A stretch of DNA of 64,000 bases, from the NCBI GenBank assembly GCA_965243395.1, contig CBDEUS010000001.1:1152001-1216000 (forward strand), given 5' to 3'. This stretch comes from Gammaproteobacteria bacterium. GTDB taxonomy: Bacteria; Pseudomonadota; Gammaproteobacteria; UBA4575. The notes below the pieces were generated by a model that was not told the origin of the DNA, made no database searches, and worked only from the letters and a program-made list of their open reading frames with translations. The number at the start of each line of letters is the position of its first letter. Within the stretch, counting starts at the first letter, position 1. This document shows, one piece after another, positions 1-64,000 of the stretch. Made by a program: the position numbers and the translations under genes.

Positions 1-284
1 TTTCCCCATGGATCCACCAAACTATCCATACCAATATCTGCGAGCGAATTAGGCAGCGCCTGATTATCCAAAAAATAGTCATCTAGCACTACTTCTATCA
101 TGGCAATATCTTGGACTGCTTGTTGTGATTCTGCACGTTTACCATAATCTTGGTAGGCAGGTACGGCCACCATACTGATCACACCTATTACTGCTAAAGC
201 AATCATTAACTCAAGAATAGTGACCCCCCAGATTTTGTATCGTCGGGCAGTACAATCCGAATTGAAATATAATTTCTTTTCCAT
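1..284 (-). CDS. Prepilin-type N-terminal cleavage/methylation protein (GspG-like pseudopilin or type IV pilin), truncated by the window edge
   Basis: Not in the ORF track. Manual translation from ATG at 284: MEKKLYFNSDCTARRYKIWG|VTILELMIALAVIGVISMVAVPAYQDY...LPNSLADIGMDSLVDPWG. Class III signal with E+5, hydrophobic helix, DPWG motif. Confidence 0.8.
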   Translation of the reverse strand, partial: MEKKLYFNSDCTARRYKIWGVTILELMIALAVIGVISMVAVPAYQDYGKRAESQQAVQDIAMIEVVLDDYFLDNQALPNSLADIGMDSLVDPWG

Positions 285-540
285 AAAGAAATGTTCTTGT
301 GTCTTCCGTGTATTATTAAAAAGTTTATATTTGAATACTTTAGCTTACTTTATCTGCCTATTTGCTTAGAAATTGAGTAGACACACAATATTAATGTAAT
401 GGTAGGTTTACAAATAGACGAATGGTCTGAATTTCAGCATAAATGGCATTGTGTAAATTCATTTATAACTATCAATTTTTTATATGTAAAAATAAAACGA
501 GATGCATATAACAAAATAACGGAGATATCAGAAAATTTAT

Positions 541-650
541 CCGGAGATATTGATTCGTTTCATCCATGACATTCAATTCTCACTTGCGTCGCTAACGCAG
601 CGCCCTAATTTACTGTCCTGCAAATTTGTCGAGTATGGGTTTTCATCCAT
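541..650 (-). repeat. Degenerate RtT-like tRNA-linked repeat downstream of tRNA-Arg
   Basis: Minus strand GGATGAAAACCCATACTCGACAAATTTGCAGGACAGTAAATT parallels the element after tRNA-Ser; it ends in AATATCTCCGG, close to the tRNA-Arg 3' end AATCTCTCCGG. Confidence 0.4.
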
Positions 651-664
651 ACCTTGGACAACAT

Positions 665-696
665 AAAAAAGGTCTACTTTTTGAGTAGACCTTTTT
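665..696. terminator. Intrinsic terminator (bidirectional) after tRNA-Arg
   Basis: AAAAAAGGTCTAC-ttttttga-like loop-GTAGACCTTTTT inverted repeat with A/T tracts. Confidence 0.75.
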
Positions 697-753
697 GATT
701 ATTAAGCATCGCTTCGCGATTATTAATTTGCGACTAATACCCAGTCGCATGTG

Positions 754-830
754 TGGCGCGCCCGGAGAGATTCGAACTCCCGACCGCTCGGTTCGTAGCC
801 GAGTACTCTATCCAGCTGAGCTACGGGCGC
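754..830 (-). tRNA. tRNA-Arg(ACG)
   Basis: GCGCCCGTAGCTCAGCTGGATAGAGTACTCGGCT-ACG-AACCGAGCGGTCGGGAGTTCGAATCTCTCCGGGCGCGCCA; 77 nt cloverleaf with encoded CCA. Confidence 0.97.
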
Positions 831-914
831 ATAATTTGAAGCCGGCGATTATAACGAATAACCCGATTAGAATTACATATATTAATAGGTATTCGATATA
901 CTCTCGTTCAAATC

Positions 915-1045
<131 letters not shown>

Positions 1046-1055
1046 TTAACAGGGT

Positions 1056-1162
1056 TGGGTGAGAACACTCGAAGGTTCGACAAAATTGCTTGGAGCAATT
1101 TTGAACATCGCCACAGGCGATGGCCCGAAGGGCAAAATACAGGGAAGTATTTTTGTAATCCC
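1056..1162 (+). repeat. RtT-like tRNA-linked structured repeat
   Basis: GGTGAGAAC..GAAGGTTCGAC, hairpins CAAAATTGCT/AGCAATTTTG and CATCGCC/GGCGATG, then GCCCGAAGGGC...GTAATCCC; same layout as the E. coli rtT repeat. Confidence 0.6.
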
Positions 1163-1177
1163 GAATAGATTACTTAA

Positions 1178-1393
1178 ATGAATACTCTTACACCTTTGCA
1201 AACTTTCCTGCTGGGAATTCTACAATTAGCAGTGGGTATAGGAATTTTATTTTTACCCTTGCATATTCATGTCATCGGGTGGGTATTAATTTTATTTGGG
1301 TCAATGACCATTTTCATTGCCATTTACTTATGGTTTAACGTCATACTTAACCGTGCAGCAACAAGATCTTCCGAAAAAAATCAGAATAATTGA
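1178..1393 (+). CDS. Small hypothetical membrane protein (2 TM)
   Basis: 71 aa ORF with two hydrophobic segments filling the gap before csrA. Confidence 0.6.
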   Translation: MNTLTPLQTFLLGILQLAVGIGILFLPLHIHVIGWVLILFGSMTIFIAIYLWFNVILNRAATRSSEKNQNN

Positions 1394-1484
1394 AACATCT
1401 ACAATGAATTTAAAGAAGTATTTAAATCAGAGATTAAACAGTTTGTATAAAGAGTGTTAAAAACTAACTATCGCAAATCAACAA

Positions 1485-1676
1485 TTAACCAGTTGACTCA
1501 TTCACATTAGTTTTTTCACGCTTTATGCGCTCATAGATTTCTTCACGATGCACTGCAACATCGCGTGGAGCATTTACTCCAATACGCACCTGATTACCCT
1601 TAACTCCTAACACTGTGACGGTTACATCATCACCAATCATCAGTGTTTCACCAACTCTCCTGGTCAAAATCAGCAT
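1485..1676 (-). CDS. csrA: Carbon storage regulator CsrA
   Basis: [37 protein letters not shown]...VHREEIY; alaS-lysC-csrA synteny. Confidence 0.98.
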
Positions 1677-1807
1677 TCCCGATCTCCTAGATAGTCCGTT
1701 TTTATTTTTATTTAGTTCACCAATGAAACTATCAACATTTACAGTTGATGATTTCTCCTATGGTTTCTCTCCTTACTAAAGCTGTTTTGTTATTATTAAC
1801 GTTGGCC

Positions 1808-3043
1808 CTATCCTTCCTCCATCGCTTGGCTTAGATCAAATGCCTCATGCAAAGTTCTAACTCCAAGTTCGAGATATTTCTCCTCAATCACCACTGAAAT
1901 CTTGATTTCAGAGGTCGAAATCATGAGGATATTTATCTTCTCATTGGCCAGAGCTTCGAACATTCTACTCGCAATTCCGGCGTGTGACCTCATTCCTACG
2001 CCAACAATTGACAATTTAACGATGTTTGGATCCCCTCCTACCTTGCCACCACCAAGCTTTTTAGCAGTATTTTCAAGTATTTTCAGTGCTTTATCATAGT
2101 CATTTCTATGAACGGTAAAAGTGAAATCAGTGGTGTCATTACTGCCTATATTTTGCACAATCATGTCAACTTCGATGTTTTCCGACGAAATTGGACCCAA
2201 AATATGCGCCGCCACGCCTGGCTGGTCAGGCACTTCTTTTATGGTCAATTGAGCCTCATCGCTATTAAATGCGATGCCTGAGATCAATGGATCTTCCATG
2301 CTGTCATCCTCATAGGTTATTAAAGTACCCGGACCTTCTTCAAAAGATGAAAGTACTCTTAGTGGTACATCATACTTACCTGCAAACTCAACCGCACGAA
2401 TTTGCAAAACCTTTGAACCTAAGCTAGCCATTTCTAGCATTTCTTCAAATGTAATTCTGTTTAATCTACGCGCATTTGGTTCAACACGTGGATCAGTTGT
2501 GTAAACACCATCGACATCTGTGTAGATTTGACATTCATCCGCTTTAACAGCTGCCGCTAATGCCACTGCAGTTGTATCTGATCCGCCGCGTCCGAGAGTT
2601 GTAATGTTGCCTTCGTCATCTACGCCTTGAAATCCTGCAACAACCACGACATTGCCATCATCTAATAATTTTTTAAGACGTTTCGCATCAATGTCCTGAA
2701 TACGGGCTTTATTGAACTTATTATCCGTACGAATATTCAGTTGCCCACCTGTGCAAGATACTGCATCATAATTCCTTTTTTGCAATGCCATCGAAAGTAA
2801 TGCAATGGTTACCTGTTCACCCGTTGATACTAATACATCTAACTCACGGCCAGAGGGGGTTTTTGTTTCCTGTACTTGTTCAGCCAAACCTATTAATCGG
2901 TTAGTTTCTCCGCTCATAGCCGATACCACTACTACAACTTGGTTTCCTTGTTTTTTTGTAGCAATTACTTTTTCAGCTACTGCTTCGATACGTTCAACCG
3001 TCCCGACTGATGTACCGCCAAATTTTTGTACAATTAGCGCCAT
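1808..3043 (-). CDS. lysC: Aspartate kinase
   Basis: VQKFGGTSV, TTLGRGGSDTTA, two C-terminal ACT domains. Confidence 0.96.
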   Translation of the reverse strand: MALIVQKFGGTSVGTVERIEAVAEKVIATKKQGNQVVVVVSAMSGETNRLIGLAEQVQETKTPSGRELDVLVSTGEQVTIALLSMALQKRNYDAVSCTGGQLNIRTDNKFNKARIQDIDAKRLKKLLDDGNVVVVAGFQGVDDEGNITTLGRGGSDTTAVALAAAVKADECQIYTDVDGVYTTDPRVEPNARRLNRITFEEMLEMASLGSKVLQIRAVEFAGKYDVPLRVLSSFEEGPGTLITYEDDSMEDPLISGIAFNSDEAQLTIKEVPDQPGVAAHILGPISSENIEVDMIVQNIGSNDTTDFTFTVHRNDYDKALKILENTAKKLGGGKVGGDPNIVKLSIVGVGMRSHAGIASRMFEALANEKINILMISTSEIKISVVIEEKYLELGVRTLHEAFDLSQAMEEG

Positions 3044-3137
3044 GCCTGATAGCTATCCCTGATAGTTTTGTTGCCTTTAGAGTTTTTATTAAAAAAATGA
3101 GCCGTGATTCTAATGATCAGGCCATAGTATTACTAGA

Positions 3138-5735
3138 CTAAAGATTGGCTCGAATCCAATCTGGCACTGACTTGAGAGCTGAATCAAGTTTTGCAGGATC
3201 ATTACCTCCAGCTTGCGCCATATCAGGGCGCCCACCTCCCTTACCGCCTACTTGTACCGCAACCGCATTAACCAAATCACCCGCTTTAATGCGGTTTGTT
3301 TGATCCTTGGTTACACCGGCTATTAAACTGACTTTACTACCATTACTCGTACCCAACACAATTGCAGCACTGCCAAGCTTACTTTTAAGTTGATCCAGGG
3401 TATCGCGTAATGACTTTGGATCCGCTCCTTCGATCTTTTGTGCGAGCACTTTAATACCTTCAATTTCAACGGCAGCACCTGCAAGATCACTTCCGGCTTG
3501 TGATGCCAGTTTAGTCTTCAATTGATCAAGTTCTTTTTCTAATGTGCGGTTTCGTTCAACTAGCTGAACAACTTTATCTTTAGCTTCGGACTTAGAGGAT
3601 TTAACGGCATCGGCGATATCTGCTAAACGATGTTCATTTTCTTTAATCCACTGTAAAGCACCTTCACCCGTTACTGCTTCGATTCGGCGAATACCTGAAG
3701 CAATTCCTGATTCAGAAATAATTTTAAAGATTCCAATGTCTCCAGCACGTTTTACATGAGTACCACCACAAAGCTCTACAGAAAAATCTCCAATTGAAAG
3801 TACACGAACCTCATCTCCATACTTTTCGCCAAATAATGCCATCGCACCTGCTTCCAATGCTTTATCTTTAGACATAATGCTTGCGGAAGCTTCAGTATTA
3901 AATCGAATTTGTTGATTCACAATATCTTCAATCTGTTGTAATTCTTTTTCACTAATGGAAGCATCATGTGAAAAATCAAAACGCAAACGATCAGGCGCTA
4001 CAAGAGAACCTTTTTGTTGTACATGTGTGCCCAAAACTTGACGAAGCGCCGCATGCATTAAGTGTGTTGCAGAATGATTCAGTACCGTGGCTTGACGATG
4101 TGCAATATCAGCTTGTGCATTTACCTTATCCCCAACCTTTAAAGTACCAGTCGCTAGTTTGCCAATATGCGCATGTGCGTTGCCTTGTTTTTGAGTATCG
4201 TTCACTTCAAATTTAGAATTTTCATTCGTGATAAAACCAATGTCGCCTACCTGGCCACCGGACTCAGCATAAAATGGAGTTTGATTGAGAATCACTAGTC
4301 CTGATTCATCTTGGTTAATTTCTTTTACACTTTTATTATCTACAAAAATTTCTTCAACGACTGCACTATCCTGAATATGTTCATAGCCCGTAAACTCGGA
4401 ACTTGTTTTAACTTCTATAGAAGCATCGTAATCAACATCAAATCGACTTGCCTGACGCCCACGCTCGCGCTGAGCTTCCATTTGTTTATCAAAGCCCGCT
4501 TGATCAATTTTTAAATTTTGTTCGCGAGCAACATCCGCAGTTAAATCTGCCGGGAACCCATAAGTGTCATATAACTTAAATACTGTTTCACCCGAAATTG
4601 TGTCGCCTTTCAAACCTTTAATATCATCTTGTAAAATTCGCATGCCTTGATGCAGGGTTTCATTAAAGCGTTGTTCTTCATTTTCTAAAACTTTTTCAAT
4701 ACGAGATTGAGCATCAATTAACTCAGCATAGGCTGAACCCATGTTATCCACTAAGGGTTGTACTAACTTATAGAAAAATGGCTCGGTGATACCTATCTTA
4801 TTGCCATGACGTGCAGCGCGACGAATGATGCGTCGCAATACATAACCCCGACCTTCATTTGATGGAATAACACCATCCATAACCAAAAAACTACATGAGC
4901 GTATATGGTCTGCTATTACGCGTAACGATGCTAATGAAGCATTCTTATCTTTCGCAATTTCTGCAGCGGTTTGAATTATCCCCGTAAATAAATCCGTATC
5001 ATAATTATTACTAACTCCTTGCATGATCGCTGCAAGACGCTCCAACCCCATACCTGTATCTACAGATGGCTTTGGTAATGGATTTAAATTATTTTGTTTA
5101 TCACGCTCATATTGCATGAAAACAAGATTCCAGATTTCGACGTAACGATCTCCATCTTCTTCCGGTGTACCGGGAGGGCCGCCTTGAACTTTGTCGCCAT
5201 GATCATAAAATATTTCTGTGCATGGACCGCATGGACCAGTATCTCCCATGGCCCAAAAGTTATCTTTCGCGCCAATGCGAGCAAGCTTGTTTGAATCTAC
5301 TTTTATTTCATTTAACCAAATATCAGCCGCTTCATCGTCTTCTTCAAAAACCGTGACCCATAACTTTTCTTCTGGCAAACCTACAACCTTGGTGAGAAAC
5401 TCCCAGGCATAATGAATCGCTTCTTTTTTAAAATAGTCTCCGAAACTAAAATTTCCCAGCATTTCGAAAAAAGTATGGTGCCTTGCAGTGTAACCAACAT
5501 TTTCTAGATCATTATGTTTGCCTCCCGCACGTACACAACGCTGGCTCGATACTGCACGTGAATAATTCGTAGCTTCCTTACCCAGAAAAACATCTTTGAA
5601 TTGCACCATGCCCGCATTGGTAAATAACAATGTAGGGTCATTTCCGGGCACCAGCGGGCTGGAAGGCACAACCTCATGGCCATGCTCTTTGAAGTAATTC
5701 AAAAATGCACTGCGAAGTTCTGAACTAAGTTCCAT
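3138..5735 (-). CDS. alaS: Alanine--tRNA ligase
   Basis: [33 protein letters not shown], editing-domain HSATH/ELCGGTH, C-terminal [17 protein letters not shown] 5735 preferred over 5744. Confidence 0.98.
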
Positions 5736-5792
5736 ATTAGTCACAACAGACGCTTCCTTTAGCGCCGTAGATAAAGTTTATGATCTGAAGGT

Positions 5793-6296
5793 TTACCCAA
5801 AATGGGCAAATGTTTTTTGGATTATATCACCAGTAAAGCCACGCGACTGAAGGAAACGCATACGTTTCGCCCGTTCATTGGCTGATTCTAATGCTTTTGC
5901 AGCAAACTTTTTTTCATAAGCTTGATAAGCCGTGTCTAACCAGATTTCATCGTTGAACTCGACAAAATCATCAACGAGCTCAGATGAAACTCCCCGTTGC
6001 TGAAGTTCCTGCTTAATTTTTAACGGACCATAACCACGATTGCGACGCATGTTTACATAACTTTCCGCATAGCGTTCATCACTTTGCAATCCTTCTTGGA
6101 TGAGCGTTTCCAATAACTCTTCAATTTCGATATCGGAAAAATCTTTCGCTTTAAGTTTTTGTGAAAGTTCCAGGCGTGTATGTTCACGCCTGGCTAAGAT
6201 ATCAAGAGCGGTATTACGTACAGAACGCTGCGACTTGTCAGAATTAGGCTTCAGTCGCTTCTTCCTTTTCCTGGCCTTCGAGTTCGGCTTCAGCAT
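5793..6296 (-). CDS. recX: Regulatory protein RecX
   Basis: [34 protein letters not shown]; downstream of and overlapping recA. Confidence 0.92.
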
Positions 6297-7305
6297 CCTG
6301 ATTTATATCTTCGTCACTCGGTAACAACTGCGCACGCAATTTTTCTTCAATTTCTTGCGCCATTTCAGGATTCTCTTTTAGATAAGCACGTGCGTTTTCC
6401 TTGCCTTGGCCGATACGTTCGCCATCATAGCTGTACCATGAGCCTGCCTTGTCTACCAAGTTATGTTCCACGCCCATATCGATTATTTCTCCCAAGCGTG
6501 AAATTCCCTCGCCATATAAAATTTCGAATTCTGCTTTTTTAAATGGCGGTGCAAGTTTATTTTTAACAACTTTAACACGCGTTTCATTTCCTAAAATTTC
6601 ATCGCCTTTCTTAATCGAGCCGATACGACGAATATCTAAACGCACCGAAGAATAAAACTTTAATGCATTACCACCGGTTGTAGTCTCCGGACTACCAAAC
6701 ATTACACCAATCTTCATACGAATTTGATTAATGAAAATCACCATCGTATTGGAGCGTTTAATATTGCCTGTAAGCTTCCGAAGCGCTTGTGACATTAATC
6801 GTGCTTGCAAGCCCATGTGCGAGTCACCCATGTCACCTTCAATTTCTGCTCGCGGCGTAAGTGCAGCAACCGAATCCACCACCACAATGTCCACCGCACC
6901 TGAACGGACCAACATATCTGTAATCTCCAGTGCTTGTTCACCAGTATCTGGTTGTGAAACCAGGAGATCATCGACATTAACGCCAATTTTTTCTGCATAG
7001 ACGGGGTCCAATGCATGTTCTGCATCTACAAAGGCTGCGGTTCCACCCTGTTTTTGACACTCTGCAATGGCTTGTAATGTAAGTGTCGTTTTACCTGAAG
7101 ATTCTGGACCGTAAATTTCAATTACACGACCTTTTGGCAAACCGCCTACACCAAGTGCAATATCCAAGGCAAGCGAACCTGTTGAAACTACTTCAATATC
7201 GCGAGCCGCAGTAGAATCGCCCAAACGCATTACTGCACCTTTGCCAAATTGTCTTTCTATTTGACCCAACGCGGCCACTAGTGCTTTTTTACGATTTTCG
7301 TCCAC
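6244..7305 (-). CDS. recA: Recombinase RecA
   Basis: GPESSGKTT Walker [30 protein letters not shown]. Confidence 0.99.
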
Positions 7306-7388
7306 TGCTCACCTCTATAGTTATGAAAAGTTATTCTTACTTAATAATAGTGGCACATTCGAAGTGTTAAGAACACTTAGTAATTAAA

Positions 7389-7919
7389 TTAATCCTCTTC
7401 TAAAAACGAATGTGTCTTTAGCACATTATATCGAGTTGAATTTTCATGCGGAACTGACTCTAGTAAATGAAATTCTGTAGCGCGCCAAGTAATCGTAAAA
7501 GGTTTTTGTGGAAACTCTGCTTTGGGAACTTTTTTAAATAAAGTAATGTGAGGTTTATAAATACGATCATCAATTTTTGCACCACAACTTTCTGCTATAG
7601 ATTTTAGATGGTTAACCAACCTAATTAATTCTCTAGGATAAGAAGAACAGCCAAGCCACAATGTTTGAGAAGACTTAAAATATCCATATAAATCGAAACG
7701 CATCGAAAACGACTGAACAAATGTTTGCAACATCTTTTGTTCCAGACACTTACGTTCATTTGCTTCCAAATAACCTAAAAATTGCAAAGTAATATGCAGA
7801 TTATCTTTAGGTACAGGTCGCACACCTTTTATTATTGGAAAGGTTCTTGAATGCTCGATCAAATGTTGATGAGTATCCTCATCTGGCAACAATCCAAAAA
7901 ACAGTCGCTTTTTAGCCAT
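7389..7919 (-). CDS. thpR: RNA 2',3'-cyclic phosphodiesterase (2H family)
   Basis: RLFFGL start and two HxT motifs (LHITL, PHITL). Confidence 0.9.
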   Translation of the reverse strand: MAKKRLFFGLLPDEDTHQHLIEHSRTFPIIKGVRPVPKDNLHITLQFLGYLEANERKCLEQKMLQTFVQSFSMRFDLYGYFKSSQTLWLGCSSYPRELIRLVNHLKSIAESCGAKIDDRIYKPHITLFKKVPKAEFPQKPFTITWRATEFHLLESVPHENSTRYNVLKTHSFLEED

Positions 7920-8394
7920 TCAGCCTCTCCAGTAAAAGCTTGATAGCTGCTTGAGCACTTTGTTCGCGTATCGATTGTCGATCCCCATGAAAATGATGTA
8001 ACACTGCTTGGACAGAATAATCCTTCTTTGATGTACCTATATATACAGTTCCTACTGGTTTTTCAGCCGTACCGCCACTAGGGCCGGCTACTCCTGTAAT
8101 CGAAGCACTCAAATCAGCATTGCTATGAGTCAGAACTCCCAAGGCCATTTGCTTGGCAACTTCTGCACTCACCGCACCATATTTATTAAGTACATTAGCT
8201 TCTACGTCTAACATTTTAATTTTAGAAGCATTACTATAAGTCACAAACCCGCATTCAAACCATTTTGAACTGCCGCTCAAGGCCGTGAATTGCTGTGCCA
8301 ATAATCCTCCGGTGCAAGACTCAGCTACTGCTACAGTTGAATTATTCGCGATCAATTGATTAGCCAACTGTTCGATTTGATCCTTATACGACAC
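7912..8394 (-). CDS. pncC: CinA C-terminal family NMN deamidase
   Basis: AESCTGG, GSSKWF, VTYSN, GAVS, ITGVAGPSGG. Confidence 0.92.
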   Translation of the reverse strand: MSYKDQIEQLANQLIANNSTVAVAESCTGGLLAQQFTALSGSSKWFECGFVTYSNASKIKMLDVEANVLNKYGAVSAEVAKQMALGVLTHSNADLSASITGVAGPSGGTAEKPVGTVYIGTSKKDYSVQAVLHHFHGDRQSIREQSAQAAIKLLLERLNG

Positions 8395-8487
8395 CTATCG
8401 CGACTCCCCTTCCACTACATTAATTATTCTAATTATTTGGATACTAATTGAGCTGCCTAAAAAAGCGAACTTCGCTAGACTGCGATT

Positions 8488-11043
8488 ATGATCGCACGTC
8501 CCCCAATTAAACATACCCCCATGATGCAACAGTATTTACGCATCAAAGCAGAATATCCAGATATGTTGCTTTTTTACCGCATGGGCGATTTCTTCGAATT
8601 GTTTTTTGAAGATGCAAAAAAAGCAGCCAAGCTTTTAGATCTCACACTCACTTCCCGCAATAAAAACTCTGCTGAAGAAATTCCAATGGCAGGTGTTCCT
8701 GTACATGCAACGGAAGGATATTTAGCCAAACTTTTAAAACTAGGTGAATCTATAGCAATTTGTGATCAGATTGGCGACCCTGCAACAAGCAAAGGTTTAG
8801 TAGAACGTAAAGTCACTCGTGTAATCACACCAGGCACCATCATTGAGGAAGAACTATTAAATAAAAATAAAGAAAATTATTTACTTGCCATCCATATTGC
8901 ACAATCCGCCTATGGCATTGCTTATTTAGACTTAAGCTCTGGTAAATTTATTTTACAAAACTGTGTAACCATTCATGAACTTCATGACGAAATTGAACGT
9001 ATTCAGCCTGCAGAAATACTCATCTCAGAAGATGCTTTAATTAATGTTGATGACAAATTTGCTACACACACGATACCCGCTTGGCACTTTGAAATAGAAT
9101 CCTCAACCAATGCTTTATGCAAACAGTTTGGCACAAAAGATTTGAGTGGATATGGCTGTGATGAATTTCCATTAGCTATATCTGCCGCGGGAGCGGTACT
9201 GCAATATGTTAAAGATACTCAAAAAACTCAATTACCACACATTAGTGGTCTACAAGTCTCTCATCAAGATGAGTATCTCTCGATTGATAGTGTGACACGC
9301 AAAAACCTTGAAATCGAAGTTTCTTCACAAGGGGATGTCAAGCACAGCCTAATTAATGTGTTAGATAAAACAGCTTCAGCAATGGGTTCCCGATGTTTGC
9401 GGACTTGGTTGAATCAGCCGACACGTAATAAAGATATTTTGATTCAACGTCATGCCGCTATATCTGAATTTTTACATTTAAATAGTTATACAGAACTTCA
9501 TAGCCTATTGAGCAATATCAAAGATATTGAACGCATACGAAGTCGTATTGCTTTACAAACTGCACAACCAAGAGATCTGGAAGCACTTCGCACTACTCTG
9601 AAATACATACCGGATATTCAACATCAATTGAATTCATACAACAGTGAACTTTTGACTGAATCAGAAAAATTACTGCACAGACATGAAAACTTAACAAAGT
9701 TCCTTGAAGATGCTTTAAATGACGAATTACCCGCCTTGATACGCGATGGCGGAGTTATAAAAACCAATTACGATCAGGAATTAGATGAGCTACGTGATAT
9801 CAGCACTAATGCAAATCAATTTTTAATTGATTTAGAACAACAAGAAAAAGCTGCCACAAAAATTACAAATTTGAAAGTCTCATATAACCGCATTCATGGT
9901 TATTATATAGAAATCCCTCGCAGTCAAGCCGCTCAAGCTCCTGAACATTACACTCGCAGACAAACACTGAAAAATACTGAACGGTATATCACGCCAGAAT
10001 TAAAAAAGTTTGAAGATAACGTATTAAGTGCCAAAGAACGTGCCTTAAAGCGTGAAAAATATTTATACGATCAGTTATTGCAAAATTTATTAAATGAATT
10101 AAATCTTATTCAAAACTGCGCAAAAGCACTCGCTCAAGTTGATGCCTTGTCAAATTTAGCCGAACGAGCCGCTAACTTAAATTATATACAACCGGATTTC
10201 ACACAAGAGAATCTTATCAATATCGAACAAGGCCGACATCCTGTGCTTGAACAGGTTCAAAACGAGCCATTTACCGCTAACGATGCAAAATTAGATGAAC
10301 AACGAAAATTACTGCTTATTACCGGGCCAAATATGGGAGGCAAGTCTACCTATATGCGCCAAATTGCACTCATTACGTGGTTGGCTTATAGCGGTAGCTT
10401 TGTTCCTGCACAGGCATGTACTATTGGACCGATTGACGCAATCTATACACGCATCGGTGCATCGGACGATCTAAGCTCTGGCCGCTCTACTTTCATGGTG
10501 GAAATGACCGAGGCGGCAAACATTCTAAACAATGCTTCAAGCAAAAGCTTAGTATTAATGGATGAAATAGGTCGAGGCACAAGCACATATGATGGTTTAT
10601 CTCTCGCATGGTCTTGCGCAGAACACCTTAGCGAACATAATCAGTCTTATTGTTTATTTGCCACACATTATTTTGAGCTTACTCAACTCGCAGAATTATT
10701 TGATCGCATACATAATGTACATATTGATGCCATTGAACATAACGGAAAAATAATATTCTTACATGCCGTAAAAGAAGGCCCTGCAAATCAAAGCTATGGA
10801 CTACAAGTAGCACAGCTTGCAGGAATTCCAAAATCGGTTATCGCCACTGCTAAATTAAAGCTAAAGCTATTAGAAACACAAGAAGCTGAAAAAAAGCCCA
10901 GTGATAATCAACTTGGGTTAGCTCTTGAAGAAGAAAGTATCCATCCAAGTGTGGAATATTTAGAAAATATTGATCCTGACGAAATGAGTCCCAAAGAGGC
11001 ATTAGAAGTTATATACAAACTAAAGTCCTTATCTGATTCCTAA
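8488..11043 (+). CDS. mutS: DNA mismatch repair protein MutS
   Basis: [37 protein letters not shown]. Confidence 0.98.
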
Positions 11044-11168
11044 TCGTCTTATTATTTGGAAATGTATTTTAGTTTTGATCCCGTACAGACTTTTTACAAC
11101 TTTCTGCATATTTTCACATTCGCATATATTCCCTACAATTTCCTATATATCAATTAATAACTTTAAAT

Positions 11169-11513
11169 ATGACATTTTTAGTAACAGAACCATGTATTAA
11201 ATGTAAATATACGGATTGCGTAGAGGTTTGCCCGGTAGATTGCTTTCATGAAGGTCCTAATATGTTAGTTATCGATCCTGAAGAATGCATCGACTGTGCA
11301 ATGTGTGAAACAGAATGCCCTGTAGAAGCCATTGTGAGCGAAGATGATGTAACAGATGAACAACGAGATTTTCTTGAAATCAATGAGAAATATTCGGCGC
11401 AATGGCCTGTTATTACTAGCATGAAAGCTGCACCTGAAGATGCTGATGACTGGAAAAATGTCAAAGACAAACGGCAATATATTGAATCAACATCAACGAA
11501 TAAATCAGACTAA
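11169..11513 (+). CDS. fdxA: 7Fe-type ferredoxin (Azotobacter FdI-like)
   Basis: [18 protein letters not shown] and [12 protein letters not shown]; mutS-fdxA synteny. Confidence 0.92.
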
Positions 11514-11536
11514 ATAACCATTTAGAGTAAATTTAT

Positions 11537-14443
11537 TTGCACACACTGAAAAATATTCAAATTACACATTACAGTCAAAATATTCTGACTGTTGTCAGTA
11601 AAGAGCTAATCTCACAATATCATCACCTCCTACCCGACTTTAGTGAGGTCACTATATTTTTGCCCAATCTGCTTGCGCAGATGCATTTACGCGAAGAAAT
11701 TCTGAACCAAGCAGGCAAAATTGGCTATGACGCGATTTTCCCTCCAGAAATCACAACACTTCAGTCATGGTGTCGCAAACAGAATACAAACAAAAAACCA
11801 GTGTTATCACAATATGCTCGTGAACTTATTTTAGTAGATGCCATTAAACAACAACCCGACTTGTTTGCTCATGCAAACCCATGGGGAATTGCTAATGAAC
11901 TTTTATCTTTATTTGATGCTATGTTGTTGAGCAATGTCAAACCACTAGACTTCAATACATATTATCAAGGTCATAAGCCAGATCTCACACATGCTTTACT
12001 GCATGAATCTGATCTTGTCAAAGTACTGTGGGAAGCTTGGCGTGAACAAACTAGTGATGAAAATTTCATTGACCCTGTAGAAGCATATGCGAGTGTCCTG
12101 AAAAGTGTAATTACCAGCAATGAAGATATTTTCTACTGTGTAGGATTAGATAAGCTCACTAACCTTGAATGTGATTTTCTAAACCGAATCAGTAAGGAAT
12201 CTGAAGTGCTATTTTACGCTTACGGTACTGAAGCTAATTTTAATAATAGAACTGACTTGTATTTAAAAAAGTATGTAAGCACTGAAACTCAAACAACAGT
12301 TATTGAAACTTCAGATAAGAGCCCATTTACAGTTCTTTTAGATACAGTGTTTGAGGTTAGTGATCAAAGCATTAAGCAACGCGCTGAGACATATATTGAA
12401 AATTATCCTGACGATTCATTTTCAAATAAATTAAATACATATAAAACGAATAAATTCGAACAACACTGTAATGCCATCGATATACAAATTCGAATTTGGT
12501 TACATGAGAATTTAAATAAAATTGGCGTAGTTACTACTGATCGTAAGCTTGCGCGAAGATTACGAGCAATACTTGAGCATGCAAATATTACTGTTAACGA
12601 TGATGCAGGCTGGGCGCTCGCTACAACAAGTGCAGCAGTAGTGGTTGAATGGTGGTTGCAATTAATAGAAGAACAATACCCTTCAAGACAGTTAATTGCA
12701 TTAGCAAAATCGCCATTTTTTCCTAAAAATGATCCTGATCTACATCATCAGGCTGTCAATTATTTTGAAAAAGAAATTATCCTTAAATTTAATATTCATA
12801 ATGGCATTCATCGTTATCGAAATGCTATTGAAAAAATTCAGAGCTCAAAAAATAATATTGATGAAAACATCCCTGACTATTTAATCGAACTGCTTGATAA
12901 ATTTGAAAATAGCTCACAGCTGTTAGCAAAACTTCATAGCTACGAAATCTACTCTCTACATTCGTTTATATATGAGCTTATTAATAGTCTGAAGCCTATC
13001 GGGATATATACACGCTTAAATCAAGACGATGCTGGCAAACAAATCATTGAATTGTTTAAAGATCAAATAAATCACTTTAAGTTGATCGATAACCATATGA
13101 ACTGGTCTGAATGCAGAAGATTTATATCTAGAATTTTTGATCAGCAAAACTATAAGCCGCCAAAGCAGAACAATTCAGATACACACAATGTTACATTTTG
13201 CAGCCTAGAACAAAGCCGTTTACAAAAATTTGATGCGCTAATTATTGCATCAGTGGATAAAGCTCATTTTCCAGGCACGGCAAATAATTATGTATTTTTC
13301 AATGAACAAGTTCGTTCGGAATTGGGCATACCTACATGGCGTGACGATCAGGCGAGATATCTGCACCAGTTTCGCTGTCTTTTAGATTCTGCTGAGAATA
13401 TTTTGATTACAGTACAAACAGAACGAAATGGTGAAAAAACAACACCTTGCCCTTGGTTAGAAGCAATAGAAACGTTTCACTATATGGCCTATGGCAAATC
13501 CTTATCCAATCAGCAATTAGAATATTTGGTTAACGATTCGCATAGTCAAGTGCAAAAAGAGTCAGAACTACCAAATCCAGAACCATCTGCCCAACCTAAT
13601 CCCATTCCCTTAGCTGAAATTAAGCCTAATCAAATATCAATTTCGGATTATCAAAGGTTAGTGGACTGCCCATACCAATATTTTGCATTAACTTGTTTAA
13701 AGCTTTTACCCACACAAGAACTGCAAGAAGAATTAACTAAGGCAGATTTCGGCAGTTTAGTACATCAATGCATTCATACATTTTTTGCAAAAGTACCAAA
13801 CTACCCCGATCCAATCACAGAAAAAATAACACAAGAAAACCGTGAACAATGCATTACTCAATTAAACGATATAAGTCAAAAAGTGTTTTCACAGTCAGAC
13901 AGCAGCCAAAATAATGAAGGTTTTCACAATCAACTATGGTTGCAAAGATGGCTAAGTTTAATTCCAAGCTTTATTGATTGGGAAATAAAAAGACAGTTTG
14001 ATCACAAACCTATGCTTCATGAAAAAAAAGTAGAATTAAATTTCGATAATGCAAATGTTTACGGTAGGTTAGACCGCGTTGATAAATCAACGGATGGATA
14101 TTCCATTATTGATTATAAGACCGGCCAAACACCTTCAAAAATTAGCGTCTTATCGGGAGAGCAAGTTCAATTACCCATGTATGCCTTATTAAATGATTCA
14201 GATGAAAATACTTCTACCAGGCAAGTTGAGTATGTATCTATAGGCGACAAGAATACGGTTAGAAGTATTGTAAGCATTAAAGAAAATGATCTGGATGAAC
14301 TTAAACAACAACATCTCGCGCGTTTACGTTCCTTTTTTGAAGACTTAAACAAAGATGTACCATTTACCGCACTTGCTAGTGATGAAACCTGTCAGCGGTG
14401 TGATGCATTTGGCGTTTGTAGGAAAAGTTTTTGGCAAAACTAA
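11537..14443 (+). CDS. AddB-like protein: inactive helicase-like N-terminus with C-terminal PD-(D/E)XK RecB-family nuclease
   Basis: GRLDRVD, IIDYKTG, QLPMY nuclease motifs; Fe-S staple cysteines DCPYQY and CQRCDAFGVC. Confidence 0.8.
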   Translation: MHTLKNIQITHYSQNILTVVSKELISQYHHLLPDFSEVTIFLPNLLAQMHLREEILNQAGKIGYDAIFPPEITTLQSWCRKQNTNKKPVLSQYARELILVDAIKQQPDLFAHANPWGIANELLSLFDAMLLSNVKPLDFNTYYQGHKPDLTHALLHESDLVKVLWEAWREQTSDENFIDPVEAYASVLKSVITSNEDIFYCVGLDKLTNLECDFLNRISKESEVLFYAYGTEANFNNRTDLYLKKYVSTETQTTVIETSDKSPFTVLLDTVFEVSDQSIKQRAETYIENYPDDSFSNKLNTYKTNKFEQHCNAIDIQIRIWLHENLNKIGVVTTDRKLARRLRAILEHANITVNDDAGWALATTSAAVVVEWWLQLIEEQYPSRQLIALAKSPFFPKNDPDLHHQAVNYFEKEIILKFNIHNGIHRYRNAIEKIQSSKNNIDENIPDYLIELLDKFENSSQLLAKLHSYEIYSLHSFIYELINSLKPIGIYTRLNQDDAGKQIIELFKDQINHFKLIDNHMNWSECRRFISRIFDQQNYKPPKQNNSDTHNVTFCSLEQSRLQKFDALIIASVDKAHFPGTANNYVFFNEQVRSELGIPTWRDDQARYLHQFRCLLDSAENILITVQTERNGEKTTPCPWLEAIETFHYMAYGKSLSNQQLEYLVNDSHSQVQKESELPNPEPSAQPNPIPLAEIKPNQISISDYQRLVDCPYQYFALTCLKLLPTQELQEELTKADFGSLVHQCIHTFFAKVPNYPDPITEKITQENREQCITQLNDISQKVFSQSDSSQNNEGFHNQLWLQRWLSLIPSFIDWEIKRQFDHKPMLHEKKVELNFDNANVYGRLDRVDKSTDGYSIIDYKTGQTPSKISVLSGEQVQLPMYALLNDSDENTSTRQVEYVSIGDKNTVRSIVSIKENDLDELKQQHLARLRSFFEDLNKDVPFTALASDETCQRCDAFGVCRKSFWQN

Positions 14444-15060
14444 TGAAAGTAAATAATTTAATGCATCTATTGGCAGTAAGCCTTTTTATAGTTTCATGTA
14501 GTAATCCAAACAAACCTCATAATGCCTTAGCAAGTGACGCAACGATTTTAGCTTTTGGCGATAGTTTGACGTATGGTGTTGGCGCCAACAAAGGTGAAGA
14601 CTATCCGTCGTTATTAGCTTCTTTTACAAATTTGAAGGTTGTTAATGCTGGTGTTCCTGGAGAGATTAGCAGCAAAGGATTAAATCGCTTGCCTTCTTTA
14701 CTTGATCAGCACAAACCCGATTTATTAATTCTGATTCATGGAGGTAATGATATTTTGCGTAAACACCCACGATCAGAACTTAAAAACAATTTAACGGCTA
14801 TGTTTGAAGAGGCAACTTCACGTGACACAGCTGTGGTTGCGCTAGGGGTTCCTGAGCCTGGGTTATTCCTAAAAAGCGCAGATGTATACCAACAGCTAGC
14901 AAACGAAACAGATGTGCCGTTTCAATTAAGTTTATTACCCGAAATAATCGGTGACAGTGATTTGAAAGCAGATATGGTACATCCTAATGCTGAAGGCTAT
15001 CATGAGATGGCAAATGGAGTTCTTGAATTTCTTGAAGACCAAGGATTCATCGAAAACTAA
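14443..15060 (+). CDS. SGNH/GDSL arylesterase (TesA-like), probable lipoprotein
   Basis: FGDSLT, NAGVPG, GGND, DMVHPN; lipobox-like IVSC; ATG overlaps the upstream stop (TAATG). Confidence 0.88.
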   Translation: MKVNNLMHLLAVSLFIVSCSNPNKPHNALASDATILAFGDSLTYGVGANKGEDYPSLLASFTNLKVVNAGVPGEISSKGLNRLPSLLDQHKPDLLILIHGGNDILRKHPRSELKNNLTAMFEEATSRDTAVVALGVPEPGLFLKSADVYQQLANETDVPFQLSLLPEIIGDSDLKADMVHPNAEGYHEMANGVLEFLEDQGFIEN

Positions 15061-15260
15061 TTGGCCGTTGCGAGAAGCAACTTTACGGCTACGACAATAA
15101 CTAAAATAAAAATAACCGTTAGCAAAAAGCCTACTAAAATAAATTGTGCAGGGTTGCCCTGTTGAAAATCTCGGCGGCGGTTTTTATCACTTTGCACACC
15201 AAAAAAACTGGCTAGCACACTTTTGATTGTATCTAGCAAAGTTGGTCTTCCATCTTCCAT
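15057..15260 (-). CDS. DUF2970-like small membrane protein
   Basis: SVLASFFGVQSDKNRRRDF followed by a TM helix. Confidence 0.8.
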   Translation of the reverse strand: MEDGRPTLLDTIKSVLASFFGVQSDKNRRRDFQQGNPAQFILVGFLLTVIFILVIVVAVKLLLATAN

Positions 15261-15387
15261 ATTCTCTCCCCAAGCATTTAGGAACTTGTCAATTGAAGAG
15301 GATTAGATAACTTTTAGATATATTCCGATAGGTATTAAACACACAGCTACTTACGGCTATTTCAAAAATATTAAACTAGATGGCCAG

Positions 15388-16371
15388 CTATGCTTCTTTA
15401 TCAGCTATTACCATACAGCGAAGAGGCGCTTGATAACCTTCAATAGTTAAGCTTGGATCATCTGGGTTGAGGGCTTGATTAAGAGAATATCGAGTCATCC
15501 ATTCTGTTTGGCGTTGTTCTTCTATAGTCGTCATAGTGATATCGACTACATTAATATTCTCAAATCCCGATTCAGTCAGCCACCTTTTAAGCAAGTTAAT
15601 ATTCGGAATCATCCAAACATTACGCATATTGGCATAACGTTCATTAGGAATAAGAATATCTGCATTTTCGTCTTCAATAATTAACGTTTCCAATATCAGT
15701 TGGCCGCCAGTAGTCAATAAAGAATGAATTTGCTCAAGGTGTATGTGAGGTTCTTGGCGATGATATAACACACCCATAGAAAATATCGTATCGAATGTAT
15801 TGTGAGATTCTGGAAACTCTTCTAATGAAAAAGGTAACACAAAAGATTTTTGTTCGATTGAGGAATACTTTTGCAGTGTGTGAAATTGAAAAACATAATG
15901 CCAGCTAGGATCTATCCCCAGCACTAGTTTTGCCGCCATACCTTGCATACGAAGTGAGTAATAGCCATTACCACAACCAATATCCAATACATATTTATCT
16001 TTTAAATTAATATAAGGTGCTACACGTGACCATTTCCAATCACTACGCCATTCCGCATCAATATGTACACCAAATATATTAATTGGGCCTTTTCGCCAAG
16101 GGCATAGTTCTTTGAGTTTTTTCTCAAGAGACTCTTTTTGCTGAGCAGATATATCCCCTTCTTGACCGATAGTGATTTCATTGCAGTTAAAATCTGATCG
16201 AGATGCTTTATGAAGAGGCAGTGATTCGAGAATCTCACACCAATCATTAAAATGACCATGTCGTGGGTTTGCATATTTTTCATCTAATAGATCAGTTATA
16301 TGCTTATTTATTTTCTCAAATTTAGATTCGTTTAAAGCTAATTTGAGCTTATCACGATCTGGTGCAATCAT
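15388..16371 (-). CDS. cmoB: tRNA U34 carboxymethyltransferase
   Basis: PWRKGP, IDAEWRSDWKW, LDIGCGNGY, SMGVLYH. Confidence 0.95.
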   Translation of the reverse strand: MIAPDRDKLKLALNESKFEKINKHITDLLDEKYANPRHGHFNDWCEILESLPLHKASRSDFNCNEITIGQEGDISAQQKESLEKKLKELCPWRKGPINIFGVHIDAEWRSDWKWSRVAPYINLKDKYVLDIGCGNGYYSLRMQGMAAKLVLGIDPSWHYVFQFHTLQKYSSIEQKSFVLPFSLEEFPESHNTFDTIFSMGVLYHRQEPHIHLEQIHSLLTTGGQLILETLIIEDENADILIPNERYANMRNVWMIPNINLLKRWLTESGFENINVVDITMTTIEEQRQTEWMTRYSLNQALNPDDPSLTIEGYQAPLRCMVIADKEA

Positions 16372-17102
16372 TTTATTGCCAAATAAGTTACGAAATTTAA
16401 ATATTTTATCAATACCGAAACTTCAGAAAACCCTGAATGACGCAAACGATCAACATGCTGCTCATGAGTATCGCGAATTAATACATTCTCTAAAGATTCC
16501 CTCTTTTGGCTAATTTCAAGTTCACTGTAATCGTTTAGACGCTTGAAATTTTCATGCAATCTTTGCATCAGTTTATCTTCTTCTTTGTCTTGATAAGTAA
16601 TTTTTTCAGATAAAAGCAACGCACCGCCCGGATTCAAACCTGTATAAATTTTCTTTATTAAATCATTTCGTTTTGAGCGTTGGATAAATTGCAAAGTGTA
16701 GTTAAGAATTACAAATGAAGCATTTTTGATATCGATATTTGCAATATCACTCAAAATTACTTTGATCATTGCTTCCAGATCTTGGTTTACAATCCTTTCT
16801 TGTAACTGATTCACCATAGCATCTGAATTATCTACAGAATAAATTTGTATATTCTTATATATACTGGATTTAGCAATAGTGATTGATGCTTCACCAAGTG
16901 AGCATCCTAAATCATAAATATGAGTATTTTGTTGGAGGAATTGATTCGCAATGACGGGCAATAATTGATTCAAAGCTATGTAGCCAGGAACAGATCTCTT
17001 GATCATATCCTCGAAAACATTTGCTACATCCTCATCAAAAACAAAGTCGTTGACTTCATTTTTCTTATTAGCATATATGCGATCTTTTTCAGAGCGGCTC
17101 AA
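16368..17102 (-). CDS. cmoA: Carboxy-S-adenosyl-L-methionine synthase
   Basis: FVFDEDVANVFEDMIKRSVPGY, YDLGCSLG, NYTLQF, YSELEISQKR. TTG at 17102 is likelier than 17162, which overlaps prfC. Confidence 0.94.
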   Translation of the reverse strand: MSRSEKDRIYANKKNEVNDFVFDEDVANVFEDMIKRSVPGYIALNQLLPVIANQFLQQNTHIYDLGCSLGEASITIAKSSIYKNIQIYSVDNSDAMVNQLQERIVNQDLEAMIKVILSDIANIDIKNASFVILNYTLQFIQRSKRNDLIKKIYTGLNPGGALLLSEKITYQDKEEDKLMQRLHENFKRLNDYSELEISQKRESLENVLIRDTHEQHVDRLRHSGFSEVSVLIKYLNFVTYLAIK

Positions 17103-17115
17103 AACTATTTGAATA

Positions 17116-18759
17116 TTACTGTTCGGAAATATAACTATGTTCTCGTGTAGCGCGAAACTCAATATTGGGCCACTTTTCCACTGCCATTTGTAGGTTTACA
17201 CGAGTTGGTGCGATATATACCAATTCTTCGCCATGATCCAATGCAAGGTTTGTCTCTACTTTACTTTTAAACTTGCTAAGTTCTTTTGCATCCTCACAAT
17301 TAATCCATCTTGCGGTCTGGACATTCACGGCTTCAAATTTGCACTCAACATTGTACTCATGCTTTAAACGATGCTGTACGACCTCAAATTGCAAGACACC
17401 CACAGCGCCTAATATCAAATCATTATTCGTGATGGGTCGAAATAATTGAGTAGCACCTTCTTCACAAAGCTGTATAAGTCCTTTCAGTAACGCCTTCATT
17501 TTTAAGGGATCTTTTAATTGAGCGCGACGAAAAAGCTCCGGTGCAAAATTTGGAATTCCTGTAAATGCCAATTTCTCACCCTGTGTGAATGCATCACCTA
17601 TGCGAATGGTTCCATGATTATGCAAACCAATAATATCGCCAGGATAGGCACGATCCACTTGTTCACGTTCTTTAGCAATGAATGTTAATGCATCACTAAT
17701 TTTTACATCACGATTCAGGCGTACATGCTGTAGTTTCATACCTTTTTGAAAACTGCCTGAACATATACGTAAAAATGCTAAACGGTCGCGATGATTAGGA
17801 TCCATATTGGCTTGTATTTTAAATACAAAGCCTGAAAATTTTTCTTCATCAGCAGAAACATTCCTAGATTCAGAATCTGAATCACTCGTTTTCTGTACAT
17901 TGGCTTTCTGAACACTGGCTTCTCTAGGTTGAGGTGCTGGCGCATACTCGACGAATTTATCCAATAGCTCAGCTACACCAAAATTATTAATTGCAGAGCC
18001 AAAAAATACAGGCGTCATTTCTCCTTTTAGATAAGCATCTTGATCGAACTCATGACTCGCACCCTGCACAAGTTCAATTTCATCTCTCAGCTCTTGCGCC
18101 TGGTCCCCTAAAAGTTCATCCAAACGTGGATTATCCAAACCTTCAATCATTTCGCCTTGTTTTATTTTGCCTTTATGATTTGGATCATAAAGATGAACCG
18201 AATCGTTTATTAAATGAAACACGCCTTTAAATAATTTCCCCATACCAATTGGCCAAGTTATAGGCGCACATTTAATTTTTAAAACACTTTCAACTTCATC
18301 AAGCAGCTCAATTGGTTCACGACCATCACGATCAAGCTTATTAATGAACGTTATGATTGGTGTATCGCGCAAGCGACACACTTCCATGAGCTTAATTGTT
18401 CGTTCTTCAACACCTTTAGCGTTATCAATTACCATTAACGCAGAATCAACTGCTGTGAGAGTACGATATGTGTCTTCAGAAAAGTCTGCATGCCCAGGTG
18501 TATCTAATAAGTTTACTATTCGATCCTTATAATCAAACTGCATCACTGAACTTGTAATGGAGATACCTCGTTGTTGCTCCATCTCCATCCAATCGGAAGT
18601 TGCATGACGGGCAGCTTTTCTTCCTTTAACAGAACCGGCTAATTGAATTGCACCACTGAAAAGTAACAATTTTTCGGTAACCGTAGTTTTGCCTGCATCA
18701 GGATGCGAAATAATTGCAAAAGTCCGACGCCGGGCAGTTTGTTGTTGATGTTCACTCAC
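17116..18759 (-). CDS. prfC: Peptide chain release factor 3
   Basis: [40 protein letters not shown]. Confidence 0.98.
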
Positions 18760-18843
18760 GGAAAATAGACGAATTAAATAAACAAAGCGCGCGATTATAG
18801 CGAACCCTGAGAGGTTCCTATAGTACTCAAGAAGTAGGTTTTG

Positions 18844-18969
18844 TATAAAACGATAGATTTTTTCTCAAGATGAAGCGTATTGTTTTCAAAAAACGGAGTT
18901 TACTAGCGAGAAAATGAGTATTTGCGAAAACAATACAACGAAATATTGAGGAAAAAGATACGTTTTAGA
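18844..18969. repeat. Long imperfect palindromic element (MITE or RPE-like) overlapping the rimI stop codon
   Basis: Nested arms TAAAACG/CGTTTTA, TTTTTCTCAA/TTGAGGAAAA and GTATTGTTTTC/GAAAACAATAC around the core GGAGTTTAC...AAATGAG. Confidence 0.55.
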
Positions 18970-19429
18970 GAGATTTGGCGAGAATGACGGCGTCTTCCCT
19001 ACCCACTTTAGCAGGATAATAATCCCGCCTTATGCCTATTTCGTTAAATCCTTCAGAAAAATACAGCGACAATGCGTTTAAATTCGAGGGTCGTACCTCT
19101 AAAAAGGCGGTATCTGCTTTTCGCGCTTGAGCAATAATTAATAATTGATGCAAGAAACGGCGACCTATTCCTTGACCCTGTAGTTCTGGATCAATGCAAA
19201 TGTTTAAGATATGACATTCTTTTACTGCCAAAGACATTACTGCATAACCTGCAACATGATGATCAATTTCAATTACCCAGCATGAATAACCAAATCGCAT
19301 ACAGTCATGAAAAATTCCTTCAGACCAAGGAAAATCATAACTCTTGTTCTCTATATCTATGACCGCACGCAGATCATATTCCGTCATTAGACGGTAAGTT
19401 TCAGCGGGATAATCAAATACAGCACTCAT
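18965..19429 (-). CDS. rimI: Ribosomal protein S18 alanine N-acetyltransferase
   Basis: FPWSEGIF, HILNICI, QGQGIG, FLEVRPSN, RRDYY, REDA. Confidence 0.94.
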   Translation of the reverse strand: MSAVFDYPAETYRLMTEYDLRAVIDIENKSYDFPWSEGIFHDCMRFGYSCWVIEIDHHVAGYAVMSLAVKECHILNICIDPELQGQGIGRRFLHQLLIIAQARKADTAFLEVRPSNLNALSLYFSEGFNEIGIRRDYYPAKVGREDAVILAKSL

Positions 19430-19478
19430 AATGAAAAGTATAGATGATTATTTAATTGTAAGCTCAATAAAAATGTTA

Positions 19479-20207
19479 TTAGGCTGAATTTTCAGTCTGA
19501 AGTGAATACACCTGCATGGCAAATTTTAAGTCTTCCCATGCTTTACGCTTTTGTTGCGGGCTTCTCAATAAATAAGCTGGATGGTAGGTGGCAACCACAG
19601 GTATGCCAGTGTTTTGATACATGTATTGCTGGCCTCGCATTTTACCGATCGGTGTATCGGTATTCAGCAACGACTGAGCCGCAATTCTTCCAACAACTAA
19701 AATAATTTTTGGTTGAATAAGCTCAATTTGCTGTCGCAAATAAGAACTACAATGATTCACTTCATCTGCTTGTGGATCACGGTTATTTGGCGGTCTACAT
19801 TTCAAAATATTTGCAATAAATACTTCTTCACGAGCCAAACCCATAGCGCGCAACATACTAGTTAACAACTGACCGGCACGACCAACAAATGGTTCACCCA
19901 AACGATCTTCATCAGCACCGGGCGCTTCTCCAATGATTAACCACTCAGCAGCAGGATGCCCAACACCAAATACCGTTTGTGTGCGTGATCGATGCAAATC
20001 ACATAAAGTACATTCCGAAACAACTCTTTTTAACTCATCCAAACTTTGCGCAACTTTTATTTGCTCTTCGTCAAGTTGTTTTGAAACTACTTCATTATTA
20101 GTCGAAGCATTTTGTTCATCACTAACCTTCTCGATTACGGATTGATTAGAAACCCACGCCTGAATCCCCATCTGGTCTAAGTAGTAAAGACGTTTTTCCT
20201 CATTCAT
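19479..20207 (-). CDS. Family 4 uracil-DNA glycosylase with a psi(HolD)-like N-terminal peptide
   Basis: [36 protein letters not shown]; N-terminus [13 protein letters not shown]. Confidence 0.9.
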
Positions 20208-20243
20208 AACAAAACTATCAAAATGATTTACTACGTATGCGTT

Positions 20244-21788
20244 TTAAACATCATGTTGTGGATGCGCTCTTTCTTCTGGCACAACCAATTTATTTAAAGC
20301 ATGCAAATACGCTTTTGCAGAAGCCATTACGATATCAGTATCGGCGCCATGGCCGTTTACAATTCTTCCTGCTTTTTGAAGTCGTACGGTTACTTCCCCT
20401 TGAGAGTCTGTTCCGGTTGTAATGTTATTCACCGAATAAAGTTGCAATTGCGCCTGGCTATCAACTATATCTTCAATTGCACAAAATGTAGCATCAACAG
20501 GCCCGCCTCCAGTTGAAGTAGCTGATTTTTCACTCCCATCTACTGACAAAGTAATTTCCGCACACGGTTTTTTACCCGATTCAGAATGAGCCTTTAAGGT
20601 TACTAATTTACAATAATCATTATTCTCATAGGCACTATCGGAAACTAATGCATGTAAATCTTCATCATAGATTTCATGCTTTCGGTCTGCCAAATCTTTA
20701 AAATTAGTAAATGCATTATTCAACTCTTCTTCGGTATCAAAACTAATACCTAATTCATCCAAGCGTGTTCTGAATGCATTACGACCTGAGTGTTTTCCTA
20801 AAACTATTTTGTTTGCCGCCCAACCAACATCTTCTGCACGCATTATCTCGTAGGTTTCGCGTGCTTTTAGAACGCCATCCTGATGTATACCAGACTCATG
20901 TGCGAATGCATTTGCACCGACAATTGCTTTATTTGGCTGCACAGGAAAACCCGTAATCGTCGACACCATACGAGAAGTAGGAACAATTTGCGTAGTATCA
21001 AGATCCGTTTTGCAATCAAACACATCTTGACGAGTATGAACAGTCATTACCACTTCTTCTAAGGAAGCATTTCCAGCTCTTTCGCCTAAGCCATTAATGG
21101 TACATTCAACTTGTCTAGCACCGTGCAACACTGCAGAAAGAGAATTTGCTACTGCCAAACCTAGATCATTGTGACAATGCACTGAGAATATAGCTTGATC
21201 TGAATTTGGGATATTTTCAATTAGACGGCCTACCAAACTGCCGAACTGATGCGGAATGTTATAGCCCACTGTGTCGGGAATATTAATAGTATTCGCGCCT
21301 GCATTAATAACAGCCTCAATCACACGACATAAAAATTCAAACTCAGAACGCCCTGCATCCTCAGGTGAAAATTCAACATTATCTGTAAAACCACGCGCAC
21401 GTTTGACAGCAGCAATAGCTTGATCTACTACTTGATCTTCCGTCATACGTAATTTACTTTTCATATGAATAGGTGAAGTTGCAATGAAGGTGTGAATTCT
21501 TGCAGAGTTTGCTGCTTTAAGCGCTTCTCCAGCACGATCAATATCATTGTCCAGCGCACGGGCTAAACCACAAACAGTACTGTCTTTAACTGCACCTGCT
21601 ACCGCCTGAACAGATTCAAAATCACCAACACTTGCCATGGGAAACCCTGCTTCTATGACATCTACTTGCATACGCTCTAGTGATTTTGCAATCCTTACTT
21701 TTTCATCGCGTGTCATTGAGGCACCCGGGCTTTGCTCACCATCTCGCAACGTTGTATCAAAAATTATTAATTTATCCTTGCTTGCCAC
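20244..21788 (-). CDS. leuA: 2-isopropylmalate synthase
   Basis: [31 protein letters not shown]-terminal regulatory domain; GTG 21788 follows GGAG. Confidence 0.97.
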
Positions 21789-21958
21789 TTTTTTCTCCAA
21801 ATTCAATTATGAAATCATTTTTCATACCGCGTGGAATTAATTGAATTTTATAGAATCCGCTTGAAAAAATCTTTCAAGAACAAATCTATTAACCCGCTTA
21901 AGCGAATATGAAATAAAAAAATTGAGTGCGTAGAACCTCGCCAGGTATGGAATTGCCG

Positions 21959-22063
21959 CTAATGCGGCAGTAGGAGTAGAGATAGGAGTGCAGCAGCAGA
22001 TACTAAGGTAGCCAAACTAGCCCTAGAAAAAGTGCACAAAATTTTGAAAATTTTCCTATCCAT
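21959..22063 (-). promoter_or_regulatory. Leucine-rich leader peptide (34 aa) upstream of leuA
   Basis: MDRKIFKILCTFSRASLATLVSAAALLSLLLLPH*; Leu codon run CTC CTA TCT CTA CTC CTA CTG; hairpin TGCCGC-ATTA-GCGGCA spans the stop. Confidence 0.75.
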
Positions 22064-22142
22064 AGGCTGGAATATATCGACTTCAGTATAAATATTCTAC
22101 TTATTTTTGGCTTAACGGCAGATTTTAGTCAAATAAGCCTAT

Positions 22143-22925
22143 CTATGATTCATTTTGGTTTTCATTTACCTCTTGAGCACGCTGCGGGCGCTTACGCTTA
22201 AGACGTAATAAATACGTGATGGGTCCGGACATTGCATATACTGCAAACAGGGCAAAAAATAATTTCGGCGTATCAATGGAAGCCAATATAAATCCAACTA
22301 CGATTGCAAGAAGAGCATAAAACGGTACTCGTTCCCCCGGGCTTACATCTTTGAAACTATAGTAACTAAAGTTACTCACCATTAAAGCACCGAGTATTAC
22401 CGTAATAATTAACGCAGGAATAGCAAAGTCTGCACGCGATAATTGCATATCGTGGCACACCCAAATAAAACCAACCATTGCTGCTGCAGCTGCTGGACTC
22501 GGTAAACCTTGAAAATAGCGTTTGCTGTCTTTACTGATACGCGTATTAAATCTTGCTAAGCGCAATGCTGCAGCAGCGGTATAGAAAAATGCCGCTAACC
22601 AACCAAGCTTAGACATTACTGGATAACCTTGAAAATGGATTAGCGCCCAGAAATACATTACCAGTGCAGGTGCGATACCAAATGACACCATGTCTGAAAG
22701 ACTGTCATACTGAGATCCAAATTCTGTACTCGTATGAGTTAAGCGCGCTACACGCCCATCAAACCCATCAAGTAACATGGCTACAACAATTGCAATAGCC
22801 GCTTGTTCAAAATTATCTGCTGTAGCTGCAATAATTGCATAAAACCCTGCAAATAAAGCTCCTGTGGTAAGCAGGTTTGGAAGCAAGTAAATACCTTTGC
22901 GGGGTTTGCGTTTTAATTCAGCCAT
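22143..22925 (-). CDS. pssA: CDP-diacylglycerol--serine O-phosphatidyltransferase
   Basis: LPNLLT, DGFDGRVAR...FGSQYDSLSDMVSFG, RLARFN, FQGLPSP. Confidence 0.95.
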   Translation of the reverse strand: MAELKRKPRKGIYLLPNLLTTGALFAGFYAIIAATADNFEQAAIAIVVAMLLDGFDGRVARLTHTSTEFGSQYDSLSDMVSFGIAPALVMYFWALIHFQGYPVMSKLGWLAAFFYTAAAALRLARFNTRISKDSKRYFQGLPSPAAAAAMVGFIWVCHDMQLSRADFAIPALIITVILGALMVSNFSYYSFKDVSPGERVPFYALLAIVVGFILASIDTPKLFFALFAVYAMSGPITYLLRLKRKRPQRAQEVNENQNES

Positions 22926-22936
22926 ATTGTGATCTA

Positions 22937-23554
22937 TTATGAACGAGATTCATGTACAAATTCTGCCAATTTATCGCTTCCAGCGCGAACCGATTGTCCT
23001 GGCTTTATGGCTATATGGGCAGAAGTAGGTAAGTAAATCACCAAATTACAGGCAAACGCCATAAATCCACAACGCTGTCCCTGACCGAGACGGCCTCCTG
23101 TGCTTACTGAACATGTAGCGTGACGAAAAATAGATTTTAGATTTGCAGCCACAACTGCATCATCTTTTTCATCTGTTTGTATATGTATAGCAAGTTGTTC
23201 ATAAGTAGGCTCTGTAGGCGAGATGACCCATAAGTTTTGCACATTACCTTCAATTGGGCTGTGTACATTAAACTCACCAAGAGTCGCTTGTCGTAAATGT
23301 ATACATTTCGCTACACGCTGCATGTAGGGATCATAAGCTTCTTCGATATGCGTTACTTTTCCGTCAACCGGACTCACGATAGCTAAAGGTTTGGAAGGAA
23401 CTTTGCGACTGAAGTCGCGAAAGATAAATAGAAGCAAAAAATAAACAACCCAAATAAACCAAATGGATTGCAGTCCTAATTTATAGTGCGTATAGATTAA
23501 GATCACACCAATTGCAATTAAAACTATCCGAACCTCTCGTGCAATTGGAATCAT
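22937..23554 (-). CDS. psd: Phosphatidylserine decarboxylase-like protein lacking the Gly-Ser autocleavage site
   Basis: FRD...VSPVDGKV, GQRCG, IYLP, GQSVRAG scaffold and psd-pssA synteny; FGS is replaced by FAC. Confidence 0.75.
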   Translation of the reverse strand: MIPIAREVRIVLIAIGVILIYTHYKLGLQSIWFIWVVYFLLLFIFRDFSRKVPSKPLAIVSPVDGKVTHIEEAYDPYMQRVAKCIHLRQATLGEFNVHSPIEGNVQNLWVISPTEPTYEQLAIHIQTDEKDDAVVAANLKSIFRHATCSVSTGGRLGQGQRCGFMAFACNLVIYLPTSAHIAIKPGQSVRAGSDKLAEFVHESRS

Positions 23555-23595
23555 GATAGATTTATGACATTAACTCGTCATAAGAAAATTAAGTA

Positions 23596-24624
<1,029 letters not shown>

Positions 24625-24649
24625 TTAAAAAGTCTTAAGTATCTATTTA

Positions 24650-25150
24650 TTACATAGACTCTAATTTTAATACTTGTTTACCCGTTGCTATTCCAAGTGC
24701 ACCCGAACGCACTAGTTCTAGAATTGCATTCGAGGGTACTAATTTTATTGCGCGGTCAAGTTTTTCAGCCACTCCTGTGATTTCAACTACGACCGCACCA
24801 TCCGTTTCGTTTACGACTCTGCCTTTATATTCACCCGTTAACTGCTCAAGTACATCCTCAATTGATTTATCATCCTGTAGCTTTAAAAGCAGTACTTCTC
24901 TTTCAATATGCTCATCAGATGTCAGGTTTAGCACTTTAACAACATCTACAAGCTTATTTAGCTGATTTAGAATTTGTGCTATTACCTCGTCACTACCCCC
25001 TGTGACCACAGTTATACGAGAAACTGTAGAATCATCTGTTGGGGCAACCGTTAATGATTCAATATTGTACCCACGTGCTGAAAACAATCCTGAAACGCGT
25101 GATAGTGCTCCAGCTTCGTTCTCTAACAAAATTGAAATAATATGTCTCAT
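24650..25150 (-). CDS. ilvH: Acetolactate synthase small (regulatory) subunit
   Basis: MRHIISILLENEAGALSRVSGLFSARGYNIESL ACT domain. Confidence 0.95.
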   Translation of the reverse strand: MRHIISILLENEAGALSRVSGLFSARGYNIESLTVAPTDDSTVSRITVVTGGSDEVIAQILNQLNKLVDVVKVLNLTSDEHIEREVLLLKLQDDKSIEDVLEQLTGEYKGRVVNETDGAVVVEITGVAEKLDRAIKLVPSNAILELVRSGALGIATGKQVLKLESM

Positions 25151-25184
25151 TAATCAATATAATTTTGCATTTATGTCAATACAG

Positions 25185-25221
25185 AAAAAAATGTTCTAGC
25201 CAAATGACTAGAACATTTTTT
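25185..25221. terminator. Intrinsic terminator after tusA
   Basis: AAAAAAATGTTCTAG-N8-CTAGAACATTTTTT. Confidence 0.65.
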
Positions 25222-25290
25222 AATAACGAAGCGAGTAACTAAGACTGTTTAAGTCGTGACAAAGAACGCCACTAATACATTATTATTTTA

Positions 25291-25521
25291 TTACTTCTTC
25301 TTAATAAGAAAATAAAACTTGCCGTCATCTTCATTTGAATCAAGCAGTTCATTTCCTGTTTGATTTGAAAACGCTTCAAAATCTTTTACTGAGCCAGGAT
25401 CAGTAGCAATAATATGTAACACTTTGCCTGAATCCATTCCAGATAATGCTTTCTTAGCTCTTAATATTGGCAGCGGACAATTTAATCCACATGCATCTAA
25501 TTCTTGATCAAACTCAGCCAT
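25291..25521 (-). CDS. tusA: TusA/SirA-family sulfur carrier
   Basis: LDACGLNCPLP motif, ATDPGSVKDF. Confidence 0.88.
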   Translation of the reverse strand: MAEFDQELDACGLNCPLPILRAKKALSGMDSGKVLHIIATDPGSVKDFEAFSNQTGNELLDSNEDDGKFYFLIKKK

Positions 25522-25699
25522 CAACAAATACTCCTTGAAAATTCGTATGCAATATTAGCTTATGAGCGTCTAAGCCCAAAGCCAGAATAAAATATTATAA
25601 TATCATAATATTTTAATATATGGGAGATTAACGTGAATACAACCATACAATAAATACGGTATCTATATAAGCAAGTTTTAAGTGTAATGAACCGCTACA

Positions 25700-27211
25700 A
25701 TGATGCAAACGATTTGCTTCCAAGCCAGTCTTATCTGTATGCATAACAATAAAACCTCGACATTCAGAGTGATACCCCGATCTATTGGCTATAGCCTGAT
25801 CAGCTTGATACTTGTAATAAGCTCGAACATATCAATTGCCGAAGATAATCTGCCGGATATAGGTGGTGCAGCTAATGCTGCTTTAAGCATTTCAAAAGAA
25901 ATCGAGCTGGGGCAAATATTAATTGCTGAATTGCGTGGGCAATTACCAATCTCCAATGATCCAGAGTTGAGTCAATATGTTCACTCACTCGGTACTCGAA
26001 TTACTTCAGCAGGAGTCAATACAAATTTCCCCTTTACTTTTATATTAGTTAAAAACCCCGATATTAATGCTTTTGCGCTACCAGGCGGAATTGTTGCCAT
26101 CAATACAGGTTTATTAACATTGGGCGAACAAGAAAGTGAAGTTGCGAGTGTATTTGCTCATGAAATCGCACATATAACCCAACGTCATATCGCTCGTAAC
26201 TTTGCGAACGCAAAATCATTTAGCGTAATTTCTGCTCTCACTCTATTGGGTTCTATATTAGCCGCGGCCTATGGAGGCGGTGAACTTGGACAGGCAGCTA
26301 TTATTACTACACAATCTGGCTTACAAGAAAGACAGCTGGCTTATTCAAGAAGCTTTGAACAAGAAGCTGATCGAATTGGGATGCAATTTTTAGTTAGTGC
26401 CAATATTGATCCGCAAGGCATGCCTCTATTTTTTGAACGATTAAACAAACATTCTCAACTAAATCGAGGGCGAATCCCTGAATTTTTAAGTTCTCACCCT
26501 CTAACGACTAATCGCATCAGCGAATCTAAATTACGCGCGAATCAATACCAAGGCTCGTTTACTTCTAATACTATTCATTTTGATTACGCCAAAGCACGTA
26601 CAATTGCATTTACTACCAAACCACGACAATTAGTGGATCACTTTCAGAAAAAATCTAAGTCTGAAAATATAACCGATACTGAAATTTATACTTATGCTCT
26701 TGCACTCAGCCGTACAGGCAAAAATCAACAGGGTCTCCAGCAATTAAAACGCATCACATTAAATGCTGATAATGAGTTAACTATTAAACTTGCAAATGCA
26801 CAAATTCTTACCGTTGACGGTCAGTATGCTAAGGCTGAAGAATTATTAAAAAAATTGGAACAAATATATCCTTCTAACTCCTCAGTTATTTATTATCTTG
26901 CTGCTGCATTAATCGAAAACGGAAAAGCTCAATTAGCTTTACAAAAACTTGATCAACTAGACAATGTTGAACCTAAAAATCCTGCATTTGATAAATTAAA
27001 AGCCAAAGCTGCAAGCAAAGCGAATCAGCCATGGCGAAGTCATGAATCATTGAGTGATTACTATGCTGCACATGGACAATATGGAACCGCAATGGAACAT
27101 ATACAACTGTCATTACGTGCCCCAGGAATTGATGCCAGCTCTAGAGCAAGAGTAGAAGCTAAAAAGAATCAATTGCGTGAAGCACGCAAAAGACGCGACA
27201 ATTTTAAATAA
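25700..27211 (+). CDS. bepA: M48 metalloprotease with TPR domain (BepA/YfgC)
   Basis: INAFALPGG, HEIAH, FEQEADRIG, PEFLSSHP, C-terminal TPR repeats; start uncertain. Confidence 0.85.
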   Translation: MMQTICFQASLICMHNNKTSTFRVIPRSIGYSLISLILVISSNISIAEDNLPDIGGAANAALSISKEIELGQILIAELRGQLPISNDPELSQYVHSLGTRITSAGVNTNFPFTFILVKNPDINAFALPGGIVAINTGLLTLGEQESEVASVFAHEIAHITQRHIARNFANAKSFSVISALTLLGSILAAAYGGGELGQAAIITTQSGLQERQLAYSRSFEQEADRIGMQFLVSANIDPQGMPLFFERLNKHSQLNRGRIPEFLSSHPLTTNRISESKLRANQYQGSFTSNTIHFDYAKARTIAFTTKPRQLVDHFQKKSKSENITDTEIYTYALALSRTGKNQQGLQQLKRITLNADNELTIKLANAQILTVDGQYAKAEELLKKLEQIYPSNSSVIYYLAAALIENGKAQLALQKLDQLDNVEPKNPAFDKLKAKAASKANQPWRSHESLSDYYAAHGQYGTAMEHIQLSLRAPGIDASSRARVEAKKNQLREARKRRDNFK

Positions 27212-27216
27212 CTTTT

Positions 27217-27810
27217 TTAGAAGTAAGTCTTTGCAGTCTGGAGGCTATTCAGCAATTCATGATGTTGCTGCTGCAACTGGCTGCCAAGTGTGGACATTTG
27301 CTCTGTTATATTATCTTTTTCTGCAACTTCACTAGATGTCGCAGTAGTCGTTTTCACTTTACAATGCAGGTATTGGTATTTTTTTAATAAATAATTATTG
27401 TATAAAATACCATCAAGGAATGCTTTGCATTCGGTATAAAAACTACGAATTGCAATTCGCTCTTCTTGTGTAGGCAGCTTGTTGATTTCTGAAGTATCGC
27501 TTTGAAATTTATTAAAGACTTCTTCTGCACCACTCCAAAAAATAAATAAACCATTCTCGGCTTGACTCATCTCAAGCTTAGTAGAAATATCATTGCGGTA
27601 AGAGTTTAGGAATGTCGTAATATCCTGCTTATATTGTTCGCGTAGTGTTTGTATGCGCTTTAATTCTTCTCTATTTTTACGAACACGTTGTAAATTAACA
27701 TGAAATTTTTGCCAAACTTTCATTCCCCAAAGTACTAACAATAAAAATACAATGGCTACTAGTCCTGTTTTTAGATTTACAACAGATATGATCGAGTCGA
27801 CTGCATTCAT
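27217..27810 (-). CDS. Hypothetical protein with an N-terminal TM helix
   Basis: 197 aa ORF with GGAG upstream; no family recognised. Confidence 0.65.
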   Translation of the reverse strand: MNAVDSIISVVNLKTGLVAIVFLLLVLWGMKVWQKFHVNLQRVRKNREELKRIQTLREQYKQDITTFLNSYRNDISTKLEMSQAENGLFIFWSGAEEVFNKFQSDTSEINKLPTQEERIAIRSFYTECKAFLDGILYNNYLLKKYQYLHCKVKTTTATSSEVAEKDNITEQMSTLGSQLQQQHHELLNSLQTAKTYF

Positions 27811-27959
27811 GACTCTTTTTACTCTCCAACTCCAATGGAAACAGTATTAATAACAAAAAAACAAATTGTTATTTACAGTTAATGCTGAACGGTCTATAAA
27901 TGACGATGAACGCGCTGATAAAACCAATACCCTTTTATAACATGCTGATTTATAAATAT

Positions 27960-29897
27960 TTAACGATTCATCCGATTATCAATAATATCATTGACTACGG
28001 ATGGATCTGCAAGGGTTGAAGTATCCCCAAGATTTTCAATTTCATTTTCAGCTACCTTGCGCAGAATTCTACGCATAATTTTTCCTGATCGTGTTTTTGG
28101 CAAACCTGGCGCCCACTGAATGATGTCGGGATTAGCAAAGGGTCCAATTTCTTTGCGAACGAGTTGTATTAATTCTTCTTTTAAATCATCTGAAGTTTCT
28201 ACACCAGCCATAGGTGTAACATAAGCATAAATACCCTGCCCTTTAATATCATGCGGATAACCGACTACTGCTGCTTCTGCAACTTTTGCATGTAACACCA
28301 GGGAGCTTTCCACTTCTGCTGTTCCTAACCGGTGTCCTGAAATATTTAATACATCATCTACACGACCTGTAATCCAGTAATAACCATCCGCATCACGTTT
28401 GCAGCCATCACCGCTAAAGTATTTACCTGGATATTGTGAAAAATAAGTATCAATAAAACGTTGATGATCACCATATACCGAACGCATTTGTCCTGGCCAG
28501 GGATGCTTCATAACTAAATTACCCTGACACTCGCCTTCGAGCTCATTTCCGTTTTCATCAACTATGGCAGGTTGAATACCAAAAAAGGGCTTACTGGCTG
28601 ATCCGGGTTTTAAATCAGTTGCACCTGGCAAGGGAGTTATCATGTGTCCACCCGTTTCCGTTTGCCACCAAGTATCAACAATTGGGCAACGTGAATCTCC
28701 TACTACATGGTAGTACCACTCCCAAGCTTCAGGATTAATTGGTTCACCTACGGTTCCCAACAAACGTAAACTTTTACGACTGGTTTTAGCAACGACGTCA
28801 TCACCCAAACTCATGAGTGCGCGTATTGCAGTGGGTGCGGTATAGAAGCTTGCTACATTATGTTTATCGCAAACTTGCCAAAAACGACTTCCGTCAGGAT
28901 AGTTAGGAACACCTTCAAACATCATGGTGATAGCACCATTACATAATGGTCCATACACTATATATGTATGTCCGGTGACCCAACCTACATCTGCTGTACA
29001 CCAATATACTTCACCATCATGATAATCAAATACAAATTTATGCGTGATGGCAGCATATAAAAGATAACCTCCCGTTGTATGCAAGACTCCTTTAGGTTTT
29101 CCGGTAGAACCTGATGTATACAAGATAAACATCGGATCTTCTGCGTCCATATGCTCAGGTTCACATTCTGTACTTATGTTGCTAATTAATTCGTGATACC
29201 AACAATCACGTGAGTCATGCCAGTCGATTTCACCACCAGTACGCTTTACAACAAGAACCGTTTTAACGTTTGGACATTCTTCTAGTGCCTTATCGGTATT
29301 TGCTTTAAGTGGTACTTTCTTTCCACCACGTACACCTTCATCAGCAGTGATTACGGTCTGACAATCCGAATCTAAAATTCGATCGCGCAAAGAATCAGGC
29401 GAAAATCCTCCAAATACAACAGAGTGCACTGCGCCGATACGTGTACATGCCAACATTGCATAAGCCGCTTCCGGAATCATTGGCATATAAATGCATACTC
29501 GATCGCCCTTTTTAACACCACGTGCTTTTAAAGCATTAGATAATTTGCAGACCTCTTCATGGAGTTGCTTATAAGTAATATGTTTATCATCTTTAGAATC
29601 ATCCCCTTCCCAAATAATCGCGGTTTGATCACCGCGTTTTTCCAAATGACGATCAATACAATTATAAGAAACGTTTAAACTCGCGCCCTCAAACCAACGT
29701 ATATGACCTTTGTGATAATCCCAATCTAAAACGTTGTCCCATTTTTTATACCAGCTTACAAATTCATTCGCTTGCTTTGCCCAAAATCCATCTGGGTCCT
29801 GTATCGATTCTTGATACATAGACTCATATTTTTCATTATCTATATGCGCAGTAGATGCTATTGAACTTGGAACTGGATAGATTTTATTGTCAGACAT
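27960..29897 (-). CDS. acs: Acetate--CoA ligase
   Basis: [32 protein letters not shown]. Confidence 0.97.
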
Positions 29898-29936
29898 TTT
29901 TATCCCTCCATTTTACTTATAGTTTTTTTATACATT

Positions 29937-32243
29937 TTATGCGGTTAATCTTAGATATAGCATGGGCAATCGCTCGGGTAAGCGATCAATATTATCAATT
30001 ACAGCTACATTTTTTCTTCCAAAGATTTTGTGTAGATAATTATCGCCTCCTGCATCTAAGCCGACACAAAATGTATCAATTCCTAATCGCGAATTAGATC
30101 GAACGACTTTACGAGCGTCTTCGACTAAATATTTTTTATCTTTAACATCAATATCAGATGGTTCACCATCAGAAATTACAAGCAACAATCTTCGATGTGT
30201 TCTTTGAAGCATTAAATCTCTTGCTGCATGACGCATTGCAGGACCCATACGAGTTGAAAGTTTTCCAGTTAATCCTGCTAAATACGCTCGTGCAGTTGAA
30301 TCATAGTCGGTGTTAAAATTTTTAATACGATAATAATGTACATCTTCCTTACCATCAGAACAAAATGCAGTAATAGCAAACGGATCCTTTAGTTCTGACA
30401 TAGCATAGGCTAATAAAGCAGTAGATTGAATTTCAAGTTCAAGTACGGATGATCCTGATTTAGGAATACGATCGTTGGTAGAATTTGAAATATCTAATAA
30501 AACCATAACCGAGAGATCACGATGTTTGCGTTCCGTAGTGCTATATATATGTGGATCAGGTATTTCCCCCATTCTTCGACTAATAATTGCATTAATACAA
30601 GCATCTAAATCTAAAGATTCGCCAATATTTTGATGATGCAAGCGTTCGGGCAAACTTACATTCGCTGATAGAATAAGATTTGTAATACGGTTAACTAAAT
30701 TCTGGTGGTTTTCTAATATTCGCTCGATTTTATATGCATCTCCAAAATCAGGAAAATACTCGACAACACATGTCCAGTTAGGTCGCTCTGTTCCTGTTAG
30801 ATAATCATATTCGGGGTAACGTACAGCAACTTCTGATTCACGTTGTTCTTGATCCGTACTTTCCCGTGCATGATATTGTTGTTCACTTTCTTCATCATTT
30901 TCCTCTCGTTCAGTGTCAGATTGTGAACTATCTTCCTTTTCTTCTTGTTCCATACGCATTGCTTCAATAAATATACCTTGATCATCTTCTTCTGTTCCTT
31001 GTTGATCACCAAAATCCCATAAACCCAAATTGTCATCACGATAAGGTGGTTCTACTACATACGTTTTTGCATTAAATTGTGCACGTAACTGCCCTAAATC
31101 ATTACCTAAAAGCACTCCAATTTTTCTGCACAAGGTTGGGTCTGACATATCATTCGATGGATCAAAAAACATATCCCGCCCCTTTTGTATCCAGCCATCA
31201 CCATCATGGTAATTTTCATCAATAAGTGCGCGTGCTAAGCGAGCGAGCAATAGAGGAACTAATTTAGGTCCATTTGATTTAGCAACATGAAACGGCAACC
31301 AAAGTTTATGTAAGCCTGGGAATACCTGCATAGCCAGATACTCAACTCTCGCATCTTCTAATAACGACACAAGTGCGACTTGTATAGGCTTAAGCTCACC
31401 TAATGGAAATCGCTTTGTTGAGTACACTAGATGCGCACCAACATGCGCAAGACCTGCACGAAATATATTTTCTGCCTGTTCGCCATGAAAGCCTGGAAAA
31501 ACTTCTGGCACTCTAACAACACCATTGGTAATTGATATTCTTCTTAATGAAAGCGGTGCAGTCGATGCAGGAAGATCACGAATGGGCGGGCGTAAATTCC
31601 ATAACGAAATTAAGTAAAGTTTCAGTCTCCGGTCTAAATCTGTATAAACTACGTCACCCGCCTCATGGCGAAACCATTTTTCTGATTCAGGATCCGTGAA
31701 TGAAAAATATTGAATTTGTCTTAATGTATCATCACCAGTTGAGCGTAAACCCGCTAATACCCATGATTTAAACTGGGTGGGTGTCAATGTAGTGACAATT
31801 TTCTGGGTGCGCTCTAAGACTGCTAAAACTGATTCGGGTGCTGATTGAATTAATTCTTCAATAGTATTAATCCATGCAATAAAAGAAGAGTAATTATGCA
31901 AATCATGTGCAGCAATGACTGCAGCTTTTGGCAGCAACTCAGCCGTTGCACGATTTACTTTAATTGCAGCCAGGGATACGGTTGCTGCTAGATTAATTGC
32001 AGCTTCTGAATTTAATAATTTTACTAATTTTGGCGAATGTCTTGCGTAGGAAAGAGGAATTAAAGATCCATAACCTGCTTGAGCAAGTTTATTGCATGAT
32101 TCTTTCCATAAAGGATAGTACTCTTTTGGGAAAAACGGCTTAGCTTTTTCAATTAAAAAAACTAATCGTTCATCTGGATCACCAGGTTCTTTATGTTGAG
32201 GTAAAACAGCATATTTACCCCGCGTAGTGGAGGCAGCAGCCAA
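29937..32243 (-). CDS. CbbO/NorD-type von Willebrand factor A adaptor
   Basis: 768 aa; RYPEYDY, acidic linker, C-terminal MIDAS (LDISNST, STRMGPAMRHA, SDGEP). Confidence 0.88.
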   Translation of the reverse strand: MAAASTTRGKYAVLPQHKEPGDPDERLVFLIEKAKPFFPKEYYPLWKESCNKLAQAGYGSLIPLSYARHSPKLVKLLNSEAAINLAATVSLAAIKVNRATAELLPKAAVIAAHDLHNYSSFIAWINTIEELIQSAPESVLAVLERTQKIVTTLTPTQFKSWVLAGLRSTGDDTLRQIQYFSFTDPESEKWFRHEAGDVVYTDLDRRLKLYLISLWNLRPPIRDLPASTAPLSLRRISITNGVVRVPEVFPGFHGEQAENIFRAGLAHVGAHLVYSTKRFPLGELKPIQVALVSLLEDARVEYLAMQVFPGLHKLWLPFHVAKSNGPKLVPLLLARLARALIDENYHDGDGWIQKGRDMFFDPSNDMSDPTLCRKIGVLLGNDLGQLRAQFNAKTYVVEPPYRDDNLGLWDFGDQQGTEEDDQGIFIEAMRMEQEEKEDSSQSDTEREENDEESEQQYHARESTDQEQRESEVAVRYPEYDYLTGTERPNWTCVVEYFPDFGDAYKIERILENHQNLVNRITNLILSANVSLPERLHHQNIGESLDLDACINAIISRRMGEIPDPHIYSTTERKHRDLSVMVLLDISNSTNDRIPKSGSSVLELEIQSTALLAYAMSELKDPFAITAFCSDGKEDVHYYRIKNFNTDYDSTARAYLAGLTGKLSTRMGPAMRHAARDLMLQRTHRRLLLVISDGEPSDIDVKDKKYLVEDARKVVRSNSRLGIDTFCVGLDAGGDNYLHKIFGRKNVAVIDNIDRLPERLPMLYLRLTA

Positions 32244-32251
32244 GACTCACC

Positions 32252-33049
32252 TCACGCACAAGCCTCAATGGCTGAACTCAGCGCATTGCGTATATCATGG
32301 TCATCTGTAATAGGTAATACTAATGCAACTTCACAAGCTTCTTCTAAAGACACTCCCTGTGATATAAGTTGCGCAGCATAAATTAGCATTCTAGTCGATG
32401 CTCCTTCATCTAAACCATGACCTTTCAAATTTCTAGAGCGATCTGATATTTGTACTAACTTCCTAGCTATATCAACATTGATTCCTGATTCATGTGCAAT
32501 AATTTTTGCCTCTTCATCTGCTTTAGGATAATTAAAATCAATCGCACCAAACCTTTGTTTTGTAGACTCTTTCAAATCTTTCAAGACACTTTGATATCCG
32601 GGGTTATAAGAAATCACAATTTGAAAATCTTGATTTGCTTTTACAACCTCATTTTTTTTCTCCAATGACAACATGCGACGGTCATCTGTTAATGAGTGTA
32701 TAACAACACTCGTATCCTGCCTTGCCTCAACAATCTCATCTAAATAACAAATTGCTCCGTATCGTACTGCAAGTGTTAGAGGGCCATCGTGCCAAACTGT
32801 TCCTTCAGCATCGAGGAGATAACGACCTACCAAGTCAGAGGCAGTCATGTCTTCATGACAAGAAACTGTGATAAGCGGTTTTTTTAACTTCCATGCCATA
32901 TATTCAACAAAGCGTGTTTTTCCGCAACCTGTTGGTCCTTTTAGCATCATTGGCATCCTAGTCGCGTAGGCTGCTTCAAACAATTGAATCTCATTATGGG
33001 TGGGAGAGTAATAAGGTTCTTCAGTAATGAAGTAACTATCGAGATTCAT
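32252..33049 (-). CDS. CbbQ/NirQ/NorQ-family (MoxR) AAA+ ATPase
   Basis: GPTGCGKTRFVEYMA, CYLDEIVEARQD, SYNPGYQ, DLKESTKQRF, GLDEGASTR. Confidence 0.93.
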   Translation of the reverse strand: MNLDSYFITEEPYYSPTHNEIQLFEAAYATRMPMMLKGPTGCGKTRFVEYMAWKLKKPLITVSCHEDMTASDLVGRYLLDAEGTVWHDGPLTLAVRYGAICYLDEIVEARQDTSVVIHSLTDDRRMLSLEKKNEVVKANQDFQIVISYNPGYQSVLKDLKESTKQRFGAIDFNYPKADEEAKIIAHESGINVDIARKLVQISDRSRNLKGHGLDEGASTRMLIYAAQLISQGVSLEEACEVALVLPITDDHDIRNALSSAIEACA

Positions 33050-33070
33050 TCTGCTTTCCTTAATTTACAG

Positions 33071-33106
33071 AAAAATAAGGCGAAGACACAAGCGTGCCCT
33101 CGCCTT
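33071..33106 (-). terminator. Stem-loop or leaky terminator between amiE and cbbQ-like gene
   Basis: Minus strand AAGGCGAGGGCAC-GCTT-GTGTCTTCGCCTT-ATTTTT. Confidence 0.6.
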
Positions 33107-33123
33107 GATTTAAAGTAACTGAA

Positions 33124-34158
33124 TTAACGATGAGTTTTAGGGTTAGGTATTCCTTCAATCTCACACTCTTCAGTACCAACAGTTGTGCGCGTAATAGACT
33201 CAACCATTTCGCGTGTTGCATCTGGATCTGTAATCCATTTTTTGTAAAAGTCATATGGACATTCTGCAACACCTTGATCACCTTCACCAGAGTTAATTTT
33301 ACCGGTGTAACCTCTATGAAGAAGTTTAAATAAGTGATTTTGTGATTGTTGATTTTTACGTGCATCCCGAATGAGTGAAGTCGACAAGTTTGCATACTGA
33401 ACGCCCATGTCTTCCTCTGCACAAGCACCAAGTGTGCGTCCATCGAATCCAATTATTGAAGAATAACCAAAATATGAATACACACCATCAAATCCTGTTG
33501 CATTTGCAACAGCAACATAACAGTTGTTCATCCATGCCATTGCTTTGGCTACCATAATTTGCTGATCTTTCGATGGATACATATAGCCTTGACAACGTAC
33601 GATTAACTCTGCACCTTTCATTGCACAATCACGCCATATTTCAGGATAGTTTCCGTCATCACAAATGATTAGACTTATCTTTAAGCCTTTAGGACCATCT
33701 GAAACATAAGTGCAATTACCAGGATACCAACCTTCAATAGGTACCCAAGGCATAATTTTGCGATACTTTTGCACGATCTCTCCTTGATCATTCATCAAAA
33801 TTAAAGTGTTGTATGGCGCTTTGTTTGGATGATCTTCATGGCGTTCGCCGGTCAATGAAAATACACCCCAAACTTTTGCATTACGACATGCTTCTGCAAA
33901 AATTTCAGTTTCTTCACCTGGACATGTTGATGCAGTTTCATACATCTCTTTCTCATCATACATAATTCCATGAGTGCTATATTCAGGAAAAATTACCAGA
34001 TCCATTCCAGGTAAACCTACTTTCATACCTTCAATCATGCTTGCAATATTGCGCGCATTATCGAGCACTTCGGCTTTAGTATGCAGTCTTGGCATTTTGT
34101 AATTTACAACTGCAACGCCGACGGCATCTTTACTACTTGATATATCACCGTGATACAT
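33124..34158 (-). CDS. amiE: Aliphatic amidase
   Basis: [23 protein letters not shown]; catalytic triad in [30 protein letters not shown]. Confidence 0.96.
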
Positions 34159-34268
34159 ATTTCATCCTCCTCGTCAGTCATTACCTAAAAACTGACATTT
34201 TTATAAAAATTAATTTCAAACCAGTTTGAATCTTTACCAAAATAGGTAAATTTTTTACTCACACGCAC

Positions 34269-34344
34269 AAAAAAAGCCCTCTAGGGAAAATTCCTAGAGG
34301 GCTTTTTTGCCCAAAACTTTCTGCAGAAGCGTTATTGGTTCTGC
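34269..34344 (-). promoter_or_regulatory. ANTAR-type dual-hairpin antiterminator plus terminator in the amiE leader
   Basis: P1 GCAGAAC-C[AATAAC]G-CTTCTGC; P2 GGGC[AAAAAA]GCCC overlaps terminator AAAAAAGCCCTCTAGG...CCTAGAGGGCTTTTTTT. Confidence 0.85.
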
Positions 34345-34381
34345 TGAATAATTCAATTAATACTAGCGATGTGTTAAGTGC

Positions 34382-34410
34382 TTTTTAGACCAATTCTTAG
34401 CAAACGTCAA
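34382..34410 (-). promoter_or_regulatory. Candidate sigma70 promoter for the amiE leader
   Basis: TTGACG-N17-TAAAAA just upstream of the attenuator. Confidence 0.4.
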
Positions 34411-34463
34411 GAACTTCGTTAAATCCATTTAAAACGTATAGGTATAAAATTAACTTAAGTTCT

Positions 34464-35066
34464 TCATTCAACATTCACTTCTAAAGTTTTATCCGCAGCA
34501 ACTATTTCTTGTGCAACATCTTCCGTAGTTAAACGACGCTCCATGGCTTTAGACCTAATAAATTCATACGCTTGTTCGCGACTAATGTTATTTGCCCTTT
34601 CAAGTATCGCTATTGCATGCTCAACAGCATGAATATTTCTAATTTTCGTCTCGAGCTTTTGTACCCTAGAACCAAGTATTAATTCTTTACGCCAATGTGT
34701 TCTCGCGATCACCATATTGGCTAATAGGCCAAAAGGTCGAACAGGTGTATTCAGTATTGCATGTGCGCCCAATTCATACGCAGTTTGTAATACGGTCGGA
34801 TTTTCGTAATCAACTATAGCTATGATTGTTGGACTGTTTTTATCATCTGCTAACCATGTAGGCTTTTCAACAAATGGGTGATCTTGCAAAGTCTGCAAAA
34901 AAACTACATCGGTGTTCGATTTAATACGTTTGGGGCAAGGCCATACCATTCGCACCGAGCAACCAATACGTTCTATATGCTGACATATATCACTACCCTG
35001 CTCGTTATTAGGATGAACAACTAATATCCTAAGCTTGCGTAGATCTTTTAATATCTCAATCGCCAT
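34464..35066 (-). CDS. amiR: ANTAR antiterminator AmiR
   Basis: Pseudo-receiver (IERIGC..WP, IVDYENPTVL) plus ANTAR domain (AIAIL...EQAYEFIRSKAMERR). Confidence 0.9.
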   Translation of the reverse strand: MAIEILKDLRKLRILVVHPNNEQGSDICQHIERIGCSVRMVWPCPKRIKSNTDVVFLQTLQDHPFVEKPTWLADDKNSPTIIAIVDYENPTVLQTAYELGAHAILNTPVRPFGLLANMVIARTHWRKELILGSRVQKLETKIRNIHAVEHAIAILERANNISREQAYEFIRSKAMERRLTTEDVAQEIVAADKTLEVNVE

Positions 35067-35068
35067 AT

Positions 35069-36235
35069 TTAACTCAGTTCGCTTTCAAAATATTTCATAC
35101 GACTCAAGCTCTTGTCCGAACCAAGATCAACGAGATATGGATCAGGTTTAACTGGACCATCTGTTTCTGCAACGATTTGGAATTGTCCTGATTTATTTAC
35201 TCGACCAATTTTTGGCCAAAGAAATGTGTGGTTGTTATCAGGATCAATTTGAATAGAACCTTGTGGCGCATCAAATATTGTGCCTAGTGTTGCTGTGCGG
35301 ACAATTTCTGTATCCAATGTGCCTACTCGACGTAACACATCTGCAAAAAGGTGGACTTGAAAATAAGCTGCTTCTGCACAAGCATTAGTACGCAATCTAT
35401 TGCCAAACATTGCTTTATATTTTTTGACAAATTTATAATTTGAAGGTGTTTGTACAGATTCAAAATAGGGTGCTGCAGTAATATGACCCTCCCCTACTTC
35501 CTCTCCCATCGCACTCACTTCTGCTTCACTTGTAGTTAGGCTAGCAATAGGCATTTGCTTTGGTTGCAAACCCGCATTCCAATAACTTTTATAAAATTTA
35601 CTTGTTGCAGACCCTACAATAGTACTGAAAATGACATTGGGTCGTTTTTCTAATATATCAACCAAAATTGGGTCAATATCATTTTTAGTTGCATCTAATG
35701 GAAGATATTTTTCTGCAACAACTTTGCCACCAGCTGAATTCAAAATATCCTTCATAATGCGATTTGACTCATAAGGATAAATATAATTTGAGCCTATAAA
35801 ATAAAATCGATTTCCATATTGATTCAATAAATATCGTGCCAAAAACATACTGTTTTGGTTGGGTGCTGCACCTGTATAAATTACATTTTTTGAATATTCA
35901 AAGCCTTCATAAAGTGTCGGATACCATAAAAGTCCATTATGGTTCTCAACAATCGGTAGCACAGCTTTGCGCGTGCTCGACATATAGCACCCAAAGATTA
36001 TGTTTGCTGAATCTTTTGTAATTAAACGATTTGCTAATCGTCGAAAGTTTTCAGGATTAGACTGGGGATCATAATAAATGGGTTTGATATTTCTACCATT
36101 AACACCCCCATTTGAATTAATTTCACGAATTGCTAATAAGGTAGCATTAAGTTGTGTTTTTTCTATTACAGATGTAACACCTGTTTTAGAAAATAAAATT
36201 CCAACTTTCCAAGAAGATTTGACCACATCAAACAC
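35069..36235 (-). CDS. amiC: Cytoplasmic amide sensor AmiC
   Basis: GILFSKTGVT, FGCYMSSTRKAV, LWYPTLYEGFEYS, GAAPNQ; no signal peptide; adjacent to amiR. Confidence 0.9.
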   Translation of the reverse strand: MFDVVKSSWKVGILFSKTGVTSVIEKTQLNATLLAIREINSNGGVNGRNIKPIYYDPQSNPENFRRLANRLITKDSANIIFGCYMSSTRKAVLPIVENHNGLLWYPTLYEGFEYSKNVIYTGAAPNQNSMFLARYLLNQYGNRFYFIGSNYIYPYESNRIMKDILNSAGGKVVAEKYLPLDATKNDIDPILVDILEKRPNVIFSTIVGSATSKFYKSYWNAGLQPKQMPIASLTTSEAEVSAMGEEVGEGHITAAPYFESVQTPSNYKFVKKYKAMFGNRLRTNACAEAAYFQVHLFADVLRRVGTLDTEIVRTATLGTIFDAPQGSIQIDPDNNHTFLWPKIGRVNKSGQFQIVAETDGPVKPDPYLVDLGSDKSLSRMKYFESELS

Positions 36236-36642
36236 CTCAGGTTACGGGTTGTAATTATTCTATGTGGTATTTAATTAATAAATATTACCTTACGTAACTG
36301 CTTATTTTGAACTAAATTACAAAGTCTCGTCTATGTTTTTAATAATATTTAGGATGATGTAATAACAAATTAATTTTTCTAATCACCACCCAAGCAATTA
36401 ATTTATGATGCTGAGCATGTTCTAATAGTGCAAAAACTAATGACATCTATTGGAAAATGTAATATTCAAGCTATTTCAATATCTAGGAAATAATTTTTCT
36501 TTGAATTTAGTCTTCACGAATATCACTACTTGGTAGTTTTAAAATTGCTTGCTTTTAAATTTATTTCGATGAATAATCTATTTTTATAGACACACTAAAA
36601 TATACTGCTGAAATACTTTAGAATTAATCATTAGCAGTAAAA

Positions 36643-36723
36643 ATAACGAAACCAACAGTGCTTTCGTTATCAGATTTGGCAAAAAAGCCCTCTAGAAACT
36701 AAGGTTTTCTAGGGGGCTTTTTT
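36643..36723 (+). promoter_or_regulatory. ANTAR attenuator 1 upstream of the ABC transporter
   Basis: P1 ATAACGAAAC-C[AACAGT]G-CTTTCGTTAT; P2 GGC[AAAAAA]GCC overlaps terminator AAAAAAGCCCTCTAGAAA...TTTCTAGGGGGCTTTTTT. Confidence 0.85.
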
Positions 36724-36740
36724 GTTTGTGTAATATTTTT

Positions 36741-36814
36741 CTAACAAAACCAAAAACGCTTTTGTTAGCTGTAGGCAATAACGCCTCTAAAGAATTTTCT
36801 TTAGAGGTTTTTTT
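36741..36814 (+). promoter_or_regulatory. ANTAR attenuator 2 (tandem) upstream of the ABC transporter
   Basis: P1 CTAACAAAAC-C[AAAAAC]G-CTTTTGTTAG; P2 AGGC[AATAAC]GCCT overlaps terminator CCTCTAAAGA-ATTT-TCTTTAGAGG-TTTTTTT. Confidence 0.85.
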
Positions 36815-36889
36815 ATGCCAATTAAAAATAAATAAACATTTAAACAAACTTACTTAAGTACATATCAGTCAAGTTCAGGAGGCTTTCAA

Positions 36890-38194
36890 ATGAATCGACG
36901 CAAATTTCTAAAAAAATCTGCTGTCGTAGCGGGAACTGCAGCCGCAGCTACGATCTCTGACTTTCCTTACTTTTTCACAAGAAATTATGCGAAAGCAGCA
37001 GCAGGAGATACTATAAAAATTGGTATCCTGCATTCACTAAGTGGAACTATTGCGATTATTGAACGTTCACTGCATAACGCAGAGTTGTTAGCCATTGATG
37101 AAATCAATGCGGCTGGCGGTGTTATGGGTAAACAATTAGAGCCTGTAATTGAAGACCCACAATCCCTCGTTCAGGTATTCGCAGAAAAAGCGAAGAAACT
37201 TATTCTTGAAGATGAAGTTGTAGCTGTATTAGGTTGTTATACATCTGCGAGTCGTCAATCGGTTTTACCAGTATTTGAGCAACATAATAATGTTCTCTTA
37301 TATCCAACCCTTTACGAGGCACAGGAATGCAGTAAAAACTGTTTCTACACTGGCTGCGTTCCAAATCAGCAACTAGATGATTTTGTTCCATGGCTAATTG
37401 AAAATGTTGGACCTAAGTTTTATATGCTTGGGTCGAATTATATCTATCCAAAAGAAACCAATCGTGAAGTGAAAGCTTTGCTTAAAGCTCATGGTGGTGA
37501 GGATGTTGGAGAAGAATATGCGCCTCTTGGTCATACAGAATTTTCTACTAACATTAACAAAATTGCTTCTAAACAACCTGATGTCGTGTTCTCCGATCTT
37601 GTGGGTGACTCAGTTGTGGCTTTCTACAAACAATTCCGTCAGTTTGGACTAACTGCAGACGATATGATAATTGCCACACCCATTACTACCGAACAAGAGA
37701 CTGCGGCAATGGGACCAGAAAATGCATTAGGTCACTTAACTTCATTCAACTATTTCCAATCAGTTGATACACCAGAAAACAATAAGTTTGTTGAAGCTTA
37801 TAAAGCGAAATATGGTAAAAACGAAGTTACCAATGCAGTGATGGAAGCGGCTTATTTTCAAACACATATGCTTGCGCAAGCAATTGAAAAGGCGGGCTCA
37901 ACAGAAGCCGATGCATTAATTTTTGAAGGTTTACCTGGTCAAGAATTTACTGCTCCAGGTGGAAAAGTCAAAATTGATGAGAAAAATCATCACACGTGGC
38001 TATGGCCGAAAATTGGACGTGCTAATGAACAAGGCCAATTTGACATCATATGGCAACGTGATGATTGGGTGCGCCCTGATCCATGGGTAGACCTATTGTA
38101 TCCAAATAAGGATTGCGATTTTACTAATCCAAGTGTTCTCGAACGATTGAAGTCTGGTGATCCAGATCGTTCAGGAACATTCGATATAAGTTAG
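36890..38194 (+). CDS. urtA: Amide/urea ABC transporter substrate-binding protein (UrtA/FmdD-like), Tat-exported
   Basis: NRRKFLK Tat signal, IKIGILHSLSGT, GCYTSASR, PNQQ. Confidence 0.85.
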   Translation: MNRRKFLKKSAVVAGTAAAATISDFPYFFTRNYAKAAAGDTIKIGILHSLSGTIAIIERSLHNAELLAIDEINAAGGVMGKQLEPVIEDPQSLVQVFAEKAKKLILEDEVVAVLGCYTSASRQSVLPVFEQHNNVLLYPTLYEAQECSKNCFYTGCVPNQQLDDFVPWLIENVGPKFYMLGSNYIYPKETNREVKALLKAHGGEDVGEEYAPLGHTEFSTNINKIASKQPDVVFSDLVGDSVVAFYKQFRQFGLTADDMIIATPITTEQETAAMGPENALGHLTSFNYFQSVDTPENNKFVEAYKAKYGKNEVTNAVMEAAYFQTHMLAQAIEKAGSTEADALIFEGLPGQEFTAPGGKVKIDEKNHHTWLWPKIGRANEQGQFDIIWQRDDWVRPDPWVDLLYPNKDCDFTNPSVLERLKSGDPDRSGTFDIS

Positions 38195-38214
38195 GTCAGC
38201 ATCATGTGTAAAAA

Positions 38215-38240
38215 GGTGGTAGTAATTTTTTACTACCACC
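38215..38240 (+). other. Intergenic stem-loop after the binding-protein gene
   Basis: GGTGGTAGTA-ATTTTT-TACTACCACC perfect 10-bp stem; such stems commonly stabilise SBP mRNA. Confidence 0.55.
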
Positions 38241-38284
38241 CCTTCTAACCTACGTGCCATTTTCTATAAAAAGAAAAATTTGAA

Positions 38285-39154
38285 ATGGAAGCAATCATCA
38301 CTCAATTTCTAAGTGGATTCAGTGTAGTAGCAATTTTAATTATTGCGGCTGTAGGTCTAGCCATAATCTTCGGTGTTGCCGGTGTCATAAACATGGCACA
38401 TGGCGAGTTCATTATGGTTGGTGCCTACACAGCAGCTGTTGTTGGGCAACTCGGTGGTAATACCTTTATTGCTATTCCAGTTGCGTTTGTAGTTGTTGCT
38501 TTACTTGGATTAATTGTAGAGCGATCTGTCATTCAGTGGATTTACGATCGACCGTTGGAAACGTTACTTGCTACCTGGGGTGTTGGGATCATTTTACAAG
38601 TGGTAATGAAATTAATATTTGGCCCAGAGCTATATTATGTTGGTGCACCGAAAATTCTTGACGGTGGCTTTCGAGTTATTGGCTTACTTCCTTTCCCATG
38701 GTACCGATTATTTTTAATCATACTTGCAATTGCACTAATGATAATTACATACCTGGTTATGTTCAAAACTGATTTAGGTTTAAAAGTTAGAGCAGTACGA
38801 AGAAACAGAACCATGTCAGGATGTTTAGGTATCGATACCGCAAGAGTCGATATGATTATTTTTGCGTTTGGCTCTGGATTAGCCGGAGTAGCAGGCGCAG
38901 CACTAGCCCCTATCAAGTCAGTTTCAACCACTATGGGTTTCCCCTACGCAGTGGATTCATTCATGGTTTTAGTGTTAGGAGGTGTTGGAAATCTTTGGGG
39001 TGTGGTTGCAGGTTCATTTTTAATAGGGGAAGCAGAAACGATATTGTCATTTATTTATAACAATGTAATTGGAAAACTTTTAGTTTTCATTTTTATAGTT
39101 TTAGCTATACGTGTATTCCCTAGGGGATTATTTGGGTATCACGAACGAACTTAA
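38285..39154 (+). CDS. urtB: Amide/urea ABC permease (UrtB-like)
   Basis: GLAIIFG..GVINMAHGEFIMVG, RPLETLLATWG. Confidence 0.87.
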   Translation: MEAIITQFLSGFSVVAILIIAAVGLAIIFGVAGVINMAHGEFIMVGAYTAAVVGQLGGNTFIAIPVAFVVVALLGLIVERSVIQWIYDRPLETLLATWGVGIILQVVMKLIFGPELYYVGAPKILDGGFRVIGLLPFPWYRLFLIILAIALMIITYLVMFKTDLGLKVRAVRRNRTMSGCLGIDTARVDMIIFAFGSGLAGVAGAALAPIKSVSTTMGFPYAVDSFMVLVLGGVGNLWGVVAGSFLIGEAETILSFIYNNVIGKLLVFIFIVLAIRVFPRGLFGYHERT

Positions 39155-39166
39155 CAAAAGGAACTA

Positions 39167-40330
39167 TTGAGAAGTGTAGCAATGGTGAATGAAAGAAGTA
39201 TAAATAAAGCACCAATGTTTCCATTACTATCTGTTGTAGTCGCAACAGCTATTGTGCTTGCTATTGCAACATATCCTATGTATGGAGCCGAGTATGTTAC
39301 ATCTTTATTAGGAAAGTTCTTATGCTATGCAATTTTTGCATTAAGTCTAGATTTGATTTGGGGTTTCACTGGAATTTTAAGCTTAGGACAAGCAGTTTAT
39401 TTTGGTATCGGGGCCTATTCAGTCGCACTGTCTCTTAAAATAGATTACGCCTCTACACACCCTACACGTTACGGAGGCACGATCCCTGATTTTATGGAAT
39501 GGAATGGCCTCACTGAGTTGCCAAATTTCATGGCGCCATTGCAAAATTTACCTTTTGCAGTATTTGTTGGCTTAGCATTCGCTACATTTATTGCATTTAT
39601 ATTTGGTGTAATCACATTTAAACGTCACATTTATGGTGTGTATTGTGCAGTAATCACGCTCGCTGAATCTCTCATCCTGCAAGAAGCCATAATTGAATAT
39701 CAGGCCTACACCGGAGGATTCAATGGCATCACAGATTATGGAACACACGCTACTAAATTCTATCTTTGGTTTATTTTAGCTGTAACCATCTTCTTCTTCG
39801 CACTCGGAAGAGTTTTAACTCATTCACGCGTCGGAACAGTATTAAAGTCTATTCGAGATAATGACGTGCGCGCAGAATTTATGGGTTATAACGTTGCCAA
39901 CTATCGAATTTTTGTTTACTGCTTATCAAGCTTTATGGCGGCTAGTGCGGGCGCTATGTATGCAGCGTGGAACGGTATCATATCATTCTTAGATGCGGGG
40001 CCTATATTTTCTATTGAAGCTGTAATTTGGACTGCAGTTGGTGGACGCGGGACTATCATTGGTCCATTCATAGGAGCCTTCTTAGTGAAGGGCTCAGAAT
40101 TTTTCTTAAGTGGAAAACTTGCATGGACTTGGCAACTCATTATGGGTGGTTTGTTTATATTTGTAGTTCTTGTTATGCGAGATGGAATTGTAGGAACAAT
40201 TGGAAAATGGTGGGCGGCAAGAAAAAAACATGCATCTATCAAAGGCACAGTTGCTGAATCAGATGCTACTGCATCTGATCGACAAAAAGACTGGCAACCT
40301 GGACAATCGAAAGGACCTGATGAAATTTAA
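39167..40330 (+). CDS. urtC: Amide/urea ABC permease (UrtC-like)
   Basis: LDLIWGFTGILSLGQ, PDFMEWNG, IWTAVGGRGT. Confidence 0.87.
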   Translation: MRSVAMVNERSINKAPMFPLLSVVVATAIVLAIATYPMYGAEYVTSLLGKFLCYAIFALSLDLIWGFTGILSLGQAVYFGIGAYSVALSLKIDYASTHPTRYGGTIPDFMEWNGLTELPNFMAPLQNLPFAVFVGLAFATFIAFIFGVITFKRHIYGVYCAVITLAESLILQEAIIEYQAYTGGFNGITDYGTHATKFYLWFILAVTIFFFALGRVLTHSRVGTVLKSIRDNDVRAEFMGYNVANYRIFVYCLSSFMAASAGAMYAAWNGIISFLDAGPIFSIEAVIWTAVGGRGTIIGPFIGAFLVKGSEFFLSGKLAWTWQLIMGGLFIFVVLVMRDGIVGTIGKWWAARKKHASIKGTVAESDATASDRQKDWQPGQSKGPDEI

Positions 40331-40358
40331 CAAATAAACTTTTTCATAAAAATTATCA

Positions 40359-41099
40359 ATGACAAACATTCTAGAAGTACAAGGACTCACCACTGAAGTA
40401 AGTGGTTATACAATTCTCGATAACCTGGATTTTAGTATCGAAGAAAATGAGTTACGTGTAGTACTCGGACCCAATGGCGCAGGAAAAACGACGTTGATCG
40501 ATATGATAACTGGTCGTTATAAACCAAAATCTGGAAAAATAATTTTTGACGGTGAAAACATTACCAATAATCCACCTGATAAAATTTTTGTCAAAGGTAT
40601 TAGCCGAAAATTTCAAGTCCCAAATTTATACGAGACATTATCTGTGTACGATAACATCATGGTTTCTTTAAAAGGACGTCGTAAAGTTTTTAAATCATTA
40701 TTTGGAAAAGTAACTAAAAAAGACAATGAAAGAATTTGGGAAATATTAGATTTCATAATGTTGGCAAACAAAGCCGAAGACAGTGTAGATACCCTGGGTC
40801 ATGGGCAAAGACAATGGCTGGAGCTCGGAATGCTTATTGCAGCAGAACCAAAGTTACTGTTATTAGACGAACCAACTACTGGCATGACCGCTGATGGTAA
40901 AGAAAAAACGGCTGAACTCATTCAGAAAATTGCAGAAAACCACGCTGTCATGTTAGTTGAACATGATATGGACATCGTTCGAAAAATTGCGAAAAACGTA
41001 ACTGTGCTTGCACAAGGTCAAACATTAGCAGAAGGTCCGCTTGCTGAAGTAGTAGAAAATGAACAAGTAAAAGCAGTTTATTTAGGTAAAGGACACTAA
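40359..41099 (+). CDS. urtD: ABC ATPase (UrtD-like)
   Basis: GPNGAGKT, RKFQVP, HGQRQWLELGM, LLLDEP. Confidence 0.9.
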   Translation: MTNILEVQGLTTEVSGYTILDNLDFSIEENELRVVLGPNGAGKTTLIDMITGRYKPKSGKIIFDGENITNNPPDKIFVKGISRKFQVPNLYETLSVYDNIMVSLKGRRKVFKSLFGKVTKKDNERIWEILDFIMLANKAEDSVDTLGHGQRQWLELGMLIAAEPKLLLLDEPTTGMTADGKEKTAELIQKIAENHAVMLVEHDMDIVRKIAKNVTVLAQGQTLAEGPLAEVVENEQVKAVYLGKGH

Positions 41100-41798
41100 A
41101 TGAGCTTGGAATTACAAAACATAGATACTTTTTACGGCACGAGCCATATTTTACATGGTGTATCTTTGAATATACCTGAAGGTGCAATGGTAAGTATTTT
41201 GGGCAGAAATGGAGTTGGAAAATCAACTTTACTGAAAAGTATTACAGGAATTAACCCTCCCCAAAATGGCTCGATCCTTTTTAATAATAATGAAATTACT
41301 AACCAAAAAACACATGAGCGTACTCATTCAGGAATAAGTTATGTACCCCAGGGAAGAGAAATTATTCCTGACATATCGATTTATGAAAATTTATTGGTTG
41401 CCATGCGTGGCAAAAAAAATAAAAGCAAAGCAATACCCAATTTTATTTTTGAATATTTCCCGGCCTTAGAACCTATCCAAAAACGCAAAGGTGGTGTTCT
41501 TAGCGGTGGACAGCAGCAACAATTGGCCATTGCACGAGCATTGGTACAAGAACCTAATCTATTATTATTAGATGAACCTACAGAAGGTCTTCAGCCTTCT
41601 GTTGTAGAAGAAATTGACGACATCATAAAACGCATTCATGCGGAAAGAAATTGCTCTATTCTCTTAGTTGAACAAAATTTGGATTTTGTTAGAGACGTTA
41701 CGCAACATTTTGCCATTATGGATCATGGGCAAATTGTTGAAGAAGGAGAAATTGAAAAACTATCAGATCAGCTTGCTAGCCAATACTTATCTGTATAA
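41100..41798 (+). CDS. urtE: ABC ATPase (UrtE-like)
   Basis: GRNGVGKST, YVPQGREI, LSGGQQQQLAIARAL, DEPTEGLQP. Confidence 0.9.
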   Translation: MSLELQNIDTFYGTSHILHGVSLNIPEGAMVSILGRNGVGKSTLLKSITGINPPQNGSILFNNNEITNQKTHERTHSGISYVPQGREIIPDISIYENLLVAMRGKKNKSKAIPNFIFEYFPALEPIQKRKGGVLSGGQQQQLAIARALVQEPNLLLLDEPTEGLQPSVVEEIDDIIKRIHAERNCSILLVEQNLDFVRDVTQHFAIMDHGQIVEEGEIEKLSDQLASQYLSV

Positions 41799-42110
41799 TC
41801 AGAATCTATGAACAAAATTTCTGGCTTGTTGGTCATTGAGTAGTTTAATCACATCAAATAGATAAACATTTCCATCTAAATCAACAGCCTCGATTTTTCC
41901 GGTTCGAGTCCAATTTCCTGCAAAACTAGCAGTAACATTATGTTTGAGCATAACAAACCCACTCACTCGATATTCATTACTATTAGTGAAGACCGCGCCT
42001 TGAATAGGTCCAGAGCTCGATTGGGCTTCTACAAGATATGTTGCTTCCTCAGCAAAAGCTGACGTGCAAAGAAGTAGTAGGATTAGTGCAATCCCTTGCT
42101 TGAATATCAC
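41799..42110 (-). CDS. Small secreted hypothetical protein
   Basis: Signal peptide ending SAFA; GTG at 42110 follows GGAGG. Confidence 0.65.
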   Translation of the reverse strand: MIFKQGIALILLLLCTSAFAEEATYLVEAQSSSGPIQGAVFTNSNEYRVSGFVMLKHNVTASFAGNWTRTGKIEAVDLDGNVYLFDVIKLLNDQQARNFVHRF

Positions 42111-42248
42111 GAGACCTCCATTCAAATAATGGTATATCGAGCTTATCGGAACTTACTCTTATATATATAGAGAATATAGGCTGAATAAGCCTATTTAATA
42201 ATATGAGTGGTTATATTTATTCAGATTAGATACGAAGTGTAAATATGC

Positions 42249-42758
42249 TTAATTGAGCCTATAAATAGACTCTTTATTGAATACTTTATCGATAAAGATA
42301 TTGGCTTTGATATACATATATTTCCATTTAGAGACAGCAATTTCATGGCTACTAAATGATAAATAGGCATTCCCATTTTCAATGCTTATACCTTTTTCAT
42401 GACAGGCAAAATTCAATCGATCATATATATCACAAGCAGAGCTTAATATTCCCGTCCCCTTGCTTGAAAAAACAACCTTTTGCTTATTTGGGAAAACTTT
42501 ATAATTCAATTTAAGTGTACTAAGCTGGTTGGTTCTGCATAGCCTTTGTTCACTTAATTTTTTGTCTTTCTCTCTATACTCCCATACAGATTCGGATTCA
42601 TATTCCTTTTCACATAAAAGTACAAAGATAACTCCCGAGTTAGTGAATATTTTCCATGGTTGCCAATATAAAATAATAAATGCAGTTGCAATTAAAATTA
42701 AAGTAATAATACTTTTATATTTCTGCATTGATAATAAATAACTATTTAACTCAACCAA
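42249..42758 (-). CDS. Hypothetical membrane-anchored protein
   Basis: 169 aa, N-terminal TM helix, four Cys; very AT-rich; overlaps the upstream stop. Confidence 0.55.
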   Translation of the reverse strand: MVELNSYLLSMQKYKSIITLILIATAFIILYWQPWKIFTNSGVIFVLLCEKEYESESVWEYREKDKKLSEQRLCRTNQLSTLKLNYKVFPNKQKVVFSSKGTGILSSACDIYDRLNFACHEKGISIENGNAYLSFSSHEIAVSKWKYMYIKANIFIDKVFNKESIYRLN

Positions 42759-43698
42759 GATTTAAAAGTTTTCTAGTAGATTTTTGATAATATTCTTTAC
42801 CAAATGTATTTAATTTATCCCATTCAGCAATAAACGCTTTTGGCATTTCAGGGATCCAATATTCATCAGAAATTTGCGTGCTAGGATCATGCACTTCATC
42901 TAAATTGATATCAGCGATAATAATACCTTCACCATCTTCTCGGGTCAGATTTGCAACTACATTACCCGCACTATCTACGATCATAGACTCGCCCAAATAA
43001 TGACTTACATATTTTTTTTCTTCACTAGGTGCAGCAAACCCTTCAAAATTTCCAGCATGTCCTGCATGAATAACAGGAACACCGAGTAAATTTGCAAAAT
43101 TAATAGGTGCTGATTTAAGTAACTCTAACGACTTTAATCGTAAAGAATTAAATTTATCAGGTGCAGACTCTGGTAGATTCCACCAACAAGAACCACTTAA
43201 TACAAACTTCACTTTACCAAGCAAACGTTTTGCAGTTCTTGTACGTAGCATTTCCCAACACAATGCAACTCCCACATCTCCAACACTTGTTTCCAACACA
43301 CCATCATCATCACCGCCTATGTAGTAACAATTTTCCCACATAGTAGGTATATCTTTATTGTGCAAACAAATGTTTCCATCAGGAAACACAAGTATAAATG
43401 TGTTAAAAACATCCTTATTTTGTTTAGCAAGAAATGACCCGCCAATAACAACATCAAGCTCACTTGAAAGTTTCTTAAATCGCGTTGCTACTTCACCTTC
43501 TAAAGGCAAAATAGAATCAACCATCTTTGGATGAAATGCACATGCTGAGGTAAAAAATTCAGGTAAAACAATCCAGTCAGCACCCTGCTCCGCAGCTTCG
43601 CGAATAAGTCGCTGTGCTGTTTCTATGTTTCTTTCAACATTGGCTAAATCAGCTTGCATCTGAACAGCCGCAAATTTAATTGTATGAATTTGTGACAT
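42751..43698 (-). CDS. Carbon-nitrogen hydrolase (nitrilase superfamily)
   Basis: AAVQM, VLPEFF (Glu), HNKD (Lys), LCWE (Cys). Confidence 0.88.
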   Translation of the reverse strand: MSQIHTIKFAAVQMQADLANVERNIETAQRLIREAAEQGADWIVLPEFFTSACAFHPKMVDSILPLEGEVATRFKKLSSELDVVIGGSFLAKQNKDVFNTFILVFPDGNICLHNKDIPTMWENCYYIGGDDDGVLETSVGDVGVALCWEMLRTRTAKRLLGKVKFVLSGSCWWNLPESAPDKFNSLRLKSLELLKSAPINFANLLGVPVIHAGHAGNFEGFAAPSEEKKYVSHYLGESMIVDSAGNVVANLTREDGEGIIIADINLDEVHDPSTQISDEYWIPEMPKAFIAEWDKLNTFGKEYYQKSTRKLLNLG

Positions 43699-43789
43699 TA
43701 TGGCTAATTCTTATTTATAATAGACAACATAATAACAACAAAAAGCACTAACAGTTGTTAATTAAATTAGTGCAACACGAGGGGGTTAT

Positions 43790-45745
43790 ATGGAAGCTAA
43801 AGTAATTTGGCTTTTCATTTTCGTATTTCTCTACTGGGCTTATTGCATCTATTGGGGAGTAAAAGGTGCGATCTCTGCTAAAACCGCCAGTGATTATTTC
43901 ATAGCAGGACGCGGAATTTCGATTTGGGTCTTTGTTCTTGCTGCTACAGCGACTTCATTCTCGGGATGGACTTTTATGGGTCATCCGGGTCTTTTATATA
44001 GAGACGGCTTTCAATACGCTTATGCATCCTTTTATGCAATAACGATTCCGCTTACAGGTGTAGTTTTTCTTAAACGACAATGGATATTAGGCAAACGTTT
44101 TGGGTTTGTAACACCTGGAGAAATGTTGTCAACCTATTTTAAGTCTGACTCTATAAGATTATTAGTTGTTTTAGTCGCACTCGTATTCTCTATACCTTAT
44201 TTAGGTGTGCAACTACGCGCTTCAGGATTTTTATTCAACGTGCTTACTGACGGTTTGCTTGGGGTTAACGTAGGAATGTGGTTACTATCAGCAGTAGTCA
44301 TAATCTATGTTGCTTCGGGTGGATTAAGAGCAGTTGCCTATGTTGATACGCTTCAAGCGATTTTGCTGGCATTTGGTATTGTTGCAATTGGTTTTATTGC
44401 ATTGAACTATGTAGGTGGATTTGAAAAGTTAAATGAAGGTATTGCAGCACTATCTACTATAGATGATAAACGCACACCTGCAGACTACAGTCACTACATC
44501 GCGATACCTGGTGTAATTCAGTTTGTAAGTAATGGTCCATCTGCCACAGGTGGTGCATGGACCGGCATTATGATTTTAACTTACATGTTTGCACTCATGG
44601 GTATTCAGTCTGCGCCTGCGTTTTCTATGTGGGCGTTTTCTAACAACGACCCTAAACCATTTGCACCACAGCAAGTTTGGGCATCTTCGTTTGCAATTGG
44701 CTTGATCATGATGGTATTTACTGCAATCCAGGGAATGAGTGGACATTTCCTTGGAGGAGATTTGAATTTCCTGGCAGCGCATCCTGAACTCGTAAACAAT
44801 GTGATGGCTGAAGGACTTCAAGGAAAAGATTTAATGGAGTCTGCTGGTAAACAAGGAATGTTAGTACCACAACTGATTCATTTATTAGGTGATACTGTTC
44901 CTTGGTTTGTGGGTTTGTTGGCCGTGTGCGCATTAGCAGCGATGCAATCAACTGGCGCTGCCTATATGTCTACTGCAGGTGGAATGTTGACGCGTGACAT
45001 TTTAAAAAGATATGCCATGCCGCACGCAACACATAAGCAACAAATCTTTTGGGGACGAGTTGGAGTTGTGTTAATCGTTCTCGCAGCATTAGTTGTAGCT
45101 ACCACTAGTAAAGACGCTCTTGTATTACTGGGTGGTTTAGCTGTCGCTTATGGTTTTCAAATGTGGCCAGCTCTCATCGCAGTTTGCTGGTGGCCGTGGC
45201 TAACACGCCAAGGAGTCGTAATTGGCCTCATCGCTGGTTTAATAGCTGTAACATTAACTGAAAGTATCGGCTCCCAATACATGCCTTGGGGAAGATGGCC
45301 CTGGACAATACATTCCGCAGGCTGGGGCATTTTCTTTAATTTGGGCTTAGCAATAATCATATCTGCCATGACGCAGTCAAATAACGATATGTCACATAAA
45401 ATGAAGTTTCACAATTTTTTGCGTGAACATACTGCTACAACAATGGCACATAGACAAAACTTAAAACCCATTGCTTGGATTATTGTTTTAGTTTGGTTCT
45501 TCTTTGGTATTGGTCCTGGCGCTGTGATTGGAAATACGATTTTTGGTAATCCTAATGATTCAACTTCTTGGATATTTGGAATGCCTTCAATTTGGGCCTG
45601 GCAACTCCTGTGGTGGGCCATCGGTGTCTTCATGATGTGGTTCTTAGCTTACAAAATGGGAATGTCTACGGTTCCTGATAAGGCAATTGAAGTTTTATAC
45701 GATGATATTGGTGATGTTGAAGATGCATCGTTAGATAATAAGTAA
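43790..45745 (+). CDS. Sodium:solute symporter family protein
   Basis: DYFIAGR, ATSFSGWTFMGHPG, GGLRAVAYVD, LAAMQST; many TM helices. Confidence 0.9.
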   Translation: MEAKVIWLFIFVFLYWAYCIYWGVKGAISAKTASDYFIAGRGISIWVFVLAATATSFSGWTFMGHPGLLYRDGFQYAYASFYAITIPLTGVVFLKRQWILGKRFGFVTPGEMLSTYFKSDSIRLLVVLVALVFSIPYLGVQLRASGFLFNVLTDGLLGVNVGMWLLSAVVIIYVASGGLRAVAYVDTLQAILLAFGIVAIGFIALNYVGGFEKLNEGIAALSTIDDKRTPADYSHYIAIPGVIQFVSNGPSATGGAWTGIMILTYMFALMGIQSAPAFSMWAFSNNDPKPFAPQQVWASSFAIGLIMMVFTAIQGMSGHFLGGDLNFLAAHPELVNNVMAEGLQGKDLMESAGKQGMLVPQLIHLLGDTVPWFVGLLAVCALAAMQSTGAAYMSTAGGMLTRDILKRYAMPHATHKQQIFWGRVGVVLIVLAALVVATTSKDALVLLGGLAVAYGFQMWPALIAVCWWPWLTRQGVVIGLIAGLIAVTLTESIGSQYMPWGRWPWTIHSAGWGIFFNLGLAIIISAMTQSNNDMSHKMKFHNFLREHTATTMAHRQNLKPIAWIIVLVWFFFGIGPGAVIGNTIFGNPNDSTSWIFGMPSIWAWQLLWWAIGVFMMWFLAYKMGMSTVPDKAIEVLYDDIGDVEDASLDNK

Positions 45746-45762
45746 ACCATTTTTATCAATTC

Positions 45763-45990
45763 TTGAATTACTACTTCTTACTGTCTTTTCTTATTCTTGC
45801 CGTACTATTATTCATTCCTGTTAGCAAGCTGGTTTGGGTTACGAGTGTGCGCCGACTTGAAAAGAAAAATAACTCTAAACTATCTGAATCCGAAGTTAAG
45901 GGTCAGTTAAAACGTGCACGTATTATTGCAATTTTAATAGTTTTAGTTTTTTCATACTTGTTCAATTTAAGTTTAGGTATTCAGCCATAA
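45763..45990 (+). CDS. Small 2-TM membrane protein
   Basis: Two hydrophobic helices with a basic loop; stop overlaps the next ATG (TAATG). Confidence 0.7.
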   Translation: MNYYFLLSFLILAVLLFIPVSKLVWVTSVRRLEKKNNSKLSESEVKGQLKRARIIAILIVLVFSYLFNLSLGIQP

Positions 45991-46568
45991 TGGAAAAAAC
46001 ACATTACAACTATTTAACTCGTGCAGCTTTATTACTAACTATAATATTTATTGGATGGTCTATTTATGATGGCGCATTAAAAGAAAAAACTTTAGGCGAA
46101 AGTACTTATCATGCCGCTAATAAATATTTTGAAGACGGCAGATATAAAGACGCTCTTCAATCATATAAACAAGCTGTAATTGATAACCCCAATTTGATTC
46201 ACGCGCATAGAGGAATCGCACGCTCATTAATGCAGCTTGGGCAACATAAAGAAGCATTACAAAAGTTTGATGAAGTCATTAATGAAGAGCCTGAATTTGG
46301 AGCTAGCTATGCAAATCGCGGGATCCTGAATGACCGAATAGGTAATTATGAAGCGGCCATTAGAGACTATGAAAAAGCTATAAAGCTAGACCCTAAATTA
46401 TCAGAAGGCCCTTCATGGATAACACGATTCCTTAGAAATCAAGCAGAGAAACCGCCTACAATAATAGATCGATTAACTTATTTGCAATCTGAAATGCAAA
46501 AACCAAAACATCAACGTCTATTAAAAATACCTGAGAAAGATAAACAGCAAAGGCCTTATAAGCTCTAG
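45990..46568 (+). CDS. Membrane-anchored TPR protein
   Basis: N-terminal TM and three TPR-like repeats (e.g. YANRGILNDRIGNYEAAIRDYEKAIKLDP). Confidence 0.85.
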   Translation: MEKTHYNYLTRAALLLTIIFIGWSIYDGALKEKTLGESTYHAANKYFEDGRYKDALQSYKQAVIDNPNLIHAHRGIARSLMQLGQHKEALQKFDEVINEEPEFGASYANRGILNDRIGNYEAAIRDYEKAIKLDPKLSEGPSWITRFLRNQAEKPPTIIDRLTYLQSEMQKPKHQRLLKIPEKDKQQRPYKL

Positions 46569-46729
46569 ATCAACTTAAATATATCGATAAACAAAACTCG
46601 CAAGCAAAATAATAACGCAATACAACCAAATAATAGATGTACAAAATTGCTATCGCCATTTACATCACGGTAAGTTAAACCGTGAAAAGCAATTGCAGCC
46701 GTTACTATTACAAATACCCAATCAAACAC
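46565..46729 (-). CDS. Small 2-TM membrane protein (54 aa), below the ORF-track cutoff
   Basis: GTG overlaps the upstream stop (TAGTG); MFDWVFVIVTAAIAFHGLTYRDVNGDSNFVHLLFGCIALLFCLRVLFIDIFKLI*; exactly fills the gap. Confidence 0.65.
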   Translation of the reverse strand: MFDWVFVIVTAAIAFHGLTYRDVNGDSNFVHLLFGCIALLFCLRVLFIDIFKLI

Positions 46730-47493
46730 TATTCGACTTTATAAAGTGAAACTGCATTTTTGTATAAGATATTTTCAACATCAGCTTGATCAAAATTATT
46801 CAATATAATTTCAATATCTTTACTATTAAATGGTCTTGGAGCACGAGTAGACGGGAGATCTGTGCCAAACATAAGACAATGAGTATTCACAGAGTATAAC
46901 TTTTGTAGAGCATTGGTCACATCAAAATCAACACGCCCAAATCCCGATGCTTTTACACGCACTCCTTTACTCGCAAGCTTTAATAGTTCGTTGAAACCTG
47001 ATTTTGTTAGCCCCAAATGATCAATAGATACTGAAGGTAACTTAATCAATTCTTGATACAAATCCATTAAATCATTTGAATCCAGGTACAATTCTATGTG
47101 CCAACCCGCAATTTCGTACACTCGATGTGCCAAATTGACTAACTCACTCATTTTGAAATTATTCAGTCTTTTCAAATTAAAACGAATAGCACGCACTCCA
47201 AGTTCATGTAAATCTGATATCTCATCGTCAAAAATGTTAGGTGATACTTGTATTACACCCACATAAGCAGGCCCAAGTTCTTTCAGTGCAGCTTTTAAAT
47301 AGTTTTGATCATATCCTTGAAAAGACCCGGAAATTACAGCACCTCCTATCAGGTTAACTCCCTCTAATTGAGATAAATACTCATTACAAGAGAAATTGTT
47401 GGGTAAATATCCATTATTCTCCACAAGCGCAAAGCGAGGGTCTATAATATGAAAATGGGCATCGAATATACGAATGTCTTTATATAAGTACAA
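46729..47493 (-). CDS. Amidohydrolase_2 family protein (LigI / 2-pyrone-4,6-dicarboxylate lactonase-like)
   Basis: FDAHFH, GVRAIRFN, IDHLG, VKASGFGR, MFGTDLP. Confidence 0.82.
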   Translation of the reverse strand: MYLYKDIRIFDAHFHIIDPRFALVENNGYLPNNFSCNEYLSQLEGVNLIGGAVISGSFQGYDQNYLKAALKELGPAYVGVIQVSPNIFDDEISDLHELGVRAIRFNLKRLNNFKMSELVNLAHRVYEIAGWHIELYLDSNDLMDLYQELIKLPSVSIDHLGLTKSGFNELLKLASKGVRVKASGFGRVDFDVTNALQKLYSVNTHCLMFGTDLPSTRAPRPFNSKDIEIILNNFDQADVENILYKNAVSLYKVE

Positions 47494-47548
47494 AATTTCG
47501 AATCAATCTGTATCTACAAAATTATAATTATAACTTGAGGAGTAAATC

Positions 47549-47938
47549 ATGGCAGATGATAACAAAGCAAAGATATTAAAAATCTTTTTAATTGTTACCG
47601 GAATATTCTTTATTGTTGGAATTTATCCAATGATGAATATTATCGCACCAGAAAGCTGGGGATGGACGCCAAGACAAAGCGAATATGAAGAGATGATTAT
47701 CGTCATCTATGCAACACTGGGAGTATTCTTAATACTTGCCGCTAAAAATCCTAGCGAACATCGAAGCCTGTTATGGTTTACAGTTTGGTCCAGTATTGCA
47801 CATGGTGGCATCATGGCTTATCAAGCTATTACGAGTGAAGGTGGGCATGAACACGCTAATTTATTTGGAGATGTGCCTGCTTTGTTTGCAGTTGCGATTA
47901 TTCTTTGGTTTTTAATGCCCAAACGCACAGATGCGTGA
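47549..47938 (+). CDS. Small multi-pass membrane protein (DUF6632-like)
   Basis: WGW...YATLGVFLILAAKNP.EHRSL.WFTVWSS.AHG; GAGGAG RBS. Confidence 0.75.
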   Translation: MADDNKAKILKIFLIVTGIFFIVGIYPMMNIIAPESWGWTPRQSEYEEMIIVIYATLGVFLILAAKNPSEHRSLLWFTVWSSIAHGGIMAYQAITSEGGHEHANLFGDVPALFAVAIILWFLMPKRTDA

Positions 47939-48007
47939 GTATTTGTTGCATCAGGGATGATGCAAACATTTTCACGCTTCAGATATTTGTGCGAAGCAGT
48001 AGTAACA

Positions 48008-48943
48008 TCAACTAAGGGCTAAATCATAATTAGCTGAGCAGTCCCACCTACATTCCTTTCGAAACCTGTCAGTAAGGAAGTCAATAAAACTCCTCACTTT
48101 TAGCGGTAAGTGCTTTTGGTGTGGATAAACTGCATATATTGGACTGGTATTTGGAGAAATCTCATGTTTTTTCAGAATCTCTTTTAATACACCTTGCTTG
48201 AGTTCGCCCCCAACAATCCAATGTGGAACGCAGATTATTCCAAGTCCTGCTATTGCAGCAGAAACCAAGGATTCCCCATCATCGACAACCACAGGTCCAG
48301 AAACTTTTATAGGTGTCGCTCCACGATTATTTTTAAACTTCCATACATGGCTACGATAATGTGAACCAAAATTAATACAGCTATGTCCCAGTAAATTCTC
48401 AGGAACTTTAGGTACATTGTTTTCCTTTAGGTATTTAGGACTGGCACAAATAACAATTCGAGCATCCGCAATTTTTTTTGCAATAAAACTAGAATCACTT
48501 AATTCGCCAACACGAATGGCTAAATCAATACCTTCATCTACGATATCAAGGTACTGATCGGAAACTATCATAGTTATTTTTACTGCAGGAAATTGTTTTT
48601 GATAGGCAGCTATCGCTGGAACGATGTGCCTTCGACTTAATCCCGCAGGAGCAGTAACACGAAGTACGCCACTCGGTGCTCCATCAATTTGTGAAACTGC
48701 CAGCTCGGCTTCATCTACCGCCTGAAGGATATTAGTGGCGTGATCGTGGAAAATGACTCCTGCCTCGGTCAAATTTAGCTTTCGAGTTGTCCGATGAAAT
48801 AACCTTGCACCAAGCTGATTTTCAATCTCATTAATCTGACGTGATACAGAAGATGGTGCTATATCGAGCTGTCTTCCAGCAGCAGAAAAGCTACCGGTTT
48901 CTACAACTCGTACAAACGACCTTAACGATTCCAAGTTTTCCAT
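48008..48943 (-). CDS. LysR-family regulator (CrgA-like)
   Basis: GSFSAAGRQL..SSVSRQI..LGARLFHRTTRKLNLTEAG; DEGIDLAIRVG. Confidence 0.93.
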   Translation of the reverse strand: MENLESLRSFVRVVETGSFSAAGRQLDIAPSSVSRQINEIENQLGARLFHRTTRKLNLTEAGVIFHDHATNILQAVDEAELAVSQIDGAPSGVLRVTAPAGLSRRHIVPAIAAYQKQFPAVKITMIVSDQYLDIVDEGIDLAIRVGELSDSSFIAKKIADARIVICASPKYLKENNVPKVPENLLGHSCINFGSHYRSHVWKFKNNRGATPIKVSGPVVVDDGESLVSAAIAGLGIICVPHWIVGGELKQGVLKEILKKHEISPNTSPIYAVYPHQKHLPLKVRSFIDFLTDRFRKECRWDCSANYDLALS

Positions 48944-49056
48944 GAATTTATCTTTGCGTATTATGCATAAATGTTTATCAGAATATGCTGTTTATTGCAA
49001 TAGGTAATTTCTCTATTCTGTACCCATATTATTTAAATTACTCAAATGAGGTATTT

Positions 49057-49791
49057 ATGATGTTACAAAATGAAACAGTATTAATTACGGGTGCATCAAG
49101 TGGAATTGGGCTTGATATAGCACGAGGATTTTACGAGCAAGGTGCAAACCTTGTACTCAATTCACGCAACGAAGAAAAATTGAGAGAAGCTGCTAGTAGA
49201 CTTGGTTCTCCAAATAGAATCTTAGAAGTGCCTGGTAATATTGGTGATCCTGCTACAGGAAAATCAATAGTTAAAGCAGCGTTAAATCAATTTGGAACGA
49301 TTGATGTTCTGGTTAATAACGCAGGCACATTTGAAGTAAAGCCTTTTTTGCAGAATTCAGAAGAAGATATCGATCACTTTATTGATGGCAACTTGAAAGG
49401 CACGTACTTTGTCAGTCAAGCCGTTGTAAAAGCCATGAAAGAACAAGGTGGTGGTTCAATTATAAACATAGGAACCGTACTGGTAGACCACCCTTCAGCA
49501 AGTGTACCCGCATCAGCTGCATTAATTTCTAAAGGTGGAATTCATGCACTTACTAAAAGCTTAGCTGCAGAACTTGCTAAAGATAATATTAGAGTAAATC
49601 TAGTTGCGCCCGGTGTTATCCGCACCCCTCTTCATACTGATGAAGTAGATGAATTTGGAGAAGTTGCTCTAATGAATCGTGTAGGTGAGGTACAAGAGAT
49701 TACGGATGCAGTATTACATCTCGCATCTGCAACATTTACCACAGGAGTAGAACTTGCCGTTGATGGCGGATATCTACACGGTAGAGCATAA
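49057..49791 (+). CDS. SDR oxidoreductase lacking the catalytic Tyr
   Basis: TGASSGIG, LVNNAG, LISKGG in place of YxxxK; ATG 49057 follows GAGG. Confidence 0.88.
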   Translation: MMLQNETVLITGASSGIGLDIARGFYEQGANLVLNSRNEEKLREAASRLGSPNRILEVPGNIGDPATGKSIVKAALNQFGTIDVLVNNAGTFEVKPFLQNSEEDIDHFIDGNLKGTYFVSQAVVKAMKEQGGGSIINIGTVLVDHPSASVPASAALISKGGIHALTKSLAAELAKDNIRVNLVAPGVIRTPLHTDEVDEFGEVALMNRVGEVQEITDAVLHLASATFTTGVELAVDGGYLHGRA

Positions 49792-49820
49792 ATTTATTAA
49801 TCAAATAAAAGGAGAAAACT

Positions 49821-50018
49821 ATGCCATATGTAAATTTCAAGCTAACGCCTGAAGGACTAACAAGGTCTAAAAAAGAAACTCTAATAAAAAAGGTGACCGA
49901 GCTACTGGTAACAGAGCTTGATAAGAAACCTGAAACAACATTTGTAACGATAGAAGAAGTCGATACAGATAATTGGGGAATTGGCGGAGTTCCGGTAACT
50001 GAGATTCGAAGAAAATGA
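49821..50018 (+). CDS. 4-oxalocrotonate tautomerase family protein
   Basis: MPYV (catalytic Pro1), NWGIGG. Confidence 0.9.
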   Translation: MPYVNFKLTPEGLTRSKKETLIKKVTELLVTELDKKPETTFVTIEEVDTDNWGIGGVPVTEIRRK

Positions 50019-50123
50019 CCAATAGTATGTTAGCTGGTTTTATTGATTGCAGGATTGGGGACGCTTGTAATACCTAGCGCAGAAATCCTAGCTTGAAATA
50101 GAAAAACTGATTATAATTTAATC

Positions 50124-50360
50124 ATGCATGCATTTGTAACCATTTTATTTGCTGTCGTAACAGCATTTCTAGTTGCTGGAATACTTGCACTTATCAAAAT
50201 AGGTTCAAGTGCACTTTTGCGATTTGTTGACAAAAGATGGAAATCAACCGGAGTGATAATACTTATTTTATGTTGGGTATTATTATTACCTGTTATGGTT
50301 TTAGTAAGTATTGTTGTTGGATTCTATTTATACCTTACTGTTAAACCATCTTACGTTTAG
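50124..50360 (+). CDS. Small hydrophobic membrane protein
   Basis: 78 aa, two long hydrophobic segments. Confidence 0.6.
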   Translation: MHAFVTILFAVVTAFLVAGILALIKIGSSALLRFVDKRWKSTGVIILILCWVLLLPVMVLVSIVVGFYLYLTVKPSYV

Positions 50361-50397
50361 CGTCCTTAGCACTTTTTTAGTATTTATTATTCGCTGT

Positions 50398-50784
50398 CTA
50401 TAACGAGTCAAAATCATGCACTCTAATTTTTTTTGATAATGGCTTTATTATGTTTTTTACTGTTTCTTTATGTTTTGGATGAATTAAATATCGATTCATA
50501 GCTTTTGTATCATCGAAAATCATATATATACCGATATCAAAACTATCATCAACAATCTTTCGATCACTCGAAATTGACTCTCCTACCCGAAGTTGTTTGA
50601 GTTCTTTAATTTCCTTTAATTGCTGGGTTGCTTCTATTATTTTTTGAACATGCTGTTCATTTTGAGGCTCCTTCAACCACACTAATACAATATGCACAAC
50701 CTGAGTATCTGAAGTACTATTTAACAACGATGAGCACGCTGCCAGACTTAAAATAAAAATCAAAAGTATCGAAGTACGTAACAT
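50398..50784 (-). CDS. Dabb (stress-responsive A/B barrel) lipoprotein
   Basis: Lipobox LAAC, HIVLVWLK, YLIHPKH; ATG at 50784 coupled to the pdsS stop. Confidence 0.8.
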   Translation of the reverse strand: MLRTSILLIFILSLAACSSLLNSTSDTQVVHIVLVWLKEPQNEQHVQKIIEATQQLKEIKELKQLRVGESISSDRKIVDDSFDIGIYMIFDDTKAMNRYLIHPKHKETVKNIIKPLSKKIRVHDFDSL

Positions 50785-52970
50785 TAAATCGTTTTTGTAG
50801 AAGATGAAACTGGTAACCATATAGAAGCAATCACCCCAGTTTTATTAAAATTATTTTCAATTGTGATATACCCTTGATGAAACTCGGCGATTATACGAGC
50901 AATATATAAACCAATACCTAGGTGGGTCTCCCGTTGCTTGTTTTGTTCTCGTACTGAAACCATTGATTCAAAAAGTCTCCCTTGCATTTCATCCGTAAGT
51001 AATGGGCCTATATTTTCTATAGTTAACTTTGCCTGCCCCATTTCTTTGCTAAGAGCAATATTTATTTCATCTTCTTGTGAACTAAATTCGACCGCATTAG
51101 CAACCACTTTATCTATTAGCTGCGCAATATTCTCTGGTACGCCATTTACTTGCAGGTCAATATTACATATATCTGTCGAAAATAAATTTTCACCATATGC
51201 AGATCGATAACCTGCTATACATCCATTTACTAATTCGGTTAAATTAAACAACTCTTTCTCACTTGACTGTAGCGAATACTCTAATTGTGTCGCTTCACTC
51301 ATATTAGTAAGAATAGTGTTCAATCGTTTAATACCTTCTTGCGCACGTTCCATATAGACTTTAGCTTCTTTATCATGTTCTAGCATTGCTAAATTATCTA
51401 AGGAAGAACGAACGACTGTAACTGGGGTGCGAAATTCATGCGAAAGACGCGACGTCATATTTTCCAAGTAACTATTATATTGTCCTAAACGACTAACGAT
51501 ATTGGAAAAACTTCTAGATAAATCACCGATCTCATCCTGTACGGTTGAACCTTTGAAGCTTGTATGAATTCTGCCCTGCTCATCAATTGCCTGTTCAGCT
51601 TGTGTGCGTAATTTACGAATACGGTAAGAAATTCGAGACGCAAATAAAAATAAGGCTAATGTGCTAACTAGCATTACTGCCAAAATAACTGTAAACAACT
51701 TTTCCAATGCTTTATTTCGTATTGTGCGAATTCCATTTGTAGTTTCTTCTGCAACCACAACACCCATTACATTTTCATCCACCCAAATAGGATGTGCTGC
51801 AGACAATACGACAGCTTTTTTATCTGGTGTTAAATACCATGAAGACTCTACCTCTCCTTCAAGAGCTGAATTGATCTGCGAACCCACAAGTTCCGTAGCT
51901 TCTTCTAGTTCATCAATAAAATCTTGTGGAGGGCGTGTAAGCAATTGATAATAAAGTGGGTGTAAATATTTTTCTTCAAGCTGTTGCAACCAGGACATAG
52001 CAGTACGCTGGGAAGCTTTCGAATCTTCTATAGTTCCTGAGGCAGAACGAATGTCGCCAATTTTTGCTAGCACACGGCGTTTGGCGTCGATTACCCAAAT
52101 CCTTGAGTTTGAGCGGGCCAGACCTTTTAAAATTTGTTCAATTTCAGGAGACGGCACTAATACCGTACCTAGTTGATCAGATCGTTGAGTATTGGAAGTA
52201 CCAACAACATTAATAGTGTTACGCGTTAGCGAATCATCTACATCATAAATAGCAAAGCCTAACTTGCTGCCAATCATCTCTAATGGAATACGAATTTCTA
52301 TATTGTAACCCTGAGGTGTTTCTTTCCAATTACCTTGTATTTTATTTTCAGGACGTAATGGATATACGCTCCCTTCATCAGGTTCTGTAAGGAAAGCATT
52401 TACCCATCCTGGATTTTCATTTGAAATGATAAAGCGCTGAAATTGATTCTCTTTATCAAGAAAAGCTATATGCAAAGCATCATTACGATGCACATTAAAA
52501 GTATTTGCACTTTTATATACAATGTAATCATCGACCACTTCAAACATCACATATAAAAAGTTTTCGTACTTAACCACCATGTGATTAAAACTAAGTGATT
52601 TGGGTTTATAACTTTCTCTATTTTCTATTACAAAATCATTGCCATAAAATTGAGGTTGATATTGAAAGTTTTGCCATTCTTGCAAGTCCCCGTCTAATTG
52701 GATTGGAGTAGTAACATCAATAGCATATAAGTCTTTACCTTGGCGTACATCGCTTAAAAAACTTGCTTGTAAATTAAATAAATTAGGACGCTCGTGTAAT
52801 GCTGTTGCTGCTGCGCTTACAGTCCCCACTAATGTTTGTTCTTGCCCTTTACGCAAGTATTTTTCCATCTCCCAGACATATTTGTAACCCAACCATGGAA
52901 TAGCAAATAAAAAACTGGAAAGAAAAACCAGCTTTAGACGTAAGCCAAAACGAGGCTTTGGAAATTTCAT
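50784..52970 (-). CDS. pdsS: Proteobacterial dedicated sortase system histidine kinase
   Basis: IPWLGYKYVWEMEKYLR.GQEQTL, HAMP DEIGDLSRSF, RLSHEFRTP, HLGIGLYI. Confidence 0.9.
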   Translation of the reverse strand: MKFPKPRFGLRLKLVFLSSFLFAIPWLGYKYVWEMEKYLRKGQEQTLVGTVSAAATALHERPNLFNLQASFLSDVRQGKDLYAIDVTTPIQLDGDLQEWQNFQYQPQFYGNDFVIENRESYKPKSLSFNHMVVKYENFLYVMFEVVDDYIVYKSANTFNVHRNDALHIAFLDKENQFQRFIISNENPGWVNAFLTEPDEGSVYPLRPENKIQGNWKETPQGYNIEIRIPLEMIGSKLGFAIYDVDDSLTRNTINVVGTSNTQRSDQLGTVLVPSPEIEQILKGLARSNSRIWVIDAKRRVLAKIGDIRSASGTIEDSKASQRTAMSWLQQLEEKYLHPLYYQLLTRPPQDFIDELEEATELVGSQINSALEGEVESSWYLTPDKKAVVLSAAHPIWVDENVMGVVVAEETTNGIRTIRNKALEKLFTVILAVMLVSTLALFLFASRISYRIRKLRTQAEQAIDEQGRIHTSFKGSTVQDEIGDLSRSFSNIVSRLGQYNSYLENMTSRLSHEFRTPVTVVRSSLDNLAMLEHDKEAKVYMERAQEGIKRLNTILTNMSEATQLEYSLQSSEKELFNLTELVNGCIAGYRSAYGENLFSTDICNIDLQVNGVPENIAQLIDKVVANAVEFSSQEDEINIALSKEMGQAKLTIENIGPLLTDEMQGRLFESMVSVREQNKQRETHLGIGLYIARIIAEFHQGYITIENNFNKTGVIASIWLPVSSSTKTI

Positions 52971-52975
52971 GAATA

Positions 52976-53674
52976 TTAGTTGGTACTGTTGTTCCAGCGA
53001 TATCCCATACCATATACCGTTTCAATACAATCGAATGTTGCATCAATTTGTATAAATTTTTTACGAATACGTTTGATATGGGAAGTTATAGTACTGTCAT
53101 CAACCACCATTTGGGATTCCTGCATTAGTTGTTGCCGGTTCTTTACATGCCCAATATATTTTGCCAATGCATGCACCATCCAAAACTCAGTAACAGTTAG
53201 GTCTACCTTCTGATCTTTCCACTTTGCAACCATACGTTGCGAATCCATGGTTAAATCTCCTTGCTGTAGCTCCGCTTGATCTGAAACAGGTTCACGCATC
53301 GCATCTGAACGACGAAATAATGCAGCAATACGTGCTAGTAAATGTGGGAGACTAATATCCTTAGTTAAGTAATCATCTGCCCCAATGCGTAAACCGCTCA
53401 CCGTATCTACATCACTATCACGCGCAGTTAAAAATATAATAGGTAAAGCTTCAGACATCGAACGTAACGAATGGCACAATGTAAATCCTCCATCTACTTC
53501 ATCCTCCAAACCAATATCAATAATGGCTAAATCAGGCAAACGCTGCTCAAAAACGGCCATCGCATCTTTTCTATTTGCAAAAGTTTGTACAGTGTAACCT
53601 TGCTTACGCAGCACATCTGCATAATTCTCCCGCAGCGCATATTCATCTTCTATTACAGCTACTCGGCGGCTCAT
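52976..53674 (-). CDS. pdsR: Proteobacterial dedicated sortase system response regulator (OmpR/ChvI-like)
   Basis: LPDLAIIDIGL, DDYLTKDISLPHLLARI, VDDSTITSHIKRIRKKF. Confidence 0.92.
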   Translation of the reverse strand: MSRRVAVIEDEYALRENYADVLRKQGYTVQTFANRKDAMAVFEQRLPDLAIIDIGLEDEVDGGFTLCHSLRSMSEALPIIFLTARDSDVDTVSGLRIGADDYLTKDISLPHLLARIAALFRRSDAMREPVSDQAELQQGDLTMDSQRMVAKWKDQKVDLTVTEFWMVHALAKYIGHVKNRQQLMQESQMVVDDSTITSHIKRIRKKFIQIDATFDCIETVYGMGYRWNNSTN

Positions 53675-53758
53675 GAGGATACTTATATATGTGTATATCG
53701 ATATGTTTATAGCTAAAACTATACGGATTAATAGCCTGATAGCCAGGGTGCAGACCAG

Positions 53759-53829
53759 ATTGCCTTTTTGTTGACATATTTAAACAGCAAATTGCCCATT
53801 TTCTCGCCCAAAAACGTCATAGACGTTTT
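53759..53829 (+). promoter_or_regulatory. Candidate PdsR direct-repeat boxes and a palindrome upstream of pdsO
   Basis: TTGCC/TTGAC/TTGCC/TCGCC at 53760, 53771, 53792, 53804; AAAACGTC-ATA-GACGTTTT at 53811-53829. Confidence 0.45.
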
Positions 53830-53871
53830 ATTTAATGGTCTCAACGCAACTTAATCTACATGAGGCTATAT

Positions 53872-54678
53872 ATGAAATATACCTACACAAAGACTATTCT
53901 AACGACTGCTTTAATACTATTTGTGACACCCCTTTTCGCTAACAACCCCATTGATGAAAAAAAAATCAGTCATACTGAACAAGGCGTAGGCCTAGGAGCT
54001 GGATCAATCGCAGGTGGTTTAATTGCAGGCCCGGTTGGCATAGTAACCGGTGCTGTTATCGGTAGTTTAGTTGGTCAAAATGTTGCTGATGAAAACGCGA
54101 AACAAAAACTGTCTCAATCAAATACCGAATTAAGTAACAAATTAACTATATCATCAAAAAAAATAAAGACGTTTGAAGAAACTTCCTCACAGCATACTGC
54201 TTCTCTAAATGACGCACATCGTACTATTGAGAAATTGCTCACTCAAAATCAGGAACTTAAAAACCACGCATTAAACTTTGATGTGCAGTTTAGAACTGAT
54301 TCATTCTTAATCGAAGACCAATATCAAGAATATTTAATTGATTTAGCAAATGCACTCAATGAAACACCTAATATAGAGCTTGAAGTTGCAGGATTCGCCG
54401 ATCGGATGGGTGACGAAGAATATAATATGGAATTATCAGATAAGCGTGCACAACGAGTCAAAGAATTTCTAATACAACAAGGTATTAAAGAAGAACGGAT
54501 TACTACTCTGGCATTTGGCGAAACTCAACCACTGCATGCAGAAGAAAGTTTAGAAAATAACTTTTTTGACAGACGCGTAACAGTCTATTTAAGACCCATT
54601 GAAATCAGCACAAAAAATATTTCTCAAGAAATTAAAGTATTGGAAGATGAGCTTTCTGTTGCTGCTAATGAAAAATAG
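53872..54678 (+). CDS. pdsO: Sortase-associated OmpA-like protein
   Basis: Signal peptide, glycine zipper (GLIAGPVG), VQFRT, GFADRMG..YNMELS..RA, FFDRRV; divergent from pdsR. Confidence 0.88.
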   Translation: MKYTYTKTILTTALILFVTPLFANNPIDEKKISHTEQGVGLGAGSIAGGLIAGPVGIVTGAVIGSLVGQNVADENAKQKLSQSNTELSNKLTISSKKIKTFEETSSQHTASLNDAHRTIEKLLTQNQELKNHALNFDVQFRTDSFLIEDQYQEYLIDLANALNETPNIELEVAGFADRMGDEEYNMELSDKRAQRVKEFLIQQGIKEERITTLAFGETQPLHAEESLENNFFDRRVTVYLRPIEISTKNISQEIKVLEDELSVAANEK

Positions 54679-54806
54679 ACTGAGAGAGTTGACATTTACG
54701 AGGTCAGATAAAGATGAATAAACTCAAAAACTACACTTACACCTAAATTTTGCTTACAAATGCAAGTTGCTCCATATCAATCTCTTTTTCTTCATACTCC
54801 TCCATT

Positions 54807-54831
54807 AGGCGATCTTCGGGTCGCCTTTTTT
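54807..54831 (+). terminator. Intrinsic terminator after pdsO
   Basis: AGGCGATC-TTCG-GGTCGCCT-TTTTT with a UUCG loop. Confidence 0.85.
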
Positions 54832-54852
54832 ATTATATATTTTGAAATCAAA

Positions 54853-55812
54853 TCAGGCTGCTTGATTACTGTCTGCGCCGCTTAATTCAAGTGTCATTTT
54901 AGCCATTTCTGCTACCGTCTCAAGAATATCTGGATCATCAATTTCTACATCAAACAAGTTTGCAGTTTCTAAAAATTCTTTAGTTACCGTACCAATTAAA
55001 TTCATAAAATCTAAAATATCAATACCAAACTCTTTTTCTGCACGATCTGCTTCCTTTAAATAGCCTTCATCAGTATGATCAAAACAAATACAATCTGCCA
55101 AAATACCCGCAAATGCCACACACTTTGCAGCTTCTTTATTATCGTCGTCAATAAAATCTAAAGCACTACCATGACTCGTTTCAACCAGTTGAGTGATTTT
55201 TTCTGGGATGTCCCACTTATTTAATAGCCACGCACCTACTACGGCATGATCAAAACCTAGTTTACTCTTCTCAAAGGCAATCAAGCTCTCATGATCCTGC
55301 TGTTTATCTTTTATTCCTGAATATAAATCAGGATGAACTTTATCTAATGCAAGCATACCAATATCTTGCAATAAGCCTGGGAGAAATAATTCTTCCTTTT
55401 TCGCATAACCCGTGGCGCCCGCTAAACAGCGACATGCTACTGCAGAGGCTAAAGAACGCTTCCAAAAATAACTATAATCAAGCCCGTCCCCATTATCATT
55501 TAAGTTCCCGACTAGTGAGAAGCTAAGCGCTAAATTCAACGTTCCTTCCCAACCAAACATTACTACTGCCTGTTGTATATTTTCAGTTTTAGCTCGTCGC
55601 GCATATAAAGATGAATTTGCAATACGTAAGATTTTTGCTGTCAGGGCTGGGTCGAAACTAACGATTTCTGCAAGTGTATCAATATCTGAATTAGCATTAG
55701 AACTAAGATGTATGATTTGATCAGCAACACCTGGAGGACTTGGTAAATCTCCACATTCTTCTAATAAGCTAAACGTTTCACTATCCATTAAATCTTGTAA
55801 ACATAAATCCAT
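54853..55812 (-). CDS. Stand-alone HDOD domain protein
   Basis: LPSPP, DPALTAKILRIANS, GLLQDIG, FDHAVVGAWLL.KW. Confidence 0.9.
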   Translation of the reverse strand: MDLCLQDLMDSETFSLLEECGDLPSPPGVADQIIHLSSNANSDIDTLAEIVSFDPALTAKILRIANSSLYARRAKTENIQQAVVMFGWEGTLNLALSFSLVGNLNDNGDGLDYSYFWKRSLASAVACRCLAGATGYAKKEELFLPGLLQDIGMLALDKVHPDLYSGIKDKQQDHESLIAFEKSKLGFDHAVVGAWLLNKWDIPEKITQLVETSHGSALDFIDDDNKEAAKCVAFAGILADCICFDHTDEGYLKEADRAEKEFGIDILDFMNLIGTVTKEFLETANLFDVEIDDPDILETVAEMAKMTLELSGADSNQAA

Positions 55813-55836
55813 AATTTATTTCCGTATAGTCTTTGA

Positions 55837-57378
55837 TTACCCAGTCGCTACCTGAACAGGATTTTGTTGCTGACAGACTTTGTATTGATTACGTCCACTT
55901 TGCTTCGCATCATACAAACTTTCATCTGCTGCTTTAAGCAAGTCGCTATAACTTTCATATAAATGTCCCTCACTGTGAATAGCAATACCAGCAGAAGCAG
56001 TTATAGCTATACTTTTCTTTTGAATATGTTCAAATTTATTTTCATTAAAAGATTTGATAATTCGTTCTGAGAGACTAAGTGCCCCCTCTATACCTGAGTT
56101 AGGTAGTAAAATTACAAACTCTTCTCCTCCATAACGAAAAATTAAATCTGTATCACGTATACAAGTCTTCAATAACTCTACTGAATATTTTAAAACTTCA
56201 TCGCCACAATCATGTCCGTAAGAATCATTTATGTTTTTAAAATGATCTAGGTCAACCATGACAAGAGAAAGTGGATAATTTCCTTTATTTGATAATTCAA
56301 ATTCACGCTCTAAGGAAATTTCAAGATATCCACGATTATAAATTTTTGTAAGAGCATCTATTTTCGCTGAATCTTCTAGTTTTTTAGCCTTTGACTCTAA
56401 ATATTCTGCTTCTTGATGCAATTCTTCTGCTGTTTTCAATGTCTCCATACTGCGCAATAACAACAACTCTTTTGCCTGCTCAGCAATACAATTTAATATT
56501 CTTGGGTCACCGACATCTAATTCAAAAATTGCTGCAGTATCCTGAATTTCATCTACAATAGCTCCTAAATTATCTAAAAACGCATTTTCATTCATACCAA
56601 GTAAGTTCTGACATACTTGAGCAGCATAATGATAATCTTTTTTTTCTTCGTCACTACATATACAGTCTGCAATTACGTTTGACGTTTCAATACAATTCTC
56701 TGCAGGTGTGGTATTCCCTATTTTTTTATATCTTTCCTCATGATGACTAATCGCGACCAAATCAATAATTCTTTGAGGTAAATTCCAACGTTCTAGTAAC
56801 CACGCACCAACAGACGCATGATCAATTCCTAACATCTCATGCTCAATTTGTTGAACGACTTTATGCTGATGCTGGTCATTGCCAATTTCACTATATAGTT
56901 CAGGCACAGCTTTATCTAATGCAAGCATTCCCACATCTTGCAACAAGCCTGGCAAGAAAAGATCCTCTTTTTTGCTATCAATACCCATAACTCTTGCTAA
57001 ATGCTTTGCCGTTACTGCTGCCGAAATAGAACGCTTCCAAAAGAAGTTGTAATCCAGTCCATTTTTTGAAACTGGATCAATTTTTGAAACTAATGAAAAA
57101 CTTAAGGCAAGATTTAGAGTGCCATTCCAACCGAACATCATCACAGCTTGCTCAAGTGACTCTACTTTGGCATGTCTCGCATACATGGGTGAATTTGCCA
57201 TGCGAAGTACTTTCACAGTCAGGGCAGGATCAAGACTAACCACCTCAGCTAGTACTGAAATGTTGCTAGTAGCATCGGTGCTTAAGCCAATAATTTGCTC
57301 AGCCACGCCTGGAGGTGTGGGCAAATCTCTACAACGTTCTAAACGAACTACTAAATCTTGGTTTTCGAGTAATGTCAC
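55837..57378 (-). CDS. HDOD-GGDEF diguanylate cyclase
   Basis: N-terminal HDOD; DLDHFK, RDTD I-site, RYGGEEF. Confidence 0.92.
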   Translation of the reverse strand: MTLLENQDLVVRLERCRDLPTPPGVAEQIIGLSTDATSNISVLAEVVSLDPALTVKVLRMANSPMYARHAKVESLEQAVMMFGWNGTLNLALSFSLVSKIDPVSKNGLDYNFFWKRSISAAVTAKHLARVMGIDSKKEDLFLPGLLQDVGMLALDKAVPELYSEIGNDQHQHKVVQQIEHEMLGIDHASVGAWLLERWNLPQRIIDLVAISHHEERYKKIGNTTPAENCIETSNVIADCICSDEEKKDYHYAAQVCQNLLGMNENAFLDNLGAIVDEIQDTAAIFELDVGDPRILNCIAEQAKELLLLRSMETLKTAEELHQEAEYLESKAKKLEDSAKIDALTKIYNRGYLEISLEREFELSNKGNYPLSLVMVDLDHFKNINDSYGHDCGDEVLKYSVELLKTCIRDTDLIFRYGGEEFVILLPNSGIEGALSLSERIIKSFNENKFEHIQKKSIAITASAGIAIHSEGHLYESYSDLLKAADESLYDAKQSGRNQYKVCQQQNPVQVATG

Positions 57379-57445
57379 GGTTATCCTTATTTCTTGCGAC
57401 TTTATCCTACATACAACGAGCAGTTTCTTGATTCACTTCATTAAG

Positions 57446-57472
57446 TTAACGGTCAAATTGGGGAATTCTTGA
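57446..57472 (-). promoter_or_regulatory. Candidate sigma28 (FliA) promoter of the HDOD-GGDEF gene
   Basis: TCAA-N15-ACCGTTAA. Confidence 0.55.
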
Positions 57473-57487
57473 GTTATGCAGTGTCAT

Positions 57488-59980
57488 TTAAGTCACTCTT
57501 TCTGGCTTTCCTATACCATAGCCTTGGGCATAATCTATGCCTATATCCTTGAGAATATCTAATATCTCGTTACTCTCAACAAACTCTGCGATTGTCTGCA
57601 TACCCATCACTTTCGCCACCTCATTTATGGAACGTACAATCGCACGATCTTTCTCATTTTTGACCATATTTTTTACAAATGCCCCATCAATTTTAAGAAA
57701 ATCGACGGGAAGATCTTTTAAATAACCAAATGATGAAAGCCCACTACCAAAATCATCTAGTGCAAACTTAACACCAATTTCTTTAAGCTCTGTAATCACA
57801 TTAATTGCTTTCGTAATACTAGATATTGCAGCAGTTTCAGTAATCTCAAAACAAACATGACTTGGGTCTAGTTTTGTTTTTTCTAATTCTCTTTTTATGA
57901 AATCTAAAATATATGGATCACTTATAGTATTTCCAGATAAATTTATAGAAATAACAACATCACTATCACTATAAGCTTGCATGTGATACTGAAATGCTTT
58001 CTTAATTACAAAACGATCTACCCCAGCAATCATTCCATATCGTTCTGCTACACGTATAAACTCATTTGGAGGTATAATGTTGTCTTTTACATCTAGAATC
58101 CGAGACAACACCTCATAATGAGGGATATCTTTCTCCTCATTAGTAACTGAAATAATTGGCTGACTCATTAAAAAAAGTCGATCATTATTAAGTGCATCTG
58201 TAATTGCACTTACATAAGCAAATTCAGAAGATCTTTCTATTATTGCTGTGTCATCAGTATGAGCAACATGCATTTGATTACGTCCAAGTTCTTTCGCGCG
58301 GTAACAAGCCATATCAGCTTGACTCATAATCATTGCTTCATTGGCTGAATTATCCGTTATCATCGCTATACCAATGCTTACACCTATTTTAAAACTTTGC
58401 TTATCCCATTCGAAAACAAATTGATTAATACTTCGTTGAATTTCTTCGCAAACACTCATTGCATTATTCAGCGGGCAACTTTCTAAAATAACGCCGAATT
58501 CATCACCTCCCAAACGAGCAACAATATCCGAAGCGCGTACTTTGTCCTCAAGCATGTGAGCTAAACGAATAAGTAATTGATCACCAGCACTGTGTCCCGC
58601 CGCATCATTAACAACTTTAAAATGATCTAAATCCAAATAGCATAAAATAGAATCATCATCAGTATCTTTAGCTTTTTGAAGTACACGCTTTAACTGTCTG
58701 TCAAATTCATTTCGATTAACCAGCCCAGTTAAAGAATCATGCTTGGCGTCATATGCAATTCTTTCTAATAAAGCCTTTTCCTCTGTAATACTTCTTATAA
58801 CTCCACGATATCCCTGAAATTTCTTTTTCTTATTAAATATTGGTTTTGCATTAATTCTAAAAATATCAACTTCTTTATTTTCATTTTTGACGTTGAATGT
58901 GAAATTTGTAATATCTTCTTTTTTATTTAATATTTGCTTATATGCATCAAAGTCAAATTCGCATTTTGAATGATTAGAAAAAAGCGTATCAAAACTTTTA
59001 CCCAGAGGATAAATAGCTGATTCACCTATAAGATTTTTAATACTCCCGGAAATATATGTGTAATTAAATCTTTCATCTAATTCCCAAAATATATTTGCCG
59101 CAGTTTCAGCGAAATCTTTGAATCTTCTTTCACTCTGGATAAGTTTTTCTTTAGCTAACCTGTGTTGAGTTATATTTGTACTAACACCCAACAAATATAA
59201 TTTATCTTGTGATTCATCAATGAATGGTTGCTTAGTTGTTTGTAACCATATTTTTTTGCCATTCTTATCAGTTATTGTTTCTTCTAAAATTGTCCTTTCT
59301 TGTTTTTTCTGCATCACCATTGTATCTATCTCTATACAACTCTCTATTTTCCATGGACGGTGCTCTAGCTCATCCTCACATTTGCCAATTAGTTCATTTA
59401 CTCGATATCCATATACTTTTGCAGTGGCTTCATTGACAAAAATAAATTTTCCTGAAGCATCACGAACAGAAATTAAATTTGGAACCTTATTTACTACTTC
59501 TTCCAATAATTGCTTTTGTTCTGTAAGTTTATTAACTTGATTCTTTAGAGACGTCACATCTCTCAAATATAAATAGACCCTAGCTTCTTGTTCACTTTCT
59601 TCATCTCTATTGAGAACACAAATTGCTTCATAATGAACTTCAGAATTATCTTTTCCTGATACATTAAGATTCATTTTCTGAATTTCATTTGTATTTATAC
59701 ATTTATCTAAACATGGTTTAATGATTGCTTCGTATTGTTCTGTACCAAAAGTTTCACGTATACAGACACCTGAAAATTCCTGATATTTTTTGCCAAATTT
59801 ATTTTTATAATGATCATTAATATTGATATATCTATATTCTTCATCAAGAATAGCGGTCAAATCTGGACTTGAAAGAATGATATCCTTACACAACTCAAGC
59901 GCACTAATAGATTGGTCAGATGTATTATGGTTAATATCTTCATTATGAATAGATACAATTTTTTTAGTATTTGACTGCAT
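57488..59980 (-). CDS. Multi-PAS GGDEF-EAL protein
   Basis: About three PAS-like domains, RLGGDEF, YEVLSR, FEITET, LDDFGSG, KIDG, AQGY. Confidence 0.92.
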   Translation of the reverse strand: MQSNTKKIVSIHNEDINHNTSDQSISALELCKDIILSSPDLTAILDEEYRYININDHYKNKFGKKYQEFSGVCIRETFGTEQYEAIIKPCLDKCINTNEIQKMNLNVSGKDNSEVHYEAICVLNRDEESEQEARVYLYLRDVTSLKNQVNKLTEQKQLLEEVVNKVPNLISVRDASGKFIFVNEATAKVYGYRVNELIGKCEDELEHRPWKIESCIEIDTMVMQKKQERTILEETITDKNGKKIWLQTTKQPFIDESQDKLYLLGVSTNITQHRLAKEKLIQSERRFKDFAETAANIFWELDERFNYTYISGSIKNLIGESAIYPLGKSFDTLFSNHSKCEFDFDAYKQILNKKEDITNFTFNVKNENKEVDIFRINAKPIFNKKKKFQGYRGVIRSITEEKALLERIAYDAKHDSLTGLVNRNEFDRQLKRVLQKAKDTDDDSILCYLDLDHFKVVNDAAGHSAGDQLLIRLAHMLEDKVRASDIVARLGGDEFGVILESCPLNNAMSVCEEIQRSINQFVFEWDKQSFKIGVSIGIAMITDNSANEAMIMSQADMACYRAKELGRNQMHVAHTDDTAIIERSSEFAYVSAITDALNNDRLFLMSQPIISVTNEEKDIPHYEVLSRILDVKDNIIPPNEFIRVAERYGMIAGVDRFVIKKAFQYHMQAYSDSDVVISINLSGNTISDPYILDFIKRELEKTKLDPSHVCFEITETAAISSITKAINVITELKEIGVKFALDDFGSGLSSFGYLKDLPVDFLKIDGAFVKNMVKNEKDRAIVRSINEVAKVMGMQTIAEFVESNEILDILKDIGIDYAQGYGIGKPERVT

Positions 59981-59991
59981 AATTAATATCT

Positions 59992-61023
59992 CTATACAGC
60001 CTTAATATAGGGAGCTCTATTGACTTTAAGATGATCAGAAAGCTCATTACCACAGTGAGGACACTTGCTCTGCACATATATCTTTTGTACTTGTTGCTTT
60101 TCTTTTTCATTAGCTAAAATTTGTTCTGCAACATCTTTCGTAATACCCAATTCCTCACGTAATGAATCAAGCTCAGCTTTTTCATCTCTTGTTAGAATGC
60201 CGTCTTCATACGCCTTATCAGCCATGTTTTCGTATTTGTTATTACGCAAACGTACTTGTTCAGAGAATGCAGAAGCTAAAATTCCTGTTGGTAAAGCAAC
60301 CATTCCAACCCCAATAACTGTTATAAGGGCACCAAATGCTTTGCCACCAGCAGTGATAGGTGTTACATCCCCATATCCAACTGTTGTTAATGTCGAAAAT
60401 GCCCACCACATTGAAGCAACAATACTAGAAAACTTTTCTGGTTGATTTTCATGTTCAAAATAATACATGCCTGAAGCAGCCAGAAGCATAACCACTAATA
60501 AAACAAAAAATGCTGCTGCGAACGCTCGTAGGTTTTCTCTAAAAACTGTAGTCAGAATATCAAAAGATGCAGAATACCTGGTTAATTTAAATATTCTTAA
60601 TAAACGGAAAGCACGAAGAAATCTCATGTCTGTGTTTCCAAACAAACCAAACATCATGAAGTAGAAAGGTAAAATCGCAAGCAAATCTATTATTGCTGAA
60701 AATGACAAACTGTAACGAAATCTCTTTTTAACATTAGTATCTTTACTTTTTTTAATATCAACACTATCAACACAAGACCAGATTCTTAATAAATATTCGA
60801 TTGTAAAAATTGCTACAGAAATAACTTCAAACCAAAAAAAATACGCATGATATATATCATTTATAGACTGAACAGACTCTAAAATAATTGCGATTACACT
60901 AAGCAGGATCAAAGCAATTAATCCTACATCTACAACACGGCTTAATTTGTCACCTGCTGAGGCAATTTCTAAAACTTCGTAAGTACGCTTTCTAAAAGAA
61001 ATTTTGTTCAATGCATACTCCAT
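59992..61023 (-). CDS. 6-TM voltage-gated potassium channel-like protein
   Basis: S4 RFLRAFRLLRIFK, filter TTVGYGD, C-terminal CPHCG. Confidence 0.9.
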   Translation of the reverse strand: MEYALNKISFRKRTYEVLEIASAGDKLSRVVDVGLIALILLSVIAIILESVQSINDIYHAYFFWFEVISVAIFTIEYLLRIWSCVDSVDIKKSKDTNVKKRFRYSLSFSAIIDLLAILPFYFMMFGLFGNTDMRFLRAFRLLRIFKLTRYSASFDILTTVFRENLRAFAAAFFVLLVVMLLAASGMYYFEHENQPEKFSSIVASMWWAFSTLTTVGYGDVTPITAGGKAFGALITVIGVGMVALPTGILASAFSEQVRLRNNKYENMADKAYEDGILTRDEKAELDSLREELGITKDVAEQILANEKEKQQVQKIYVQSKCPHCGNELSDHLKVNRAPYIKAV

Positions 61024-61145
61024 TGCATAAAAATATGTGCATGATTTTATTTTCAGCTCATGCAGGCAGGTTTATATGTTTTGAAATTAGTCAGTTATGA
61101 CTAAATGGTAGATATGCTCACCTCTTAACCGATAACCTTATTTAT

Positions 61146-61172
61146 TTATCGGCTTTAAAGAAGACTACTTTA
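61146..61172 (-). promoter_or_regulatory. Consensus sigma28 promoter of the K+ channel / GGDEF-EAL genes
   Basis: TAAA-N15-GCCGATAA, an exact consensus match. Confidence 0.8.
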
Positions 61173-61228
61173 AATATCATAAAGTACTGATATATATGAA
61201 CTTTTTTAATTTATTGGGCAGTTTTATG

Positions 61229-61405
61229 CTAGTCCATTCGATTTTTTAAAGAATTTTTGCGCCTGAAAGCTTGCCCATAAGCAGACAAAGAGCAGGCAGC
61301 ATCGCAGTAGACTTCAAAACCTGGTTGTAATTTTTCAAACCCTTGTGTGTAGTAAATTGGCTTAGAAATTATTTTCGCCTTACACCACGTACATTTGTAA
61401 TACAT
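61229..61405 (-). CDS. Small Cys-rich protein (TRASH/MYM-like Zn finger)
   Basis: MYYKCTWC...YCDAACS; ATG 61405 lies downstream of a sigma28 promoter. Confidence 0.6.
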   Translation of the reverse strand: MYYKCTWCKAKIISKPIYYTQGFEKLQPGFEVYCDAACSLSAYGQAFRRKNSLKNRMD

Positions 61406-61431
61406 ATCGGTACATCCCTTTATTGCGAGAC

Positions 61432-61458
61432 ATATCGACAAAAATATAAAAATCTTTA
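61432..61458 (-). promoter_or_regulatory. Candidate sigma28 promoter
   Basis: TAAA-N15-GTCGATAT. Confidence 0.65.
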
Positions 61459-61507
61459 GTTTGTTATATAAGTACCTGAATATATTAAACGTGATCTGAA
61501 CAGAAAT

Positions 61508-61969
61508 TTATGCGGCTTTTGTATTTGAATGCAATGCAAGTATTAATTCTGCTTCTGACTCGGTAAGTGAGCATAAGGAGATAATATCCTCTCGTGCATA
61601 TCCACGTCGTGCCAATTGTACGGCTTGACTATAAGGCGCATTATTAAAAAGCTTACCTTCATTGTTGGTCTCATATGCAGATTCAACTTTGATTTCTGAA
61701 GTGTGAATATTTTTATTGAATTCATCTTGCTGATTTTTTAGAGCCCCTAACTCTTCATCAATTAAGCGGCTATAGCTAGTTATATCATCAATATCGTTAA
61801 ATTGTATATTCTCTAATTTTAGAATTTTTCTGCTTAAAGAATAAATAGCAATTAGTACTACCAACATTGAAAAAAACAAAATAGATTGTTCATAGTTAGA
61901 AGTGAATAATAATGATAATTCACTAATTATGTTTACAAAATATTCAAAATTTAAATTATATGCTTCCAT
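61508..61969 (-). CDS. DUF2802-like flagellar-cluster protein
   Basis: TM, coiled coil, then YSQAVQLARRG...CSLTESEAELILALH. Confidence 0.8.
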   Translation of the reverse strand: MEAYNLNFEYFVNIISELSLLFTSNYEQSILFFSMLVVLIAIYSLSRKILKLENIQFNDIDDITSYSRLIDEELGALKNQQDEFNKNIHTSEIKVESAYETNNEGKLFNNAPYSQAVQLARRGYAREDIISLCSLTESEAELILALHSNTKAA

Positions 61970-61986
61970 ATCAAACTCTCTTTAAA

Positions 61987-62160
61987 TCATACATATTCAT
62001 CAATTATTGTATCTCCAGGATCTTTAGGTTCATCATTTTTTGATTTCGACTCATCATCCTGTTTATTTCGGTGTTTCTTGTTCTGATCAGGTCGATCTTT
62101 TTTGACAGACGGAGTAGGCCAGGTTCTGGTTAAGGGACCAATTTTATTGCTATCAACCAT
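61987..62160 (-). CDS. Small hydrophilic protein (57 aa) ending IDEYV, below the ORF-track cutoff
   Basis: MVDSNKIGPLTRTWPTPSVKKDRPDQNKKHRNKQDDESKSKNDEPKDPGDTIIDEYV*; fills the gap between fliA and DUF2802. Confidence 0.65.
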   Translation of the reverse strand: MVDSNKIGPLTRTWPTPSVKKDRPDQNKKHRNKQDDESKSKNDEPKDPGDTIIDEYV

Positions 62161-62222
62161 TTCAAAGCTCTCAGATCATGTCATTTCCTTAATAGTCCTT
62201 TATATGGATTTAATTCGTCCTT

Positions 62223-62960
62223 TTACTCACTTTTGCTCTCTAACCATTCACTTAATTTAGCTCGAAGCATAACCAATGCTTTACCATGTATTTGACATAC
62301 ACGTGATTCGCTTACATCTAAAAGGCTGCCGATTTCACGTAAATTCATTTCTTCTTCATAATAAAGAGACATAACCAAACGTTCTCGTTCGGGTAATTGG
62401 TTAATCGATGTAGTTAGTTCTGAATGAAATTGCTCATCAATATATTCTTTGTCCGGGTCCGAGTCTGAACTCATTTCTATTTTATAATCTGAAGACTCTT
62501 CACTATCATCAATGCTAAAAATCTGCGCTACTGAGGAATCACGTAAAATTTTATTATATTCACTTAACTCTATTCCCATTTCTAATGCAATTTCGCTATC
62601 TGTTGCGCTAGATAAAGTTCTATTCTCTACTTTTCTAATCGCTTCCATCATATCTCTGGATTTGCGGTGCACAGATCGCGGAGTCCAATCTCCACGCCTA
62701 ATTTCATCTAGCATTGCACCACGAATTCGTATACCCGCGTATGTTTCAAAGCTCGCGCCTTGTGTGGGGTTAAAATTCTTTGCAGCTTCTAATAATCCAA
62801 CCATCCCAGACTGAATTAAATCGTCAACCAGAACCGTATCAGGCAATCTGCCTTTTAAGTGATATGCGATTCTTTTCACCAAAGAAGCATGTTGAGTTAC
62901 AACATTTTCAATATCTAAATTTTGTACTGCAGTATAGCTTGCTGCTGCTGATTCACTCAT
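62223..62960 (-). CDS. fliA: RNA polymerase sigma-28 factor
   Basis: LVKRIAYHL, DLIQSGMVGLLEA, RIRGAMLDEIR.GDWTPRSV, VSESRVCQIH. Confidence 0.97.
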   Translation of the reverse strand: MSESAAASYTAVQNLDIENVVTQHASLVKRIAYHLKGRLPDTVLVDDLIQSGMVGLLEAAKNFNPTQGASFETYAGIRIRGAMLDEIRRGDWTPRSVHRKSRDMMEAIRKVENRTLSSATDSEIALEMGIELSEYNKILRDSSVAQIFSIDDSEESSDYKIEMSSDSDPDKEYIDEQFHSELTTSINQLPERERLVMSLYYEEEMNLREIGSLLDVSESRVCQIHGKALVMLRAKLSEWLESKSE

Positions 62961-62964
62961 ATTA

Positions 62965-63855
62965 TTATTTTTGATTAACTTTCTGGTTAGTGAGTTGTTG
63001 TTCTAAAAACAATTCAATAGACCCGTTTGGATTCGACTCTCTGACCCAGCCATTGATTTTTCGAGCAAGGCGCGTAAATCCTAATGAAGAGCGACTAGTT
63101 GGATATGCATCTATTACTGATTGTTGTCTTTGAATGGCTTTCTTTACATAAATGTCGTTTGGTATATAGCCACAGTATTCTAAAGTTACATCTAAGAAAT
63201 GATTAGATACTTTTTCTAATTGCATAAACAATCGTTCGCCATGTGCGCTAGATTCAACCATATTGCTTAATATATGAAATTTTTGATTAACGCTTTTTTT
63301 GCTTAATACTTTTATCATTGCATAAGCATCAGCGATTGAGGCAGGTTCGTCACATACAACGACCAAGATATTATTGGCTAAATGACTAAATAATGAAACA
63401 TCATCACTTATACCGGCAGCAGTATCGATAATGAAATAATTAAGCAAAGGATTAAGTTCTGCAATCGAATCAATTATTCCCATATGCTGACGGGCATCTA
63501 AGTTTGCCATCTCCTTAACACCAGAAGCAGAAGGAATAATTTGTATGCCTCGCGGGCCAGTAATTACTATGTCTTCAACTCTACATTCATTTTTTAAAAC
63601 ATTATGTAATGTTTTTCTTGCACGAAGACCTAACATTACATCAACATTTGATAAGCCGAAATCAGCATCTAATAACATTACTTTATTATTTAGATCCGCA
63701 AGAGCAATTGCTAAATTAATTGCTACATTCGTCTTGCCTACTCCACCTTTCCCACCTGTTATCGCTAAAACATTAACTTCGTCAATAGTATTTATTCTTC
63801 TCAGCGAAGAAGCCTGATCAATAGGTGTTACATTTTCGTTAACTTGTTCAAACAT
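62965..63855 (-). CDS. flhG: Flagellar number regulator FlhG/FleN (MinD-like ATPase)
   Basis: GGKGGVGKT, DADFGLSN, IDTAAGIS, EPASIADAYAMIK. Confidence 0.93.
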   Translation of the reverse strand: MFEQVNENVTPIDQASSLRRINTIDEVNVLAITGGKGGVGKTNVAINLAIALADLNNKVMLLDADFGLSNVDVMLGLRARKTLHNVLKNECRVEDIVITGPRGIQIIPSASGVKEMANLDARQHMGIIDSIAELNPLLNYFIIDTAAGISDDVSLFSHLANNILVVVCDEPASIADAYAMIKVLSKKSVNQKFHILSNMVESSAHGERLFMQLEKVSNHFLDVTLEYCGYIPNDIYVKKAIQRQQSVIDAYPTSRSSLGFTRLARKINGWVRESNPNGSIELFLEQQLTNQKVNQK

Positions 63856-64000
63856 TTTTTATAAGCTCGCTATATAATTCAGTTGAGTGTATAGATTCCA
63901 TACTTCCAAATCTTTCACCCAAAACTAACGCTTTAGTTAATATTTGTTCTTGATTTGGTCGAGCAATATCTTCTGGTACTCTTTGTCCAGTAGTCTCATA
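63848..64000 (-). CDS. flhF: Flagellar SRP-type GTPase FlhF, C-terminal fragment
   Basis: Manual translation YETTGQRVPEDIARP...KNV*; directly upstream of flhG with an 8-nt overlap. Confidence 0.88.
   Translation of the reverse strand, partial: YETTGQRVPEDIARPNQEQILTKALVLGERFGSMESIHSTELYSELIKNV

Follow-up and report, generated by a model that had tools for sequence, protein, structure and literature searches.

Which protein is the client of a CbbQ-type MoxR ATPase and its VWA partner when their genes lie in an amidase operon? The question is raised by the window, the whole 64,000-nucleotide stretch of gammaproteobacterial DNA analysed here, in which such a pair follows amiE. To our knowledge, MoxR-VWA machines are widespread and have few known clients, namely Rubisco, NO reductase and chelatase-type systems. 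The source genome (2.58 Mb, 100% complete) gives no match to the Rubisco family PF00016 over its whole length, and none in a tblastn search with a form-I RbcL from another locus. No norCB genes lie at the locus, and a genome-wide tblastn search with a cNOR NorB returned no full-length NorB, only one 132-aa NorB-like piece (29.5%). The absence of Rubisco and NO-reductase genes, reported for the window in an earlier sequence-only reading, thus extends to the whole genome.

The amidase operon and its leader

The ORF list and family scans place on the minus strand an amiC-like gene, amiR, a leader terminator, amiE, the ATPase gene, the VWA gene and acs, in agreement with the initial description of amiE, a CbbQ-type ATPase, a 768-aa VWA protein with an intact MIDAS and acs as a single run. 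The amiC-like gene (35069..36235, minus strand), directly upstream of amiR as in the amiC-amiR pairs of related loci, encodes a cytoplasmic amide sensor of 388 aa (PF13433 Peripla_BP_5, 2.2e-146), and amiR (34464..35066, minus) an antiterminator of 200 aa (PF21332 AmiR_N, 1.2e-37; PF03861 ANTAR, 1.3e-10). AmiE (33124..34158, minus; 344 aa) scores 714 bits against NF009802, whose cut-off is 427, carries the catalytic residues E59, K134, E142 and C166 expected of an aliphatic amidase of the nitrilase superfamily, and has the aliphatic amidases 2plq and 2uxy as its closest solved chains. Intergenic gaps are 74 nt between amiE and the ATPase gene, 8 nt between the ATPase and VWA genes, and 39 nt between the VWA gene and acs. 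The last gene (27960..29897, minus; acetate--CoA ligase, 645 aa; NF001208, 1106 bits), just beyond the interval 29937-34158 taken up by the earlier reading, is the sole full-length acs match in the genome; in metabolism, Acs is the step that comes after the hydrolysis of acetamide.

The elements expected for AmiC/AmiR antitermination control are present: a protein with AmiR_N and ANTAR domains, a Peripla_BP sensor without export signal and a leader terminator. The amiE leader (34269..34377, minus) includes promoter-like hexamers (34377..34348, minus), a small hairpin (34344..34323, minus) and an intrinsic terminator (34308..34269, minus) with the stem GCCCTCTAGG/CCTAGAGGGC and a run of seven T residues. 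The leader RNA folds with a minimum free energy of -53.8 kcal/mol (z -3.89), and none of 200 shuffled sequences was equally stable. By analogy with the P. aeruginosa ami leader (PMC12591593), this leader is the putative target of AmiR; the operon would be induced by AmiC/AmiR antitermination at the leader through predicted RNA binding. A terminator-like hairpin (33077..33106, minus; 13 bp stem with 7 G-C pairs, then ATTTTTCTGT) separates amiE from the ATPase gene, and hairpins with different stems occupy the same place in 18 regions listed of the 68 folded. The hairpin in the window probably acts as a 3' stabiliser or as an incomplete terminator that sets amiE above the downstream genes, and would probably hold the products of the pair sub-stoichiometric to AmiE.

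Divergent to the ami run is a group of genes on the plus strand, in which a Urt-type (urea/short amide) ABC transporter is represented by a substrate-binding protein and a first permease (36890..39154, plus; family scans). The former has a TAT signal and a TIGR03407-like match of 444 bits, under that model's cut-off, and the latter matches TIGR03409 UrtB with 324.6 bits; three more ORFs follow the permease gene and reach position 41798. A Urt-type transporter also adjoins amiE in many related loci.

A CbbQ-type ATPase and its VWA adaptor

The ATPase (32252..33049, minus; 265 aa) combines PF07728 AAA_5 (1.7e-33) with PF08406 CbbQ_C (4e-32) and, in its translation, shows the two Walker motifs, A at G38-T45 and B at D104-E105; domains, motifs and length are those of the CbbQ/NirQ/NorQ subfamily (about 265-270 aa). 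A sequence search of the PDB returned CbbQ (5c3c, 409 bits; 6l1q, 383 bits) and NorQ (9qh4, 301 bits; 9qhd, 296 bits). All trees come from quick searches, and SH-aLRT is their only measure of branch support. In the ATPase tree the window protein belongs to the main amiE-linked clade of 51 rows, whose support is 88, below 95, and which is sister to Rubisco-linked CbbQ. Neither the Rubisco-linked clade (24 rows, SH-aLRT 98) nor the norB-linked clade (22 rows, SH-aLRT 98) contains any amiE-linked row, and the comparison with CbbQ and NorQ that the earlier reading had called for thus sets the ATPase in a clade of its own, beside and not inside the other two. A second, divergent pair set (ATPase 55-63%, VWA 29-34%) is also encoded directly after amiE.

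The VWA protein (29937..32243, minus; 768 aa, TTG start) has the length of about 770 aa, the C-terminal VWA domain (Pfam, residues 579-745) and the complete MIDAS of a CbbO-type adaptor. Its MIDAS residues (D584-x-S586-x-S588, T664 and D692) show no variation across 84 homologues and are conserved in the CbbO and NorD classes as well. Homology to Rubisco-linked CbbO is full-length and includes the N-terminal roughly 550 residues: tblastn matches to Rubisco-linked loci span residues ~31-767 of the query at 27-35% identity, whereas those to norB-linked loci cover only residues ~476-768. In the AlphaFold2 model (mean pLDDT 81.3; N-domain model 91.2), an N-domain of helical repeats with an HxxxH motif (~23-410) leads into a linker that is acidic and disordered (414-471); next come a 'finger' formed by a beta-hairpin (472-496) and the VWA domain with the MIDAS (~500-768). 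The top structural match is the VWA domain of NorD (Foldseek 1e-19, VIA Z 25.5). A Foldseek search with the N-domain region gave no match at E <= 0.001, and when a zincin-like metallopeptidase fold of the minimal gluzincin kind was considered for residues ~197-402, VIA gave weak matches, namely selecase (4qhf, Z 6.4), abylysin (4jiu, 6.4), jannalysin (4jix, 6.0) and 3e11 (5.6), all on model residues ~175-383; the motif H267-x3-H271 is without the catalytic Glu of the zincin HExxH. Residues R335, G384, Q385 and R387 are conserved among amiE-linked VWA proteins, in the main set (47 rows) as well as in the divergent one (4 rows), and are not conserved in 16 Rubisco-linked CbbO sequences.

Linkage to amiE and the candidate client

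The VWA-centred survey comprised 80 loci with 44-97% VWA identity, the best 80 of 422 relatives; a locus was taken as informative if its sequence extended 2300 bp or more upstream of the VWA gene, as it does in 67. The genes amiE, ATPase and VWA occur in the same order and on the same strand in 67/67 informative loci from these best 80 of 422, down to 44% VWA identity and in both Gamma- and Alphaproteobacteria. Because of this conservation the arrangement is far beyond chance, and the proposal of a pair dedicated to amiE through conserved linkage is supported. The set is nevertheless enriched by construction, since one of its two search patterns, L[LI]GNDLGQ[ML], was later found to be specific to amiE-linked proteins, and related genomes are non-independent samples.

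Reciprocal sampling from amiE (23 genomes and 16 plasmids) places the pair in the amiE operon of 6/23 genomes and 7/16 plasmids, 13 loci in all; on one plasmid (L199) two genes lie between amiE and the pair, which counts against a strict association. Clp-type AmiB follows amiE in 7/23 genomes, and AmiB-like genes adjoin it on 3/16 plasmids, two directly downstream and one divergently upstream. Pair and AmiB occur together in none of the loci sampled, and the pair takes the same operon position, as was anticipated when it was proposed to stand in AmiB's place. The AmiB-like proteins of six loci have the AAA_2 and ClpB_D2-small domains that, with a length of about 345-370 aa, define AmiB, whereas the window ATPase has AAA_5 and CbbQ_C. 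No AmiB-like match lies near amiE in the window, and the only ones in the genome (35-38% identity, far from the operon) are read as general Clp-type ATPases. Since position is shared and presence mutually exclusive, a role of the pair analogous to that of AmiB is suggested. Against a general requirement, 10/23 genomes and 6/16 plasmids have neither pair nor AmiB at amiE; with about half of the sampled loci lacking both, AmiE does not generally need such a helper. The ami operon with the pair also has plasmid-borne copies, and there are signs that it has been transferred horizontally; the gamma clade of the window nests within alphaproteobacterial rows in both the ATPase and AmiE trees.

The AmiE of the window ends in His343-Arg344-COOH. 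The same His-Arg (HR) end is found in 81/82 pair-linked AmiEs, the remaining one ending in His-Lys, against 0/26 others. In a 92-row AmiE alignment it occurs in 75/75 pair-linked rows and 0/17 others, and the last two residues are the sole columns separating the two groups, that is, near-uniform (>=93%) in pair-linked rows and rare (<=20%) in the rest. In the plasmid set, 6/7 pair-linked AmiEs end in HR compared with 0/9 others; the seventh (L212) ends in HK, an exception that counts against the rule. The AmiE tree, calculated after removal of the last 12 residues, requires at least four changes of the HR state. For example, L132, with pair and HR, groups inside a starred clade whose members L121, L128 and L131 have neither. 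This signature and its covariation with the pair are new here. The C-terminal tail interlocks subunits in solved amidases, and the shared two-residue end of pair-linked AmiEs suggests, at the level of sequence, that the pair acts on AmiE itself. The acidic part of the tail, previously put forward as a MIDAS handle, is not supported in that role: the stretch GT[ED]EC.IEG is not pair-specific, because AmiEs without the pair have it too.

Linkage, phylogeny, the lack of a Rubisco or full-length NorB client in the genome, reciprocal sampling, covariation, the adaptor signature and precedent together make it reasonably probable that the ATPase and VWA protein constitute a CbbQO-type MoxR-VWA remodelling machine with AmiE, encoded just upstream, as its client. 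By analogy with CbbQ6O1 and NorQD, the ATPase would assemble as a hexamer, with the beta-hairpin finger of a single VWA protein inserted in its pore. The adaptor would grip its client through the MIDAS site and the N-domain; as ATP is hydrolysed, it would be twisted or stretched, and the bound enzyme would thereby be remodelled. The C-terminal His-Arg-COOH of AmiE, at the end of its tail, would make up all or some of the handle. AmiE would be activated as a result, by release of a dead-end state of the Cys166 active site or by maturation of the hexamer, and Acs would carry acetate onward. Further points count against this reading: we know of no metal cofactor of AmiE, and no documentation of a tight-binding inhibitor problem like that of Rubisco was found for AmiE.

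A smaller though appreciable likelihood attaches to the pair being an assembly or maturation chaperone of AmiE, acting in folding or on a homohexamer with interlocked C-terminal tails, and not a reactivator. The location of the HR signature at the very end of the tail would fit this, as would the precedent of NorQD, a maturation and not a repair factor (PMC13036017); but the nearest clade is that of the repair enzyme CbbQO, and many AmiEs assemble without a nearby helper gene (10/23 genomes). That the client is instead another product of the operon (Acs, the Urt-type transporter or AmiC/AmiR), with amiE merely a constant neighbour, seems improbable. In favour of it, acs lies after the pair in the window, directly downstream of it in 16/67 related loci (best 80 of 422) and after it on plasmids L198 and L204, and an AmiB-like ATPase adjoins acs in a Rhodococcus plasmid. 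However, acs is not directly downstream in 51/67 loci of that same best 80 of 422, where amiE is present in 67/67; several loci, L016, L017, L019, L022 and L046 among them, keep amiE and the pair without amiC/amiR and the transporter, and the covarying residues are located in AmiE.

The two-residue end looks like a recognition tag, and AAA+ machines can disassemble complexes, as discussed for Rea1/midasin in PMC4660213. The pair might thus read HR in order to inactivate or dismantle AmiE once the amide is gone, yet such a negative regulator is quite unlikely: its predicted co-transcription with amiE on induction would be odd for an inactivator, no protease gene is linked, and the characterised machines CbbQO and NorQD both activate their clients. 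Least probable is the absence of any functional tie, in which a selfish or hitch-hiking cassette, or a pair with an unlinked client, owes its co-inheritance to the transfer of one island. The plasmid copies and the nesting of the gamma clade within alphaproteobacterial rows in both trees speak for transfer, but order and strand are kept down to a VWA identity of 44%, the second divergent pair set also directly follows amiE, and the HR end is lost wherever the pair is absent.

AmiE as a client, a soluble, easily assayed and structurally known homohexamer, would offer an unusually tractable model for MoxR-VWA client recognition and remodelling, with the His-Arg terminus as a ready mutational handle. 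It is a tentative and rather doubtful extension that aliphatic amidases, like Rubisco, become trapped in dead-end states and that AAA+ 'activases' were recruited to them several times, either a CbbQO-type machine with an HR-COOH handle, which in view of the second pair set may itself have been taken up more than once, or the unrelated Clp-type AmiB. If true, this would add a third client class for CbbQ/NorQ-VWA machines, the first beyond metallo- or sugar-phosphate enzymes, and AmiB would finally be given a function. The matter would bear on the thirty-year-old question of AmiB in the classic Pseudomonas amidase operon and on biocatalysis, where some expressed aliphatic amidases may need partner genes for full activity.

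Comparison with known systems

The association with an amidase operon was remarked on in May 2026 for plasmid pYu-LOS15-16 (Microorganisms 2026;14:1048, PMC13209695), whose gene set is the same by description: amiE, amiC and amiR, with genes for an ATPase that combines PF07728 with PF08406 and for a 'NorD-like' protein. That one-paragraph remark on one locus, with a BLASTN note on Burkholderiales, contains no survey, phylogeny, AmiB comparison, HR signature, or analysis or experiment on the pair. The earlier impression that an amidase link was undescribed is not quite right, the idea being already in print in the form of this remark.

In the amiEBCRS operon of Pseudomonas aeruginosa an AAA+ ATPase gene likewise directly follows amiE, and its product AmiB is called a 'hypothesized chaperone' in PMC12591593. 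AmiB differs in its domains (PF07724 AAA_2 and ClpB_D2-small, about 345 aa), belongs to another AAA+ lineage and lacks a VWA partner; the AmiEs linked to it fall in a separate clade, none with the HR end.

NorQD, which according to Kahle et al. 2026 (PMC13036017) serves the maturation of the cytochrome c-dependent NO reductase, likewise joins a MoxR ATPase to a VWA partner. The VWA domain of the adaptor matches solved NorD (phmmer 1.3e-36 over residues 461-766), and the NorD pore finger corresponds in position to the beta-hairpin preceding it. In contrast, norB-linked ATPases form a separate clade, 41-59% identical to the window ATPase, and NorD is shorter (612-709 aa), aligns with the C-terminal third of the adaptor only and lacks its HxxxH...ED.R motif. 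An identity as NorQD was rejected: the genome has no full NorB, the norB clade (support 98) does not include the ATPase, and NorD is without the motif of the adaptor's N-domain.

The closest resemblance is to CbbQO, which, according to Tsai et al. 2015 (PMC4660213), consists of a CbbQ hexamer and one CbbO, needs a MIDAS-bound acidic residue and the client C terminus, and has an ATPase activity stimulated by a C-terminal client peptide. The window ATPase has the same Pfam architecture as Rubisco-linked CbbQ and is 63-72% identical to it; the adaptor equals CbbO in length (about 770 aa), aligns with it over the full length (27-35% identity) and shares H267, H271, E296, D297 and R299. In both systems the ATPase gene and then the VWA gene follow that of the presumed client, and the client C terminus is implicated in both. 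An identity as a CbbQO Rubisco activase was rejected, with no Rubisco in window or genome and an ATPase outside the starred Rubisco-linked clade. Whereas CbbQO serves Rubisco, the window pair occurs without it and belongs to a separate sister clade, its adaptor has R335 and its own motif around residues 376-390 (G384, Q385 and R387), and its presumed client is a thiol enzyme of the nitrilase superfamily.

Layout and regulatory signals of the ami operon

ORF analysis and family scans bear out the gene order proposed in the sequence-only reading, in which amiE, a CbbQ-family ATPase gene, the gene for a 768-aa VWA protein and acs form one run. The interval given there, 29937-34158, extends from the amiE start codon to the VWA stop codon. 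On the minus strand, an amiC-like sensor gene (36235..35069) and amiR (35066..34464; domains AmiR_N and ANTAR) precede a 305-nt leader, also read on the minus strand, and amiE (34158..33124, minus strand), whose product scores 714 bits against NF009802 (cut-off 427). The ATPase (33049..32252, minus strand; 265 aa) contains AAA_5 and CbbQ_C, and the sole Pfam match of the VWA protein, the adaptor (32243..29937, minus strand), is its C-terminal VWA domain. acs follows at 29897..27960 on the same strand, and a Urt-type ABC transporter is encoded divergently from position 36890. The 197-aa ORF directly 3' of acs (27217-27810, minus strand) has no Pfam or NCBIfam match, and the window's only Rfam matches above the gathering score are tRNA genes at 757-830 (minus) and 915-1001 (plus).

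The catalytic residues of AmiE (E59, K134, E142 and C166) are present, and the translated ATPase contains Walker A (G38-T45) and Walker B (D104-E105) motifs. The metal-ion site (MIDAS) of the VWA protein, described earlier as intact, is so in all five residues: none of D584, S586, S588, T664 and D692 varies across 84 homologues.

The amiE leader contains a promoter-like site and, as read from the sequence, a strong intrinsic terminator (34308..34269), which fits AmiR antitermination; the RNA fold of the leader has a z score of -3.89, equalled in 0 of 200 shuffles. amiE and the ATPase gene are separated by 74 nt, and within this gap, directly 3' of the amiE stop codon, lies another terminator-like hairpin (33106..33077, minus strand). 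A hairpin at this position, with other stem sequences and in many cases a T-run after it, recurs in the 18 intergenic regions inspected of 68 folded. Its features resemble those of a conserved element for partial termination or mRNA stabilisation, and it would hold amiE transcripts above those of the downstream genes. PMC12591593 reports a matching excess of amiE over amiB transcripts in P. aeruginosa.

Linkage of the pair to amiE and its relation to AmiB

When the VWA protein was used as query in a word-indexed search, 8000 candidates were scored and 2116 of them proved to be relatives at E <= 0.001; the top 120 are 51-97% identical to it and about 760 aa long, and few are named. A scan of one genome per species gave 422 VWA relatives, and the best 80 were taken with 10-kb flanks. 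They come from gammaproteobacterial MAGs labelled Thiotrichales, one Marinomonas MAG and many Alphaproteobacteria (Kiloniellales, Pelagibius, Mesorhizobium, Azospirillum, Nitratireductor and Methyloligella). The order amiE, ATPase, VWA on one strand is found in all 67 of these loci whose sequence reaches 2300 bp or more upstream of the VWA gene, in a set enriched by construction because one of the two scan patterns was a motif specific to amiE-linked proteins. All three genes are also present in one of the 13 shorter loci, the other 12 being cut by a contig end. The constancy of order and strand in the 67 informative loci among the best 80 of 422 supports the claim that the pair is dedicated to amiE. 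acs lies directly 3' of the pair in 16 of the 67.

Two Mesorhizobium-like loci (L063:14045-22011, minus strand, and L082:682-3485) carry a second CbbQ_C/VWA pair 3-6 kb from the amiE-linked one. Three ORFs around it match tubulin families weakly in Pfam (Tubulin_2/Tubulin, E about 1e-6 to 1e-7), and its ATPase groups with a divergent amiE-linked ATPase (L115). This second pair may represent a further MoxR-VWA system, one whose client is of cytoskeletal type.

Sampling was also carried out from amiE. Of 401 genomes sampled across the phylum, 24 exceeded the NF009802 cut-off, including the source genome, and the other 23 loci were taken. A CbbQ_C ATPase and a VWA protein are encoded directly 3' of amiE in six of them: two of the window type (ATPase 75% and VWA protein 47-48% identical) and four divergent (55-63% and 29-34%, with VWA proteins of 536-655 aa). 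In seven, the gene directly 3' of amiE is of the AmiB type (about 345 aa, AAA_2 and ClpB_D2-small). The remaining ten have neither, and the genes 3' of amiE there include those for UreD, FmdA and an aldo-keto reductase. By these Pfam assignments AmiB is Clp-type rather than CbxX/CfxQ-like.

Within a plasmid collection, 66 records contain an AmiE homologue; of 16 chosen by eye for taxonomic spread, seven have the pair in the ami operon, three an AmiB-like gene and six neither. In one of the seven, from Roseateles, a permease and a hydrolase gene separate amiE from the pair. AmiB-like genes are absent from all 80 VWA-centred loci and from the surroundings of amiE in the window, and no sampled locus has both the pair and AmiB in the operon. 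In the sampled loci the pair takes the place of AmiB, as the sequence-only reading proposed. One locus, L122, was considered as a case of the pair 4.5 kb from amiE and rejected: its CbbQ is Rubisco-linked and groups accordingly with the CbbQ clade, and an AmiB-like gene lies directly 3' of its amiE. In plasmid p1 of Rhodococcus sp. M8 (L203:2324-5712), acs and an AmiB-like AAA ATPase gene, the product of which is 43% identical to a proteobacterial AmiB-like protein, are divergent from amiE. The association of amiE, an AAA+ protein and acs therefore reaches beyond Proteobacteria, in a different layout.

Relatives of the ATPase and architecture of the adaptor

The sequence-only reading noted that Rubisco and NO-reductase genes were absent from the window, and this extends to the whole genome, an assembly of 2.58 Mb in two contigs that is 100% complete. 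It has no match to RuBisCO_large and no tblastn match to a form-I RbcL from another locus; a cNOR NorB from another locus yields merely a 132-residue, 29.5% identical NorB-like piece.

The genome encodes a second CbbQ_C ATPase (contig 2, 679924-680715, minus strand; L003:9919-10731), 59% identical to that of the window. A second VWA protein of 780 aa (contig 1, about 1072757-1075099, plus strand; L004:8758-11100) is encoded 78 kb before the window and shows 29% identity to the window VWA protein over the C-terminal third. The two genes are mutually unlinked, with no Rubisco, nor or amidase gene adjoining either, and the second ATPase clusters in a separate clade with the client-less ATPases L146 and L148. 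aprB/aprA-like genes (APS reductase beta subunit and FAD flavoprotein; L003:11937-14302) adjoin this orphan ATPase gene on contig 2; in a Rubisco-free genome they suggest sulfur-compound metabolism in a heterotroph.

CbbQ_C was found in 164 of the 401 sampled genomes, and 60 such loci were taken and labelled by their Pfam-identified neighbours. ATPases with norCB as neighbour share 41-59% identity with that of the window, and alignment of the VWA proteins paired with them is confined to residues about 476-768. Those beside Rubisco are 63-72% identical, with partners aligning over nearly the full length at 27-35%. A quick IQ-TREE of the ATPases (106 rows, 42 of 148 having been left out for sharing 90% identity or more with a retained row) contains a norB clade of 22 rows and a Rubisco/CbbQ clade of 24, each with an SH-aLRT of 98. 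The main amiE clade (51 rows, 48 amiE-linked and 3 cut by contig ends; support 88) is sister to the CbbQ clade (support 87). The pair therefore nests in neither known clade; for the main amiE clade, the ATPase tree does not give the placement within Rubisco- or Nor-linked clades named earlier as counting against a dedicated pair. Four divergent amiE-linked ATPases fall outside the main clades on long branches. A PDB sequence search with the window ATPase agrees with the tree (CbbQ 409 and 383 bits; NorQ 301 and 296).

Ten ATPase positions distinguish the main amiE clade from CbbQ; nothing was drawn from them because only A217 (1.00) is fully common to the four divergent rows, in which L3, F24 and H65 stand at 0.75. 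The window's gammaproteobacterial clade (8 rows, support 100) is nested among alphaproteobacterial rows in the ATPase tree and likewise in the AmiE tree, which suggests that the operon was transferred horizontally as a unit.

AlphaFold2 models of the adaptor (pLDDT 81.3) and of its N-domain alone (91.2) divide the protein into four parts: residues about 23-410 form the helical N-domain, 414-471 an acidic linker that is disordered, and 472-496 a beta-hairpin, with the VWA domain as the fourth. The VWA part strongly matches solved NorD and, in whole-model fold searches, took up both match lists. The N-domain has no Foldseek match in the PDB at E <= 0.001; with VIA, residues 1-178 of its model give only generic helical-repeat matches to designed proteins (Z 9-11), and residues 175-383 match minimal zincin peptidases weakly (Z 5.5-6.4).

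Adaptor classes were compared by fast MAFFT over the ATPase-tree rows, excluding ORFs of at least 850 aa. Residues H267, H271, E296, D297 and R299 are common to the adaptor and Rubisco-linked CbbO and not to NorD, so the adaptor is of the CbbO type. The motif H267-x3-H271 ... E296-D297-x-R299-x-E301 is invariant (region 31038-31446, minus strand; residues about 267-402). This HxxxH motif, which lacks the catalytic Glu and lies in the weakly zincin-resembling region, is also present in Rubisco-linked CbbO such as L142; judging from the model, it may mark a metal site, or a module of pseudo-protease kind, in CbbO-type adaptors generally. R335, G384, Q385 and R387 are kept in 47 main and 4 divergent amiE-linked rows and not in 16 Rubisco-linked CbbO; they are therefore candidates for client recognition.

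The AmiE C terminus and a possible client handle

The AmiE alignment has 92 rows: 71 come from loci with the main type of pair, 4 from loci with the divergent one, 6 from AmiB-linked loci and 11 from loci with neither, L122, later found with AmiB, being counted among the last. Exactly two columns are at least 93% uniform in the pair-linked rows and shared by at most 20% of the others: the last two residues. His-Arg (HR) ends 75 of 75 pair-linked AmiEs and 0 of 17 others, which end in NY (four), TA (two), AG (two), DR, PR, AK, SE, EE, PH, GA, LG and AD. On the AmiE tree, built with the last 12 residues removed and without 27 of the 92 rows (pair-linked, with 95% or more identity to a retained row), the state of pair and HR changes at least four times. 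For example, L132 (pair, HR) lies within the starred clade of L121, L128 and L131 (no pair, no HR), and the sister group of the main AmiE clade consists of four AmiEs with an NY ending and no pair. Among the plasmid AmiEs, six of the seven pair-linked proteins end in HR and the most divergent, from Aestuarium, in HK; an H-[RK] ending is found in 0 of 9 without the pair, a test not fully blind because the 16 of 66 records were picked by eye with the reach of the match to residue 344 visible.

The acidic stretch GT[ED]EC.IEG had been proposed as a MIDAS handle; it is also found in AmiEs without the pair and so is not specific. The client handle, or part of it, would be the HR terminus rather than the acidic stretch. 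In solved amidases the C-terminal tail interlocks the subunits. A complex prediction for the whole VWA protein with the AmiE tail (296-344) scored 0.06 and 0.10 (mark 0.32), and was made without controls and gives no verdict.

A CbbQO-like pair dedicated to AmiE, in the place of AmiB, is supported in its core. The amidase had been put forward as an undescribed CbbQO client. PMC13209695 (May 2026) concerns a single operon on a plasmid, in which amiE, amiC and amiR occur together with genes for a PF07728+PF08406 ATPase and a NorD-like protein, and its remark means that the bare idea is already in print; no other such paper was found in the literature searched. As far as searched, how widely and strictly the linkage holds, the sister position to CbbQ, the mutual exclusion of pair and AmiB, the motif of the adaptor and the His-Arg signature are apparently not in print; the supplementary CbbO/NorD alignments and models of PMC4660213 and PMC13036017 may already describe the N-domain motif. 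The proposed amidase-dedicated machine is of real interest for work on AAA+ remodellers and on amidases.

In the proposed mechanism, the adaptor would hold AmiE, the His-Arg-COOH end would form part of the handle, and ATP-driven movement would remodel AmiE, with either release of a blocked active site or help in hexamer maturation as the outcome. Amidases are subject to urea inhibition and Cys166 oxidation; a literature search on AmiE Cys166 inactivation gave nothing useful. Any need for a helper would be conditional, since no helper gene lies near amiE in about half of the loci sampled.

Comparable machines are described in two papers. The VWA domain of NorQD inserts a finger into the pore of the ATPase, and the NorD C terminus contacts the ATPase with the linker stretched (PMC13036017). 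CbbQO is a CbbQ6O1 complex whose MIDAS binds a surface carboxylate of Rubisco; it requires the C terminus of the Rubisco large subunit, and the C-terminal peptide stimulates its ATPase (PMC4660213). By analogy, the simplest reading is that the pair may be a CbbQO-type machine retargeted to AmiE.
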